A DNA stretch of 64,000 nucleotides. Source: an uncultured Candidatus Rokubacteria bacterium. GTDB lineage: Bacteria > Methylomirabilota > Methylomirabilia > Rokubacteriales > CSP1-6. A program made the translations under genes and the position numbers. This document shows positions 1 to 64,000 of this stretch, piece after piece. The stretch spans positions 224,001 to 288,000 of the forward strand of contig CAVWWD010000006.1 in NCBI GenBank assembly GCA_963758635.1, in the 5' to 3' direction. A model generated the notes under the pieces. It made no database searches. It saw only the letters and a program-made list of their open reading frames with translations, and had not been told where the DNA came from. Positions within the stretch are counted from its first letter, which is position 1, and each line of letters begins with the position of its first letter.

Positions 1-17
1 CGTCGAGAGGAGAGCGC

Positions 18-497
18 ATGACGGGCGAGCACGAGCGAGTGATCGAGAGGATCCGGTCGTCGGCCGCCGCGGTGGCGGCGGCGGTGCGGGCGGTGCCGGC
101 CGGCACGGCGCGGCAGGAGCCGGCGCCCGGCGAGTGGTCGGTGCACGAGACGCTGGCCCACGCGCGGAACGTCGCCGTGCTGTGCCTGGGCCTGCGGATC
201 AAGCGGCTGCTCTACGAGCGCGATCCCGTGTTCGGCGACTACGACGACGAGCCGGTCCGGCGCGACGCCGTGGCGCGCCCCGAGCCGCTCGAGCAGGTGC
301 TCGAGATGCTGGTCTCCGAGCACGCGCAGCTCGCCGGGCTCCTGTCGAGGCTGCCGGACGCGGACTGGACGCGGTCGGGCCGGCACCCGGAGCGGGGCGA
401 GATGTCCATCGAGATGATCGCGGGGTTCGCGGGTGAGCACGCCGAGGACCACGCCGGCCAGATCGCGCGGGCGGCGGAGGCCCTGCGCGCTCGGTAG
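18..497 (+). CDS. DinB/DinB_2 family protein
   Basis: PGEWSVHETLAH N-terminal motif and C-terminal EHAEDHAGQI (H-x3-H), typical of the DinB four-helix bundle; GGAG RBS. Confidence 0.8.
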   Translation: MTGEHERVIERIRSSAAAVAAAVRAVPAGTARQEPAPGEWSVHETLAHARNVAVLCLGLRIKRLLYERDPVFGDYDDEPVRRDAVARPEPLEQVLEMLVSEHAQLAGLLSRLPDADWTRSGRHPERGEMSIEMIAGFAGEHAEDHAGQIARAAEALRAR

Positions 498-570
498 CGG
501 CGTAGCGCCGCGTGCGGCGTCACGGCCGCCTCCCTCTACCTCCATCACGAGACACGCCGGGAGAGCGCAC

Positions 571-1179
571 ATGGCCAACGAGCGCGGATTCCTTCCCAAG
601 GCCGACCCCGCCGAGCTGGGCGAGCAGCTCCAGCGCCGGCTCGAACGCTGGCGGCAGAACGCCTACGACGACGACAACCTCTTCCTGACCATGGCGCGCC
701 GTCCGGGCCTGCTCGACGCCACGTGGGGCTTCATCCGGTACATCTACGGCGGCGAGTCCACGATCGATCCCGCGCTGTTCGAGCTGGTGCGGGTGCGGCT
801 GGCGTGGAACAACCGCTGCGTCCACTGAAGCCTCGCGCGCTCGTCCTCGGCCGTGAGCCGGGGCGCCACGGAAGACCTGGTCGCCAAGCTCGCCGACTAC
901 GAGGCCTCCGACCTGCCCGAGCGGACGAAGGCCGCGCTGCGCTTCGCCGACAAGCTCTCCGGCGACCACCGCGCGATCGACGCCGCGTTCCTCGCCGGGC
1001 TCCGCGACCACTTCACCGACGACGAGATCCTGGACCTCGGCATGACGATCGCGTTCGTCTCAGGCTGGCAGCGGTTCATCGAGGCCGTCGGCATCCTCCC
1101 CGACCACTGGCGCGAGGGCGGCCCCTCCCCCTTCCAGGCCCTGTTCGCTCCGGACACCCCGCGCGCCCCGGGCGCGTGA
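571..1179 (+). CDS. AhpD/carboxymuconolactone decarboxylase-like protein, probable selenoprotein (CxxU)
   Basis: ATG 571 after GGGAG; ...ELVRVRLAWNNRC-V-H-TGA(826-828) continues in frame into SLARSSSAVSRGATEDLV...ERTKAALRFADKL...LRDHFTDDEILDL, the C-terminal half of a CMD/AhpD fold. Confidence 0.8.
830..864 (+). promoter_or_regulatory. Candidate bacterial SECIS hairpin directly 3' of the UGA
   Basis: GCCTCG/CGGGGC and GCTC/GAGC stems enclosing GTCCTCGGCCGT, starting 2 nt after TGA 826-828. Confidence 0.5.
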
Positions 1180-1200
1180 CGCCGCGCCAGGGCACGCGGC

Positions 1201-1338
1201 GGGGGGGCGGAGGCCCGGGGTCGCGGGGCGACGTCGCACGCGTGCGCTACCCCGCTGGGACTGGGCTCCATCCGGGCGCACGGGGTCCGATGCCCGTTGG
1301 AGGGGAAGCACCCCGCGACCCCGGGCCTCCGCCCCCCC
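1201..1338. repeat. Structured repeat, copy 1 (MITE/REP-like or ncRNA)
   Basis: Perfect 28-bp terminal inverted repeat (1201-1228 / 1311-1338); internal 26-mer identical to copy 2 in the opposite orientation. Confidence 0.85.
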
Positions 1339-1373
1339 ACCGCTCCCGCCGCGTGCTCCGTCAGCGGAACGCC

Positions 1374-1521
1374 GGGGGCGGCGGGGAGGCACCGGGGGTC
1401 GCGGGGCCCTTCCCCTCCATCCGGCGACGGACGCCACGTGGCCGGATGGAGCCCAGTCCCAGCGGGGCAGCGGACGCGTGCGGCGTGGTTCCGCGACCCC
1501 CGGTGCCTCCCCGCCGCCCCC
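1374..1521. repeat. Structured repeat, copy 2 (inverted relative to copy 1)
   Basis: Perfect 31-bp terminal inverted repeat (1374-1404 / 1491-1521); flanked by the direct repeat CGTCAGCGGAACGC (1359-1372, 1538-1551). Confidence 0.85.
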
Positions 1522-1539
1522 GCCGCGCGCGGAGGCGCG

Positions 1540-2544
1540 TCAGCGGAACGCGGGCATCACGCTCTCGGCGAGCAGGCGGATCGTGCGGAGGACCTTCGCC
1601 TGCTCCATCCCCGGCCACTGGATGCGGAAGATGAAGGTGTTCACGCTCAGCTCGTCGACGTAGCGCCGGAGCTCGCGGACGCAGTCGTCGGGATCGCCGA
1701 TGACGAAGCGATCGCGCACCAGCTCCTCGAAGGCCAGGTCGAAGTGGTCCCCGCGCGGCAGCGCCTTGTCCTGCCCCCACGACGCGTAGGCGTTGTACTT
1801 CGCCTCCAGGAACGGCCGGCACTCCGCGAGCGCGGCGCGACGGTCCGGCGCCACGTACAGCTCCTTGATGATGGGCAGCTCGGCGGGGAACGGCTTGCCC
1901 TCGTCGGCGAGCGCCTTCCGGTAGATGGCCATCTGCTCGCGCAGGATCGAGAGCTTGGCGTGCGGGTTGATCACCCACGCGTCGGCCATGCGCGCCGCGC
2001 GCGCCACCGCGGCGTCGTTGTTTGCCGCGAACCAGAGGGGCGGGTGGGGCTTCTGGACGGGCTTGAGGGCCAGCCGCGCGCCCGTGAGCCGGTAGAAACG
2101 GCCGTGGTGGGTCACCTCGTCCTCGGTCCACAGGCGCCGGATCACCTCGAGGCTCTCGACGAGGCGGGGCACGCGCTCCTTCGCCTGCACGCCGAACGCC
2201 TCGTACTCCTGGTCGCGATAGCCGAGCCCGGCGCCGAAGACGAAGCGGCCCTCGGTGATGACGTTGAGGGTCGCCACCTGCTCGGCCACGTCGACCGGGT
2301 TCAGCAGCGGCAGCAGCAGCACGGTCGCGCCCACGCGCATCGTGCCGGCTTCCGCGGCGAGGCGCGCCAGCGCGGGCAGCGTCTGCAGCTCCTGGAACGG
2401 CGTGGAGAGGTAGTGCTGGCCCATCACCACGATGTCGAACCCGGCGTCGCGCGCGGCGCGCACCTGGTCCACGTGCTCGCGGAACCGCTCGACCATGGAC
2501 ACGCCGGGCGGGTGCTGCTTGGCGACGATCAGTCCGAAGCGCAT
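1540..2544 (-). CDS. LLM class (luciferase-like) flavin-dependent oxidoreductase
   Basis: MRFGL start, AARDAGFD..MGQHY, NPVDVAEQVATL, GRFVFGAGLGYRDQEY, KPVQKPHPPLW, IGDPDDC. Confidence 0.9.
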   Translation of the reverse strand: MRFGLIVAKQHPPGVSMVERFREHVDQVRAARDAGFDIVVMGQHYLSTPFQELQTLPALARLAAEAGTMRVGATVLLLPLLNPVDVAEQVATLNVITEGRFVFGAGLGYRDQEYEAFGVQAKERVPRLVESLEVIRRLWTEDEVTHHGRFYRLTGARLALKPVQKPHPPLWFAANNDAAVARAARMADAWVINPHAKLSILREQMAIYRKALADEGKPFPAELPIIKELYVAPDRRAALAECRPFLEAKYNAYASWGQDKALPRGDHFDLAFEELVRDRFVIGDPDDCVRELRRYVDELSVNTFIFRIQWPGMEQAKVLRTIRLLAESVMPAFR

Positions 2545-2790
2545 GGGGCCTCCTTTGGACTCGCGCGAGCGCTTCCCGCGCGTAGTGCACGGCGACCGAC
2601 CCCACAAGCCGCGCCGGCGCGTCGGTCGTGTCGCAGTCTGAGGCGGCCGATTCGAGCGGTTCCACCGAACTGATCGACTCCACGTCGCGCGGGGCCGTCG
2701 TCGGACGGGCGGAGCCTGTGCTAGCCTGTCGGGCGGTGAAGCGCGGCCTCGACGTCCCTCGGACCCTCGCAGACCAGGAGGAAGATCAGC

Positions 2791-3726
2791 ATGAGCACCA
2801 ATCGCGCCGTCGTGGTCGTTCCCGAAGCGCCCGGCCGCCTCGCCATCCAGCCGGTGCCGTTGCCCGCCCCGGACCGCGGCGAAGCGGTCGTGCGCGTGCA
2901 CGCCATCTCGCTGAACCGGGGCGAGGTGCGCCGCTCGGGCCAGGCCGCCGCGGGCTGGCGTCCCGGCTGGGACCTGGCCGGGGTCGTCGAGACGGCGGCG
3001 GCCGACGGGTCGGGACCGCAGGTCGGCGCGCGCGTCGTCGGCCTCCTGAACGAGGGCGCCTGGGCCGAGCGCGTCGCCGTGCCCACGCGCCACCTCGCGG
3101 CGCTGCCCGACAAGGTGACCTTCTCGCAGGCCGCGACGTTCCCGGTGGCCGGGCTCACCGCGCTCTATGCGCTGGCGCGCGGCGGGCTCGCGCTCGGATC
3201 CCGCGTGCTCGTGACGGGCGCAACGGGCGGCGTGGGCGACTTCGCCGTGCAGCTCGCGCGGCTGGCCGGCGCGCACGTCACCGCGAGCGTGCGCCGGGCC
3301 GATCAGGCGGGGACGGTCCGCGCGCTCGGCGCCCACGACGTCATCGTCGGCGACGACATCCCGGCCAGCCCGAAGCACGACGTGGTCATCGAGTCGGTGG
3401 GCGGCCGCACGCTCGGCGGAGCGCTCGGCGCGCTGACCGCGGGCGGGGTCTGCGTCACGCTCGGCGTGTCGGCGACCAGCGAGGTCACCTTCGACGCGCG
3501 CCAGTTCTTCGTCACGGGCCGCACGACGCTCTACGGCTTCTACCTCTTCACCGAGTTCGCCGGCCAGCCAGCGTCGCAGGGCCTCGCCCGCCTGGCCGAC
3601 CTGGTGGCCGCCGGCCAGCTCGCGCCGCATATCAGCGTGGAACGGCCGTGGACCGACATCTCCGCGGTGGCGCAGGACCTGATGGCCCGGCGCTTCCCGG
3701 GCAAGGCCGTGCTGACCCTCGTCTAG
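2791..3726 (+). CDS. Zinc-binding/MDR family quinone oxidoreductase-like dehydrogenase
   Basis: ISLNRGE, PGWDLAGVV, GAWAERVAV, VLVTGATGGVG, GKAVL; GGAGG RBS. Confidence 0.9.
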   Translation: MSTNRAVVVVPEAPGRLAIQPVPLPAPDRGEAVVRVHAISLNRGEVRRSGQAAAGWRPGWDLAGVVETAAADGSGPQVGARVVGLLNEGAWAERVAVPTRHLAALPDKVTFSQAATFPVAGLTALYALARGGLALGSRVLVTGATGGVGDFAVQLARLAGAHVTASVRRADQAGTVRALGAHDVIVGDDIPASPKHDVVIESVGGRTLGGALGALTAGGVCVTLGVSATSEVTFDARQFFVTGRTTLYGFYLFTEFAGQPASQGLARLADLVAAGQLAPHISVERPWTDISAVAQDLMARRFPGKAVLTLV

Positions 3727-3810
3727 CAAGCGATCCCCGGGGTAATTCCGATGAGCGCGGCCCGCGGACGCGGTTCACGACCTGCGGGAGGGGTACCGTC
3801 CGGCCGGACG

Positions 3811-5391
3811 ATGGGCCGGCGACGGTTCCTGGGCGGGGCGCTCGCCCTCGCGACGGCGGGGCTCGCGACGCGGACGAGCTTCGCAGACGAGCCGCCGGCG
3901 CGGCCGGCGGGGCCCCTCGGCGCGCCGGCCTGGTCCGGTGGCTCACCCTTCACCCTCGGGGTGGCGTCCGGCTATCCGCTCCCGACCGGCGTGGTCCTCT
4001 GGACGCGGCTGGCGCCCGCGCCGCTCATCCCGGGCGGCGGCATGCCGCGGGAGACGGTGCCCGTCGACTGGGAGGTCGCCACCGACGACCGCATGGCGAA
4101 CGTCGTGCGGCACGGCACGGCGGTGGCCTCTCCGGACTGGGCGCATGCGGTGCACGTGGAGGTGGAGGGGCTCGAGCCGGGTCGCTGGTACTGGTACCGG
4201 TTCCGTGCGAGCGGCGAGGTGAGCGCGATCGGCCGCACGCGCACCGCGCCCGCCGCCGGCGCCGTGCCCGACCGCCTCCGCTTCGCCTTCGCGTCCTGCC
4301 AGCACTGGGAGCAGGGCTACTTCGGCGCCTACCCCCATCTGGTCGCCGACGATCCCGACCTCGTCGTGTTCCTCGGCGACTACATCTACGAGTCCGCCAG
4401 GAGCCGCGAGACGGTCCGCAAGTTCGGCGCGCCGGAGCCCCGCACGCTGGAGGACTACCGCGCGCGTCACGCGCTGTACAAGACGGATCGCGACCTGCAG
4501 GCCGCGCACGCCGCGTGCCCGTGGGTGGTGACGTGGGACGATCACGAGGTCGCCAACGACTACGCGGACGATCGCTCCCAGGACCTGCAGCCCCGCGAGC
4601 AGTTCCTGGCGCGGCGGGCCGCCGCCTACCGCGCCTACTACGAGCACATGCCGCTCCGACGGGAGATGGCGCCCACCGGGCCCCACATGCGGCTCTTCTC
4701 GCGGGTGGCCTTCGGCAACCTCGCCCAGTTCCACCTGCTCGACGACCGTCAATACCGCACGTACCAGCCGTGCGCGCCGCCCGGCCGCGGGGGCTCGACC
4801 ACCGTCGAGGACTGCGCGGAGCGCCTCGACCACCGCCAGACCATGCTCGGCATGGCGCAGGAGCGCTGGCTCGAGGCTGGCCTCGACGGGTCCCAGGCGC
4901 GCTGGAACGTCGTCGGCCAGCAGACGCTGATGGCCCAGCTCGACCGCAACCCGGGGACCGGCCAGCAGTTCTGGACCGACGGCTGGGACGGCTACCCGCT
5001 GGCCCGCCGGCGCCTCCTCGACTATCTCGGCGCGCGCAAGCCGTCGAACCCCGTCGTCATCGGGGGCGACGTGCACTCGTTCTGGGTGACCGACCTCCGG
5101 CCCGACTTCGACGACGCGCGCTCGCCCGTGGTGGCCACGGAGCTCGCGGGCACCTCGATCACGTCGCGTTTCCCGGTGGGCCAGACGCTCCTCGAGATGG
5201 TGCTCGGCGACAACCCGCACGTCCGGTTCGCGAACGGCACCCGCCGCGGCTACGTGCGCGTCGACGTCACGTCCCGGCGCCTCCGGGCGGACTTCCGGGC
5301 GCTGCGCAGCGTGACCCAGCCGCGCAGCGAGATCGACACGCTGGCCTCGTTCGTCGTGGAGGACGGCCGCCCCGGCGCCGTCCGATCCTGA
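3811..5391 (+). CDS. phoD: Alkaline phosphatase D family protein, Tat-exported
   Basis: RRRFL Tat signal; FTLGVASG, FASCQH, LGDYIYE, WDDHEV, LLDDRQYR, DGWDGY, GDVHS. The start could be 3751. Confidence 0.9.
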   Translation: MGRRRFLGGALALATAGLATRTSFADEPPARPAGPLGAPAWSGGSPFTLGVASGYPLPTGVVLWTRLAPAPLIPGGGMPRETVPVDWEVATDDRMANVVRHGTAVASPDWAHAVHVEVEGLEPGRWYWYRFRASGEVSAIGRTRTAPAAGAVPDRLRFAFASCQHWEQGYFGAYPHLVADDPDLVVFLGDYIYESARSRETVRKFGAPEPRTLEDYRARHALYKTDRDLQAAHAACPWVVTWDDHEVANDYADDRSQDLQPREQFLARRAAAYRAYYEHMPLRREMAPTGPHMRLFSRVAFGNLAQFHLLDDRQYRTYQPCAPPGRGGSTTVEDCAERLDHRQTMLGMAQERWLEAGLDGSQARWNVVGQQTLMAQLDRNPGTGQQFWTDGWDGYPLARRRLLDYLGARKPSNPVVIGGDVHSFWVTDLRPDFDDARSPVVATELAGTSITSRFPVGQTLLEMVLGDNPHVRFANGTRRGYVRVDVTSRRLRADFRALRSVTQPRSEIDTLASFVVEDGRPGAVRS

Positions 5392-5394
5392 AAA

Positions 5395-5448
5395 CCCTCT
5401 CCCCTCGGGGGAGAGGGCAGGGTGAGGGGCGGTAGCAACAGCACACGC
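5395..5448 (+). repeat. BoxC/REP-like palindromic repeat
   Basis: CCCTCTCCCC-loop-GGGGAGAGGG-CAGGGTGAGGGGCGGTAGCA; six related copies in the window. Confidence 0.85.
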
Positions 5449-5530
5449 CGTGACGCTCCCAACGCGAGAATCCCGGGGTGATGACGCGGCGCGCGGTATA
5501 GTCGAGGCCGAGACCTCCAGGAGGGCGCCG

Positions 5531-6721
5531 ATGGCCGACGTGTCGTTGAACCTGATGGACCCGGAGTTCGTCGCCAACCCCTACCCGACCTATCACCGGC
5601 TCCGCGCCGAGGACCCGGTGCACCGGAGCCCGCTGGGCTTCTGGGTGCTCACCCGCTACGAGGACGTGGTGGCCTCGCTGCGCGATCCGCGCTTCGGCAA
5701 GGAAGCGATCGCCAGCTACATCGCCGCGCGCCTCGGCTACGCCCCGCCCGGCATCGGGCTGTCCATGCTCGACCGCGATCCGCCGGACCACACGCGGCTG
5801 CGCGGGCTCGTGAGCAAGGCGTTCACCCCGCGCGTGGTCGACGGGCTCCGGCCCCACATCCAGGACATCGTGAACGGGCTCCTCGACCGCGTGCAGGGCG
5901 AGGGCGCCATGGACCTGATCGAGGACTTCGCCTATCCCCTGCCCGTCATCGTCATCTGCGAGATGCTCGGCGTTCCCGTCGCCGACCGTGACCGCTTCAA
6001 GGGCTGGGGGCTCGACATCGCGCGGGGCCTGGACGGGATCCTGCTGCCCCCGGACTCGGACGTGGCCAAGCAAAGCATCGACTCGCGCCAGGCCCTGGCC
6101 GGCTACTTCCGCGAGCTGATCGCCGAGCGCCGGCAGAGTCCGCGCGACGACATGCTCTCCGGGCTCATCGCCGCGGAGGAGGCGGGCGACAAGCTCAACG
6201 AGAACGAGCTGCTCGCCACCTGCATCCTGCTCCTCGTGGCCGGCCACGAGACCACCGTGAACCTCATCGGCAACGGGAGCCTCGCCCTCCTGCGCCACCC
6301 CGCGGAGCTCCGCCGGCTGCGCGAGAACCCGTCCCTGATCGGCAGCGCGGTGGAGGAGCTGCTGCGCTACGACGGCCCCGTGCAGCGGACCGCGCGCGTG
6401 CCCAGCGAGGACGTGACGGTGGGCGGGAAGACCATCGGCAAGGGCGAGATGGTGATGCCGTTCATCGGCGCCGCCGACCGCGATCCCGCGCAGTTCCCCG
6501 AGCCGGATCGGCTCGACATCACGCGCGGCGACAACCGGCACATCGCCTTCGGGTGGGGGATCCACTTCTGCCTGGGCGCGCCGCTCGCGCGGATCGAGGG
6601 CGCGACCGCCATCAACACGCTGGCGCAGCGGATGCCCAAGCTCGCGCTGGCCACCGACAAGCCCGAGCACCGCCAGAGCCTGACCCTGCGAGGCCTCAGC
6701 GCGCTGCCCGTGACCTTTTAA
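5531..6721 (+). CDS. Cytochrome P450
   Basis: DPPDHTRLR, AGHETT I-helix, EELLRY (ExxR), heme motif FGWGIHFCLG. Confidence 0.95.
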   Translation: MADVSLNLMDPEFVANPYPTYHRLRAEDPVHRSPLGFWVLTRYEDVVASLRDPRFGKEAIASYIAARLGYAPPGIGLSMLDRDPPDHTRLRGLVSKAFTPRVVDGLRPHIQDIVNGLLDRVQGEGAMDLIEDFAYPLPVIVICEMLGVPVADRDRFKGWGLDIARGLDGILLPPDSDVAKQSIDSRQALAGYFRELIAERRQSPRDDMLSGLIAAEEAGDKLNENELLATCILLLVAGHETTVNLIGNGSLALLRHPAELRRLRENPSLIGSAVEELLRYDGPVQRTARVPSEDVTVGGKTIGKGEMVMPFIGAADRDPAQFPEPDRLDITRGDNRHIAFGWGIHFCLGAPLARIEGATAINTLAQRMPKLALATDKPEHRQSLTLRGLSALPVTF

Positions 6722-6775
6722 CCCTCTCCCCCTTCTGGGGGAGAGGGCAGGGTGAGGGGCGGTAGCACAAGCACG
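6722..6775 (+). repeat. BoxC/REP-like palindromic repeat
   Basis: Near-identical direct copy of 5395-5448, immediately after the P450 stop. Confidence 0.85.
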
Positions 6776-6811
6776 AGGGCGGACGAAGACGGGAGTTCGT
6801 AGGTCGACCGA

Positions 6812-6848
6812 CCCTCACCCCGGCCCTCTCCCTGGAAGGGAGAGGGGG
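6812..6848 (-). repeat. BoxC/REP-like palindromic repeat (inverted)
   Basis: CCCTCACCCCGGCCCTCTCCCTGGAAGGGAGAGGG just 3' of clpX. Confidence 0.8.
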
Positions 6849-6855
6849 ACCTGCT

Positions 6856-8112
6856 CTACGCGGACTGCTCCTTCTGCTCCGAGATCAGGATGGGGCGGTC
6901 CTTGTTCAGGATGACCTCGCGCGTGATCATGCACTCCTTGAGCCCCGGGATCGACGGGAGCTCGTACATGATCTCGAGCATGACCTCCTCGAGCACCGCG
7001 CGCAGGCCGCGCGCGCCGGTGCCGCGCTTCATCGCCTCGCGCGACACCGCGGCGACCGCGTCGTCGGTGAACTTCAGGCGCACGCGCTCGAGCTCGAAGT
7101 ACTTCTGGTACTGCTTGATGATCGCGTTCTTCGGCTCGCGGAGGATGCGGACGAGCGCGGCCTCGTCGAGGTCGTGGAGGGTGGCCACCACGGGCAGGCG
7201 CCCGACGAACTCCGGGATCATCCCGTACTTCAGCAGGTCCTCGGGCTGCACCATCAGGAGCAGGTCGCCCACGCGCCGGTCGTCGCGGCTCTTCACGTCG
7301 GCGCCGAAGCCCATGCCGCTCCGGCCCACGCGGTTCTCCACGATCTTGTCCAGCCCCACGAAGGCGCCGCCGCAGATGAACAGCACGTTGGTGGTGTCGA
7401 CCTGGATGAACTCCTGGTGCGGGTGCTTGCGGCCGCCCTGGGGCGGCACGTTGGCCACCGTGCCCTCGAGGATCTTCAGCAGCGCCTGCTGCACGCCCTC
7501 GCCCGACACGTCGCGCGTGATCGAGGGGTTCTCGCTCTTCCGCGCGATCTTGTCGATCTCGTCGATGTAGACGATGCCGCGCTGGGCGCGCTCCACGTCG
7601 TAGTCCGCGGCCTGGAGGAGGCGGAGGATGATGTTCTCCACGTCCTCGCCCACGTAGCCGGCCTCGGTGAGCGTGGTCGCGTCGGCGATCGTGAACGGGA
7701 CCTGGAGCATCTTGGCGAGGGTCTGGGCGAGGAGCGTCTTGCCCGAGCCCGTCGGGCCCACGAGGAGGATGTTGGCCTTCTGCAGCTCGACCTCCCCGGC
7801 CTCGGAGCCGGCCTCGATGCGCTTGTAGTGGTTGTGGACGGCGACGGCGAGGATCTTCTTGGCCCGGTCCTGCCCGACCACGTACTGGTCGAGCACGGTC
7901 TTGATCTCCGAGGGCTTCGGGAGGCTCCGGATCTCCCGGCTCTTCTCCTCCTCCCACTCCTCCGCGATGATGTCGTTGCAGAGCTCGATGCACTCGTCGC
8001 AGATGTACACCGTGGGGCCGGCGATGAGCTTGCGGACGTCGTTCTGGCTCTTGCCGCAGAACGAGCACTTCAGCGCGCCGCCGCTGCCGCCGCTGTCGCG
8101 CGTGCGCGCCAT
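6856..8112 (-). CDS. clpX: ATP-dependent Clp protease ATP-binding subunit ClpX
   Basis: CSFCGK zinc finger, [38 protein letters not shown]. Confidence 0.99.
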
Positions 8113-8121
8113 GGGACGCCG

Positions 8122-8763
8122 CTACCTCGCCGCCACCGCCGTGTCGGGCACCGACCGCGGCGTCGGCTTGGACGAGATCACCTCGTCGACGATGCGGTAC
8201 TCCTTCGCCTGCTCCGCGGTCATGAAGAAGTCGCGGTCGGTGTCCTTGGTGATCTTGGTCATGTCCTGCCCGGTGTGGTGGACGAGGATGCGGTTGAGCT
8301 CCTCGCGCATGCGGAGGATCTCGCGGGCCTGGATGTCGATGTCGGTGGCCTGCCCCTGCACGCCGCCCAGCGGCTGGTGGATCATGATGCGGGCGTGCGG
8401 CAGCGCGAAGCGCTTGCCCTTCGCGCCCGCGGTGAGGAGCAGCGCGCCCATCGAGGCCGCCTGCCCCATGCAGATGGTGGACACGTCGGGCTTCACGTAC
8501 TGCATGGTGTCGTAGATGGCCATGCCCGCGGTCACCGACCCGCCCGGCGAGTTGATGTACAGGTTGATGTCCTTGTCGGGATCGTCGGCCTCGAGGAAGA
8601 GCATCTGCGCGATCACGAGGTTGGCGATCTCGTCCTCGATGTACGTCGGGAGGAAGATGATCCGCTCCTTGAGGAGGCGGGAGAAGATGTCGAACGCGCG
8701 CTCGCCGCGGGGCGTCTGCTCGACCACCATCGGAACCAGACCCATCGGACGTCTCCTTGCCAT
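8122..8763 (-). CDS. clpP: ATP-dependent Clp protease proteolytic subunit
   Basis: [44 protein letters not shown]; the start may be 8745. Confidence 0.99.
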
Positions 8764-8780
8764 GGCGGCAGTAATATAAC

Positions 8781-10049
8781 TCAGGCCGTGACCCGGGCCC
8801 GCTCGATCAAGAGGTCCATCACCCGCCGCTCTCGCATCGAGAAGCGCAGGCTGTCCAGGTCACCGCTCTGCTCCATCATACGACGCACCGCCGGGGCCGG
8901 CCGCTGGCTCGCCTGGGCGATGCGCTCGACCTCCGCGTCCACGTCCGCGTCGCCCGGCATGAGGCCTTCCTTCTCGGCGATGGCCTCGAGGAGGAGCGTG
9001 CGGCGGACGGCCTTCTCCGCCCCCGGCCGCATCTCCTCCAGCAGCTTCTTGTAGTCCCACGGGAGCTTGTCGGGGTCCACGCCCTGGCGCCGCACGCGCT
9101 CGCGCGCGTGCTCGATGGCGTGGCCGACCTGGCGGAGGACCAGGGCCTCCGGGACCTGGAACGGATGCGCGGTGAGGAGGGCCTCCGCCACCGCCTCTTC
9201 GAGGCCGGCGCGGTTCTCGCGCTCCCGGCGCGCCTCCAGCTCCTTCCGGGCCTCGCCGCGGAGCGCCTCCAGCGTCTCGAAGGCGCCCACCGTCTTGGCG
9301 AAGTCGTCGTCGAGCGTGGGGAGCACCTTCTCCTTCACCTCGCGCACGGTCACGGTGGCGTCGCCGGACTTGCCGCGGATGGCCTCCGTGCGGTGATCGT
9401 CGGGGAACCGGACCCGCGCCTGGCGCGTCCCGCCCGGGACGAGGCCGATGATGGCCTCCTCCAGCTCCGGCATCACCTGCCCCTGGCCGAGCATGATGGG
9501 GTAGCCGGTCTCGCTCCGGGGCTCCATGCCCTCGGGCGTCAGCGTGTAGTCGACCATCACGAGGTCGCCCAGGTCGGCGGCGCGCTCGACGGCGCGGAAC
9601 TCCGCGTGCTGCTCACGGAGCTGGGAGAGCGCCTCGTCCACCTCGCTCTCGCCGAACGGCTTGGGGGTGTGGCTCACCGCCACGCCGCTGTACTCGCCGA
9701 GCTCGATGGCGGGCTTGATCTCCACGACGGCCGAGAAGGACAGCGGGGCGTCCTCCTCGAGGCGGACCTCCTGCAGGTCCGGCTCCTCCACCGGCTTGAT
9801 CTGGGTCTCGGCCAGCGCCTGCCGGTACACGTCGGGGATGAGGTTGCGGGCCACCTCCTGCTTGACGTCGTCCGCGAAGTGGATCTTGATCATGCTCCGC
9901 GGCACCTTGCCCTTGCGAAACCCGGGCAGCTTGGCCTCCCGCTGGACGCGGTTGAAGGCCCGCTCCCACGCCTCCCGGACCACGTCCGGGGTCTCCTCGA
10001 CCTGCAGCCGCCGCTTGCAGGCGCCGATCTCCTCGATCTCGACTTTCAT
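8781..10049 (-). CDS. tig: Trigger factor
   Basis: PGFRKGKVP ribosome-binding motif, FKBP-like middle domain, conserved tig-clpP-clpX order. Confidence 0.97.
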
Positions 10050-10134
10050 GCGTCCTCTCTGACGTTGTGATGATGCGCGGCTCAAGCGGCCCGGTCGCGC
10101 GCCGCCCGGGGATCACCGCTGCCCGGCTGAGGGT

Positions 10135-10220
10135 TGGTGCGAGAGGGGGGACTCGAACCCCCACGGGATTGACCCTCTGGATCCTAAGTCCAGCGCGTCT
10201 GCCAGTTCCGCCACTCTCGC
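10135..10220 (-). tRNA. tRNA-Leu (anticodon TAG)
   Basis: GCGAGAGTGGCGGAACTGGCAGACGCGCTGGAC-TTAGGA-TCCAG, long variable arm, GGTTCGAGTCC, encoded CCA end; usual position upstream of tig. Confidence 0.97.
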
Positions 10221-10500
10221 ACGGATCGCGCCGATGTCGATCGGGACACCGCCGCTCATCCGGGTCCATCCGGCTCGTCATCGGAGCCCCGAGACCACGA
10301 GAACGGGGGGAACGCCGAACGTCACGGACTCGGACCGGGCGGGCGGCTCGACCAAGGATAGCACAGGGCTCCGGGGTCACCGCGGGCGCCGGGCGGCACG
10401 CAACCCCGGGCGGGCGGGCGCCCGTATACCTTGCTTGACGGGCCCGATGCCCCCCTCTACGCTCGCCGTGGAGCCGACTCGGCAGCCCCTCGAGGCCACG

Positions 10501-11034
10501 ATGAATCCCCGAAAGCCGCAGGCAGATCCGTTCGCCCGCCTCGCCGGGGTCGCGCTGGCCGCGACCCTGGCGATCGGCGTCACGGACGCGGCCGGCCAGA
10601 GGCTCTACCGCTGGACGGACGAGGCCGGCGAGACGCACATCACCAACGACCCCGACCAGGTGCCCGAGCGCTTCCGGCCCAAGGCGCCGCCGCCCCCCGA
10701 GCCGCGAACCAGCGTGCGCGGCGCGGTGGAATCGCTCCGGGCCATCGCCGACCTGCTCTCCGAGGACCCGGCTCACGAGGACTACATGACCAGGATGACC
10801 GAAGCGCGGCTGGCGGTGGGCGGCGTCCTTCCCGCGCTCGAGCGGGGCGCGCTCCGCACCGCGCTGACGGACGCCCTCCGCTGCTACAACGAGGCGGCCG
10901 AGCTCTGGGACAACCAGCTCAAGGTGCGCAGGAACTTCGACCTCCCGCTCAACCTGACGCCGATCCGCCGCGCGTGGTCGTGCGGCGTCGAGAAGACCGG
11001 CGACGCCGAGCGCCTGCTCGGCGCGCGCCGCTGA
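10501..11034 (+). CDS. DUF4124 domain-containing exported protein
   Basis: Signal peptide followed by LYRWTDEAGETHITNDPDQVP. Confidence 0.75.
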   Translation: MNPRKPQADPFARLAGVALAATLAIGVTDAAGQRLYRWTDEAGETHITNDPDQVPERFRPKAPPPPEPRTSVRGAVESLRAIADLLSEDPAHEDYMTRMTEARLAVGGVLPALERGALRTALTDALRCYNEAAELWDNQLKVRRNFDLPLNLTPIRRAWSCGVEKTGDAERLLGARR

Positions 11035-11044
11035 GGACGCGCCG

Positions 11045-12250
11045 ATGAGCGTGCTCCAGGGGATCCGCGTGCTGGACGTGGGGAGCTGGATCGCCGCCCC
11101 CGCCGCCGCCACCATCATGTCCGACTTCGGGGCCAGCGTGATCAAGGTGGAGCCGCCGGGCCGCGGCGATCCGTACCGGGCGCTCGCCCGCCGCCCGGGC
11201 ATGCCCCAGAGCGACGTCGACTATTGCTGGCTCCTCGACGCCCGCAACAAGCGGAGCCTCGCCCTCGACCTGTCCGTGCCCGAGGCGCGCGAGGTGCTGT
11301 ACGCGCTGGTCGAGCGCGCCGACGTGTTCCTGACCAACCTCCAGCCGAGCGCGCTCGCCCGGCTCCACCTCACGTGGGAGGAGCTGACGGCGCGGAACCC
11401 GCGGCTCGTGTATGCATCCCTGACCGGCTACGGCGACACCGGGGAGGAGGCCAACAAGCCGGGCTTCGACAGCAACGCGTGGTGGGCCCGCTCCGGCCTG
11501 ATGGAGCTGATGCGCCCGACCGGCGGGATGCCGCCGGGCTCCGTACCCGGCATGGGCGACCATCCGACCGCGCTCGCCATGTTCGGCGCGATCATGATGG
11601 CGCTCTACCACCGGGAGCGCACGGGCCAGGGAAGCAAGGTGTCGTCCTCGCTCATGGCCAACGGCGCCTGGGCCAACGCCTGCTTCATCCAGGCCGCGCT
11701 CTGCGGCGCCCAGTTCATGGAGCGCCGCCCGCGCGACCAGGCGCGCAACGCGCTGGCCAACATCTACCAGTGCCGGGACGGGCGCTGGTTCATGCTCTCG
11801 CTCCTGAGCGAGGAGCGGGAATGGCCGCGGCTCTGCGAGGCGATCGGGCGTCACGAGCTCGCCCGCGATCCTCGCTTCTCCACGGCGGCCGCGCGCCTCG
11901 CCAACTCCGTGGCCCTCGTCGCCGTGCTGGACGCGCTGTTCGCCACCAGGAACTGGGCGGACTGGCAGGTCGCGCTCCGCACCCAGGACATCACGTTCGG
12001 GGTCGTGGCCCGGCTGGGCGACCTGGCGGGCGACGCGCAGATGGCGGCGACGGGGACGCTGGTGCCGTTCGAGGACGCGGGCATCCCCGGGCTGCGCACG
12101 GTGATGAGCCCCATCCAGATGACGGGCGTGGAGAAGGCGAAGCCGCGTCGCGCCCCGTCGATCGGCGAGCACACGGAGGAGATCCTCGGCGCGCTCGGCT
12201 ACGACGCTGCCGCCATCGCGCGGCTGCGCGCGCGTCGCGCGATCGGCTGA
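11045..12250 (+). CDS. CaiB/BaiF family (class III) CoA transferase
   Basis: LQGIRVLD, VIKVEPP..GD, RNKRSLALDL, NPRLVYASLTGYG, APSIGEHT. Confidence 0.95.
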   Translation: MSVLQGIRVLDVGSWIAAPAAATIMSDFGASVIKVEPPGRGDPYRALARRPGMPQSDVDYCWLLDARNKRSLALDLSVPEAREVLYALVERADVFLTNLQPSALARLHLTWEELTARNPRLVYASLTGYGDTGEEANKPGFDSNAWWARSGLMELMRPTGGMPPGSVPGMGDHPTALAMFGAIMMALYHRERTGQGSKVSSSLMANGAWANACFIQAALCGAQFMERRPRDQARNALANIYQCRDGRWFMLSLLSEEREWPRLCEAIGRHELARDPRFSTAAARLANSVALVAVLDALFATRNWADWQVALRTQDITFGVVARLGDLAGDAQMAATGTLVPFEDAGIPGLRTVMSPIQMTGVEKAKPRRAPSIGEHTEEILGALGYDAAAIARLRARRAIG

Positions 12251-12355
12251 CGCGGGCGCATGGGGGCCGAGGCGCCTCGGCCAGGAGGCCCATCACGATG
12301 AATTCCGGGACTTCGCCCTCCACCGACACCGCCTCCGTCCCAGGAAGAGGCGAGA

Positions 12356-12736
12356 TCAAGCGACGTCGAAGGTGAGCTCCGGGCCTCGAAAGGTGGCAAT
12401 GTAGTCGTTCAGCACGTCACGCCCGATCAACGCCACAGGGTACCTGGTTCCGGCAACCGGGAATGCGACGATCGGAGGAATCGGCACGTCCTGAAACTCC
12501 ACATCCGCCAGAAACAGCCGTCCGTCTTCCTCACCGCCACTGGCGTCACGGACCACGATATCGTCGCTGAGTTCCTGCAGGCCCAGAGCCTCGGCGGCGT
12601 GTATCGGTATCGTGGTCTGGTCGGAACCCGTGTCAAGCAGTCCGAGAAGGTCTCTGTGATCGTCGCCGTTCTTGACTCGCAACCTGACGTATGGGCCCGG
12701 GAGGAAATCATCCAGGGGCGAACTATAGGCGGGCAC
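12356..12736 (-). CDS. Retropepsin-like (clan AA) aspartic protease
   Basis: LLDTGSDQT catalytic motif and C-terminal LIGRDVL; GTG start approximate. Confidence 0.8.
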   Translation of the reverse strand: MPAYSSPLDDFLPGPYVRLRVKNGDDHRDLLGLLDTGSDQTTIPIHAAEALGLQELSDDIVVRDASGGEEDGRLFLADVEFQDVPIPPIVAFPVAGTRYPVALIGRDVLNDYIATFRGPELTFDVA

Positions 12737-12747
12737 CTCCGGATTCT

Positions 12748-13017
12748 CTAGCCGGACCGTCGACGAATGGAGGGCGTCGGCACCCGTACGACGGGCTTTG
12801 GACCCAAGAAGCCGATATACACCGCCGTCCCGCGTGCGTTCTGCGTGAAGAATCGACGAACCAGCTCGTTGCGGGAGGCATCGAAGCCCCAAGGCTGACC
12901 GCGATGAATCGCGACGAACTGCCCTCCGTGGCTCCTGGCCAACGCAGGAAGCAACCGACGAAAGGCCGCTCTCTCGGCCGCATAGTCGTCCGAGTACGCA
13001 TCTATCGGCTCAGGCAT
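12748..13017 (-). CDS. Small DUF5678-like protein
   Basis: ERAAFRRLLPAL..HGGQFVAIHRGQ..GFD..RNEL pattern; directly upstream of the aspartic protease. Confidence 0.6.
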   Translation of the reverse strand: MPEPIDAYSDDYAAERAAFRRLLPALARSHGGQFVAIHRGQPWGFDASRNELVRRFFTQNARGTAVYIGFLGPKPVVRVPTPSIRRRSG

Positions 13018-13141
13018 GTCGCTGGTCCTCCCGGGATTCGGTACGGTAGCACGAAACGCCTACTCGCCCGGCAAGGAGGCGCCGGGGCTACCGGGAGAGG
13101 ACCTCGGGGCCTATACTGATGCCCCACAGGAGGGCACCGAC

Positions 13142-13546
13142 ATGGGCGAGATCACCGTGGTTCGTCTCGCGGAGACCGAGGTCGTGAAGTTCGGCCCCGA
13201 CTCGACCTACCAGCCGATCATCGGGAACGAGGAGGGCACGACGCCGGTGCGCACGGGCATCCAGACGTGCGAGCCGGGCTATGCCGCGCCGATGCACTCG
13301 CATCCGTACGTCGAGATCCTGCACATCCTCGAGGGCACGGCCGAGGCCTGGGTCGAGGGCCAGGAAGACCGGCCGATCCGGCTCGAGAAGGGCGACACGA
13401 TCGCGGTGCCGCCCGAGACCCCGCACGCGTTCCGCGTGGTGGGCGACCGGACGATGCGGCTCCTCGGCACCCACGCCTCGCCGCGCCGGATCGTCAACTA
13501 CCGGGACGGCGGCGCCACCGACGCGAGGGGCTACCGCTACCGATGA
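13142..13546 (+). CDS. Cupin domain protein
   Basis: [16 protein letters not shown] and [14 protein letters not shown] cupin motifs; GGAGG RBS. Confidence 0.9.
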
Positions 13547-15246
13547 CGTCGACGCCGGCCCCGGAGCCGACCAGCAACTTCATCCGCGCCCTCGTCGAGG
13601 AGGACATGCGGACGAACCGCTGGGAGGGGCGTGTCGTCACGCGCTTTCCGCCCGAGCCCAACGGGTACCTGCACATCGGCCACGCCAAATCCATCTGCAT
13701 CAACTTCGGCCTCGCCCAGCAACACGGCGGCCGCTGCCACCTGCGGTTCGACGACACCAACCCCACCAAGGAGAGCCAGGAGTACGTGGACGCCATCCGG
13801 CGCGACGTGCGCTGGCTGGGCTTCGACTGGGGAACGCACGAGTACTACGCCTCCGACTACTTCGAGCAGCTCCACGACTGGGCCGTCGTCCTCATCGAGA
13901 GGGGCCTCGCGTACGTGGACGACCTGTCCGCGGAGGAGATCCGGCGTCACCGCGGGACGCTGACCGAGCCCGGGCGCGAGAGCCCGTACCGGAACCGCTC
14001 GGCGGCCGAGAACCTGGACCTGTTCCGCCGGATGCGCGCCGGCGAGTTCGAGGAGGGCAGCCGCGTCCTTCGGGCCAAGATCGACATGGCGTCGCCGAAC
14101 CTGAACCTGCGCGATCCCACCATGTACCGGATCCGCAAGGCCACCCATCACCGCACGGGCGATCGCTGGTGCATCTACCCGATGTACGACTTCGCCCACG
14201 GGCAGTCGGACTCCCTCGAGCGCATCACCCACTCGATCTGCACGCTCGAGTACGAGGACCACCGGCCGCTCTACGACTGGTTCTGCGAGACGCTCGGCAT
14301 CTACCATCCGCAGCAGATCGAGTTCGCGCGGCTGAACCTGTCCCACACCGTGATGAGCAAGCGGCGCCTCCTCCAGCTGGTGGAGGACGGCCACGTGGCG
14401 GGCTGGGACGATCCGCGCATGCCCACCATCGCCGGGCTCCGCCGCCGCGGCTACACGCCCGAGTCGATCCGCGACTTCTCCGAGCGCGTCGGCGTGGCCA
14501 GGCGCGCCGCCCTGAGCGACGTGGCGCTCCTCGAGCACTGCCTGCGCGAGGACCTGAACCGCCGGGCCGCGCGCGTGATGGCGGTGCTGCGGCCGCTGCG
14601 CGTCGTCATCGAGAACTACCCGGAAGGACACGTGGAGGAGCTGGAGGCGGTCAACAACCCGGAAGACGCCTCGATGGGCACGCGGCGGATCCCGTTCTCA
14701 CGCGTGATCTACATCGAGCGGGACGACTTTCGCGAGGACCCGCCGAAGAAGTACTTCCGCCTGTCGATCGGCGCGGAGGTGCGCCTGCGCTACGGCTACT
14801 TCATCCAGTGCACGGACATGAGGAAGGACCCGCGCACGGGCGAGGTGGTGGAGCTGCGCGCCACCTACGACCCCGCCACGCGCGGCGGGAACGCGCCCGA
14901 CGGCCGCCGCGTCCGCGGCACCATCCACTGGGTGTCCGCGGCCCACGCGATCCCCGCCGAGGTGCGCCTCTACGACCACCTCTTCGCGCGGCCGGTGCCG
15001 GGCGGCGACAGCGACGAGGGCGACTGGAAGGCGGACATCAATCCCGCCTCGCTCGAGCGGCTCGAGGGCTGCCAGGTGGAGCCGTCACTGGCCGCGGCCT
15101 CGCCGGAGAGCCGCTACCAGTTCGAGCGCACCGGCTACTTCTGCCTCGATCCGGACTCCACTCCGGGCACGCTGGTCTTCAACCGCTCGGTGACGCTCCG
15201 GGATACCTGGGCCAGGATCGAGCAAGCGGACCGGAGCGCGTCCTAG
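13543..15246 (+). CDS. glnS: Glutamine--tRNA ligase
   Basis: [57 protein letters not shown] overlap with the cupin gene. Confidence 0.97.
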
Positions 15247-15349
15247 CGTTCGCCGCGGCGGAGCGGCGGACGAAGCCGCAGTGACGGGCCAGGAGGGCCC
15301 CGCGTAACCGTCGCAAGATACGCCACCCCCGAGATCGAAGGAGACCATC

Positions 15350-16117
15350 ATGTGCGTCGACAATGACTCCCGTCCCCCCATTCGCCCCATCGCGGGCGGC
15401 TCGGCCGATGCCCGCGACCTCTACCTGACCTCGTCCGACGGCACGAAGTTCATGGCCCACGCCGCGCGCGCGGCCTCGCCCACCGGGGCGGGCATGGTAG
15501 TGATTCCCGACGTGCGCGGCCTGCACCCGTACTACAAGGAGCTGGCCGATCGCTTCTCGGAGGTGGGCGTGGACGCGGTGGCCATCGACTTCTTCGCGCG
15601 CACCGCGCCGTCCGAGGACCGGAGCGACAAGTTCGACTTCATGAGCCAGGTGCCGCTGACGAAGCCGGACCAGCTCCAGGCCGACATCGCCGCCGCGGTG
15701 GCGCACCTCAAGAGCCCGGCGGGCGGCGGGGCGCGGCAGATCTTCTCGGTCGGCTTCTGCTTCGGCGGCGCGCTCTCGTATCTCCAGGCCGCGAGCGGCC
15801 TCGGCTACGCGGGCGTCATCGGCTTCTACGGCTGGCCGCTCGGCCTCAAGCGCTGGCCGGACCGGCCCCGGCCCATCGACGCCGCGTCGCGCTACGCGTG
15901 CCCCGTCCTGTCCCTGTTCGGCGGCGCCGACGAGGGCATCCCGCAGCAGGACGTCGACGAGTTCGACGCCGCCCTCAAGAAGGCCAACGTGAAGCACCGG
16001 GCCACGGTCTACCCCGGCGCCCCGCACAGCTTCTTCGACCGCAAGTTCACCGAGTTCGCCGACGCCTCCGCCGACGCCTGGCGCCGCGTCCAGGACTTCG
16101 TGAAGTCCCCCGCCTGA
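15350..16117 (+). CDS. Dienelactone hydrolase family protein
   Basis: GFCFGG nucleophile, GGADEGI, YPGAPHSFF. Confidence 0.92.
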   Translation: MCVDNDSRPPIRPIAGGSADARDLYLTSSDGTKFMAHAARAASPTGAGMVVIPDVRGLHPYYKELADRFSEVGVDAVAIDFFARTAPSEDRSDKFDFMSQVPLTKPDQLQADIAAAVAHLKSPAGGGARQIFSVGFCFGGALSYLQAASGLGYAGVIGFYGWPLGLKRWPDRPRPIDAASRYACPVLSLFGGADEGIPQQDVDEFDAALKKANVKHRATVYPGAPHSFFDRKFTEFADASADAWRRVQDFVKSPA

Positions 16118-16141
16118 CCGCCGCGCGCAACATCGCGCAAC

Positions 16142-16195
16142 ATCGGGGTCAGGCACTCGCGCGAACGCAACGCAACGCAAGTGCCTGACCCCGAT
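16142..16195. repeat. REP-like inverted repeat / bidirectional terminator between convergent genes
   Basis: Perfect 16-bp IR ATCGGGGTCAGGCACT / AGTGCCTGACCCCGAT with a (CGCAA)n-containing loop. Confidence 0.7.
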
Positions 16196-17065
16196 TCAGG
16201 GGCGGACGCGGGGGAAGAGGAGACCGGCGCGGCTGACGGTGACGAGGAGGACGCCGGCGAGGGTGGCGAGCCCGCCGGCGATCTCCGCCAGCGCCGGGCG
16301 GCTGCCGAAGAGGAAGATCGACCAGAGCCAGGTCACCACGGGCGTCAGGGTCAGGAGGATCGTGAGGAAGCTCATGTCCATCCGGCGCAGCGCCAGGTAG
16401 TAGACGGCGCGGCTGAACACCACGTTCACCGCCGCCGCCACGAAGAGCCACGCCCAGGCCACGGGCGTGGGCCACACCAGCGCGCCCTGGGCGGAGGCGA
16501 GCAGCACGAGCACCGCGCCCACCGAGGCCACGCGGAACAGCATGAACTCGCCGAACGGAATCTCCCCGCCGAAGCGCTTCACCAGGGCGGAGTGGATCGC
16601 GTAGAGGGCCGTCGACACGATGATGATCAGCGATCCCCACCGGAAGTAGTCGCCGGGCTGGAAGCTGATCACGACCACGCCGCCGGCGGCCACCGCCGTG
16701 CCGATGGCGTCCATCCGCGAGAAGCGCTCGCCCAGCCACAGCACGCCCAGCCCCACGCCGAACAGGATGGACGTGCGCGACAGGAGCGACGCCGTGCCCG
16801 GGTCCACGTACTGCACGGCCACGAAGCCCATGTTGGTGTTCACGCCGACCAGGAGGCCCACGGCGAGGAACAGCCAGCGATGGCGCCACAGCACCGACCA
16901 GTCGATGCGCCCGCGCAGCACCACCGCGATCTGGAGCGCGCCGATCAGGAGCATGTACATGGCGCCCGCCGCCGGCGGCAGGAGCGGCAGCAGCAGGCGC
17001 GCGAAGATGTAGTAGAGGCTGTCGACGAGCAGCAGCCCGGCGACGAGCACGCGCGGGTCGGTCAC
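16196..17065 (-). CDS. DMT/EamA family transporter
   Basis: About 10 hydrophobic segments; AVQYVDPGTASLL, LWLGERF, LTPVV. Confidence 0.85.
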   Translation of the reverse strand: MTDPRVLVAGLLLVDSLYYIFARLLLPLLPPAAGAMYMLLIGALQIAVVLRGRIDWSVLWRHRWLFLAVGLLVGVNTNMGFVAVQYVDPGTASLLSRTSILFGVGLGVLWLGERFSRMDAIGTAVAAGGVVVISFQPGDYFRWGSLIIIVSTALYAIHSALVKRFGGEIPFGEFMLFRVASVGAVLVLLASAQGALVWPTPVAWAWLFVAAAVNVVFSRAVYYLALRRMDMSFLTILLTLTPVVTWLWSIFLFGSRPALAEIAGGLATLAGVLLVTVSRAGLLFPRVRP

Positions 17066-17109
17066 GGAGGGAACAGGCGACGGTTACGGGGCGGGCGCCG
17101 CGGGCGGCC

Positions 17110-17715
17110 TCACGCCGCGCCCGCGGTCGGATCGGCGAGGCCGTCGAGGTGCGTGCCGCAGTTGAGCAGGCGCACGCGCCACGGCGTCGCGCCGTCGATG
17201 ATGGTGAGCGAGGTGTTCTCCCACCGCTCCGGCGCCGCCTCGCCCGCGGGCAGCGCGAGGTGCCGCTCGGCGAGCGATCGGCACACGAGCCCGTGCGTCA
17301 CCACGGCGAGGTTCCCGGCGGTGGCGCCCGCCGCGCGCCGTACCAGCTCCCACGCGCGGTCCACCCGGGCATGGAACACCTCCCAGCTCTCGCCGTTGGG
17401 CGGCGCGTAGGCCGGCGCGAACATGTCGAAGTCGAGCTCTGCGTAGGGCGTGCCGCGGATGTCGCCGAAGTTCCGCTCCTGCAGGAGAGGGTCGAACCGG
17501 AGCGGCGCCCCGGTGGCCGCGCGGACCGCTTCCGCCGTCGCCACCGCGCGCGCGAGGTCGCTGGCGAGGATGGCCGCGACGCCCTCGGCGGCGAGCCGCG
17601 CGGCCAGACGCTCGGCCTGGGCGATGCCGCGCGACGACAGCGGATTGTCCGGACGCTGGACCACGCGAGCCGCGTTGCCCAGCGTCTCGCCGTGACGGAT
17701 GAGGAAGATGGCCAC
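17110..17715 (-). CDS. Histidine phosphatase (phosphoglycerate mutase family)
   Basis: LIRHGET, SDLARAVATA, LQERNFG, GESW, VTHG. Confidence 0.92.
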   Translation of the reverse strand: MAIFLIRHGETLGNAARVVQRPDNPLSSRGIAQAERLAARLAAEGVAAILASDLARAVATAEAVRAATGAPLRFDPLLQERNFGDIRGTPYAELDFDMFAPAYAPPNGESWEVFHARVDRAWELVRRAAGATAGNLAVVTHGLVCRSLAERHLALPAGEAAPERWENTSLTIIDGATPWRVRLLNCGTHLDGLADPTAGAA

Positions 17716-17827
17716 GCGATCGCTCCGCGCGCCATCATAGCGCACGCGACGCCTTCGCTGACCCCGCGACCCGCCGGCGGACGCCGGGGCTCGTCGGGCC
17801 GCCGGCCATCGAGTAGCATAGGCGTCG

Positions 17828-18916
17828 ATGAACATCCGCGACGTGCAGGCCGACCACTACCTGATCCCGCTCCCCGTGCCGCTGTCCGACAGCACGCACG
17901 GGACCATCCGCGCGTTCGAGCTCATCACCGTCCGGATCCGCGACGCCGACGGCGCCGAGGGGCTCGGCTACACGTACACGGTGGGCACGGGCGGCGCCGC
18001 CGTGCACGCGATCCTCACGCGCGACCTCACGCCGCTCCTCGTCGGGCGCGACGCCGAGCGCATCGAGGAGATCTGGCACGCCATGTGGTGGGCGCTCCAC
18101 TACGGCGGCCGCGGCGGGTCCCAGGGCCTCGCGATCTCCGCCGTGGACATCGCGCTGTGGGACCTGCGCGCCCGGCGCCAGGAGGCGCCGCTCTGGCGCG
18201 TGCTCGGCGGCTTCGATCCGCGCGTACCGTGCTACGCCGGCGGCATCGACCTCGACTTCCCGCTGGACGCGCTCCTGCGCCAGACCGACGACAACCTGGC
18301 CCGCGGGTTCCGGGCCATCAAGATGAAGGTCGGCCGGCCGTCGCTCCGGCAGGACGTGGAGCGCGTGCGCGCGATGCGCGAGCACCTGGGCCCGGAGTTC
18401 CCGCTGATGGTGGACGCCAACATGCGCTGGAGCGTGGACGAGGCCATCCGGGCCGCGCGGGCGCTGGCCGACTCGGCGCCGGTCTGGCTGGAGGAGCCGA
18501 CGATCCCCGACGACGTGCCCGGCCACGCGCGCATCGTGCGCGAGGGCGGCCTGCCCATCGCCGCCGGCGAGAACCTCCACACGCTCTACGAGTTCCGGCA
18601 GCTCATCGCCGCGGGCGGCGTCACCTATCCCGAGCCCGACGTGACCAACTGCGGCGGCGTCACCGCGTTCGTGAAGGTCTGCCACCTCGCCGAGGCGTTC
18701 AACCTGCCCGTGACGTCGCACGGCGCCCACGACGTGACCGTGCACCTGCTGGCCGCCGTGCCGAACCGCTCGTACCTGGAGGCCCACGGCTTCGGGCTCG
18801 ACCGCTTCCTGGCCGAGCCGCTGCGCCTGGAGGACGGCTTCGCCGTGGCCCCCGATCGGCCTGGCCACGGCGTGGATCTGGACTGGAAGGCCCTCGACAC
18901 CGTCCGGGCTCGCTGA
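17828..18916 (+). CDS. Mandelate racemase/muconate lactonizing enzyme family protein
   Basis: ISAVDIALWDL, KMKVG, MVDAN, WLEEP, AAGEN. Confidence 0.93.
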   Translation: MNIRDVQADHYLIPLPVPLSDSTHGTIRAFELITVRIRDADGAEGLGYTYTVGTGGAAVHAILTRDLTPLLVGRDAERIEEIWHAMWWALHYGGRGGSQGLAISAVDIALWDLRARRQEAPLWRVLGGFDPRVPCYAGGIDLDFPLDALLRQTDDNLARGFRAIKMKVGRPSLRQDVERVRAMREHLGPEFPLMVDANMRWSVDEAIRAARALADSAPVWLEEPTIPDDVPGHARIVREGGLPIAAGENLHTLYEFRQLIAAGGVTYPEPDVTNCGGVTAFVKVCHLAEAFNLPVTSHGAHDVTVHLLAAVPNRSYLEAHGFGLDRFLAEPLRLEDGFAVAPDRPGHGVDLDWKALDTVRAR

Positions 18917-18952
18917 TCGCGGCGGCACGCCCGCACGCCAAGGAGATCACCG

Positions 18953-19378
18953 ATGCCGAAGATCAAGCACATCGCGCTCTCGACCCAGGACGTGGAGGCC
19001 ACGGCGAAGTTCTACGTCGAGACGTTCGGCATGAAGGAGGTCGGCAAGGTCAACGACCCCGGCACGCGCGGCGTCTTCCTCACCGACGGCGACATCAACC
19101 TCGCGATCCTCCACTTCAAGACCGACGAGGCCGCCGGCGTGGAGCGGGGCCGCGCCTTCTCCGGCATCCACCACATCGGCTTCCAGGTGGACAGCCTCGA
19201 GGCCATCGCGGACCGGCTCACCGCGGCGGGATCGCGCCGCCGCCACGACGTGGAGGCGGCGCTCGGCGTCGGCGCCAGCACCACCGGCAACGTCGAGGTG
19301 AAGTGGACCGGCCCCGACGGCGTCATGCTGGACGTGTCGAAGACCGGCTGGCTCGGCACCCCGACCTTCGGGCACTGA
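18953..19378 (+). CDS. VOC/glyoxalase family protein
   Basis: KIKHIAL, FYVETFGM, GIHHIGFQVD, GPDGV. Confidence 0.9.
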   Translation: MPKIKHIALSTQDVEATAKFYVETFGMKEVGKVNDPGTRGVFLTDGDINLAILHFKTDEAAGVERGRAFSGIHHIGFQVDSLEAIADRLTAAGSRRRHDVEAALGVGASTTGNVEVKWTGPDGVMLDVSKTGWLGTPTFGH

Positions 19379-19395
19379 CCCGCCGAGGTGGCGTC

Positions 19396-19879
19396 TTGCC
19401 GCCCGAGGGCACGGAACGCGTCGATCTCCGGGCGGCGACCATCGAAGACGCCGACGCCGTGGCCGACGTGTATCTCCGATCCCGGAAGGAGCTCGTGGCG
19501 TGCGCGCCCCTGGCTCACTCCGACAATGACGTTCGCGACTGGATCCGCCGGCGCCTGCTTCCGGCGGGGCGCACCACGGTGGCGGTCGCCGACGGTTCGG
19601 TGGTCGGGATGCTGGCCGTCTCGAGCGGCACGGACTGCCGCTGGATCGACCAGCTCTACCTGCTGCCCGAGTGGGTCGACGGCGGCATCGGCAGCCGGCT
19701 GCTGGACCTCGCCCTTGCGCGAGCTCCCGCCGCCCGTTCGCCTCTACACGTTCCAGTGCAACGAGCGGGCTCGCCGCTTCTATGAGCGCCGTGGATTCGA
19801 GGCGATCGCCTTCGGAGACGGCTCCGGCAACGAGGAGAGGTGCCCGGACATCCTCTACGAGTGGCGGCCGGGACGGTGA
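19396..19879 (+). CDS. GNAT acetyltransferase (one frameshift near 19715)
   Basis: LRAATIEDA...IDQLYLLPEWVDGGIGSRLL in one frame, then LYTFQCNERARRFYERRGF in another. Confidence 0.8.
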
Positions 19880-19930
19880 CGGCGTGGCCCCTCAGAGCAG
19901 GGTGTTCCGCGCCGCGACGGAAGAGGACTG

Positions 19931-20203
19931 ATGGACCTGAGATCGTTCGCCACTGTGTTCGGCATCGTGTTCCTGGCCGAGCTCGGAGACAAGACCCAGC
20001 TCGCGACCATGCTCTTCGCCTCGCGCGAGCGCGCCAGCTTGCTCATGGTCTTCGCGGCGGCGTCCGCGGCGCTCGTCGCCGCGACGGCCATCGGCGTGCT
20101 CGCGGGCGCGGCGATCTCGAGCCGCGTCGAGCCGAGATACCTCAGCTACGCCGCCGGCGTCGGCTTCATCCTCATCGGGGCGTGGACGATCTGGCGAGCC
20201 TGA
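19931..20203 (+). CDS. TMEM165/GDT1 (UPF0016) family membrane protein
   Basis: FLAELGDKTQLA signature. Confidence 0.92.
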   Translation: MDLRSFATVFGIVFLAELGDKTQLATMLFASRERASLLMVFAAASAALVAATAIGVLAGAAISSRVEPRYLSYAAGVGFILIGAWTIWRA

Positions 20204-20479
20204 GACCGCCGCCGGCTCCTGCCGCTCTGGCCAGGTTGCGCCGGCTCGCGGCCGGCACACGTCAACTTCGCTTGACGGACTTTCGGCCAGCCGTTCTCGC
20301 GCATTGCCGGCATCTCGCGAATACCTCGCCAGCGTGCAGCGCTGGCTCTTGCTTGCGTCGCTGGCCGACGTTCCAGCGAAAATCATTCGCGGCCCGGTGC
20401 GGTACCTCGTGACTGCTTCGGGGAGCCAAAAATCCAGGGTGTAGAGTCGCTCCAGAGATTCACGCGGAGGGACTCGGCC

Positions 20480-21524
20480 ATGCAGACCGCGCTCCGATCG
20501 GCCGCACTTCATTCCTACTCACGAGAACGTCGCCGCGCTCGATCGGCGTCGGTGACGAGATCGCCGAGCTCGCCGGCGCACCTCGAGGCCGCCACCGCCC
20601 GGCTCCTCGAGCTGATCCGCGAGTTCGACGCCCGCGGCGGCTGGAACACCGGCTTCAAGTCCTGCGCCGAGTGGCTCTCCTGGCGCATCGGCCTCGAGCC
20701 CGGCGCCGCCCGCGAGCACGTCCGCGTGGCCCGCGCCCTCGGCTCCCTCCCGCTCCTGTCCCAGGCCCTCGCCCGCGGCGAGCTCTCCTACTCCAAGGTG
20801 CGCGCCCTTACACGGGTCGCCACGCCCGGAGACCGAAGAGCGCCTCTATCGGGTGGGCCGCGCCGGGACCGCCGAGCACGTCGAGCGCATCGTGCGCGGC
20901 TGGCGGCGCATCGACCAGCACGTCGAGGCCCAGGAAGCCCGGCACCGGCACCGCAGCCGGTCCCTCTACCTCTTCCCCGCGGACGACGGCATGCTCATCC
21001 TCAAGGGCCGGCTCGAGCCCGAGGTCGGCGCCCTTCTCATCCAGGCGCTGGACGCCGCCCGGGAGACCCTCTACCAGCGGCGGCGGGCGGCGACACCCGC
21101 CGTGGGTTTCATGAACGAGACCGTGGAGGCCCCGTCCATGGAGCAGCAGCAGGCCGATGCGCTCGGCCTCCTCGCCGAGGTCGCCCTCCACCAGGGCCTC
21201 GATCCCGGCGCGCCGGCGGAGCGCTACCAGGTCGTCGTCCACGTCGATGCGCCGGTGCTGGCCGATGCCAGCCAGCCCGGGCAGTCCGTCCTCGAGGAAG
21301 GCGGCCAGCACGTTCCCGCGGGAACGTCACAGCGCCTGGCCTGCGACGCCACCCGCGTGGTCATGCGGCACGACGCCGACGGGCGCGTCACCGAGGTCGG
21401 GGCCCGGACGCGGACGATCCCGCCCGCCCTCCGGCGCGCTCTCCAGCAGCGGGACCACGGCTGCCGCTCTCGCTTCGGGCTCCGGCCGCCGATCCCGTGG
21501 CCCAGGGACGGCACCAGCGTCTGA
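20480..21524 (+). pseudogene. DUF222/HNH-endonuclease-type gene, frameshifted and truncated before the HNH motif
   Basis: FKSCAEWLSWRIGL..GAAREHVRVARAL, GELSYSKVRALTRVATP, RLACDA, RTIPPALRRALQQRDHGCR, then unrelated sequence with no FPGC/HNH. Confidence 0.75.
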
Positions 21525-21657
21525 AGCGCCATGCGCGGCCGAGCGTGCACTGGCAGCCACCTACTCGCGCGCCCGACTATGTGCGCGACGATTCAAATGC
21601 CGCGTGCTACTTGAGCTCGAAACGCCGCCGCGCGTGATCGACTGAGGCGTCGTCGTC

Positions 21658-24600
21658 ATGCGCTGCCCCCAGTGCAACCAGGACAACCCCTCCGGCGCCC
21701 GCTTCTGCAACGGCTGCGGCGCGCGGCTGGAAGCGGTGTGCGCCGCCTGCGGCCAGGTGAATCCCCCGGCTAGCCGCTTCTGCAACGGCTGCGGGCAACC
21801 GCTCGGCGGGGCGGTGGCCACGGCGCCGGCGCCCGAGAGCTACACGCCCCGCCACCTCGCGGAGAAGATCCTCACCTCGAAGGCCGCCGTCGAGGGGGAG
21901 CGCAAGCAGGTCACCGTGCTCTTCGCCGACCTGAAGGGCTCCATGGAGCTCCTGGCCGACCGCGATCCGGAAGAGGCGCGGAAGATCCTGGACCCGGTGA
22001 TCGAGCTCATGATGGCCGCCGTGCACCGTTACGAGGGCACCGTCAACCAGGTCATGGGCGACGGGATCATGGCCCTCTTCGGCGCCCCGCTCGCCCACGA
22101 GGATCACGCCGTCCGGGCCTGCTACGCCGCGCTCCGGATGCAGGAAGCGGTGAAGCGCCACGCCGAGGAAGTGCGCCGGACGCAGGGCATCAGCGTGCGC
22201 ATCCGCGTCGGCCTCAACTCCGGGGATGTCGTCGTGCGCGCCGTCGGGAGCGACCTCCGGATGGACTACACCGCGGTGGGGCAGACCACGCACCTGGCCG
22301 CGCGCATGGAGCAGCTCGCCGACCCCGGCTCGATCCTCCTGACCCCCGACACCCTGGCCCTTGCCGAGGGGCACATCCAGGTGCGCTCGCTGGGCCCCAC
22401 GCCGGTGAAGGGCCTTGCCGGGCCCATCGAGGTGCACGAGGTGCTCGGCGCCTCCACCGTCCGCTCGCGCTTTCAGGCGGCGGCGGCGCGGGGTCTCTCG
22501 CGATTCGTCGGCCGTACCGTGGAGATCCAGCAGCTGCACGACGCCCTCGAGCACGCGCAGGCCGGCCGGGGACAGGTGGTGGGCGTCGTGGGCGAGCCCG
22601 GGGTCGGCAAGTCGCGCCTCTACCACGAGTTCACGCTCTCGCACCGCGTGCAGGGCTGCTTCGTGCTCGCGAGCGTCTCGGTGTCCTACGGCCGGGCGGC
22701 GGCGTACTTCCCGATCATCGACCTGCTGAAGACGTACTTCCGCATCGACGCGCGGGACGACGCGCGGACCGTCCGAGAGAAGGTGACGGGCCGGCTCCTC
22801 TCCCTCGACCGAGGCCTCGAGCCGTTCCTGCCCGCCGTCCTTTGGCTCCTCGACGTCGCCGTGAGACGCGCCGAGCTGGGAGCGCCTCGATCCGCCGCAG
22901 CGGCGCCGCCAGATCCTCGACGGCGTCAAGCGCTTACTCCTCCGCGAGAGCCAGAACCAGCCCCTCGTCGTCATCTTCGAGGATCTGCACTGGATCGACG
23001 CGGAGACGCAGGCGCTCGTGGAGGCCCTCGTGGAGGGGCTGCCGGCGGCGCGCGTCCTCATGCTGGTCAACTACCGCCCGGAGTACCAGCACGCCTGGGG
23101 CTCGAAGAGCTACTACCGGCAGCTCCGGATCGAGCCCCTGCCCGCCGCGAGCGCGCGGGAGCTGCTCGACGCCCTCCTCGGGGACGACGCCACCGTCCAG
23201 CCGCTGAAGACCCTCCTGATCCAGCGCACGGAGGGCACGCCGTTCTTCCTGGAGGAAGGCGTTCGCGCCCTGGTAGAGACGCGAGTGCTGACGGGCGAGC
23301 GCGGGAGCTACCGCCTGCTGCGGTCGCTCGACACCATCGAGGTGCCCGCCACCGTGAAGGCCCTCCTCGCCGCCCGGATCGACCGGCTGACCTCCGAGGA
23401 CAAGAGCGTGCTCCAGGCCGCCTCGGTCGTCGGCACCGACGTGCCCTTCGACGTGCTCGAGGCCATCGCCGGCGTGCCGCGGGACGCGCTCCGGCACTCG
23501 CCTCGACCGGCTGCAGGCCGCGGAGTTCCTGTACGAGACCGCGCTCTTTCCCACTCTCGAGTACACCTTCAAGCACGCGCTCACCCACGAGGTGACCTAC
23601 GGGAGCCTCCTGGGGGACCGCCGGCGCGCGCTGCACGCGCGCATCGTCGAGGCCATCGAGCGCCTGCACGCGGGGCGGCTGGACGAACAGGTCGATCGAC
23701 TGGCCACACACGCAGTGCGGGGCGAGATCGCCGACAAGGCGGTCACGTATCTCCACCGGGCGGGGGACAAGGCGCTCCGGCGCTCGGCCAACAACGAGGC
23801 CATCTCCTACTACACCCAGGCGCTCGACCTCCTGGCCCGGTGGCCGGCCGGCCCGGAGCGGGAGCGGCAGGAGCTACAGCTCCTCCTCGCCCTGGGGCCG
23901 GCGTTGCAAATGACGCGGGGCTTCGGCGCGGCGGAGGTCGGGCGCACATACCGGCGGGCATCCGAGCTGGGCGAGGCGATCGGCCAGCCGGCCGAGCTCT
24001 TCCAGGCGACGTGGGGCCTGTGGCTCTTCACCATGACCGGCAAGGGCGACTACGCGGCGGGGCGCCGGATCGCCGAGGATCTGATCGCTCTCGGCGAGCG
24101 CCTGGACGACCCCGCCCTCCGGCTGGAGGCCCATCACGCGATGTCGCCGACGACGCTCTGGGTGGGCGACCCAGAGGCGACGCGCCGGCACACCGAGGAA
24201 GGCATCGCCCTCTACGACAAGGATCTGCACCGATCCCTGGCTTTCCTGTACGGGGGTCACGACCCGGGAGTCTGCTGCCGCATGCACTCGTCCGTGGCCC
24301 TGTGGATGCTCGGCCATCCGACGCAGGCCATGGAACGCAGCCGCTCCGGCATGGCCCTCGCCCGAGAGCTCGGCCATCCGGGAAGCATCGTCAACGCCTT
24401 CCCCTTCGCGATCTCCTCCGTTATCTCATCGGCGACAGCGCGACGATGAGCGATCTCGTCGAATCGTTGCTGGCGATGTCTCTCGAGCACGGGTTCCCCA
24501 GTGGCTGGCATACGGGCGCATCTTCGAAGCCTGGATCGGCGGCCAGGGGGACCGGGAGAGCATCGACCGGATCCGCCGCGGAATCAACGAGTATCGCGCG

Positions 24601-25027
24601 GTAAACGTGCTCTGGGTTCCGGCCTTCCATGGGCTCCTGGCCGGCACCTGCCTGAAGCGCGGCGCCACGGAAGAAGGGCTCGAGACCGTCGCCGAGGCTC
24701 TGGCCCTGGCCGACGCGACGGGAGCCCGTCTCTGGACACCGGAGTTGCATCGGCTCAGAGGGCGAGCTGCTGCTCACCTCGCGGGATGCCGCCCCGGAGG
24801 CCGCGGAGGCAGCATTCCGCGAGGCCATCGAGACGTCGCGCGGTCAGGGCACCCGATCCTGGGAGCTGCGGGCCGTGGTCAGCCTGAGCCGCGTCTGGGA
24901 GCGCCAGGGCAAGCGGGAGGAGGCGCGGCGCCTCGTCGCGGAGGCTTACGGTCGGTTCACCGAGGGCCTCGAGACCGCCGACATCGTCGAGGCGCGCCGC
25001 GGATCGACGAGCTCGACCCGGCCCTGA
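21658..25027 (+). CDS. Double zinc ribbon-adenylate/guanylate cyclase-AAA ATPase-TPR protein (multiple frameshifts)
   Basis: CPQC..FCNGCG twice, TVLFADLKGS, GDGIMALFG, GEPGVGKS, EDLHWID, ARIDRL, FKHALTHEV, TPR-like C-terminus; end approximate. Confidence 0.85.
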
Positions 25028-25047
25028 GCCGGCGGGCCGCTGCGCTC

Positions 25048-25959
25048 TCAGCGCTGGGCGAGGGCGGGGAGGATCTCCTCCACGACGATGTCGAGCGTCT
25101 CCATGATCGCGGGATACGTGCTGTAGCTCACCTCGAGCGCCACGTGGCTGCAGCCGGCGGCGCGATAGGCGCGGAGGTCGCGCGCGATCTCGCCCAGGCC
25201 GCCGCGCAGGGCGTGGCGGGTCCCGAGCAGCGCGGGATCCACCGCGGGCCGATGGACGCCGTCGATCAGGATTGGCACGCGGAGCGTCAGCTCCGGCGAT
25301 CCCTCGCGCCCGGCTTCCTTCCAGAGGTTCCCCACCGCGAGCGCGCCCGCGCGGAACGCCGCGGGGTTCATGCTCGACGCGTGCCAGCCGTCGCCCAGAC
25401 GCGCCACGCGGCGGTACGCCGCCTCGCTGGCGCCGCCGATGAGGATGGGCGGGCGCGGCTTCTGGAGCGGCATCGGCGACATCCGCATGCCGGACACGTG
25501 GTGCCGCGCGGTGTGGATCTCCGGGTACGGTTGCGTCCACACCGAGCGGAAGATCTCGAGCGCCTCGTCGGCGCGGCTGCCGCGCTCCTTGAACGGCACG
25601 CCGAGGGCGTCGAACTCGCCCTCGAGCCAGCCCACCGCCGCGCCCACGATGAGCCGGCCGCCCGAGAGCACGTCGACGCTGGCGAGGAGCTTGGCCACGG
25701 GAAGCGGCGAGCGGTACGGCAGCACCACCACGCTCGTCCCGAGCGCGATCCGATCGGTGACCCCGGCCAGCCACGGCAGCATGGCGAGCGGGTCGAGCAT
25801 GTCCTCCCGATAGATCAGCGCGGTGTCGCGGGGCACCGTCACGTGGTCGGTGACCCAGACCGAGTCGAGGCGGATCTCCTCGGCGCGAAGCACGAGCTCG
25901 TAGATCCGCTCGGTCTCGATGGGCCGGCCGTAGTGCGGGACACAGATGCCGATCTTCAT
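25048..25959 (-). CDS. LLM class (F420-dependent-type) oxidoreductase
   Basis: DSVWVTDH, LGTSVVVLPYR, SVDVLSGGRL, PLQKPRPPILIGG. Confidence 0.9.
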   Translation of the reverse strand: MKIGICVPHYGRPIETERIYELVLRAEEIRLDSVWVTDHVTVPRDTALIYREDMLDPLAMLPWLAGVTDRIALGTSVVVLPYRSPLPVAKLLASVDVLSGGRLIVGAAVGWLEGEFDALGVPFKERGSRADEALEIFRSVWTQPYPEIHTARHHVSGMRMSPMPLQKPRPPILIGGASEAAYRRVARLGDGWHASSMNPAAFRAGALAVGNLWKEAGREGSPELTLRVPILIDGVHRPAVDPALLGTRHALRGGLGEIARDLRAYRAAGCSHVALEVSYSTYPAIMETLDIVVEEILPALAQR

Positions 25960-26984
25960 GGCTTCTCCTCCGAGGTTGGGAACGACGCCGGGGACGACGC
26001 GCGGGCCAGCGCGTAGGCCTGGTCGATGAGAACGGCGGCGCGGGCGCACTCCCGCACGCCCGCGGGCGGCGGCGCGCCGCGGCGGAAGCAGTCGAGGACG
26101 TCGCGGAGCGCGGTCACGTAGAGCGGCTCCGGCGGCTGGCCCGGCGTGGTCTCCGTCCCGTCCGCCGTCTCCAGCCGGATCGTGTCGTCCTTCAACGCGA
26201 GGATGGCGTCGCGCCCCGCGATCTTCCACTCGCCGTCGGTGCCGTTGCGCGGGAAGGTGTTGCCCACCTCGATGGTGCCGAGCACGCCGCTCCGCGACTG
26301 CAGCAGGACCGAGGCGTAGTCCTCGACCGCGTGGCCAAGCGCGCGGGCGCTCACCTGGGCGCCGGTCACGCGCGCGTCCTCGCCGGTGAGGTGGCAGAAC
26401 AGGTCGAAGCCGTGGGTGCCGAGGTTGCGCAGGCACCCGCCGCCCGCGACGGCGGGATCCAGCATCCACGGCGAGCCCCACGCCGGGTAGCGGCCAGACG
26501 TGGGCCGGTTCAGCCGGAAGTAGACGTGCGAGACGGGCCCGAACCGGCCGGCGGCAAGAAGCTCACGGGCGCGGGCCACCCACGGCTGGTAGCGCTGGGC
26601 CAGCGCCACCGCCACGAAGGCGCGCTTCGCCGCCGCCTTGTCGGCCACGCCTCGCACCTCGGCGGCGTCGAGGCCCATCGGCTTCTCCATCAGGAACGGA
26701 TAGCCCTCCTCGAGCAGGTGATGCGCGGTCTCCGCCATCGTCGAGTGCCGTCCCAGCGCGATCACGAAGTCGGGCCGCGTCTCCGCCAGCATGCGCCGGT
26801 AGTCGGTGAACACGCGGGGCCCGCCGAGCGCGGCGGCGCGCTCCGACGCGATCTCCGGGCTCGGGTCCTGCACGGCGACCAGCGTCGTGTCGGGCATGGC
26901 CACGAGGTTCCGGAGGTACGCCGCGTCCTGGAGCGCGTGCCAGTGGCTCACCTCGATCCCGGCGACCCGGAGCGGGGCGGCCAT
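25956..26984 (-). CDS. Gfo/Idh/MocA family oxidoreductase
   Basis: MEKPM, GGGCLRNLGTHGFD, VEDYA. Confidence 0.9.
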   Translation of the reverse strand: MAAPLRVAGIEVSHWHALQDAAYLRNLVAMPDTTLVAVQDPSPEIASERAAALGGPRVFTDYRRMLAETRPDFVIALGRHSTMAETAHHLLEEGYPFLMEKPMGLDAAEVRGVADKAAAKRAFVAVALAQRYQPWVARARELLAAGRFGPVSHVYFRLNRPTSGRYPAWGSPWMLDPAVAGGGCLRNLGTHGFDLFCHLTGEDARVTGAQVSARALGHAVEDYASVLLQSRSGVLGTIEVGNTFPRNGTDGEWKIAGRDAILALKDDTIRLETADGTETTPGQPPEPLYVTALRDVLDCFRRGAPPPAGVRECARAAVLIDQAYALARASSPASFPTSEEKP

Positions 26985-26987
26985 CGG

Positions 26988-27770
26988 TCAGGCCCACCAG
27001 TAGCGGCGCGCGTACACCACGGTGAGCGCGGCGCCCACCGCGATCACGACGGCGCGCATCAGGGCCGGGGGCAGCGCGCGCGCGAGCCGCCCGCCCGCGA
27101 AGCCTCCCGCCATGGCGCCCACCATCATGCCGGCGGTGGGGCCCCAGGCGATGGCGCCCTGGACGATGAACACGATCGACGCGACGATGCTCACCAGCCC
27201 GGAGAGGAAGTTCTTCACCACGTTGGCGGTGCGCGGGTCGTCGAAGAACCCCGCGGAGAGGATGGCGAGCAGCATCACGCTCATCCCCGCGCCGAAGTAG
27301 CCGCCGTACATGGTCACGGGGAAGAACACGAGGAGCGTGGCGCCGCGCGGCCACTCCGCCCCGGACGCCGCGGGCCCCGTCCGCCCAAGGCTCCAGCGCC
27401 GGATGCGCTCGGCGGCGGCGAAGAGCAGCGTGGCCGCGCCGATGAGGACGGGCACGAGCGTGGTGAACGCCTTGTCCGGCGTCACGAGGAGCAGCGCCGC
27501 GCCCGCCACCGTGCCGGCCATCGCGGTCGCGGCCAGGCCGAGGAGCGATCGGTCCCACGGCGGCATGCGCTGCCGGTCGGCGAGGACGGCGAAGAGGCTC
27601 CCGGGCGCGAGCGCCACCTGGTTCGACGCGTTCGCGATCACCGGCGGGAGCCCGGTGGCGAGGAGCACGGGGAACGTGATGAGCGACGAGCCGCCGACGA
27701 CGGCGGTGACGAGCCCGCCCGCCGCGCCCGCCGCGACCAGCATCGCCAGCGCCTGCGCTTCGGGGCTCAC
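26988..27770 (-). CDS. Sulfite exporter TauE/SafE family protein
   Basis: GGSSLITFPVL, ANASN, YGGYFGAG. Confidence 0.88.
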   Translation of the reverse strand: MSPEAQALAMLVAAGAAGGLVTAVVGGSSLITFPVLLATGLPPVIANASNQVALAPGSLFAVLADRQRMPPWDRSLLGLAATAMAGTVAGAALLLVTPDKAFTTLVPVLIGAATLLFAAAERIRRWSLGRTGPAASGAEWPRGATLLVFFPVTMYGGYFGAGMSVMLLAILSAGFFDDPRTANVVKNFLSGLVSIVASIVFIVQGAIAWGPTAGMMVGAMAGGFAGGRLARALPPALMRAVVIAVGAALTVVYARRYWWA

Positions 27771-28789
27771 GCCACGCGCGCCGCCACGTCGCCCATGAAG
27801 CGCCGCATGAACGCGCGCGGATCGGGCACGAAGCCCGTGACCACGAACTGGCGCGCGCCCGCGCGCATGGCGCGACGCACCTGGGCCACGCAGTCCTCCG
27901 GCGTGCCCGCGATGGCGAAGCGATCCACGAGGAACTCGGTGAGCCCCCAGCGGTCGGTCAGGTCGGCGTTGCCCGCGCCCGCGATCTCGTGGTGATGCGC
28001 GTCGTACTCGCGCTGGAGCGCGCGGATCTTCTCGTGGAGGTCGGCCGGCACGCCCTTGCCGTCCAGCGTGAAGCGGAACGCGTGGTTCGCGCTGGCCGCC
28101 AGCGCCATCCGGATCGGCTCGACCGCGGCGGCGCGCGTGTCGGCCACGTTGGTCTTGGCGAACCACCACACGTCCAGGTCGTCGAGGCGGCGGCCCGCCG
28201 CGCGCGCGCCGCGCTCGATCGCGGCCAGCGACAGCTCGACCACCTCGGGCGTGAGCCCGAGCCCCACGATCACGCCGTCGGCGACCCGGCCGGCCAGCTC
28301 CAGGGTGCGCGGGCCCTCGGCGGCCAGGTACACGGGCACGCGGCGGGTCGAGCGGCGCACCTGCCAGCGGCGCCCGCCGCGGTCCACCGCGGCGCCGCTG
28401 GTGAGGCGCCCCAGCGTCAGCGTGGCGTCCTCGAGGCCGGCCAGCGTCGCCGGCGGCGCCCCCAGCGTGAAGATGGCGCTGTCGCCCGAGCCCAGGCCGA
28501 GGATCGCGCGCCCGCCCGAGAGCTCGTCGACGCTCGAGATGGCGCTCGCCGTGACGACCAGGTGCCGCGTGAGCGGGTTCGTCACGAGCGGCCCGAGGCG
28601 CACGCGCCGTGTCTCGCGCGCCGCCACCGCGAGCGCCACGTACATCTCGCGGAATACCGACTGCGAGTCGGCCACGCCGAGCAGGTCGAATCCCGTCGTC
28701 TCGGCCTCGCGGCAGAGCTCGCCGAAGTCGGCGAGCGACTCGGGAAGCAAGACGATGCCGAACCGCGCACCGGCGACGGTCACGAGCAA
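27767..28789 (-). CDS. LLM class flavin-dependent oxidoreductase (Mer-like)
   Basis: GVADSQ, VTNPLTRH, DELSGGRAILGLGSGD, AAEGPRTLELAGRVADG. Confidence 0.9.
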   Translation of the reverse strand: MLVTVAGARFGIVLLPESLADFGELCREAETTGFDLLGVADSQSVFREMYVALAVAARETRRVRLGPLVTNPLTRHLVVTASAISSVDELSGGRAILGLGSGDSAIFTLGAPPATLAGLEDATLTLGRLTSGAAVDRGGRRWQVRRSTRRVPVYLAAEGPRTLELAGRVADGVIVGLGLTPEVVELSLAAIERGARAAGRRLDDLDVWWFAKTNVADTRAAAVEPIRMALAASANHAFRFTLDGKGVPADLHEKIRALQREYDAHHHEIAGAGNADLTDRWGLTEFLVDRFAIAGTPEDCVAQVRRAMRAGARQFVVTGFVPDPRAFMRRFMGDVAARVA

Positions 28790-28920
28790 TGTCCGCCCTT
28801 CACGAGATGCGACGGGCGACGGCGCGGCGGGACGTGGGCAGGCGCGGCACGTCGCTTACTCTACCCGATCTCCGTCCCGGGGCGCTTGACGTGCCCGCGC
28901 CGCGAGGGCACGATCCCGGC

Positions 28921-30387
28921 ATGAGCGCCCGCACCGGCGAGCAGTTCCTGGACGGCCTGCGCAAGACGAGGCGCACTCTCTGGGTCGGGGGCGATCGCGT
29001 GGACGACGTCACCGCGCATCCCGCGCTGGCCCAGGCCGCGCGCACGCTGGCCGGCGTCTTCGACCGCCAGCATCGCTACGCCGGCGAGTGCCTCGTGGCC
29101 GATCCCGAGACGGGCGAGCCCACCAGCGTGAGCCACGTGACGCCCTCGCTCGGTCGAGGACCTCAAGCGCCGCAACCGGGCGCTGGCGCGCATCTCCGAG
29201 GCCACCGTCGGCCTGATGGGACGCACGCCGGACTACATGAACGTGAAGTTCGCCTCCTTCGCCTCCCGCAGCGGGGCGTGGGCGGGCCCCGGCGGCGTGA
29301 ACGCGGAGGGCGCGGAGAACCTCGTGCGCTTCCAGCGCCGGCTCGCCCGGGAGGACCTGTCGCTCACCCACACGATCATCCATCCCACCGTGGACAAGGC
29401 GACGGACGCGCGCATCGTGGGCAGCGGGGTGCCGCTCCACAAGGTGGAGGACACCGCGCACGGCATCGTGGTGCGCGGCGCCCGCATCCTCGCCACGCTC
29501 GCGCCGTACGCCGACGAGATCGCCGTGTACCCGGCGCTGCCGATGCCCGCGGACGCCACCGCCTACGCGCTGGCGTTCTCGATCCCCGTGGACACGCCCG
29601 GGCTGATCTTCCTGTGCCGCGACAGCGCAGCCGCGCCGGGCGCGCATCCCTTCGACCGGCCGCTGTCCTCGCGCTTCGACGAGCAGGACGCGTTCGTGAT
29701 CTTCGACAACGTCGAGGTGCCGCGCGAGCGCGTGTTCATCGACGGGTCGGTGGACGTCTACAACGTCATCCGGCAGACCGAGGTGGTCGAGAACCTCACC
29801 AACCAGACCACGGTGCGGGCCCTCACCAAGCTGGAGTTCTCCTACGGGCTCGCCGCGCGCATGGCCGAGGCGATCAACGACCAGAGCGCGGCCACGCAGG
29901 AGATGCTGGGCGAGCTGCTGAGCTACGTGGAGACCACGCGGAGCGCGGTGCTGCTGTCCGCGGAGCACGGGCGCGACGTGGGAGACGGCGTCTGGTGCCC
30001 GGACCGGCGGCCCCTCGCGCCGATGCGCTCGCTCCTGGCCACGTGGTTCCCGCGCGTGGCCGAGATCATCACGCTGATCGGCAGCCACAACCTCCTGGCC
30101 ACGCCGAGCCGGCGCCAGCTCGACGACGCCGAGCTGCGCCCGCTGATCGACGAGTTCCTCCACGGGGCCAACGGCGTCGGGGCCGAGGCCCGCGCCGCGC
30201 TCTTCCGCCTCGCGTGGGACTTCGTGGGCTCCGGGCTCGCCGGGCGGAACCTGCTCTACGAGCGCTTCTACCTCACCTCGGCGGCGCGGAACCGCATCAG
30301 CGCCCACCTCGCCAACACCGACCGGAGCCGGCCGTACGGCCTGGTCGACGACATCCTCGGCGCCGGCCTCGACGCCGGCACGCCTGA
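28921..30387 (+). CDS. 4-hydroxyphenylacetate 3-hydroxylase (HpaB/TcpA)-like flavin monooxygenase oxygenase subunit (frameshifted)
   Basis: ARTGEQFLDGLR..WVGGDRVDDVTAHP, MGRTPDY, GIVVRGARILAT, SRFDEQDA, RLAWD, LYERFY; indel near 29145 and probably another near the 3' end. Confidence 0.85.
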   Translation: MSARTGEQFLDGLRKTRRTLWVGGDRVDDVTAHPALAQAARTLAGVFDRQHRYAGECLVADPETGEPTSVSHVTPSLGRGPQAPQPGAGAHLRGHRRPDGTHAGLHEREVRLLRLPQRGVGGPRRRERGGRGEPRALPAPARPGGPVAHPHDHPSHRGQGDGRAHRGQRGAAPQGGGHRARHRGARRPHPRHARAVRRRDRRVPGAADARGRHRLRAGVLDPRGHARADLPVPRQRSRAGRASLRPAAVLALRRAGRVRDLRQRRGAARARVHRRVGGRLQRHPADRGGREPHQPDHGAGPHQAGVLLRARRAHGRGDQRPERGHAGDAGRAAELRGDHAERGAAVRGARARRGRRRLVPGPAAPRADALAPGHVVPARGRDHHADRQPQPPGHAEPAPARRRRAAPADRRVPPRGQRRRGRGPRRALPPRVGLRGLRARRAEPALRALLPHLGGAEPHQRPPRQHRPEPAVRPGRRHPRRRPRRRHA

Positions 30388-30391
30388 CCGG

Positions 30392-30580
30392 CTAGCGCTC
30401 GGCGGCGCGGCGCGCGCGGGCCTCGGCGAGGTCCGTCTCGTCGACGTACGCGATCGGATCCGCGTCGAACCGCCGCTTGCACTCCTCGGCGCAGAAGTAG
30501 AACGTCACGCCCTCGAATTCAGACTGTGCGACGGCCGTGACCGGGGAGACTTCCATCCCGCAGACTGGATCGAGCCCCAT
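30392..30580 (-). CDS. YHS domain protein
   Basis: DPVCGMEV...FYFCAEECKRRFDADP; GGAGG RBS. Confidence 0.9.
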   Translation of the reverse strand: MGLDPVCGMEVSPVTAVAQSEFEGVTFYFCAEECKRRFDADPIAYVDETDLAEARARRAAER

Positions 30581-30638
30581 ATGACCCTCCCTGAGCGGTA
30601 TGTTCGTCGCCCGCGCGGGGCGACGACCACGAGGCCAC

Positions 30639-30653
30639 GCAAGGGCGGTGCCA
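30639..30653 (-). promoter_or_regulatory. sigma54 (-24/-12) promoter
   Basis: TGGCAC-CGCCC-TTGC, a perfect RpoN consensus about 60 nt upstream of the YHS start. Confidence 0.75.
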
Positions 30654-30780
30654 CGGGGGCGGCCTCGGCAATCCGCGGACTTCCCCGCTCCAAGGGCCCG
30701 GGAACCGCAGCGGCCGGGTCTTTTCTTCGCGGGGCGATCCGCGCCAGGCAGCCCTGGCGGCGCCACTCGCCCGAGCGGGA

Positions 30781-32209
30781 TCAGGGAACGCGCGCCGACT
30801 CGATCCTCCTCCCGCCTCGCAGGAATGAGCACACGAGGGCCACCGCCAGGACGCCCAGGCACGCGCCGTAGATCGTCCGCATGGCCGCCACGAAGGCGTG
30901 GGGGTCTGCGGCGGCGCTCGCGGTGGCGTCGGGCACGCCGGAGTAGAGCCGGAAGAGCGCGGTCAGGAGCACGCCGGTGAGCGCGGTGCCGAGGAGCGAC
31001 GCCGTGCCGAACACCATCTGCACCATGCCGGTGGCGAAGCCGCGGTACTCGCGCGGGACCGAGCCCACGATCGCCATCTGGTTCGACGTGTTGAAGAACC
31101 CGGTGCCGATGCCTCCGAGCGCCATCACCAGCGACGGCAGGATCCAGTGCGAGTCCGGGCGCAGAAGGATCCCGACGGCGAACGAGGCGGCGGTCACGAC
31201 AACGCCGATCGACGTGGGGATGCGCGGCCCGATCTGGTCGGCCAGGCGGCCGCTGACGGCGGCGAGCGCGATGGTGAAGACGGGGGCGGACAGGAAGACG
31301 AGCCCCATGGCCGACGCCGAGAGGTGGAGCACGTCCTGCATGTAGAACGGCATGAGCAATCCGACGGCGTTGTAGGTCGTCGAGGTCAGCAGGAGGCTCA
31401 GGACGCTGAACGAGAACATCCGGATCCGGAACAGCGCCAGGTTCACGATGGGATCGACCACGCGCCATTCCTGGATGAAGAAGGCCGCGAGCGTGATCGC
31501 GAAGCCCAGGAGGAGCAGGCCGCGCTGGCCCGCGCCGAGCAGCTCGGCCACGCGCTGGTCGAGGAGCAGCGTGAAGAACACGCTCAGCACCACGAGGAGC
31601 GCCGCCCCGGCGTGATCGATGGGCGCCCGGCGGTCGGCGCGGGCCGGCTGGCCGCGCGCCCGCAGCACGGTGAGGAGCACGCCGGCCACCGCCGACGGGC
31701 ACGAGCAGGAAGAACACCCAGCGCCACGTCAGGAGGTCGATGAGGAAGCCCCCGACCGGCGGGCCCAGCAGGAGGCCGCCGTGGAAGCTCATCGTCATGT
31801 AGCCGTTGGCGCGGCCCGCGGAGGCCGACGGCATCGCCTCCAGCGCGAGCACGCGGGTGGCGGACGCGATCATCGCGGCGCCGATGCCCTGGACGAGCCG
31901 GAACAGGATGAGCCACACCACGTTCGGGGCGAATCCGCAGGCGAGCGAGCTCACGCCCATGATGGCGAAGCCCAGCGCGTAGATGGTGGAGCGCCCGCGG
32001 ATGTCGCCCATGCGCCCGAAGACCACCGACAGGCTGATGCCGGCGATCTGGTAGGCGATCAGCGCCCACGCGATCTCGATGATGTCGGCGTGAAGCGCGA
32101 CGGAGATCGTGGGCAGCGCCACGGCGAAGATGCGCGAGGCGAAGCCGGTGATGAACTGCCCCATCATCGCGCTGGCGAGGAGGAGGCGGTCCGTGGACGG
32201 AGCGGTCAC
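30781..32209 (-). CDS. MFS transporter, DHA2 (EmrB/QacA)-like (frameshift near 31690)
   Basis: GRMGDIRGR motif A, RLVQGIG, WRWVFF, DPIVNLALF, GRLADQIGPR. Confidence 0.88.
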
Positions 32210-32249
32210 TCGATCGGCCGGCGTGTCCTACGTGCGGTTCGACACCCGG

Positions 32250-32666
32250 CTACCGGGCGATGGTGAGCTCGGCGGAGTACGCCGTCCCGTCCCTGGACAT
32301 GTAGTCGGCGACCAGGATCCGCGCGCCCCCCTGATAGTAGAGCCGGTAGACGGCGCTGCCGTACGGGCCGGAGGACCTGAGGGCGCCGCCGTCCAGCCGC
32401 AGCGTGCCGACCTCCTTGAAGGCGCCGATCGCCGGCGCGCTCGCCGCCTCGTAGGCGCCGTCGCCGCGGATCGTGAGCTGCACCCAGTCGTCGGGTGCCG
32501 AGGTTCCCTGCCGCACCAGCCCCGTCCACGTGCCCGCCACGGTCTGGAAGTCGGTGACGGGGACGAGCGTGGCGCGGCCGCGCCCGGTCGTCCCGGCGCA
32601 GCTGACGAGCGCGACGGCGGCGAGGGCGAGCGCCAGCAACGTGCCGATGCGCCGAGGCCTGGTCAT
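32250..32666 (-). CDS. Small hypothetical lipoprotein
   Basis: Lipobox LVSC; VAGTWTG beta-rich body. Confidence 0.6.
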   Translation of the reverse strand: MTRPRRIGTLLALALAAVALVSCAGTTGRGRATLVPVTDFQTVAGTWTGLVRQGTSAPDDWVQLTIRGDGAYEAASAPAIGAFKEVGTLRLDGGALRSSGPYGSAVYRLYYQGGARILVADYMSRDGTAYSAELTIAR

Positions 32667-32685
32667 GGTCGCGCTTCGCATGACC

Positions 32686-33149
32686 TCAGTAGCGCCCGCC
32701 GAGCTTCGCGGTGGTCCCAGCTCGCGATCTTCTCCGGCGTCACCTTGAGGACCACGCGCTTGGGCGCGCTCGCCAGCGCCCCCGACCCCGGCGGGGGCGC
32801 GACGCCGATCCCGGCGCGCTTGCCCGCGCTCTCCCGGATGACCGTCTCCACCTGCGCCGGGTCCTCGATGATCTCGCAGCGCCCGCGGATCATCACGCCG
32901 CGGAACTCCGCGTACTCGCCGCCCGTCTCGATCATCACCGCGACCTTCGGGTTCGCGGCGGGCGTTCACGACCTTCTGGGCCTTCGCGTAGGAGGTCATG
33001 TAGATGGCGCCGTCGCGGGCGACGAAGTTCATCGCCACCACGTGGGGGAAGCCGTCCTCGTCCACGGTGGCCAGCGCGGCCTTGGGCGCGTCGCGCAAGA
33101 AGGCAGATTGTTCCTCGGGGGTCAGTCGGATGTCGGGGCGCGGGCTCAT
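32686..33149 (-). CDS. Pyridoxamine 5'-phosphate oxidase-like (PPOX/F420) protein (frameshifted)
   Basis: LATVDEDGFPHVVAM, KAQKVVN, FRGVMIRG, IASWDH..KLGGRY. Confidence 0.8.
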
Positions 33150-33297
33150 GACGATCTCCGTTTCGTCGTTGAATCGCGTCAGCGCCGAGAGCATACACCT
33201 CCGGCGCGGAGATCCCGTCAGCTCCGTCGCATCCGCGGGGAAGAGACCGTGAGCCGGGGGCGGTCGGGCGCCCTCGGCTCACGTCCCCGTTGACCGC

Positions 33298-36127
33298 TCA
33301 CATCAACGGCGTCAGCTGCCGGATGTTCAGTTGCGCGGCGATGAAGGTCAGGACGTCCACGTGCGTGCGGGCACTGTGGGCTTCATCCGACCGCTCGGCG
33401 AGGAAGACCGGCGCGTCTGGGCCATAGTGCTCCTGCAGCTCCGCGGCCATGCCGTAGGTCTGGTAGGGCTCGACACGATCGTCCAGCCGCCCGGTGGCGA
33501 GCAGCAAAGGTTTGAGTAGCATCTGTCTACTGCGAAGCTCTGCCACGTGGTGCGCGGGGGACCAAGCCTGGAGCACCTCCATGTCCTGGGGAGACTGCTG
33601 GAGGTCTCCCGCCGCGTTGTGGCGGAACCCGAAGTCGTCCCACGCGGATCGGCCGAAGACCCCGTTCTCCAGGAACCCGGGAGGATCGCTCACCGGCATC
33701 TCGGCCACGAAGAGATCGATGGCCTGCGGCGCCTCGACCATAGCGGCCAGGGTGTGCATCCCACCGTACGACCGTCCCGAGGCGACGATGGGCGTATCGG
33801 GGAACTCTTGCTTCAACCGCTCCGCCGCGCCCGCGATGTCCTCGAGCGTCGCGCGACGGTGGAGCCTGATGTCCTGGTCCTGCCACCGGAGGCCGAACTC
33901 ACCGCCGCCACGGACGTTCGCGATGGCCACCGCGCCCCCGAGTTCGAGGACCAGTTGGAAGATCGGTTTCTCGTCCCACGTCGGCAGCGTGGGGGCACCG
34001 ATCGCGCCGTAGTAGTAGAGGTACACGAACGCCGGTTTCGTGCCACGGCGGGTCATCAGCTGGATCGGCACCTGCGTCCCGTCTGCGCTCCGGAACTCAT
34101 GCCGCTCATACTTCACGTCGTTGCCCCCCCGGCAGAGTAGCGCTTCGCGACCAAGTGGGGCGATCGCGAATTGGTCGCTCAAGTCGACGGTGAGCGTCTG
34201 CCTCGGCGTCGCGATACCTTCGTAGGTGAAATAGGCCCTGCCGGAATCCTCATTGCCCGTGAACTCCGACAGCGTGCCGTGGTCGTCCGGGGCCCCAGCG
34301 TCCGAGGGCCTCCACGTGTGGACGTCTCCCGTTCTCCAGGTTAATGAGCCGCACCTCGTTCTCCAGGGGCGGCGTGAGGTACTGAAGGGCCAGAAAGGAC
34401 CCGACCCGTTGCGCCCTGATCAGCACGTTGTGGGGATCCGGGGCGACAACACGAGTGGGCTCCGTCCTCGGATCATCGAGATCGACGGCGATCACGGCGA
34501 AGTTGTTGGCGGTCTGCCCGTCGCAGGTGCTCGCCCTGAATAGGGCCCGGTTCTCGTGGACCGTGATGAAGTGCCCGAGCACTCCCTCGCTGGACGAGAA
34601 CAGGCGTGTCACCGTCCCGCCGTCTCGGCGGTCCACGAGATACGCGGCGAGCGGGATCTCGGCCGATCCCTGGACTCGATAGGCGATGAACCTGTTCCGA
34701 TCGATCTCGTAGATGCCGTAGTCGGCGTAGTTCGGCCATTCAGGGTTCGTGAACTCCACCGGATCGTCCGGCGTCCGCCCTGCGGCCTGGGAGATGGAAC
34801 GGTACCGGATCTGCTTGCCTGGCGGGTACGCCGGCTCCCCTCCGAGCGTCGGGACAGCCGAGTAGTAGAATCCGTTCGAGTCCCGACCCCAGTACACGGC
34901 TCCCATCCGCAGCTGCACCTCGTTGCCCTCGATCCGCTCCCTCCTGCCGAGGTCCATGACGCTCCAGAAGGACACGTCACCGTCCTGACGCTTCCGGGCA
35001 TATGCGACTTTCCTGGTGTCGGGGCTCAGCCGGAAGTCGACGACTGGCCCGGCCGCGGCACTGACCAGCTCCTGCCGCGGCCCCGACGCGACCTGCCACC
35101 ATAGGGCGTCATTCTCGATGAAGAGCTCTCCGGCCGGGCAGTGGAAGCGCCTCGGAGGATTCTTCGGGATCAGCTCCATCGCGCGCAGCTCTATGTCTCT
35201 CCTCAAGCCGCCCTCGGGGAGCGCCCGCGGCTGCCTCCTCAAACCGTCGATGGGGTTGGGCAACGCCGCTCCGGCGCCGAGCCCCGCCTGCGGCACGCCG
35301 TTGAGCCACTCGGTGCGTCGTGCCCGGTCCAGCGCGGCCCGGAAGAGCGGGCACTCGTCTCTGAGGATCCCGAAGAGCTTCGTGGCGAGATCCCTCCCCG
35401 CGACAGTGTCACTGGGATAGTGGAGACCGGCTCGCTCACGGTTGACGGCGACGTTCTCAGCGCGGTCCATGTGGTCGTCGCGCCCACTGCGCAGATACTT
35501 CAGGATCGCGCCCATGAGGTACATCTGGGTCGAGTGGCCGCTCGGATAGGCGGGGTGGCCGGGGAGCGGGATCGGAGGGGCCAGATCGGGATCGAGGAGC
35601 CAGGGCCGGACCCGGTTGAAGCGCTCCTTGAAGTACATCACCGCGGAGCCGGCCAGGTGCAGGCCGGCGACCACGAGCTCGGTCGTGAGGGGATGCGAGG
35701 TCGGCGAGAAGTGCAACTGGTCGAACCAGTATCCGACCATGACGGAGCCTTCCTGCTCACGGCTGATCTTTCCGAAGTGGTCCCGTCTCGAGTCCTTCAT
35801 GCGACGCAGCGTGTCGAGCTCGCTGTCGATGAGGTCGGGCATGAACGGACGGACCAGGTTGTCCCGGTTGTGGGTCCAGGTTGCGGAGGCGTACAGCTCC
35901 TGCTTGTACAGCTCGGCACGAAAGTCGGGATCCCAGAATACCCACGGGATCTCGGTCGCTCGACGTTCCGGGAGGACGTGCATCCCCGCCATCCTCAGCG
36001 CGAAGGCGGTCGCCGTGGCGGTGGCGGTTGCCATGGCGGTCGCCGTGGCCGTGGCGGTGGCGGTGGCGGTAGCCGTCGCGGTGGCGGTGGCCGTGGCGGT
36101 GGCGGTCGCAGTAGCTGTGGCTGTCAT
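33298..36127 (-). CDS. Fusion of an N-terminal (Thr-Ala)n tract, a PAP2/vanadium-haloperoxidase-type domain and an S9A prolyl oligopeptidase (single +1 indel at about 34329)
   Basis: GGAGGAG RBS; KERFNRVRP, PAYPSGH, RERAGLHYPSD; beta-propeller (LSPDTRKVAY); ANVRGGGEFG, GRSYGG, DDRV, EAH. Removing one G in GGG joins ORFs 34250-36127 and 33298-34182 (about 942 aa). Confidence 0.8.
36005..36127 (-). repeat. Coding dipeptide repeat M(TA)15M(AT)4A
   Basis: Encoded with mixed codons (ACA/ACT/ACC/ACG; GCC/GCT/GCG/GCA). Confidence 0.9.
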
Positions 36128-36167
36128 GGTCTCCTCCGTCTTCTGGCCAGGATGTTCAGGAGCAGGC

Positions 36168-36851
36168 TCACGGCCGCTCCCACTCGGCCCGTGCTTCTCC
36201 CAGGGCGGTCATGAACTTCGGGCAATCCCTTTCAGGATTTCGTAGCATCTGCACGGCAAGCCCGCAACCGGCCGTCGTGTCGCTCGAGTAGTTGAGGCCC
36301 GCCCGCTCGCGATTCAGGGCGACCTCCTGGGCCCGGGCGCGAATTTTCTGCTCGGCGTCCCGCGGCGCCAGCTCCGTCAGCACCAGGGCCATGAGGTGCA
36401 TCTGCGTCGAGTGACCCCCGGGGTAGGACGGAAGCCCGGGCACGGGGATCGGCGGGGACAGATCGGGGGCGAGGATCGAGGGCCGCACGCGATTGAACCG
36501 CGCCTTGAAGTACGTGGCGACGGAGCCGGCCAGATAGATGCACGCGTGGAGCAGCTCGTTGGTTCGCGGACGCTCGCTTGGCGTGAACTTCAGCAGCTCG
36601 TACCAGTACCCGATCATGGTCGCCGCGTATTGCTCCTGGGAGATCGCGCCCACGTGCTCGTCCCGCACCTTCCTGAGGGAGAGGAGATCCTCGACCTCGC
36701 CGCGCGTGCTGTCGTTCCAGGCATCCACCATGCCGTCGCGCCGCTTCGGGTCCTTCCAGGTCGGAGTCGCGAAGAACTCCGCCTTGTACAGCTCCGCCCG
36801 CAAATCGAGGTTCCAGTTCTTTCGGAGAAACTCCGTCTCGACCTTGGCCAT
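36168..36851 (-). CDS. Stand-alone PAP2-family protein with a degenerate active site
   Basis: KARFNRVRP, YPGGHS, RERAGLNYSSD (His to Asn); clear paralog of the downstream PAP2 domain; AAGGAGG RBS. Confidence 0.85.
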   Translation of the reverse strand: MAKVETEFLRKNWNLDLRAELYKAEFFATPTWKDPKRRDGMVDAWNDSTRGEVEDLLSLRKVRDEHVGAISQEQYAATMIGYWYELLKFTPSERPRTNELLHACIYLAGSVATYFKARFNRVRPSILAPDLSPPIPVPGLPSYPGGHSTQMHLMALVLTELAPRDAEQKIRARAQEVALNRERAGLNYSSDTTAGCGLAVQMLRNPERDCPKFMTALGEARAEWERP

Positions 36852-36888
36852 GGTGTCCTCCTTGCGCGTGGCTCGCTGCTGACGCCGG

Positions 36889-39647
36889 CTACTCGGGAAG
36901 TCCGGCTTGCCGGAGAGCGTCGATGTAGGCGCCGAGCTCCGGCTCCCGCAGCGGATACCATTGCCGGAAGCCGGAGAGTGTGAAGGCCCGATCGATCTGC
37001 AAGAACTCGCGCGCCATCTCCCGCGCCTCCGCGAGGCGGCCGAGATGGACGAGCGTCGCGGCCAGGAAGCGGAGATTCACCGACCACCGCGGGTTCTCGC
37101 GCCGCGACTGGAGGCCGAAGGCGAGCGCCTCGTCGTATTTCCCGCACAGCATGGCCGCAAAACCCGAGACGCCGGTGAAGTAGAAGCCGAGCGGGTCGAA
37201 CGGGCTCAGGCGGAGGGCGTAGGCCTCGCGATCGAGGGCCGCCTTGGCCTCGCCGACGTAGCAGAGGGTGATGCCGCTCAGGCCCCAGGCCATCTGGGAG
37301 TTCGGGTTGAGCGCGAGGGACCGCTCGAAGAGCTGCAGCGCGCGGGGGCACTCCTTGTCGATGAACGAGGCGGCGTGCGCGCTGACGGCGAGCGCCCACG
37401 CGTCGTCGGGATCGCGGTCCAGCGCCGCCTGAGCCATCCGGCCGACCTCGGGCCTCTCGGTGGCGGCTTCGGCGGCGGTCACCAGCCCTGGCCGAACTTC
37501 AACAGATACCACCACGCGCGCCAGGCGTACGCGGCGGCGAAGTTCGGGTCGAGGGCAATGGCCTTCGCGAGGAGCTCGCCCGCCTGGAGGAACTCGTCGG
37601 GGGACAGGCGGTAGAGCAGCGTGAAGGCACGCAGCACGCAGTCGTAGGCGTCGAAGCTGTCGGGATGCTTCTGGAGGGCCCGCTGCGCCTCGGTGATGCG
37701 CAGTGTGCTCTCGAGGGTGCCGACGATCCGCGAGGTGATCCGATCCTGGAACTCGAAGACGTTGGCCAGCGCGCCGTCGTAGTGGTCGGCCCAGATCGTG
37801 TTGCCGGCGCGAGCGTCGATCAGGTCGGCGGTGACCCGCAGCTGCGACCCCGCCTTGCGCACCGTGCCCGTCACGACGTAGCCCACGTTGAGCTCGCGCG
37901 CGATCTGTCGGAGGTCCGCGATCTTCGACCGATAAACGAGCGTCGACGTGCGCGAGATGACGAAGAGCCATCGGATGCGCGAGAGGGCCCCGATGATGTC
38001 CTCGGTGATGCCGTCGCCGAAGTACTCCTGGCCGGGGTCCCCGCTCAGGTCGCGGAAGGGCAGCACGGCGATCGAGGGCCGGTGAGAAACGGGCGAGGTG
38101 CTGAGCACGAGGACCTGATTCGGGCGCGGTGGTCCCTGGACATCCGAGACGTTCGCGCTCGAGCCGCCCGAGAGGCCCGGCCGCCCCGTCACGAAGGGCA
38201 CCGCCGAGGCGGTGACGAGCATGGTGCCGGGGGCGATGCCGGAGGCGAGACGATTCACCTCGGCGACGGCCTCCGCCTGATCGGCCGGGTGGAGCGGCTC
38301 TCCCGCTGGGCCCGGCCCCGTCCGGCACTCGGTGACGTGGATGGCGGCCCGCGTGGACATGGCGATGGGGCCCGCCGTCTCGGCGGGTCCGACGGCCCGC
38401 TGGATGGAGAGCGCAGCGTGGGCCGCCCGGCTCGCCCCGTCCGCCACGTCGGCGGGAAAGCGGCCACCACGCGAGTGTCCGTGATCTCGGCGGGCACGCC
38501 GCCGAACGCCCGGACCTTGTCCAGGGCGACGTTCAGCGCGTGGCTGACCTGGGCCGCGCGAGGCGGACATCGGCGGCGACTCGATCTCCGCCCAGAGGAA
38601 GGCGACGGGCCGACGGACGGCGGCCGTGTCGACGTGCCGGCTTCCCCGGGCCCCGGGCGCGGGCGCCGGATCCGGTCTCAGTCCGTACTTCTCGAGCCGG
38701 TAGCGGAACGTGTTGCGAGGAATGCCGAGGAGCGCGGCCGCCCGGGACAGGTTTCCCGCCGCCGCCTCGAGCGCCCCCGTGAGCCGCGCGCGTTCGAAGT
38801 CACCGACGCTCTCGCGCAACGAGCGATCGGCGTCACGCGGCACGATGACGTCTCTCGCCGGCGCCGGCGCGTGGCCCCGGAGGTCGAGGTCCGCCCGGCT
38901 GATCGACGGACCCTCGACGAGCATCGCGACGCGCTCCATGAGATTTGCCAGCTCGCGCACGTTCCCCGGCCAGGCATGGGCTTCGAGCGCGGCCTTCGCA
39001 TCGGGCGCGAGTCGCTTCGGCGCGAGCCCGTACTCGGCGCACAGCTTGCTGAGGAAATGCTCGGCGAGCAGGGTGATGTCGCTGGGACGCTCGCGAAGCG
39101 GCGGCAGCACGACGGGCATGGTCGACAGGCGGTGATAGAGATCCTCGCGGAAGCGGCGCTCCCGAGTCGCCGCACCGAGCTCCTCGCTCGTCGCAGCCAG
39201 GATCCACACGTCCAGCGGCTCGGCCCGTGTGCTCCCAAGGCGCCGCACCGTCCGGTCCTCCAGCGCCGTCAACAGCTTCGCCTGCAGCGAGACCGGCATC
39301 GCCGCGATCTCGTCGAGGAAGAGAGTCCCGCCATTGGCACTCTGAAAGAGCCCTGGCTTGCCCTGGCGGGCGTCGGTGAATGCCCCTCGCTCGAACCCGA
39401 AGAGCTCCGCCTCGAGCAGCGTATCCGGAATGGCGGCGCAGTTGATCGGGACGAACGGCTTGCTTCCGCGAACGCTGGCGCGGTGGATGACGCGGGCGAG
39501 CAAGCCCTTACCGGTACCGGTCTCGCCGAGGATGAGAATCGGAGGGAGGCGTCCCGAGGACCGCTGATGCTGGAGCAGCCTGCCGATCTGGGCTCGGATG
39601 GCCGAGATTCCCGCGCTCTCTCCGACCAGATCGGCCAGTGGCGGCAT
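36889..39647 (-). CDS. sigma54-dependent AAA+ activator fused to a Fis HTH, a degenerate cyclase-like domain, a TolB-like domain and TPRs (frameshifted)
   Basis: GETGTGK, ELFGFERGAFTDA, TLFLDEI, WPGNVREL, GNLSRAAALLGI, SIAVLPFRDLSGD..YFGDGITEDII, TPR ALDPNFAAAYA; indels near 38460-38550 and 37480. Confidence 0.85.
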
Positions 39648-39708
39648 CCATTGGCCATGGTAGTCCCCCGATATGAGAGGGGCAAGGTCGCTGGGAACGA
39701 GCCCATGC

Positions 39709-40374
39709 TCAAGCGCGCAGGGCGAGCAGTTCATAGACTTCGACCGGGTTGATCCGGCCGCGGACCGGGAACCATCCTCGCCGGCGCGCCTCCACCCGAT
39801 CGCTCAGCAAGGCCTGCATCTGGCCGCTCATGAGGATGGACGTGCCGAGGTACCGGTTGAGATCCTCGAGGCGTGACGCGACGTTGACGGTGTCGCCCAC
39901 CACGCCGTACTTCCACTTTCGCGGCGATCCCACGGGGCCGGCGAAGACCTGGCCGCTGTGCATCGACACGCCGATCGGCTGCCTGACCCGCCGTTCCGCC
40001 TCCGACCACCCGTCGCGTCGACGAAGAGCGGCCTGCATCTCGACGGCGCTCACCGCGGCATGCCACGCATGGTCCGGATCGTGCGTCGGCACCCCGAACA
40101 CGGCCAGGATCCCGTCCCCCACGAAGTCCTGGACCACGCCATGGCTCGCCATGATCACGTCGATCATGACGGTGAGGTAATCGTTCAGAAAGGCGGCCAT
40201 GTGTCGTGGCGCCACGTCCTCGGCCATGGCGGTAAACCCGCGAAGGTCGGCGAAGAGGATCGATACCGGCACGACCTCGCCCTCGGTGGCGGCATCTCCC
40301 GAGCCGGTATGCTCCGCGGCCTGCATAAGATTGTCTCGATGGTCTGCATCGGTCTCGAGTCCGGGTGCCTTCAT
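39709..40374 (-). CDS. Stand-alone class III nucleotide cyclase
   Basis: SILFADLRGFT, FVGDGILAVFG, GDTVNVASRLE, VRGR; GGAGAGG RBS. Confidence 0.9.
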   Translation of the reverse strand: MKAPGLETDADHRDNLMQAAEHTGSGDAATEGEVVPVSILFADLRGFTAMAEDVAPRHMAAFLNDYLTVMIDVIMASHGVVQDFVGDGILAVFGVPTHDPDHAWHAAVSAVEMQAALRRRDGWSEAERRVRQPIGVSMHSGQVFAGPVGSPRKWKYGVVGDTVNVASRLEDLNRYLGTSILMSGQMQALLSDRVEARRRGWFPVRGRINPVEVYELLALRA

Positions 40375-40929
40375 CGCCCTCTCCCCTTGGCGCCCCGCTT
40401 CGCCGCTTCTGAAATCCATGTCGCCCGTCGTTGATGCAAGCGCATCGCCAGGGAGGAACGCGCTGTATTCCGCTGGGTTGCGGAGCATGCTGCCGAAAGT
40501 TCGCCAGGCGAAGCTGTCGAGTTCCCGGCGATCCCCGACAGGTCCGTAGCCCGTGCTGCACCGTGACGAGCAGGACGCGCCTGGGCGGGCGGCCACGTGG
40601 GGACGGCGTGCCATCCCAGCGGCCCTTTGGGACCCATGGACGGAGGCCGGCCGACTTTTGCTTCGGTGGCGCTGGTTTCGAGGACGGTCGTTCCCTTGAC
40701 CTTGCGCGCACGCTCGATGTAGCGTCTGGCGATGGCGAGCGCGAGACGTTCAACGCGCGTTGCGCCCGTCACGGGCCGCCAGCCTCCAGGATCCGCGCGT
40801 GTCGCTTACTCCCCGCCCCCTTCGCGCGCGCGTGCGCCTCCCCCTCCTGCTCCTCGCCCTCGTCCTGGCCACAGCGGGCCCCGCCGGCGCCGGAAGCGTC
40901 GCGGCCCGCACATGTAGTTGACGCCGGGC

Positions 40930-41314
40930 ATGCGCTGCTCGCCTGTGTGCTCGTGCTCGCCGGCTCGGGTTGCGCGCAGAAAGGCGACTGGATCGCGGGC
41001 ACGCTCGTGACCGTGGACGTGAACGGAGTCTGGCGAGGAAGGCGGCCCCGACGACCTCCTCGGAGGGATGGTCCATGGAGGCGGAGCTGATCGCGGAGCA
41101 GCGGAGCAGCGGGGCCGAAGGTCACGGGGGTGCTCGTCCTTCGAGGCGAGCGGAACGACATCCAGGGCACCGTCCGCGGCGATGTCTTCTCCTTCGCCAG
41201 GCCCAACGGCCGCATAAGGCCGAGTTGACGGTGCGCAGGGGACGAGATGTCCGGCCAGGGCGTGAACATGCGACCGCGCGGAACATGACGTTGAACCTCA
41301 AGCGTCAGCCGTAG
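40930..41314 (+). CDS. Small hypothetical lipoprotein (frameshifted)
   Basis: LLACVLVLAGSGC lipobox-like stretch, DVNGVWRG, beta-rich; boundaries approximate. Confidence 0.45.
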
Positions 41315-41423
41315 GCTTCGGGGAAGGCCTGGACGCACAGCACCTCGCGCTTGACCGGCGCGCGCCGGAGGATAGTCTCTGCCCACCTCAGGATCGTCTC
41401 GACCTCCCAGCGAGGGAGCACGC

Positions 41424-42995
41424 ATGAACTCCACCAGCCCGGACGTGACCATCCCGACGTCTCGATCACCGAGTACGTGCTCCGGCACGCGGCGCGGCTC
41501 CGCGACAAGCCCGCGCTGATCGACGGGCCCACCGGACGCACGCTGACCTACGGCCAGCTCGCGGGCGGCGTCCGCCGCGTGGCGGCGGGGCTCGCCGCGC
41601 GCGGGTTCAGGAAGGGCGACGTGTTCGCGATCTACAGCCCGAACCTGCCCGAGTACGGCGTGGTCATGCTCGCCGTCGCCTCGCTCGGCGGGGTCACCAC
41701 CACCGCCAACCCGCTCTACACCGCCGACGAGCTGGCCAAGCAGCTCTCGGACTGCCGCGCGCGCTTCCTCGTCACGGTGCCGGCGTTCCTCGACAAGGCC
41801 AGGGAGGCGGCGGCGCAAGAGCGGGGTGGAGGAGGTCTTCGTCTTCGGCGAGGCGGCGGGCGCGCGCCCGTTCAGCGAGCTGCTCCAGGCGGGCGACGCG
41901 CCGCCGGCGGTGCGCGATCGATCCGGCGAACGACATCGTCGTGCTCCCGTACTCGAGCGGGACCACGGGCTGCCCAAGGGCGTGATGCTCACCCACCGGA
42001 ACCTGGTGGCCAACCTCTGCCAGTGCGAGGGCATGGAGGACTTCGAGTCGCTTCGGCGAGCGCGACATCATGATCGCGGTGCTGCCGTTCTTCCACATCT
42101 ACGGCATGGTCGTGATCATGATGCTCGGCCTGGCCGGCGGCGGCACCATCGTGGTCATGCCGCGGTTCGACATGGCGGAGTTCCTCGGCCTCGTGCAGAA
42201 GCACAAGGCCACCGTCCTGCCGCTCGTGCCGCCCATCGTGCTCGGGCCTGGTGAAGCACCCCATGGTGGCGCAGTTCGACCTCTCGAGCGTGCGGCTCGT
42301 CTTCTCCGGCGCGGCGCCGCTCGGCGAGGACATGGCGCGCGAGCTCAGCGCGAAGCTCGGCTGCCCGGTCGTGCAGGGCTACGGCATGACCGAGGCGAGC
42401 CCGGTGACGCATCTGAGCCCCACGCGAACGCGCCGTTCCGGCCGGGCTCGGCCGGGCGCATCGTGCCCAACACCAGGTGAAGATCGTGGACATCGTGAGC
42501 GGCGCGGAGGTGCCCGGCGGGCCAGGAGGGCGAGCTCCTGATCCGCGGGCCCGCAGATCATGAAGGGCTACCTGGGGCGCCCGAGGACACCGCGGCCTGC
42601 ATCGACGGCGAGGGCTGGTACCACACCGGCGACGTGGGTACGTCGACCCCGACGGCTACTTCTTCATCGTCGACCGCACCAAGGAGCTCATCAAGTACAA
42701 GGGCCTGCAGGTGGCGCCCGCCGAGCTCGAGGCCCTGCTCCTCACGCATCCCGCGGTGCTCGACGCCGCCGTGGTGCGCAAGGCGGACGATGAGGCGGGC
42801 GAGGTGCCCAAGGCCTACGTGGTGCTGAAGCCCGACGACGCCTCCCGCGCCACCGGCGGCGACGCCATCATGGGCTGGGTGGCCCAGCGCGTGGCTCCGC
42901 ACAAGCGCATCCGCCACCTCGAGTTCATCGACCAGATCCCGAAGTCGGCGTCGGGCAAGATCCTGCGCCGCGTGCTGATCGACCGCGACCGCTGA
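41424..42995 (+). CDS. 4-coumarate--CoA ligase-like AMP-binding enzyme (many frameshifts)
   Basis: [63 protein letters not shown]. Confidence 0.88.
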
Positions 42996-43057
42996 GGAGG
43001 CCCGGCGAAGAGGCGCGACGCCCGCGGCTCGCGGAATCCGCGGGCGGCGTGGGCGGC

Positions 43058-43844
43058 TCAGATCGCGGCGTGCAGGAGCTCTTCGCTCCTATCCATCTCC
43101 TCCCGCGCCTTGGCGATCATCCGATCGACGTCGTCGGGGGGATCTGGATCCCGTCGAGGGTCCAGCTCCCGTCGATCGCGTGGCGCTCGGAGAGGTCTCC
43201 GAGGCCCGGCGCACAGGCCGAACGATGTTCTCGGCGAGCTGGACCAGCTTCCGCGCGGCGAACCGCAGCGATCGGGGTGCCACCTCCGCCAGTTTCAGGC
43301 CCTTGGCGTTCCACCTCGTGAGGGAGGACGCTTGCCGCCGAGCGCAGGCACGGGGATCGTGTCGACCACGCTCGGGCAGGCCCCATCCGACGAAGCGATG
43401 CGAGAGACCACTGATTTCATCGGCCGATCTGCCCCACCATTGCTCGACCGTGATCACGAGCCGAGCTCCTCGGGCTGAACAGCTCAAGAAGGGCTCGCTC
43501 AATGCGAAGCCCGTGTTGGCAAGCCGTGGCAGGCAGCCGACGCGATATGGCTGCCCTCTCACGTTCCATGTCCGGGCCAACGAGAGCGGACCATGTCGTG
43601 GAGCGGACCAGGCATAGGCGCCCTATATCCTGCTCGTCGATGGGCCTGCCCGTGAGCGCAGACTAGGCCGAAAGTCACCGAAGAAGAGGAGCTTGTTAAG
43701 CTTCACGAGCCCGAACCCGTGTCGCTCTCGAGAGATCGACGCGAGATAGAGCACGAGCTCGCGCAGACGCCCATCATCGACGATGGGGTGGGCCTTGCGC
43801 GCCTGATATGGCGTGGTCCTTCGTTTGAGAGGGATGCGCGCCAT
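43058..43844 (-). pseudogene. Panacea/SocA (DUF4065) antitoxin-like gene, degraded
   Basis: ELVLYL...VKLNKLLFFGDF, then out-of-frame LTGRPI and HGP, and a later LSERH..DGSW-like segment. Confidence 0.55.
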
Positions 43845-43901
43845 GGCGTCAACTATGGCAGGCCGGCCCACGCAGCGTTTCCAGCGGTGTCGACCGAAGG
43901 C

Positions 43902-45215
43902 CTAGTCGGCCGCCGCCGCCACGCCCGCGGTCACCCGGGCCGGGAGGCGCAGCGTGAAGGTGCTCCCGCGGCCGGGCGCGCTCTCGACGGTGATGTCGCC
44001 GCCCATCATGCGGCAGAAGCTGGCGGCTGATCGCGAGGCCGAGCCCGGTGCCGCCGAACCTGCGGCGTGGTGGACGCCTCGGCCTGGGAGAACGCCTGGA
44101 AGAGGCGCGCCATCTGCTCCGGAGTCATCCCGATGCCGGTGTCCGACACCGGACGACGATCGAGTCGCCGTCCGCGCCCGCGACCCGGGCGCCGGCGAGG
44201 GTGACCCGCCCGCGCTCGGTGAACTTGACGGCGTTGCTGGCGAGGTTGAGCAGCGCCTGACGGATGCGCGTGGGGTCGCCGTGCATCGAGCCGAGGTCCG
44301 GGCGCGCACTCGATCGAGAGCTCGTTGCCGTTCTTCTCGGCGAGCGGCGCGCACCGTGCTCGCCACGTCCGCGACGAGGGCGCCGACCGCGAACGACTCG
44401 AGGTAGAGCTCCATCCGGCCCGCCTCGATCTTGGACAGGTCGAGGATGTCGTTGATGAGCGCGAGCAGGTGGTGGGCCGCGCGCGTGATCCGCTCCAGCG
44501 GGCTCGACGCTCTCCGCGGCCCCGACGCGCGGCGTCCTCGTGCAGCATGTCGCGTGACGCCGATGATGGCGTTCATCGGCGTGCGCAGCTCGTGGCTCAT
44601 GTTCGCGAGGAACTGGGACTTGTGCCGGCTCGCCTGCTCGAGCTCGTGGAACTGGGTGGCGTTCTCCACCGCGATCGCCGCCTGGGCGGCGAAGGTCTGG
44701 AGGAGGTGGATCTGCCGCTCCGAGAACGGCCGCGGCGCCGCCCGCGCGACCCCGATGGCGCCGATGCCACGGTCGCTCCGCACCATCGGCACGAAGAGCC
44801 CGGCCCGGAACCCGAGCGCGCGCGCGAACCGCCGGGTCAGGTCGGTCACGTTCGGGTCGGTCTCCACGTCGGGGAAGTGCAAGACGCGCTTCTCGAGGAT
44901 CACGCGGCCGGGCAGGTTCGACGCGACGAGGGGGAGCGGGTAGGCGGCGTTCGCCGCCGCCACCGTGGCGGGATCGACGCCGGGGACCTCGGCGAAGTTC
45001 GACGCGGCCAGGCGCACCTGGCCCCCCTCGGCCAGGAACACGTTCGCGAAGAGGCCGTCGCAGAGGCGGATCGCGTGGCGCATGATCGCCTCGAGCACCG
45101 GCCCCGCGTCCCCGCGCGAGCTGGCGATCAGGCGGAGGATCTCCAGCGTGGTCGCCTGCTCGTCCCGCGCCTGGCGGAGCGGAGACGGCTCGCCGGTGCG
45201 CCCCCGCCGCGTCAC
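43902..45215 (-). CDS. GAF sensor histidine kinase (frameshifted)
   Basis: GAF ([22 protein letters not shown]), [46 protein letters not shown]. Confidence 0.88.
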
Positions 45216-46702
45216 CGGCGCGGCGCCTCGCCGGCCGGAGCGGGCGCGATGCTCTGCTCGTAGTCGAAGAGCGTCGTGGAGTTGTAGCGCTGCTTCACCT
45301 GCAGGAGCTTCCCGAACACGTCGCCCCAGTACTGCCGGCGATAGTCGGTGAGAGTCCGCCGCGGATAGTTCTGGTAGACGGAGCCGTTCCAGTACGGCTG
45401 CATCAGGGCCACGAAGCCGTCGAGCCAGGCCACCGCCCGATCCCGCTCCTCGGGATGGAACCAGAAGGAGTCGATGAAGAGGTCCATGTCCACGTCGCGG
45501 TGGATGAACGCGTTGCCCGTCCGCGGATAGCGGTTGATCGTGCCCCCGTAGGGCTCGATGACGATCATGTCGTCCACGCTGGGACGCGTCATGTAGTAGG
45601 CGATGATGCGGCCCCAGTCCGCGGCGGTGAGCGGCCTGGCGATGTACCCGGCCTGCTTGTCCTCCATGGGCACCACGTCCACGGGCGGGATCCCGTCCGG
45701 ATACTCCAGCAGCTTCTGGTTGAGCGCGTAGTAGGAGCCGACCTCGTCGATCTGGAGCGGCTGCACGCCCGGGGTCTGCAGGAGCGGCTTCAGCTCGTTC
45801 AGGCCGTCGTTGCGCGCGCCCACGTACATGCCGCGCATGAGCAGCCACGGGCCGTCCTTCTGCTCGGTGACGATGGTCATGTACCCGAGCCGGTCGGAGG
45901 CGCCCGTGCGCATGAAGCCCTTCTGCATCGCGACCAGCGCGTCCGGCGCGTGATCGAGGCGCCAGCGCAGGCCGAACCCCCACACCGACGGCAGCTCGTG
46001 GAGCCGGTACACGACGTTGATGAGCACCCCGAGGTTGTTGCCGGTGCCGCCCCGGATCGCCCAGAAGAGGTCGGCGGCGTCCTTCTCGTCGGCGATGACC
46101 AGCCCGCGGTCCGGGGTCAGGACGCGCACGGACAGGACGTTGTCGCAGTTCATGCCGAAGGCGCGGGAGGTGAAGCCGTAGCCGCCCCCCTGCATGTAAC
46201 CGCCCACGTAGAAGTCCTCGCAGCCTCCGCCCGGCACGTGCAGGCCGTAGCCGTTGAGCTCGGCGTTGACCTTGCCGAAGTTGGCCCCCGCGCCCACGCG
46301 CGCGGTCAGGGACGCCTGGTCCACGATCACGTAGTCGTAGCTGCTCATGTCGAGCACGAGCCCTTCGTTGACGGAGAAGCCCGCGGTGCTGTGGCCGCCC
46401 GAGCGGCAGGCGATCTTCCAGCCGTACTGGCGGGCCCAGTCGAGGCACTGCCGGATGTCGTCCAGGACCTCGCAGTACGCGATGACCTTCGGAAAGGCCT
46501 GGAAGGCCGGATTCGACTCCTGGCGGTCCTTGTCGTAACCGGGCGAGGTGGGATAGACGAGGGTGCCGCGGAAGCTCCCCTCGAGCGTTTCCACCGCCTG
46601 GCGGTCGAGCCCGAGGCGGGTGAGGGCCGCGGCGTCAGCGCGCCCGAGGGCCTGGAGCCGGCTCTCCTTCGCCTGACGCCATCTGGACTTGAAAAAGGCC
46701 AT
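45212..46702 (-). CDS. FAD-binding oxidoreductase, berberine-bridge-enzyme-like
   Basis: RSGGHS covalent-FAD motif, [28 protein letters not shown]. Confidence 0.92.
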
Positions 46703-46957
46703 GCTGGCTCCTCGTCGCGCGGCGCGGCGGCGGCTCCGCAGCGCCACGCCGTCGAAATCGGCGGCACACCGTGGCTTCGAGCAGGGCGAGAATCGCCTTC
46801 GACCGCGGGGCAAGTCAAGCGGGGGAACCCCCTCCTTGCGCTCCGCGGCGCGATGGCCGATGCTCGGCGCGCGGCACGATGCGCGCGCCGGACGTCAGTG
46901 GTCACGGCGCGACGCTCGGCGGCGCTCGATCCACCGCTCGTCGAAAAGGAGCCTTGC

Positions 46958-48268
46958 GTGAGCGATCGCCAGAACTTCGTGTTCATCCTCGCCGACGACC
47001 TGGGCTGGGCCGACCTCGGCTGCTACGGGGGCCGGGAGCCCTGCTCGCCCGCGCTCGACCGGCTGGCCGCGGAGGGCCTGCGCTTCACCAACGGCTACTC
47101 GAACTCGCCGGTGTGCTCGCCCACGCGCTTCGCCCTCATCACGGGCCGCTTCCAGTACCGGCTGCGCGCCGGCAACGACGAGCCCATCGCGAGCCGGCAC
47201 CGCGGCAACGCCGAGCTGGGGCTGCCGCCCGCGCATCCCACGCTGCCCTCGATCCTCCGCGACGCCGGCTACACCACGGCGCTGGCCGGCAAGTGGCACC
47301 TCGGCTTCCTGCCGCACTTCGGCCCGCTCAAGAGCGGCTACGGCGAGTTCTTCGGCCCGATGAGCGGCGGGCTCGACTACTTCACGCACCGCGACTCCGC
47401 GGGCAACCACGACCTCTTCGAGGGCGAGAAGGAGTCGCACGTCGAGGGCTACCTGACCGACCTGATCTCCGATCGGGCGGTGCAGTTCATCGAGCGGCAG
47501 CGCGGGCGGCGCGAGCCGTTCTTCCTGTCCGTGCACTACACGGCGCCGCACTGGCCGTGGGAGACGCGCGCCGACGAGACGCTGGCCCGCGGCCTCGAGC
47601 GCATCTCCCACACCGACGGCGGCTCGGTGGCCACGTACCTCGCGATGGTCCGGCACATGGACGAGGGCATCGGCCGCATCCTCGCCGCGCTCGCCGCCAC
47701 CGGCGCCGCGGACAGCACGCTGGTCGTGTTCACGAGCGACAACGGCGGCGAGCGCTTCTCGGACACGTGGCCGCTCGTCGGCAAGAAGATGGACCTGCTG
47801 GAAGGCGGGATCCGCGTGCCGTACATCGTCCGCTGGCCCGGGCGCATCCGGCCCGGCGGCGTCACGGCGCAGCTCGCGATCACCATGGACTGGGTGCCGA
47901 CGTTCCTCGAGGCAGCGGGAGCGGCGCCGCATCCCGACTATCCGCTCGACGGCATGAGCCTCCTGCCCGTGCTCGAGCGGCCCGAGGCCCCGGTGGATCG
48001 CGAGCTCTTCTGGCGCATGAAGTTCCGCGACCAGCGCGCGATGCGCTCCGGCCCGTGGAAGTACCTCTCGCTGGAAGGCGACGAGTTCCTCTTCGACCTC
48101 TCACGCGATCAGCGCGAGCGCGCCAACCTCGTCCGCCGCGAGCCCGCGCGCCTGGCCGCCATGCGCGCCCGCTACGACGCCTGGGAAGCCACCGTTCCGG
48201 CCCTCCCTGCCGACGCCACGTTCAGCATCCCGTACACCAAGGCCGACCTCGCCCGGCCCTCCGGCTGA
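46958..48268 (+). CDS. Arylsulfatase (Cys-type formylglycine sulfatase)
   Basis: ILADDLG, CSPTR, GKWHLG, SDNGG, EGGIRVP. Confidence 0.95.
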   Translation: MSDRQNFVFILADDLGWADLGCYGGREPCSPALDRLAAEGLRFTNGYSNSPVCSPTRFALITGRFQYRLRAGNDEPIASRHRGNAELGLPPAHPTLPSILRDAGYTTALAGKWHLGFLPHFGPLKSGYGEFFGPMSGGLDYFTHRDSAGNHDLFEGEKESHVEGYLTDLISDRAVQFIERQRGRREPFFLSVHYTAPHWPWETRADETLARGLERISHTDGGSVATYLAMVRHMDEGIGRILAALAATGAADSTLVVFTSDNGGERFSDTWPLVGKKMDLLEGGIRVPYIVRWPGRIRPGGVTAQLAITMDWVPTFLEAAGAAPHPDYPLDGMSLLPVLERPEAPVDRELFWRMKFRDQRAMRSGPWKYLSLEGDEFLFDLSRDQRERANLVRREPARLAAMRARYDAWEATVPALPADATFSIPYTKADLARPSG

Positions 48269-48389
48269 AGGCCCGAGGCGAGCGCGTCCAAGTCGATAGC
48301 GAGCGGGCGGTGGCGCCGAAGCTGGTCGGTCACCGTCTTTCCGCGCAAGCTCCCGCGCGGACCCGCCGCGCCGCAGTCGAGTTACAGTA

Positions 48390-48612
48390 CATCGAAACAG
48401 CCTGCGGATTGCGGATTCCGCGGTCCTTTGCCGCCGAGGCTCAGGTGGAGGAAGGAGTGACTGTGGATCTGTCGGTTGAGAATGGGCAACTCTTGGTCCG
48501 ACCACTCCGGGTGCGCAGGTATTCGCTGAACCTACTCCTCCGCAAAGTAAGCCGGCGAAACCTGCACGGCGAGATCGCGACGGGGAGCACAGTCGGCCGC
48601 GAGGCGTGGTAG
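48390..48612 (+). pseudogene. mazE: MazE/AbrB-type antitoxin, 5' end degraded
   Basis: LRIPRSFA...YSLNLLL..VSRRNLHGEIATG..VGREAW; no intact start. Confidence 0.7.
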
Positions 48613-48775
48613 TGGCGGCCTATGTGCCCGCGCGCGGGGACCTTATTTGGCTTCAGTTCAACCCCCAAGCGGGCCACGAACAAGCGGGCCATCGCCCCGC
48701 TGTGGTCATCTCCCCGAGTTCATACAACCGTCGCGTGGGCTTGGCTCTCTGCTGCCCAGTCATCAGGTGAAGGGA
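48612..48775 (+). pseudogene. mazF: MazF toxin, truncated
   Basis: YVPARGDLIWLQFNPQAGHEQAGHRPAVVISPSSYNRRVGLALCCPV, then a frameshift and loss of the C-terminal half. Confidence 0.85.
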
Positions 48776-48794
48776 GATTCAAGTGCTGTTCCGC

Positions 48795-49035
48795 ATGCGA
48801 ACTTGGACTTCGAGGCGATATTTCAGATAGATCAAAGCCTACTGGCGGTGGCCGAACGACATCCAGCTGCTGCTGAAGACTTGCGGGATACCAGTCGGCA
48901 GACATCGCGCTCACGGACGTGCAGAAGGCAGAGCTCGATCGGCGCTTGGAAGATCTCGCGCAGCACCCCGATGAAGGGGAACCCTGGGAGGTAGTCCGGG
49001 CCCGGCTATACGTGCGCCTGAAGCGTGGCGAGTGA
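48795..49035 (+). pseudogene. Addiction-module antitoxin remnant (TIGR02574-like)
   Basis: LTDVQKAELDRRLEDL..HPDEGEPWEVVRARL; 5' part degenerate. Confidence 0.7.
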
Positions 49036-49190
49036 CGCGCGAGGCTTCATCGTCCGCCCAGCTGCTGAAGCCGATATCGAGCAGGCGGCGCTGTGGTACG
49101 AACTGCGCTCAGTCGGTCTCGGGGCCGATTTCCTTCGGGCGCTCGATGTCTGTTTCGAGCAGATTCGGCGAGGTCCTGAGAGCTTCCAGC
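49025..49190 (+). pseudogene. RelE/ParE toxin, truncated
   Basis: IVRPAAEADIEQAALWYE..SVGLGADFLRAL..IRRGP, then an abrupt switch to unrelated sequence. Confidence 0.75.
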
Positions 49191-49788
49191 AAGCCGGGCC
49201 GAAACGCCACCGGGGTGGCAGCCTATACCGGCATGGAGGTTTCCATCAAGCGGCACGAGTTCCTGCGCGAGATCGCACCGGCGGCTAAGCGCCTCTCCTG
49301 GATCTCCCAGCCGGCCCACAACCAAGACGTTCCGGGGCGCGCCGCTTGACCTGAAGGTTGACGCAGCGGTCAGACAGCTCGGCTATGAGCCACAGTTTCA
49401 CGTCGTACGAAAGACCGAGGACCTGGAAGGGGCGTTCTCGGAAATCGTCGCGTTCCGGGCGCAAGCCCTCTCGGTCGCGGGAAGCGTACTCCTCCACAAC
49501 GCCCGCCAGCGTATCGCCGACTTCGCGCTCGAGCATCGCCTTCCGAGCGCATCCATCATGCGCACGTTCGTCGAGGCAGGCGGCTTGCTTTCCTACAGCG
49601 TCGCCGGTGGGACGGGAGAACGAATGGCCGAATACGTCGACCGGATCCTTCGCGGCACGCGACCCGCCGACCTGCCGGTGGAGCGGCCGAGCCGCTACGA
49701 GCTGGTGATCAATTTGAAAACCGCCAAGGCGCTCCGACTGAAAGTCCCGCAGTCGATCCTGCTGCGCGCCGACCGGGTGATCGAGTGA
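49190..49788 (+). pseudogene. ABC transporter substrate-binding protein (ABC_sub_bind) C-terminal fragment
   Basis: PGRNATG, GGLLSY, YVDRILRGTRPADLPVERP..ELVINLKTAKAL..ADRVIE. Confidence 0.8.
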
Positions 49789-50015
49789 CGCGCGTAAGCG
49801 CGTGCACGGCACAACAAGTCGCGAGGCGCAATCACCAACGCACGCAAAGCGCGAACTCCGCGACGGGGTAGTCCCGCGCGGGAGCTTGCGCCGCCGTCCT
49901 CGCCCCAGGGTGGGTGTTTGCGAGTCCTCGTGTTGTGAGGGGCGCAGTAAACCTGGACCCGGCAGAGGACCTGCTTCGCGGCGCCGCGACTGCGCGCCCG
50001 CCGCTGAGGCCAGGC

Positions 50016-50090
50016 GTGATCCCCGCAGCGCAGTACGCCGAGATCCGCCGCCTCTTCCACGCCGAGCACTGGCGCATCGGCACCATCGTG
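50016..50090 (+). mobile_element. IS21 IstA transposase N-terminal remnant
   Basis: VIPAAQYAEIRRLFHAEHWRIGTI resembles IS21 transposase N-termini; abruptly truncated. Confidence 0.55.
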
Positions 50091-50120
50091 AGAACGCGGG
50101 TCGGGTATATACTCGTCCAT

Positions 50121-50372
50121 ATGAAGCAGCAGCTCTTGATCGAGATCGACAAGGACATGGCGACGCAGCTCGAGCGCGTCGCCCCGACCCGTTCTCGGCG
50201 CCGGTCCGAGTTCATCCGTGCCGCGATCCGGCGGGCTCTGTGGGAACTCGAGGAACACGCCACCGCGCAGGCGTATGCGCGCCAGCCGGACTCGGCGAAG
50301 GAGGTGTATCTCGACGCGGCGGTCTGGGAGGCGCCCCCGCGGTCTCGATCTCGCCCACGACGTTGCCAGTGA
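50121..50372 (+). CDS. Ribbon-helix-helix antitoxin
   Basis: RSEFIRAAI RHH motif, AYARQP; GTGA overlap with the toxin gene. Confidence 0.8.
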   Translation: MKQQLLIEIDKDMATQLERVAPTRSRRRSEFIRAAIRRALWELEEHATAQAYARQPDSAKEVYLDAAVWEAPPRSRSRPRRCQ

Positions 50373-50698
50373 GACAGTATGAGATTCGGTGGGCCAACCT
50401 TCCCGACCCAATCGGTCGGCGCCCGGTCCTGCTCTTGACGCGAACCCCGGCCTACGAGTACCTCACGAAGGTCGTCGTCGCCGAGATCACCACCACGGTG
50501 AGGGACATTCCCCAGGAGGTTCCGCTCGGGCGGCGGGAGGGGCTTGGCCGGCCCTCAGTCGCCAACCTCGACAACATCCACGTGATCCCGCTGGATCGCG
50601 TCGGTGAGCTAGTCGGGGTCCTCCCGAGCGCCCGGCACACCGAGGTCAAGCGCGCCGTTGGATATGCCCTTGACTGGCCCGAGCTGAAGGTGCTCTGA
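50369..50698 (+). CDS. mazF: MazF/PemK family toxin
   Basis: EIRWANLP..GRRPVLLLTR, VAEITTTVR..EV, SVANLDNI. Confidence 0.9.
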   Translation: MRQYEIRWANLPDPIGRRPVLLLTRTPAYEYLTKVVVAEITTTVRDIPQEVPLGRREGLGRPSVANLDNIHVIPLDRVGELVGVLPSARHTEVKRAVGYALDWPELKVL

Positions 50699-50758
50699 GC
50701 GCCACCCGCCACCCCGCCGTCGAGCTGCTGCGCCCGAGGCGTTCGCGTTGCCACTAGT

Positions 50759-51649
50759 CTAGGACGGGGGCGCGTGGTCGAGCCACCAGCGGGCGATCTC
50801 GCTGCGGCGGGCGAACCAGACGCGGGGCATCGAGCGGACCTCGGCGAGGAAGCGGTCGAGGCCGGCGGCGCGGGCGGGGCGGCCGGCGATCCGGCAGTGC
50901 AGGCCGACCGACATCATGCGGGGGCACGTGGCGCCTTCCTCGTAGAGCGTGGCGAAGGCGTCGCGCAGGTAGCGGAAGAAGTCCTCGCCGTGGTTGAGGC
51001 CGCCGCGCCAGAAGCGGATGTCGTTGGTGTCGAGCGCGTAGGGCACGACCAGCCAGGGCCGGCCGTGCACGCGCGTGTAGTACGGCAGGTCGTCGTTGTA
51101 GGCGTCGGAGTCGTAGAGGAAGTGCCCGGAGGCGGCGACCAGCTCGCGCGTGTTCACGCTGGGGCCGTAGCGGCAGTACCAGCCGGCCGGCGCCTGGCCG
51201 GTGGTGCGCGTGATCGAGGCCACGGCGCGGTCGATGGCCGCGCTCTCGGCCTCGCGGTCGAGCAGGAAGTGCTCCTGCCAGCGGTCGCCGTGACCGAGCA
51301 CGTCGTGGCCGCCCGCGGTGATCGCCCGCGCCACCGCCGGGTTCTTCTCCAACGCCACCGCGCACGCGAAGAACGTGCTCTTCACGTCGTGCTTGTCGAA
51401 GATCCGGAGCAGCCGCCACACGCCGGCGCGGCTGCCGTACTCGAACATGGACTCGTTGGCGAGGTCGCGCGCGTCCGCGGGCACCGGCGACGGGGCCTCG
51501 GCGAGCATCTCCCGCCGGCCGTTGCCGTCCTCGTGCCGGTTCTCGGAGCCCTCCTCGTAGTTCACCACCAGGTTGATGGCCACCCGGGCCCCGCCCGGCC
51601 ATCCCACCACGGGCGGCCGCTCCCCGTAGCCGACGAGGTCGCGCTCCAT
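50759..51649 (-). CDS. PuuE-like allantoinase / polysaccharide deacetylase family
   Basis: RDLVGYG..WPGGARVA..VNYEEG, YGSRAG.WR, YDSDAYNDDLPY, MSVGLH. Confidence 0.9.
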   Translation of the reverse strand: MERDLVGYGERPPVVGWPGGARVAINLVVNYEEGSENRHEDGNGRREMLAEAPSPVPADARDLANESMFEYGSRAGVWRLLRIFDKHDVKSTFFACAVALEKNPAVARAITAGGHDVLGHGDRWQEHFLLDREAESAAIDRAVASITRTTGQAPAGWYCRYGPSVNTRELVAASGHFLYDSDAYNDDLPYYTRVHGRPWLVVPYALDTNDIRFWRGGLNHGEDFFRYLRDAFATLYEEGATCPRMMSVGLHCRIAGRPARAAGLDRFLAEVRSMPRVWFARRSEIARWWLDHAPPS

Positions 51650-51657
51650 GCCCGGGC

Positions 51658-53235
51658 TCACGTCGACGGCCGCCCGCGACGGAGCGCGCGGCCCGCGAGC
51701 ACGCCGGTGTGCCGCCCGCCGTCCACCACCACCTTGCCGTTGACGATCACGTAGTCGATGCCCACGGGGAACTGCTTGGGCTGGGTCCGCGTCGCCGGCG
51801 TCTTCACCGTCTTCGGGTCGAACACGACCACGTCGGCCTTGAAGCCGTCGCGCAGGAGGCCCCGGTCGGGCAGGCCCAGGCGCTGCGCGGGGAACGAGGT
51901 CATCTTGCGGATGGCGTCGGGCAGCGCCATGAAGCGCTCCTCCCGCACGAACTCGGAGAGGATGATCGGGAAGCACCCGTAGGTGCGCGGGCTCGGGAAG
52001 TCGCCGATCAGGAGCGCGTCGCTGCCCACCATGGACAGTGGGTGGCTCACGAACTTCGGCAGCGTGGCCAGGTTGCCGCCGGCGGAGACGTAGGACACCT
52101 CGAGGGCCTCGTCCACCAGGAGGTCGCACACCACGTCCACGGGATCGCGGTCCAGCATGTCCGCGGTCTGCTGGATGGAGCGTCCCTCGAAGCGATGGTT
52201 GGCCGGCTTGCGGAAGTTGGTCAGCCACATGTCGCCCCACGAGCTGGCGCGCGGCCCCATGTCCGCCCGCAGCTTCGCGCGGTTCCTCGGGTCGCGCAGC
52301 ACCTCGGTCAGCGTCTCGGGCCCGCCGGAGTGCGTCCACTGGGGCAGCAGGATCGTGAGGCGCGTGGACGAGAGGTTGTACGGGTAGCTGTCGAAGGTGA
52401 CGTTGAGGCCGGACTCCCGCGCGCCCTCCACCAGGTCGAGCATCCGGCTCGCCCCGCCCGGCGACGTGGTCCGATGGTAGAAGTGCGTGATGTGCACGGG
52501 CACGTCGCTGCCCCGGCCGATGTCGAGGGCCTCGCGGAACGGGTCCAGGAAGCGGTCGCCCAGGCTGTAGCGCACGTGGGTGTGGTAGATGCCGCCGAGT
52601 CGCGCCGCCTCGCGCGACAGCTCGGTGAGCTCCGCGGTGTCGGCGTAGCTGCCCGGCGGATAGTCCAGGCCGGTGGACATGCCGAACGCGCCCTCCTCCA
52701 TGGCCGTGCGGAGGAGCGCGCGCATGTTGGCCACCTCGTCGCGCGTGGCCGGCCGGTCGTCCCAGCCGAGCGCGCCGATGCGGAGCGGCGAGTTGCCCAC
52801 GATGTACACCACGTTGACGGCCACGCGCTGGCTGAACATGTCCAGGTACTGTTCGACGGTGGACCAGCGGCCGGGCAGCGGCGGGTTGCCGTCGAGGCCC
52901 GAGTTGATCTGCACGAAGCGCAGGAAGTCGTCGTGCGAGGAAAACGGCGCGTAGGAGTTCCCGTCCACCCCGATCAGCTCGGTGGTGACGCCCTGCCGCA
53001 CCTTGGCCTCGTGCTCGGGCTCGGCGAGGATCACGAGCCCGGAGTGCGCGTGCATGTCGATGAATCCCGGGCACACCACGTGCCCGGTGGCGTCGATGCG
53101 GCGCCCCGCCTCGATGGCGCGCGTGTCGCCGCGCAGCACGTGAACACGCTCGCCCTCGACGGCGATGTCGCCGTAGAAGCCCGGGTTGCCGGTGCCGTCG
53201 ACGACGAGGCCCCCGTGGATCAGCAGATCGACCAT
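51658..53235 (-). CDS. N-acyl-D-amino-acid deacylase (D-aminoacylase)
   Basis: VVDGTG, PGFIDMHAH, GMSTGLDYPPG, GSDA, DRGLLRDGFKAD. Confidence 0.93.
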   Translation of the reverse strand: MVDLLIHGGLVVDGTGNPGFYGDIAVEGERVHVLRGDTRAIEAGRRIDATGHVVCPGFIDMHAHSGLVILAEPEHEAKVRQGVTTELIGVDGNSYAPFSSHDDFLRFVQINSGLDGNPPLPGRWSTVEQYLDMFSQRVAVNVVYIVGNSPLRIGALGWDDRPATRDEVANMRALLRTAMEEGAFGMSTGLDYPPGSYADTAELTELSREAARLGGIYHTHVRYSLGDRFLDPFREALDIGRGSDVPVHITHFYHRTTSPGGASRMLDLVEGARESGLNVTFDSYPYNLSSTRLTILLPQWTHSGGPETLTEVLRDPRNRAKLRADMGPRASSWGDMWLTNFRKPANHRFEGRSIQQTADMLDRDPVDVVCDLLVDEALEVSYVSAGGNLATLPKFVSHPLSMVGSDALLIGDFPSPRTYGCFPIILSEFVREERFMALPDAIRKMTSFPAQRLGLPDRGLLRDGFKADVVVFDPKTVKTPATRTQPKQFPVGIDYVIVNGKVVVDGGRHTGVLAGRALRRGRPST

Positions 53236-53325
53236 GCGTGTGTCTCCTTCGGTTGGTCGAGATGCGCTCTGGACTCGCGGAGATCCTGGGACACCCACCG
53301 CGCCCCGTCAAGTCGCTCACACGTT

Positions 53326-53379
53326 CCCCTCTCCCCTCTTTGGGGAGAGGGCAGGGTGAGGGGCGGTGGCATGAGCACG
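53326..53379 (+). repeat. BoxC/REP-like palindromic repeat
   Basis: CCCCTCTCCCCTCTTTGGGGAGAGGGCAGGGTGAGGGGCGGTGGCA. Confidence 0.85.
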
Positions 53380-53410
53380 CCGGTCGGGGCTCTTGTGGCA
53401 TGATGACGCA

Positions 53411-54472
53411 ATGAGCCCAGAACCGGAACGCCATCCTCTCGCCGCCGAGGCCAAGGGCCTCGTGCATCCCTGGCCCGAGCCGCCCGCCGGGGGCACCAGC
53501 ATCACCGTCGCGCCGGGCATCCAGTGGATCCGGATGCCTTTGCCCTTCGCCTTGGACCACATCAATCTGTGGCTGCTGGAGGACGAGGGCGGCGTCACCG
53601 TCGTGGACACCGGCGTGGGCCTCTCGCCCACGCGCGAGCTGTGGGAGAAGCTCTTCGCGACCGAGCTGGCCGAGCGTCCGATCGTGCGCGTGCTCGTCAC
53701 CCACTTCCACCCCGACCACATCGGCAATGCCGACTGGCTCGCCAGGCGCTTCGGCGTCCAGGTCTGGTGCCCGCAGGCGGAGTGGCTCATGTGCCAGCTC
53801 GCCTGGCAGGGCATGGGCGGCAACGACTCCGACAAGCGCATGAACCACTACCGGAAGAACGGCGTGGGCGAGGCGGAGGTCGAGGCGTTCCGCGAGCGTG
53901 GCAACCACTACCGCCAGCTCGTCCCCACCGTGACGCGGGAGTTCCGCGCCGTGCGCGAGGGCGACACGGTGACGATCGGCGGGCGCGGCTGGCGAGTCTT
54001 CACGGTGCTCGGCCACGCGCCCGAGCATGCGTGCCTCTACTGCGAGGAGGCGGGCGTCCTCATCTCCGGCGATCAGGTGCTGCCGAAGATCACCACCAAC
54101 GTGAGCGTGTGGCCGGACCAGCCGCACGCCAACCCCCTGCGCCTCTACCTCGTCTCGCTCGGACGCTTCCGGCCGCTCCCCGAGGACACGCTCGTGCTGC
54201 CCTCGCACGGGCTGCCCTTCCGCCGTCTCCACGTCCGCCTGGACTACCTCCGCCACCACCACGAGGAGCGGCTGGCCGACACCATGGCCGCGGTGGCCGA
54301 GCCGCGCACCGCCTCGGAGCTGGTGCCCGTGCTGTTCCGGCGCAAGCTCGACACGCACCAGCTCGGCTTCGCCATCGGCGAGACGCTAGCGCACCTCCAT
54401 TACCTGGAGGCGGACGGGCTGGCCGAGCGTCTCGTGGACGCGGCGGGCGTGCACCGGTTCAGGAAGGCGTGA
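53411..54472 (+). CDS. MBL-fold metallohydrolase
   Basis: LPFALDHIN, THFHPDHIG, GHAPEH, SGDQVLP, LPSHG. Confidence 0.92.
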   Translation: MSPEPERHPLAAEAKGLVHPWPEPPAGGTSITVAPGIQWIRMPLPFALDHINLWLLEDEGGVTVVDTGVGLSPTRELWEKLFATELAERPIVRVLVTHFHPDHIGNADWLARRFGVQVWCPQAEWLMCQLAWQGMGGNDSDKRMNHYRKNGVGEAEVEAFRERGNHYRQLVPTVTREFRAVREGDTVTIGGRGWRVFTVLGHAPEHACLYCEEAGVLISGDQVLPKITTNVSVWPDQPHANPLRLYLVSLGRFRPLPEDTLVLPSHGLPFRRLHVRLDYLRHHHEERLADTMAAVAEPRTASELVPVLFRRKLDTHQLGFAIGETLAHLHYLEADGLAERLVDAAGVHRFRKA

Positions 54473-54502
54473 GGGGGCCGGCGTCCCGAGCGGACGTGTC
54501 TG

Positions 54503-54615
54503 CCGCCCCTCACCCTGCCCTCTCCCCAAGAGGGAGAGGGAAAGGCGCGGCGTGACAACGCACGAGGTTGTGTCGACCGCCCCTCACCCTGCCCTCTCCC
54601 CGGAGGGGAGAGGGG
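54503..54615 (-). repeat. Two tandem BoxC/REP-like repeats (54503-54540, 54577-54615)
   Basis: CCGCCCCTCACCCTGCCCTCTCCCC-loop-GGGAGAGGG twice. Confidence 0.85.
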
Positions 54616-54616
54616 A

Positions 54617-55408
54617 ATGACAGACCGGGTCGTTGTCGTCACCGCCGGCGGCGCGGGCATCGGCGCGGCGACGGCGCGGCGGTTCGCGCGGCAGGGCGCC
54701 GCCGTGGTCGTGGCCGACATCAGCGGCAAGCGCGCGCAGGCGGTGGCCGGCGAGATCGCGGCGGCGGGCGGCCGCGTCTCGTGGCTCAAGATGGACGCCG
54801 CCGACCCCGAGGGCGTGCAGGCCACGGTGCGGCTCGCCGTGGACACGTACGGCCGTCTCGACGTGATGGTCAACAACGCCGGCCTCGCCGAGGTGGCGCC
54901 GCTCGACGAGATCACCCTCGAGGGCTGGAACCGCGTGCTCGCGGTCACGCTGACCAGCGTGTTCCTCGGCATGAAGTACTGCCTGCCCGTCATGCGCGCG
55001 CAGGGTGGCGGGGCCATCGTCAACACCGCGTCCATCTCGGGCACCGCCGGAGACTACGGGCTTTCCTCCTACAACGCGGCGAAGGCCGGCGTCATCAACC
55101 TCACGCGCTCGGCGGCGATCGAGAACGCGCGTCACGGGATCCGCGTGAACTGCGTGTGCCCCGGCACCATCGACACCCGCGCGCCCATCCTCCTGGGCGG
55201 CGACCGCGCGGACGAGATCCGGCGCGCCCAGGCCGGCGTCACGCCGCTCGGCCGCATGGGCGAGGCGGACGAGATCGCCGCCGCCATCGTGTTCCTCGCC
55301 TCCCCGGACGCCTCGTTCGTCACCGGCGCGTCGCTCGTGGCCGACGGGGGCCTCGTCGCCCACACCGGTCTGCCCCCGTTCCGCCCGCGAATGGCCGCGG
55401 AGCGGTAG
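54617..55408 (+). CDS. SDR family oxidoreductase
   Basis: TAGGAGIG, NNAG, YNAAK, VNCVCPG. Confidence 0.95.
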   Translation: MTDRVVVVTAGGAGIGAATARRFARQGAAVVVADISGKRAQAVAGEIAAAGGRVSWLKMDAADPEGVQATVRLAVDTYGRLDVMVNNAGLAEVAPLDEITLEGWNRVLAVTLTSVFLGMKYCLPVMRAQGGGAIVNTASISGTAGDYGLSSYNAAKAGVINLTRSAAIENARHGIRVNCVCPGTIDTRAPILLGGDRADEIRRAQAGVTPLGRMGEADEIAAAIVFLASPDASFVTGASLVADGGLVAHTGLPPFRPRMAAER

Positions 55409-55421
55409 TACACTGCCCGCC

Positions 55422-57827
55422 GTGGAGACCAGCTCTCGCGAAGCGGATCGGAAAGACGTCGGCGGTATCGGCCGACACCCCACCGCATCGACCGGCATCG
55501 GCGCGTCCCCGCGCCGCAAGGAAGACCGCCGCCTCCTGGTCGGCGGCGGCCGCTACCTCGACGACATCGCGCGCGATGGCGCGCTGCACCTGGGCGTCGT
55601 GCGGAGTCTGCACGCCCACGCGCGCATCGTGAAGGTGGACGTGCGCGAGGCGCTGGCCCGGCCGGGCGTGCGCGCGGCGTGGAGCGCCGCCGACCTGCCC
55701 GACGTGGCGCGGCCGCTGCTGGCCGGCTCCGACGGCGCGCACAAGGGCCGCCCGTTCGCCGCCCCCGTCCTCGCCCGCGAGGTCGCGCGCTACGTGGGCG
55801 AGCCTGTCGCGGTCGTGGTGGCCGACGATCCGTACCGACTGGCCGACGCGCTCGAGACCGTTGCCGTCGAGTACGATCCCCTGCCCGCGCTGACCACGCC
55901 CGAGGCCGCGCTCACGTCCGCCACGCGGCTCCACGACGGCTGGCCGGACAACGGCGCCGTCCACGTGCGAGGATCCATCGGCGAGGCCGAGGCCGAGCTG
56001 GGGCGCGCCGACGTGGTCGTGGAGGAGACCCTCCGGCATCCACGGCTGGCCGGCGTGCCCATCGAGACGCGCGGCGCCCTCGCGTACGCGGACCCGGACA
56101 CCGGCCGCCTCGTCCTCTGGTCCTCCACGCAGAACCCGTACGCGATCCGCGACGCCGTCGCCCGCATCCTGGGGCGCGCCGCCGAGGAGATGCGCGTGAT
56201 GACGCCCGACGTGGGCGGCGGCTTCGGCCCGAAGGGCGCGCCGTATCCCGAGGAGGCCCTGGTCGCCGCCGCGGCCCTCCGCCTGGGCCGTCCCGTGAAG
56301 TGGGTGGAGACGCGCCGCGAGGACTTCCCCGCCCTCGGCCACGACCGCGACCAGGTGCACCGCGCCCGGATCGGGTTCCGCCGCGACGGGACCATCGCGG
56401 CCATCGACGACAGCTTCCTCGCCGACGTGGGCGCGTACCCCGCCCAGGGCAACGGCCTTACGCTGAACACGGTGAACCACCTGCCCGGCCCGTACCGCGT
56501 GGCGCACTACCGGAGCACGGGCACCAGCGTCGTCACCAACAAGACGCTCAACATGGCGTACCGCGCGGCGGGACGTCCGGAGGCGGTGTTCGTGATGGAG
56601 CGCCTGATGGACCTGGGCGCGCGGCGCCTCGGCCTCGATCCCGCCGAGATCCGGCGGAAGAACTTCGTGCGCCCCGCGGAGATGCCGTACCGCTCCGGCC
56701 TCACCTACAAGGACGGCGTGCCGATCGCCTACGACCCGGGCGACTTCCCCGCCGCGTTCGACCGCGCGCTCGAGCTGTTCGGGTATCGGGAGTGGCGAGC
56801 GCGCCAGGCCGCGCAGCCCGCGGGGCCGCGGCGGCTCGGCGTGGGGATCGCCTGCTACGCGCAGGGTACCGGGCTCGGGCCGTTCGAGGGCGCGACGGTG
56901 CGCGTGGACGCCACCGGGAAGGTCTACGTGCTCATCGGCGTCGCCGCCCAGGGCCAGGGCCACGCCACCACGCTCGCCCAGATCTGCGCCCAGGAGCTGG
57001 GCGCGGCCTTCGACGACGTGATCGTCACCGCGGGCGACACCATGCTCGTCCCCTTCGGCATGGGCACGGGCGGCAGCCGCGTCATGGCCAACGCGGGTCC
57101 CGCGGTGGCCCAGACCTCCCGGGACGTGCGCGAACGCGCCACGATCGTGGCCGCGGAGATGCTGGAGTGCGCGCCCGCCGACGTGCGGATCGAGGGGGGA
57201 CGCGCCTTCGTGGCCGGGCTGCCGGACCGGACCATCCCCCTCGGCCGGCTCGCCCAGGCCGCGGTGCGGTCGAAGGCGCTCAAGCCCACCGGTGAGCCGG
57301 GGCTCCACGCGTGCACGTACTTCTATCCCGACACCGTGACGTGGGCGTTCGGGACGCACGTCGCCGCCGTCGAGGTGGACGTGGAAAGCGCCGCGGTGAA
57401 GCTCCTCGCCTACGCGGTCGTGCACGATCCCGGCCGCGCGATCCACCCCGTGATCGTCGAGGGCCAGCTCCAGGGCGGCGCCGTCCAGGGGATCGGGGCC
57501 GGCCTCCTGGAGGAGATCGTCTACGACGACGCGGGGCAGCTCCTGACCGGGAGCTTCATGGACTACGCGATCCCGCGCGCCGACGACGTGCCGTCGATCC
57601 CGGTGGCTCTCACCGAGCACGCCTCGGTGATCAACCCGCTCGGGGTGAAGGGCGTGGGCGAGAGCGGGGCCATCCCCGGCGCCGCGGCCATCGCGAACGC
57701 GGTGGAGGACGCGGTGGCGGACCTCGGGGTCATCGTGCGCGAGACGCCGGTGACGTCGGCGCGCCTGCATGCCTGGATCGCCGCCGCGCGACGGGCCGCG
57801 GAGGCGTCGCCCGCCCGAGGCCGCTGA
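55422..57827 (+). CDS. Xanthine dehydrogenase family molybdopterin-binding subunit (form II CoxL-like)
   Basis: RKEDRRL..GRYLDD, DVGGGFGPK, AYRAAGRPE, QGQGH, GVKGVGE. Confidence 0.93.
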   Translation: METSSREADRKDVGGIGRHPTASTGIGASPRRKEDRRLLVGGGRYLDDIARDGALHLGVVRSLHAHARIVKVDVREALARPGVRAAWSAADLPDVARPLLAGSDGAHKGRPFAAPVLAREVARYVGEPVAVVVADDPYRLADALETVAVEYDPLPALTTPEAALTSATRLHDGWPDNGAVHVRGSIGEAEAELGRADVVVEETLRHPRLAGVPIETRGALAYADPDTGRLVLWSSTQNPYAIRDAVARILGRAAEEMRVMTPDVGGGFGPKGAPYPEEALVAAAALRLGRPVKWVETRREDFPALGHDRDQVHRARIGFRRDGTIAAIDDSFLADVGAYPAQGNGLTLNTVNHLPGPYRVAHYRSTGTSVVTNKTLNMAYRAAGRPEAVFVMERLMDLGARRLGLDPAEIRRKNFVRPAEMPYRSGLTYKDGVPIAYDPGDFPAAFDRALELFGYREWRARQAAQPAGPRRLGVGIACYAQGTGLGPFEGATVRVDATGKVYVLIGVAAQGQGHATTLAQICAQELGAAFDDVIVTAGDTMLVPFGMGTGGSRVMANAGPAVAQTSRDVRERATIVAAEMLECAPADVRIEGGRAFVAGLPDRTIPLGRLAQAAVRSKALKPTGEPGLHACTYFYPDTVTWAFGTHVAAVEVDVESAAVKLLAYAVVHDPGRAIHPVIVEGQLQGGAVQGIGAGLLEEIVYDDAGQLLTGSFMDYAIPRADDVPSIPVALTEHASVINPLGVKGVGESGAIPGAAAIANAVEDAVADLGVIVRETPVTSARLHAWIAAARRAAEASPARGR

Positions 57828-59700
57828 TGGACCTCGGCTTCGACGCGAAGCTGAAGTCCGCGTTCGAGCTGAGCCCCACCTTCCTCTGCGTCACCAGCCT
57901 CGCCGACGGCCGGATCCTCGAGGTGAACGACGCCTTCTGTCGCGTCACCCGCTACGCCCGCGAGGAGATGATCGGGCGCACCGTGCTCGAGCTGGGCCTG
58001 TGGGTGGACCCGGTTCAACGCGAGCAAGGGCTGGTGGCGCTCCGCGCCGGCAACGCGGTCCGCAACGTGGAGGCCCGCCTGCGCACGAAGGACGGCGACG
58101 TGCGCGTGATCATCATCGCCGCCGACATCGTCACCATCGACGGCGCGCCGTGCATCCTGAACGCCATGATGGACATCACCGACCGGACCCGCGCCGAGGC
58201 GGAGCTGCGCGCGAGCGAGCAGCGGTTCGCCCGCCTCTTCCACGGCAACCCGCTCCCGATGGCCATCACGCGCCTCGAGGACGACCGCTACCTGGACGTC
58301 AACCAGGCCGCTCCCGGGTCTGCGGCTACGCGCGCGAGGAGATGATCGGGCGGACGCGCCTCGAGCTGGGGCTGTGGGCGTGCCCGCCCAGCGCGAGGAG
58401 ATCGTCCGGCGCCTGCGCGCCGAGGGCCAGGCCCGCGACGTCGAGGCGACGTTCCGCATCCGGAGCGGCGAGCTGCGGCAGCTCGTGGTGAACGCCGAGA
58501 CCATCGCCTACCGCGGCGAGACGGCCGTGCTCAGCGTGTCGCTCGACATCACCGAGCGGAAGCAGGTCGAGGCGGAGGGCGAGGCGCGACGCGCGGAGGC
58601 CGAGGCGCTCACCCGGGCCAAGGACGAGTTCCTCGCCATGCTCGGCCACGAGCTCAGGAACCCGCTCGGCACCCTCACCAACGCGGTGGCCGTCCTGGAG
58701 CGTGTGACCCCGGACGAGAGCGCGCGGCGCGTGGTGGACATCGTGCGGCGCCAGACCGCGCACCTCACCCGCCTCGTGGATGACCTGCTGGACGTGGCGC
58801 GCGTGTCGTCGGGGAAGATCGACCTGCGGCTCGGACGGCAGGACCTGGGCGAGCTCGCGCGCCGCTCGGTGGACGGTCTCGCCCAGGCCGGGCGCACGCA
58901 AGAGCACGAGGTGACCGTGCACGGCGCGGGCGTCCCGATCCACGCCGATCCCGCGCGCATCGAGCAGGTGATCGCGAACCTCGTGGACAACGCGCTCAAG
59001 TACACGCCGGCCGGCGGCCGCATCAGCGTGCGCGTCGAGCGCGCGGGCGACCGCGCGGTGCTCCGCGTGCGCGACACCGGCAAGGGCTTCGCGCCCGACC
59101 TGCTGCCCCATGCGTTCGACGTGTTCGTGCAGGGACCGCAGGCGATCGACCGCGCGCGCGGCGGCCTCGGCCTGGGGCTCACGCTCGTGAAGCGGCTCGT
59201 GGAGCTGCACGGGGGCACGGTCGCGGCGGCCAGCGCCGGGCCGGGCCTCGGGAGCGAGTTCACGATGACGCTCCCGCTCCTCGTCCGAGGGCGACGGCGA
59301 CCGGCCGCCCCGCGGCGCGCTCCCCGCTCCCGGAGCGCGGTCGCCGCGCCGGGTGCTGGTCGTGGAGGACAGCGAGGATGCGCGCGAGAGCCTGCGGCTG
59401 CTCCTGACGATGGCCGGGCACGAGGTGAAGACCGCGGAGGACGGCCCGACCGGTCTCCTCATGCTCCAGTCCTTCCGTCCCGAGGTCGCGTTCGTGGACG
59501 TGGGGCTGCCCGGCATGGACGGCTACGAGCTGGCCCGGCTCGCGCGAAGCCTGCCCGCGACGCGCGGCACCCGCCTCGTCGCCCTCACCGGCTACGGACA
59601 GGCCGAGGATCGCCGCCGCGCGCTCGACGCGGGATTCGACGCCCACGTGGCGAAGCCCGTGGACCCGGGGACCATGGAGGACCTGCTGGGGAGCCGCTGA
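57827..59700 (+). CDS. PAS-PAS hybrid histidine kinase with receiver domain (frameshifted)
   Basis: Two PAS repeats (EEMIGRT.LELGLW), MLGHELRNPL, NLVDNALKYT, GLGLGL, REC domain (VEDS, DVGLPGMDG, KP). Confidence 0.88.
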
Positions 59701-59773
59701 CGGACGACGCCGGCGGTTCGGCGGGGACGGCCGGGCGGTTCGACGGATCGGCGCGGCCGGCCTGGCGCAGTAT

Positions 59774-60202
59774 TCACGAAGGTCGCGGTCCCGGGTCGCC
59801 GGTCAGAGCATTGAGAAACGCCCGTGGGGAGACGATCCGGATTCCCTGGAACACTTTCAAGCGCTGAAGATGCCGCTTGTCACCGGTCACGAGGAAATCG
59901 GCGCCGGCCGCGAGCGCGCACTCGAGGATCCGGTGATCCGGTTCGTGGGAGGTCACGTCTTGTAGCTTGCGCGTCGGCCTCACCAGCGCGGCGATCGTGG
60001 CCACCTCGGCGAGCGCCTCCCGGACATGGGCAGGCGGCCAGTCGAACGTCCGTCGGAGCACGGCCCGGAGTTCGCTCAGGATTTCCGGAGAGACGTACAG
60101 GTCGACGAGGCCCGCTCGCGCGAGGACGAGGACCTCCTCGCAGGTACCGCCGAAGACGATGGCCGAGACATAGACATTGGTGTCGGCGACGGCCCGGATC
60201 AC
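59774..60202 (-). CDS. PIN domain (VapC-like) toxin
   Basis: VADTNVYVSA, EL..VL, DHRILECA, LVTGDKRHL. Confidence 0.9.
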   Translation of the reverse strand: MIRAVADTNVYVSAIVFGGTCEEVLVLARAGLVDLYVSPEILSELRAVLRRTFDWPPAHVREALAEVATIAALVRPTRKLQDVTSHEPDHRILECALAAGADFLVTGDKRHLQRLKVFQGIRIVSPRAFLNALTGDPGPRPS

Positions 60203-60456
60203 CGGGCGGCCCGGCGACGGCCGGCCCGCACCTTGTCGAGGAGGCGCTGGAGGTCTCTCTCGCTCTTCAAGCCGAGTCGGTCAGCGGTCTCCGCCCCCCA
60301 CCGCCGCAGCCGCTGCCATCGGCGGGAGGCTAGGTACTGGCGAAGCGCCTCCCGGATGAGGTCGCTGCGGCTCCGGTCCTCCTGCCGGGCCACGCGCTGC
60401 GTTTCGTCGAGCAGTTCCGCGGGCAGCGAGATCGTGATCAGCTTGGTCGCGCGCAT
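60199..60456 (-). CDS. CopG/RHH antitoxin
   Basis: ITISLPAEL..RSRSDLIREALRQY; GTGA overlap with the PIN gene. Confidence 0.88.
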   Translation of the reverse strand: MRATKLITISLPAELLDETQRVARQEDRSRSDLIREALRQYLASRRWQRLRRWGAETADRLGLKSERDLQRLLDKVRAGRRRAAR

Positions 60457-60739
60457 CCCCGTCTCCCGTGTGTTACGCAGTATTAACAACCTAGCATGGT
60501 CAAGAAGCCTAGGACCACAGGGTAGATTGCAGTAGGCGGGCTCGCTGGCCAGTCGCGCGGCGTCGCCAGCATGCTGCCGAGAGCCCCGATCGCGGCGGTG
60601 GCCGGGACGGTGAAAGAGCGAAAGAGCTACGGGCCAAGGCGGCCCAGCTGGGCTGGTGACGCTACGGGGGCTAACGGCTCGGCGACGGCGGACGGCCGCG
60701 TCGGTGGCGCCGGCCGGGCTGCGAGAAGGGTTCGCCCGA

Positions 60740-61477
60740 CTACCTGGCGGGGGGCGCCACGGAGACGCCCTTCGCTCCCGTCTTCTCGATGGCGCGGGCG
60801 ACGAGCCCGGAACCCTTCGCGTCCTCCACGACCCGACGGAGATAGGCGAGCCCGGCGTCCTTGCCCTTCGGCACGGCGATCGACTGCTGCACGCCCATGA
60901 AGCGCCCCTCGACGAGCCGCGAGCCGGGAAGCTTCGGGGCAAGGCCGGAGAGCGCCTGCACGAGGCCGGCGAGCGCGTCCACCTTGCCCGTCGCCAGGAG
61001 CTCGAACGCCGCGTCGCCTCCCTGGACGGACACGAGCTCGGCGCGCTTGAGGTTCCGCTTCAGGTAGAGCTCGTAGTTCGCGCGCGCGGGCGCGGCCACC
61101 TTCAGGCCCTCGCGATCCACCTCGGCCGCGGTGCGGAGCGTCGAGGTGCCCGGCACGAGGTACGTCGCCTCGATCTCGAGGTACGCCGCGGTGAAGCCCA
61201 TGAGCGCCTCGCGCGCCGGGTCCGAGCCGAGGAACGCGATGTCCCAGACGCCGCTGGGCGCGGCGTCGCCCATGATGGCCACGCTGTCGTAGGCGATGAT
61301 CTCCAGCGGCACGCCGAGCCGCCGGCTCACCTCGTTGGCGAGGTCGACGGCCACGCCGCGCGACTCGCCGGTGGCGCGGTCCTTCTGGGCGAGGATGAAG
61401 TTCCCGTAGTTGATCGCGGCGCGGAGCTTGCCCGTGGGTGCGAGGTCGGCGCGAACAGCCGGCGTGAGGTCACTCAT
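60740..61477 (-). CDS. Solute-binding protein family 3
   Basis: LAPTGKLRAAINYGN, GVAVDL, WDIAFL. Confidence 0.85.
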   Translation of the reverse strand: MSDLTPAVRADLAPTGKLRAAINYGNFILAQKDRATGESRGVAVDLANEVSRRLGVPLEIIAYDSVAIMGDAAPSGVWDIAFLGSDPAREALMGFTAAYLEIEATYLVPGTSTLRTAAEVDREGLKVAAPARANYELYLKRNLKRAELVSVQGGDAAFELLATGKVDALAGLVQALSGLAPKLPGSRLVEGRFMGVQQSIAVPKGKDAGLAYLRRVVEDAKGSGLVARAIEKTGAKGVSVAPPAR

Positions 61478-61541
61478 GGTCGAGCACGATAGCAGAATCG
61501 CCGCGACAAGTCCCGCCCCGATGCCGGCCGCGACCGCGCGG

Positions 61542-62912
61542 TCAGGCGAGGCCCTCCTCCTTCACCGCGCGCACGGCCGTCGCGAACGCGTCGAGCGTCT
61601 CGGCCAGCACGTCGTCGGTGTGGCAGGTGCCCACGAGCCCGCGCCCGCCGTTGAAGTCCACGCCCTGCAGCACGAGCGCCTGCCGCAGCGCGCGCGTGGC
61701 CTCCGCGTGCTTGCCGTCCAGCCGCCGCCAGTCGATGCCGTCCACCGACTGGTCCGCGCCGTCCCTCGGGGGCGCGTCGGCGCCGAAGAAGACCTTCCAG
61801 TCGCTGTGCTCGCCGTAGATCTTCCAGGCCACCGCCTCGCGGGCCAGGATCTCGTTGAGGCCGTGGCGGAGCTTGGCCGCCTGCGTGTTGGCGAAGCGGA
61901 TGGCCTGGCCGTCCGCCACCGTGGAGAGCATGGCCACGCCCGCCGCCGCCGACAGCGGGTTCGCGTTGAACGTGCCGGGATGCGCGATCTTCGCGCGGCG
62001 GTTCTCCTCCGGATCGGCCTTGGTGGAGAGGTACGCGAGCACGTCGGCGCGCCCTGCCACCGCGCCGCCCGGCAGCCCGCCGGCCACGATCTTGGCGAGG
62101 GTGGTGAGGTCGGGCCTCACGCCGAGCATTTCCTGCGCGCCGCCCGGCGCCACGCGGAAGCCCGTGACGACCTCGTCGAAGATCAGGACCGCGCCGGCCC
62201 GCCGCGTCTCCTCCCGGAGCGCGGCGATGAAGGCCGGCGGCGCCGGCACCACGCCGAAGTGGCCGCCCGTCGGCTCGATGATCACCGCGGCGACGTCGCC
62301 GGCGGCGAGGCGCGCGCGGACCGCCGCGATGTCGTTCGGCGGCAGCACCGTCACCAGGTCCACCACCTCGGGGAGCTGCCCGGCCTCCGGCTCCGCCGTG
62401 TAGGGCGCGCGCACGCCGATCTCCAGGCCCTCGTGCCAGCCGTGGAAGTGGCCGGCGAACTTCACCACGTGGCGCTTGCCCGTGGCCGCGCGGGCGAGGC
62501 GGAGCGCGAGATGCGTGGCCTCGGTGCCCGAGGCGGTGAAGCGCAGCCGCTCCGCGCTCGGCACGAGCCGGCACACCCACTCGCCCCACTCCACCTCCTT
62601 CGCGTGGCACGCGCCGTAGTGCGTCCCGCGGAGGGCCTGCTCGCGCACGGCGTCACGGACGGCGGGGGGATTGTGTCCGTGAAGGAGCGCGCCGTGCCCC
62701 ATCCAGTAGTCCACGTACCGGCGGCCGTCCACGTCCCACTTGTAGGCGCCCTCGGCGCGATCGATATACAGGGGGAACGGCTGCATGCGCCGGTTGTCGT
62801 GGGTGACGGCGTCGGGGAAGATCCGCCGCGCGCGGTCGGCCAGCGCCTGCGACGTGGGAAGAGCCTCCGTGTAGGCGTCCTGCAGCCGGGGCGCGGTGAC
62901 GATGCGGGCCAT
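61542..62912 (-). CDS. Class III aminotransferase, glutamate-1-semialdehyde aminomutase-like
   Basis: WDVDGRRYVD, SGTEA, FHG, FDEVVTGFR, TLAKIVAGG, GTFNANP. Confidence 0.9.
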   Translation of the reverse strand: MARIVTAPRLQDAYTEALPTSQALADRARRIFPDAVTHDNRRMQPFPLYIDRAEGAYKWDVDGRRYVDYWMGHGALLHGHNPPAVRDAVREQALRGTHYGACHAKEVEWGEWVCRLVPSAERLRFTASGTEATHLALRLARAATGKRHVVKFAGHFHGWHEGLEIGVRAPYTAEPEAGQLPEVVDLVTVLPPNDIAAVRARLAAGDVAAVIIEPTGGHFGVVPAPPAFIAALREETRRAGAVLIFDEVVTGFRVAPGGAQEMLGVRPDLTTLAKIVAGGLPGGAVAGRADVLAYLSTKADPEENRRAKIAHPGTFNANPLSAAAGVAMLSTVADGQAIRFANTQAAKLRHGLNEILAREAVAWKIYGEHSDWKVFFGADAPPRDGADQSVDGIDWRRLDGKHAEATRALRQALVLQGVDFNGGRGLVGTCHTDDVLAETLDAFATAVRAVKEEGLA

Positions 62913-63085
62913 GACGGTCTCCTTTCGAGGCGGCGGGCGGGTGCCCCGCGACGTATGCGAGAGTATCCCACGGCCGGGCCGCTCGCGGTCCGGCTCCACG
63001 CAACATCGGCGGGCAGACCCTCGCGCGAGGGTCTGCGATGCACCCGGTGCAACCTCTCCGGTTCAGACTCGGCGGGAAGCAGGCG

Positions 63086-63535
63086 TCAGCAGCCGAGCTT
63101 CGGCGGCACTCCCGGTTCGGGCGTCGCGTCGGTGTGGATGCGACGCACGCCGGCCCAGTAGAGCGCGCCCTGGCACATCGGGCACGGCGTCGCCGACGAG
63201 TAGAGATCGCAGTCGGACAGGTCGCGCGTGCCGAGCCGGCGCGCGGCGTCGCGCACCGCCATCAGCTCGGAGTGGGCGGTGGGATCGATCAGGCCGACGA
63301 CCTGGCTCCGGCCCTCTCCGACGATCAGGCCCTGACGGACGAGGACGGCGCCGTACGGCTGGTCTCCCGCCGCCACGGCCGCGTCGCGGAGCTCCCGGGC
63401 GCGCGCGAGGAAGGCCGTCCGCGACGGCGCCGGCGGCTGCGCGATGCCCGGCGGACCCTGCGCGTGCGCGCGGCCACCCGCGAAGGGCGCCAGCAAGAGC
63501 GCGCCGAGCACGCGCCGCCGCGTGGCGGCGTGCAT
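63086..63535 (-). CDS. Zn-dependent nucleoside deaminase with a Tat-like signal
   Basis: RRRVL plus hydrophobic stretch plus AHA; PYGAVLV, TAHSE, PCPMC. Confidence 0.85.
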   Translation of the reverse strand: MHAATRRRVLGALLLAPFAGGRAHAQGPPGIAQPPAPSRTAFLARARELRDAAVAAGDQPYGAVLVRQGLIVGEGRSQVVGLIDPTAHSELMAVRDAARRLGTRDLSDCDLYSSATPCPMCQGALYWAGVRRIHTDATPEPGVPPKLGC

Positions 63536-63558
63536 CGGTCATCCCGGCGCTGGCCCCG

Positions 63559-64000
63559 TCACGCCCGCGGCGGCGAGGTGCGGCGGGACCGAGTCGTAGG
63601 AGAGCCGGACGCGGCGCACGGTGCCGCCTTCCGTGTCGTAGATGTCGCACTCGTCGTACGGGCCGGCAGTAGACGTGCACGCTCACCGCGTCCTCGCCGA
63701 GGCTCGCGGGATTTTCCACGGAGTGGATGTCGGCGGGGCCGTCCAGGTGTCCCGGCCCGCCGTGCACCACGCCGCCGAGCGCTTCCAGGCCGAGCGGGGT
63801 CCGCGAGGTCTCGCGGTAGTTCCTGAACGCGAGCCGCCCGCGCTCGACCCGCGCCCAGCAGTACTCGCCCTCGTGGCCGTGGATGGGCGCGACGGCGCCC
63901 CGCGCCCAGCACAGCACGAGGATCTCCACGTCCCGGTCCTTGTGGACCAGGTGGCGCGTGTAGCGGCCGGGGGCGAAGCGGACGAACGCATCGAGCGAGT
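63559..64000 (-). CDS. Cysteine dioxygenase family protein (5' partial, frameshifted)
   Basis: RYTRHLV, EILVLCW..APIHGH, IHSVEN, VSVHVY. Confidence 0.85.
   Translation of the reverse strand, partial: LARCVRPLRPRPLHAPPGPQGPGRGDPRAVLGAGRRRAHPRPRGRVLLGAGRARAARVQELPRDLADPARPGSARRRGARRAGTPGRPRRHPLRGKSREPRRGRGERARLLPARTTSATSTTRKAAPCAASGSPTTRSRRTSPPRA

Follow-up and report, generated by a model that had tools for sequence, protein, structure and literature searches.

A Rokubacterial locus with a repeat-tailed phosphatase and a TPR sensor appears to be one version of a conserved, undescribed module that looks like an intracellular peptide-coded switch

Four co-oriented genes occupy positions 33298..40374 on the minus strand of the window (the whole 64,000-nucleotide stretch of DNA that was analysed), separated by gaps of 61, 37 and 40 nt. 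Pfam profiles describe them as a class III cyclase, a sigma54 AAA+/HTH_8/TPR protein, a PAP2 protein and a fusion of PAP2 with Peptidase_S9_N and Peptidase_S9. The ribosome-binding sites AAGGAGG and GGAGGAG, both strong, precede the two PAP2 genes. This arrangement, including orientation, gaps and binding sites, had been given in a preliminary description of the sequence and was seen again in full. The features are as follows:

39709..40374, minus strand: stand-alone class III cyclase, accessory (PF00211, 5e-23; best PDB match 2w01)
36889..39647, minus strand: sensor with sigma54 AAA+ (GAFTDA), Fis-type HTH, middle, TolB/FlgO-like and TPR domains
36168..36851, minus strand: PAP2-A, tail-less, with class A acid phosphatase fold, a pseudo-phosphatase
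36005..36127, minus strand: N-terminal tail of PAP2-B, M(TA)15-MA-(TA)4, encoded by seven different Thr-Ala hexamers
35279..36004, minus strand: phosphatase domain of PAP2-B, with the three catalytic motifs KERFNRVRP, YPSGHS and NRERAGLHYPSD
33298..35278, minus strand: S9A prolyl oligopeptidase (POP) fused to PAP2-B, propeller plus hydrolase (best PDB match 7vgb, 4.5e-41)

The reading frames are broken near 37480 and 34328, with a compensating pair near 38557. The short-read check that had been proposed for these indels gave a 215-nt contig with one base fewer at 34328 and otherwise identical, and a second short-read contig covering 35967-36112, and with it the greater part of the (TA)n tract, showed zero differences. 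Since the orthologues are intact and the short-read contig lacks the extra base, the four genes are real and the frame breaks are assembly errors. The sensor is a single gene split by indels, with intact orthologues of 913-919 aa at the related loci L022, L104 and L105 (72-83% identity to L104 across two frames), and intact PAP2-POP fusions of 929-930 aa are found in L106 and L022. GC3 is 0.82-0.93 in the module versus 0.94-0.99 in four flanking genes, which bears out the earlier by-eye impression of a weaker bias. Matches below 1e-24 are patchily distributed, occurring in 15 of 183 genomes of the order, and genomes G031 and G034 carry different alleles at one site, which is empty in six of nine other loci of the genus (the other three are uninformative). 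The module is probably an acquired cassette; integration linked to a tRNA was rejected, the sole tRNA lying 23 kb off.

The activator motif of the sensor is GAFTDA, and not of the GAFTGA type as first stated. The host genome has rpoN, the AAA+ and HTH domains are present in the sensor, and a search of the window module for a sigma54 promoter consensus gave none. A reading of the middle domain as a dead cyclase found little support in HHalign (E 0.1). Outputs of 82 sensors were cyclase in 39, wHTH/BTAD in 15, sigma54 in 6 and partial or other in 22.

The metal-binding and catalytic residues of the cyclase are all intact, and D83, K155, N164 and R168 are unchanged in all four linked copies. The base-selecting position is occupied by Asp, where Cya2 has Glu and adenylate cyclases have Lys; the protein is therefore probably not an adenylate cyclase. 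It lies upstream of the sigma54-TPR sensor and PAP2-A in three of the four relatives covering that region (L104, L105 and L106) and is missing in L022. The same Asp/Lys signature recurs in 24 of the 25 best matches among Rokubacterial cyclases, which lie almost without exception in long multi-domain frames, and a search of the four genes for a cNMP-binding domain found none. Judging from these comparisons, the cyclase is an accessory gene and no fixed part of the system, its odd residues being a common Rokubacterial trait; its absence from the G034 locus and the breadth of the signature speak against its proposed role as core second-messenger partner.

PAP2-A carries PGGH in place of PSGH and R-x5-N, with Asn aligning with the nucleophilic His of 7f18. 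Its AF2 model (pLDDT 93.6) matched PhoN/PhoC-type enzymes in Foldseek with TM 0.70-0.75, far above haloperoxidases. Asn replaces the nucleophile in 47 of 64 homologues, none of these 47 having a tail, which rules out a sequencing error and upholds the earlier view of an inactive PAP2, here as a conserved pseudo-enzyme. In L103 the first PAP2 is of the His type and tail-less.

PAP2-B contains all of K-x6-RP, PSGH and R-x5-H-x3-D. The fold of the fused POP is complete in the AF2 model, with catalytic Ser in GRSYGG, Asp in DDRV and His near the C-terminal end; next to the catalytic Ser stands Tyr or Phe, where classic POPs have Asn. According to the cited sections of PMC12235650, POPs favour short substrates with Pro or an N-methylated residue at P1, and OphP failed to cyclise a substrate with Ala. 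The POP of the window faces a tail with Ala at alternate positions. The peptidase family differs between loci (S9A, S8, G1, C1A and zincins). Fusion of a tailed PAP2 to its peptidase occurs in two clades, as (TA)n-POP and (SK)5-S8; SK repeats start 10 of 11 S8 fusions, and one PAP2-POP fusion, P0214, lacks a clean tail. The zincin-like partners (clusters c2 and c63) have HExxH motifs; Pfam and NCBIfam gave no match and the PDB no convincing one, and 'M36-like' would be a tentative label for them. Kaur et al. describe an 'FGS domain', which is a different one.

A tail of (TA)14-16 is likewise present in L022, L102, L104 and L106, and in the L106 model it is disordered (residues 1-43, pLDDT < 50). 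Across the wider family, about 42 different repeat units occur among 88 tails. At least two synonymous DNA units were found in 87 of 87 tails, and 84 of 87 begin no more than 15 residues from a Met; on these coding patterns, the tails are under selection at the protein level. The synonymous scrambling, with the matching short-read contig, rules out (TA)n as a DNA slippage artefact. The tail occupies the place of the signal peptide in ordinary PAP2 relatives: by a crude hydrophobicity window, signal-like N-termini were called in none of 88 PAP2s and none of 59 peptidases of the system versus 27 of 36 non-system PAP2s. The low-complexity tag of the preliminary description turns out to be the defining, hypervariable element of a far larger family.

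Among 81 well-flanked PAP2 loci, 43 had all three of a repeat (N-terminal, perfect, with a 2-4-residue unit), a TPR sensor and a peptidase, 30 had none and 8 had two of three. The linkage of PAP2 to TPR sensor and peptidase, on which the preliminary description had made its system depend, was therefore retained. Nine further Rokubacterial PAP2 loci of the same type all had a tail, and eight had a TolB-TPR gene in the fetched stretch. No description of the module was found in the literature searched, Pfam, NCBIfam or PADLOC, in keeping with the earlier suggestion of an undescribed system, and the four genes are apparently a conserved version of a widespread bacterial module. Specific to the present clade are the (TA)n tail with an active PAP2 and POP fusion, the tail-less His-to-Asn pseudo-PAP2 and the sigma54 output. 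The match between tail period and peptidase family goes with descent: the tree has 6 and 5 changes, which gives too few independent pairs. That C1A loci with tetrapeptide tails arose twice independently is not supported, as their monophyly was not rejected (p-AU 0.61).

The loci L116 (NQG) and L123 (TGH) are 91% identical in PAP2 and 99% in TolB, versus 46-48% in TPR. Their divergent DNA block (about 52% identity, flanks mostly 82-100%) begins at the first TPR and stops where the tail ends, which shows for this one allele pair, at the level of the alignment, that TPR domain and repeat were exchanged as a single block; as TPR and tail are adjacent, hitch-hiking can explain the swap. At equal TolB identity the TPR gap was greater with differing tails in four of four bins, the same-tail pairs being mostly related Bradyrhizobium (MG)n loci. 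L116 and L118, both NQG, have TPRs only 56% identical, and those of L118 and L123 are 51-52% identical.

The best reading, to which we give an even chance, is that the TPR domain recognises the tail, which the peptidase cuts, with a change in transcription as the result. It draws on the observed linkage, the motifs, protein-level selection on tails, the lost export signals and the one TPR-tail swap; we infer the binding, the cleavage, the direction of control, the trigger and the phosphatase substrate. The repeat tail would be the ligand of the adjacent sensor's TPR domain, in place or as short pieces, and a dedicated peptidase, in the window the POP fused in cis, would cut it. Altered TPR occupancy would then set the sensor output, sigma54-dependent transcription here and a cyclase or winged-helix regulator in relatives. 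PAP2-B may be a working cytoplasmic phosphatase that bears the tail and is possibly gated by it, with PAP2-A as a dead subunit damping or scaffolding it. On this reading the module is apparently a new type of peptide-coded switch inside the cell. Against it count that the clean swap is a single pair open to hitch-hiking, the low TPR identity of L116 and L118 despite their shared NQG, the descent of the period-peptidase match, P0214 and L103, the substrate preferences of POPs and the lack of a sigma54 consensus in the window module.

Many rhizobia and soil bacteria have TolB-TPR cyclases and regulators, proteins for which ligands are not known. Somewhat tentatively, at slightly short of an even chance, we propose jointly that a tandem-repeat enzyme tail serving as an allele-specific TPR ligand defines a new signalling class, that peptidases without export signals, recruited from at least five unrelated families, act as its switch, that the present clade combines a self-processing chain with a dead-phosphatase regulator, and that the cassette supplies ligands to part of the orphan cyclase/wHTH-TolB-TPR family. 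The module would name a candidate ligand for a subset of these proteins, testable with synthetic peptides in culturable carriers (Bradyrhizobium, Reyranella and Pseudoruegeria). The roughly 42 natural units would give a set of orthogonal receptor-peptide pairs, and in the POP fusion, where a single chain holds both substrate and peptidase, cleavage could be tested most simply.

A protease-activated toxic effector acting against phage or in cell death is unlikely, though the most serious of the alternatives. The TPR domain would sense an invader or stress, the peptidase would strip the tail, and the freed non-specific phosphatase would remove nucleotide and sugar phosphates, with PAP2-A as inhibitor. 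Interchangeable proteases next to one effector are the pattern of protease-effector defence in the cited part of PMC12642450; the catalytic His is retained in 85 of 87 tailed PAP2s, and the patchy spread, alternative alleles at a mostly empty site and low GC3 fit as well. However, when 13 proteins were compared with PADLOC 2.0, the matches were confined to generic cyclase and AAA profiles, with none for the PAP2 or peptidase proteins. The sensor outputs are transcriptional or cyclase and not tied to the protease, and a segment that inhibits a toxin would have no need to be a perfect repeat changing together with the TPR. The neighbours of module loci are for the most part metabolic and transport genes, and such surroundings do not favour the defence module first suggested.

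It is improbable that the tail is a multi-copy pro-peptide whose identical peptides, freed by lysis or export, are read by the TPR sensors of kin as a damage or quorum signal. Tandem identical units would boost such a signal, the diversity of units suits allele-specific codes, and a TPR receptor with a neighbouring pro-peptide is the RRNPP layout; yet PAP2 and peptidase have no export signal, the loci have no conserved transporter gene in common, and di- and tripeptides of common residues make poor private extracellular signals.

Still more doubtful is a borosin-like RiPP, in which the tail would be a core peptide on its modifying enzyme, released or cyclised by the POP. An enzyme-fused precursor with an S9A macrocyclase is the OphMA/OphP layout in the cited part of PMC12235650, the PDB matches include OphP, PCY1 and further POPs, and a SAM methyltransferase adjoins (AM)n loci. 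Against this, 22 of 42 units offer a phosphotransfer enzyme no Ser, Thr or Tyr, which makes modification by PAP2, and with it the peptide-modifying cluster considered earlier, unlikely; the majority of partner peptidases are no macrocyclases, and the fold is that of a class A phosphatase. An amyloid- or silk-like tag that polymerises PAP2 until the peptidase dissolves or frees the assembly is very improbable: GA, GY, GV, NQ and GNx are similar to low-complexity sequences prone to beta structure, but charged units (SK, NEG, DQ) exist, and the same repeat was found in another ORF at none of 84 loci, so that the templating partner of NLR-amyloid pairs is lacking and matching tags in sensor and effector are ruled out.

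Among known systems, the protease-effector modules (MBL, alpha/beta-hydrolase, Pepco, EACC1; cited part of PMC12642450) share one effector, swappable proteases and a nearby sensor; the window module differs in its repeat tail and lack of defence-island context, and the words 'phosphatase' and 'TPR' are absent from the main text of that source. Borosin OphMA/OphP and the S9A macrocyclases POPB and PCY1 share an enzyme-fused peptide and an S9A peptidase, whereas no N-methyltransferase was found in the four genes, the tail is N-terminal and periodic, and one peptidase family can replace another. Class A non-specific acid phosphatases (PhoN, PhoC; PDB 7f17, 2akc, 1d2t) have the fold and the three motifs of PAP2-B in common with the system, but PAP2-B has a tail where the signal peptide would be and a POP fusion, besides a conserved dead paralogue. 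The cyclase resembles the Synechocystis guanylate cyclase Cya2 (best PDB match 2w01) in KYGVVG and an acidic base selector, Glu there and Asp here. PycC profiles of Pycsar/Pucsar match it weakly (6e-22), but the locus lacks a cyclic-nucleotide effector and the cyclase belongs to a common Rokubacterial subfamily. The RRNPP family comprises peptide-sensing TPR receptors (Rap-Phr, NprR, PlcR and AimR). As there, a TPR sensor whose output is either enzymatic or by DNA binding lies next to the gene of a peptide that needs proteolysis, and receptor and peptide seem to co-change. The module differs from RRNPP in that its peptide is a perfect tandem repeat on a phosphatase without export signal, in having its own cytoplasmic peptidase and a sensor with a TolB-like domain, and in its hosts, which are Proteobacteria and Rokubacteria.

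A profile built from 51 PAP2 sequences gave matches on 163 stretches from genomes and 563 from metagenomes, and the best 80 in each set were analysed. Among the matches listed, many PAP2s open with a perfect repeat of 2–4 residues, with units such as MG, MS, GY, GV, NQ, TG, AGN, NEG, TGN, NGGI and HGSS; 88 of these tails comprise 42 distinct units. With L015, L020 and L021 excluded beforehand as a duplicate and as own-genome distant paralogues, 164 loci were tabulated; requiring 2.5 kb or more of sequence on either side left 81, after removal of 82 shorter loci and of the outlier L177. Repeat, TPR sensor and peptidase occurred together within 4 kb in 43 of the 81 loci and none of the three in 30, in a set that includes near-duplicates, with gene calls from a custom script, peptidase clusters defined after the neighbours were inspected, and control-locus peptidases (M23, one trypsin, one Rce1) left uncounted. 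The remaining loci lacked a called repeat (three), a peptidase (three) or a TPR gene (two). The tail-less control PAP2s form one clade, so the 81 loci are not 81 independent events. The module of repeat-tailed PAP2, TPR sensor and peptidase is real and conserved, and apparently undescribed.

Single loci carry, directly upstream of the sensor, a caspase-like gene (L130 5429–6316), a haem peroxidase-like gene (L040 5995–7533) or a second PAP2-like gene (L135 6683–7489). In L016 (9454–14097), a (MG)15-PAP2 lies behind a STAND-like cyclase-AAA_16-TPR gene in place of the TolB-TPR gene; thus, the sensor family can change too. A double-PAP2, haloperoxidase-like protein near wHTH-AAA-TPR genes (L020 5601–7229, contig C1 of G000) is distant from the tailed family.

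The tail is selected as protein, with synonymous DNA variation in all 87 tails, and 84 of the 87 are N-terminal. In none of 84 loci is the repeat shared with a neighbouring gene. By a crude hydrophobicity test, 27 of 36 non-system relatives but 0 of 88 system PAP2s have a signal-like N-terminus, and the tail occupies the place of that segment. Hydroxyl phosphorylation is impossible for half of the repeat units.

Partner peptidases belong to G1 (Pfam A4), papain-like C1A, three S8 clusters, S9A and M10, together with two zincin-like clusters without library matches. The repeat is a dipeptide next to zincin c2 (24/24), a tripeptide next to G1 (24/24) and a tetrapeptide next to C1A (6/6), with mixed periods next to S8 (4 and 4), a correspondence mostly explained by shared descent. 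A second fusion clade joins an (SK)5 tail, PAP2 and an S8 subtilase in one chain (L145 2521–4743; P0185, P0279–P0288), flanked in L145 by two cyclase-TolB-TPR genes. In variant loci (L088 4081–8642, L164, L167), a SAM methyltransferase gene precedes the zincin-like peptidase gene; the (AM)n repeat of L088 and L164 is possibly internal rather than N-terminal.

Across 59 loci compared, TPR identity drops further beneath TolB identity when tails differ, and in the close pair L116/L123 the difference is confined to one DNA block running from the first TPR to just past the tail. However, the clean swap rests on this one pair, TPR and tail are physically linked, same-tail pairs are related loci, and L116 and L118 share a tail, yet their TPR identity is 56%.

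The tail, a cytoplasmic and periodic element that is allele-specific, always has a peptidase nearby and is tied to the TPR. Its simplest account is a ligand-and-clipper switch, in which the tail would be a putative ligand of the TPR and the neighbouring peptidase its putative clipper; judged from sequence, this account, binding and cleavage included, is about as likely as not. A toxic phosphatase unleashed by the protease seems unlikely. Release of the allele-specific tail as a kin signal is improbable. A RiPP is more doubtful again. A role of the tail as an assembly tag is the least credible.

Features of the window are as follows.
33298–40374, minus strand: four-gene locus, in order class III cyclase (39709–40374), sigma54 AAA+/TPR sensor, PAP2-A and (TA)n-PAP2-B-POP fusion
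43623–43871: short ORF without Pfam match, possibly cut by an indel; its LVKLNKLLFF motif resembles Panacea/SocA antitoxins
45212–46813: berberine-bridge-like, FAD-binding oxidase; lies 5 kb upstream and is no recurrent module neighbour
10135–10220: tRNA-Leu, distant from the module

On re-examination, the four genes, their gaps of 61, 37 and 40 nt, the RBSs and a GC3 below the flanks were all as in the preliminary description. The parent assembly has 12 contigs and belongs to an order in which some genomes are labelled Candidatus Rokubacteria; indels split the sensor and PAP2-B-POP genes. The short-read check that had been advised found a contig identical over 215 nt with one base fewer at 34328, and a second contig exactly matched most of the (TA)n tract. 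G034, a genome from a different family of the same order, encodes an unbroken 919-aa sensor and a 930-aa (TA)16-PAP2-POP protein. Because these copies are intact and the short-read contigs agree, the frame breaks are assembly errors, and the repeat and fusion are genuine.

Eight other loci are close relatives (L022, L102–L107, L110), four of them with (TA)14–16 tails (L022, L102, L104, L106). The suspected inactivity of PAP2-A was borne out: of 64 homologues, in a set biased towards the query's own clade, 47 have Asn in place of the nucleophilic His (His in 14, three undetermined), and none of these 47 carries a tail. Its modelled fold is that of a class A acid phosphatase. In the model of the L106 fusion, a disordered tail leads into the PAP2 domain, which a loose linker joins to a complete S9A peptidase; most of the fusion's nearest unfused relatives have signal-like N-termini, judged by eye.

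The cyclase, proposed as a core partner, is an accessory recruit: PAP2 linkage to TPR and peptidase partners was upheld, but the cyclase is not a fixed member. It lies upstream of the sensor and PAP2-A in L104, L105 and L106 and is missing from L022, while contigs of four relatives end before that position. Across the order, 80 of 183 genomes encode a related cyclase, in a tally that includes G023, flagged as unpublished, and no PAP2 lies near the own-genome paralogue. In L022, a near-perfect sigma54 promoter consensus (about 5813–5828) lies on the strand of a divergent small cyclase gene. The closest structure is Cya2, a guanylate cyclase that its E488K variant turns into an adenylate cyclase (PMC5995499); the window cyclase has Asp at the position corresponding to E488. 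A possible parallel is Asp94, which lines the pocket for the pyrimidine in the model of a Pycsar uridylate cyclase (10.64898/2026.08.12.744502). From these residues, GTP or UTP is the likelier substrate over ATP. Asp and Lys are common to 24 of the 25 best related cyclases, nearly all in frames of 549–710 aa. This large Rokubacterial subfamily (window 39709–40374, L227–L250; base selectors QDFIGD ... KYAVLGD), mostly of multi-domain proteins, is possibly a cGMP or cUMP signalling branch.

Matches below 1e-24 were found in 15 of 183 genomes. Within one genus, the allele of G031, (NL)n with S8, differs from that of G034, (TA)n with POP, although both occupy one shared site between housekeeping E1 dehydrogenase and metE-like genes (L018 2903–16083, L015 6184–19987), which is empty in six of nine other loci examined. 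Module neighbours are for the most part metabolic genes, and PADLOC recognised no PAP2 or peptidase protein among those tested.

The preliminary view that the system is undescribed agrees with the literature searched, which covers few subscription papers and gives no account of the module. It includes 10.1101/2025.01.14.632903; "PAP2" is absent from the main text of PMC8195603, PMC7159879 and PMC12642450. The neighbourhood could be listed in the tables of source data that accompany the two eLife papers. Against that literature, the module is a new category and the window locus a distinct variant of it. Its (TA)n tail would present Ala at every second residue to the fused S9 enzyme, in an X-Ala register once Met is removed. 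X-Ala pro-regions are removed by dipeptidyl peptidases; the (TA)n tail is likewise X-Ala, whereas the window enzyme is S9A, not S9B.
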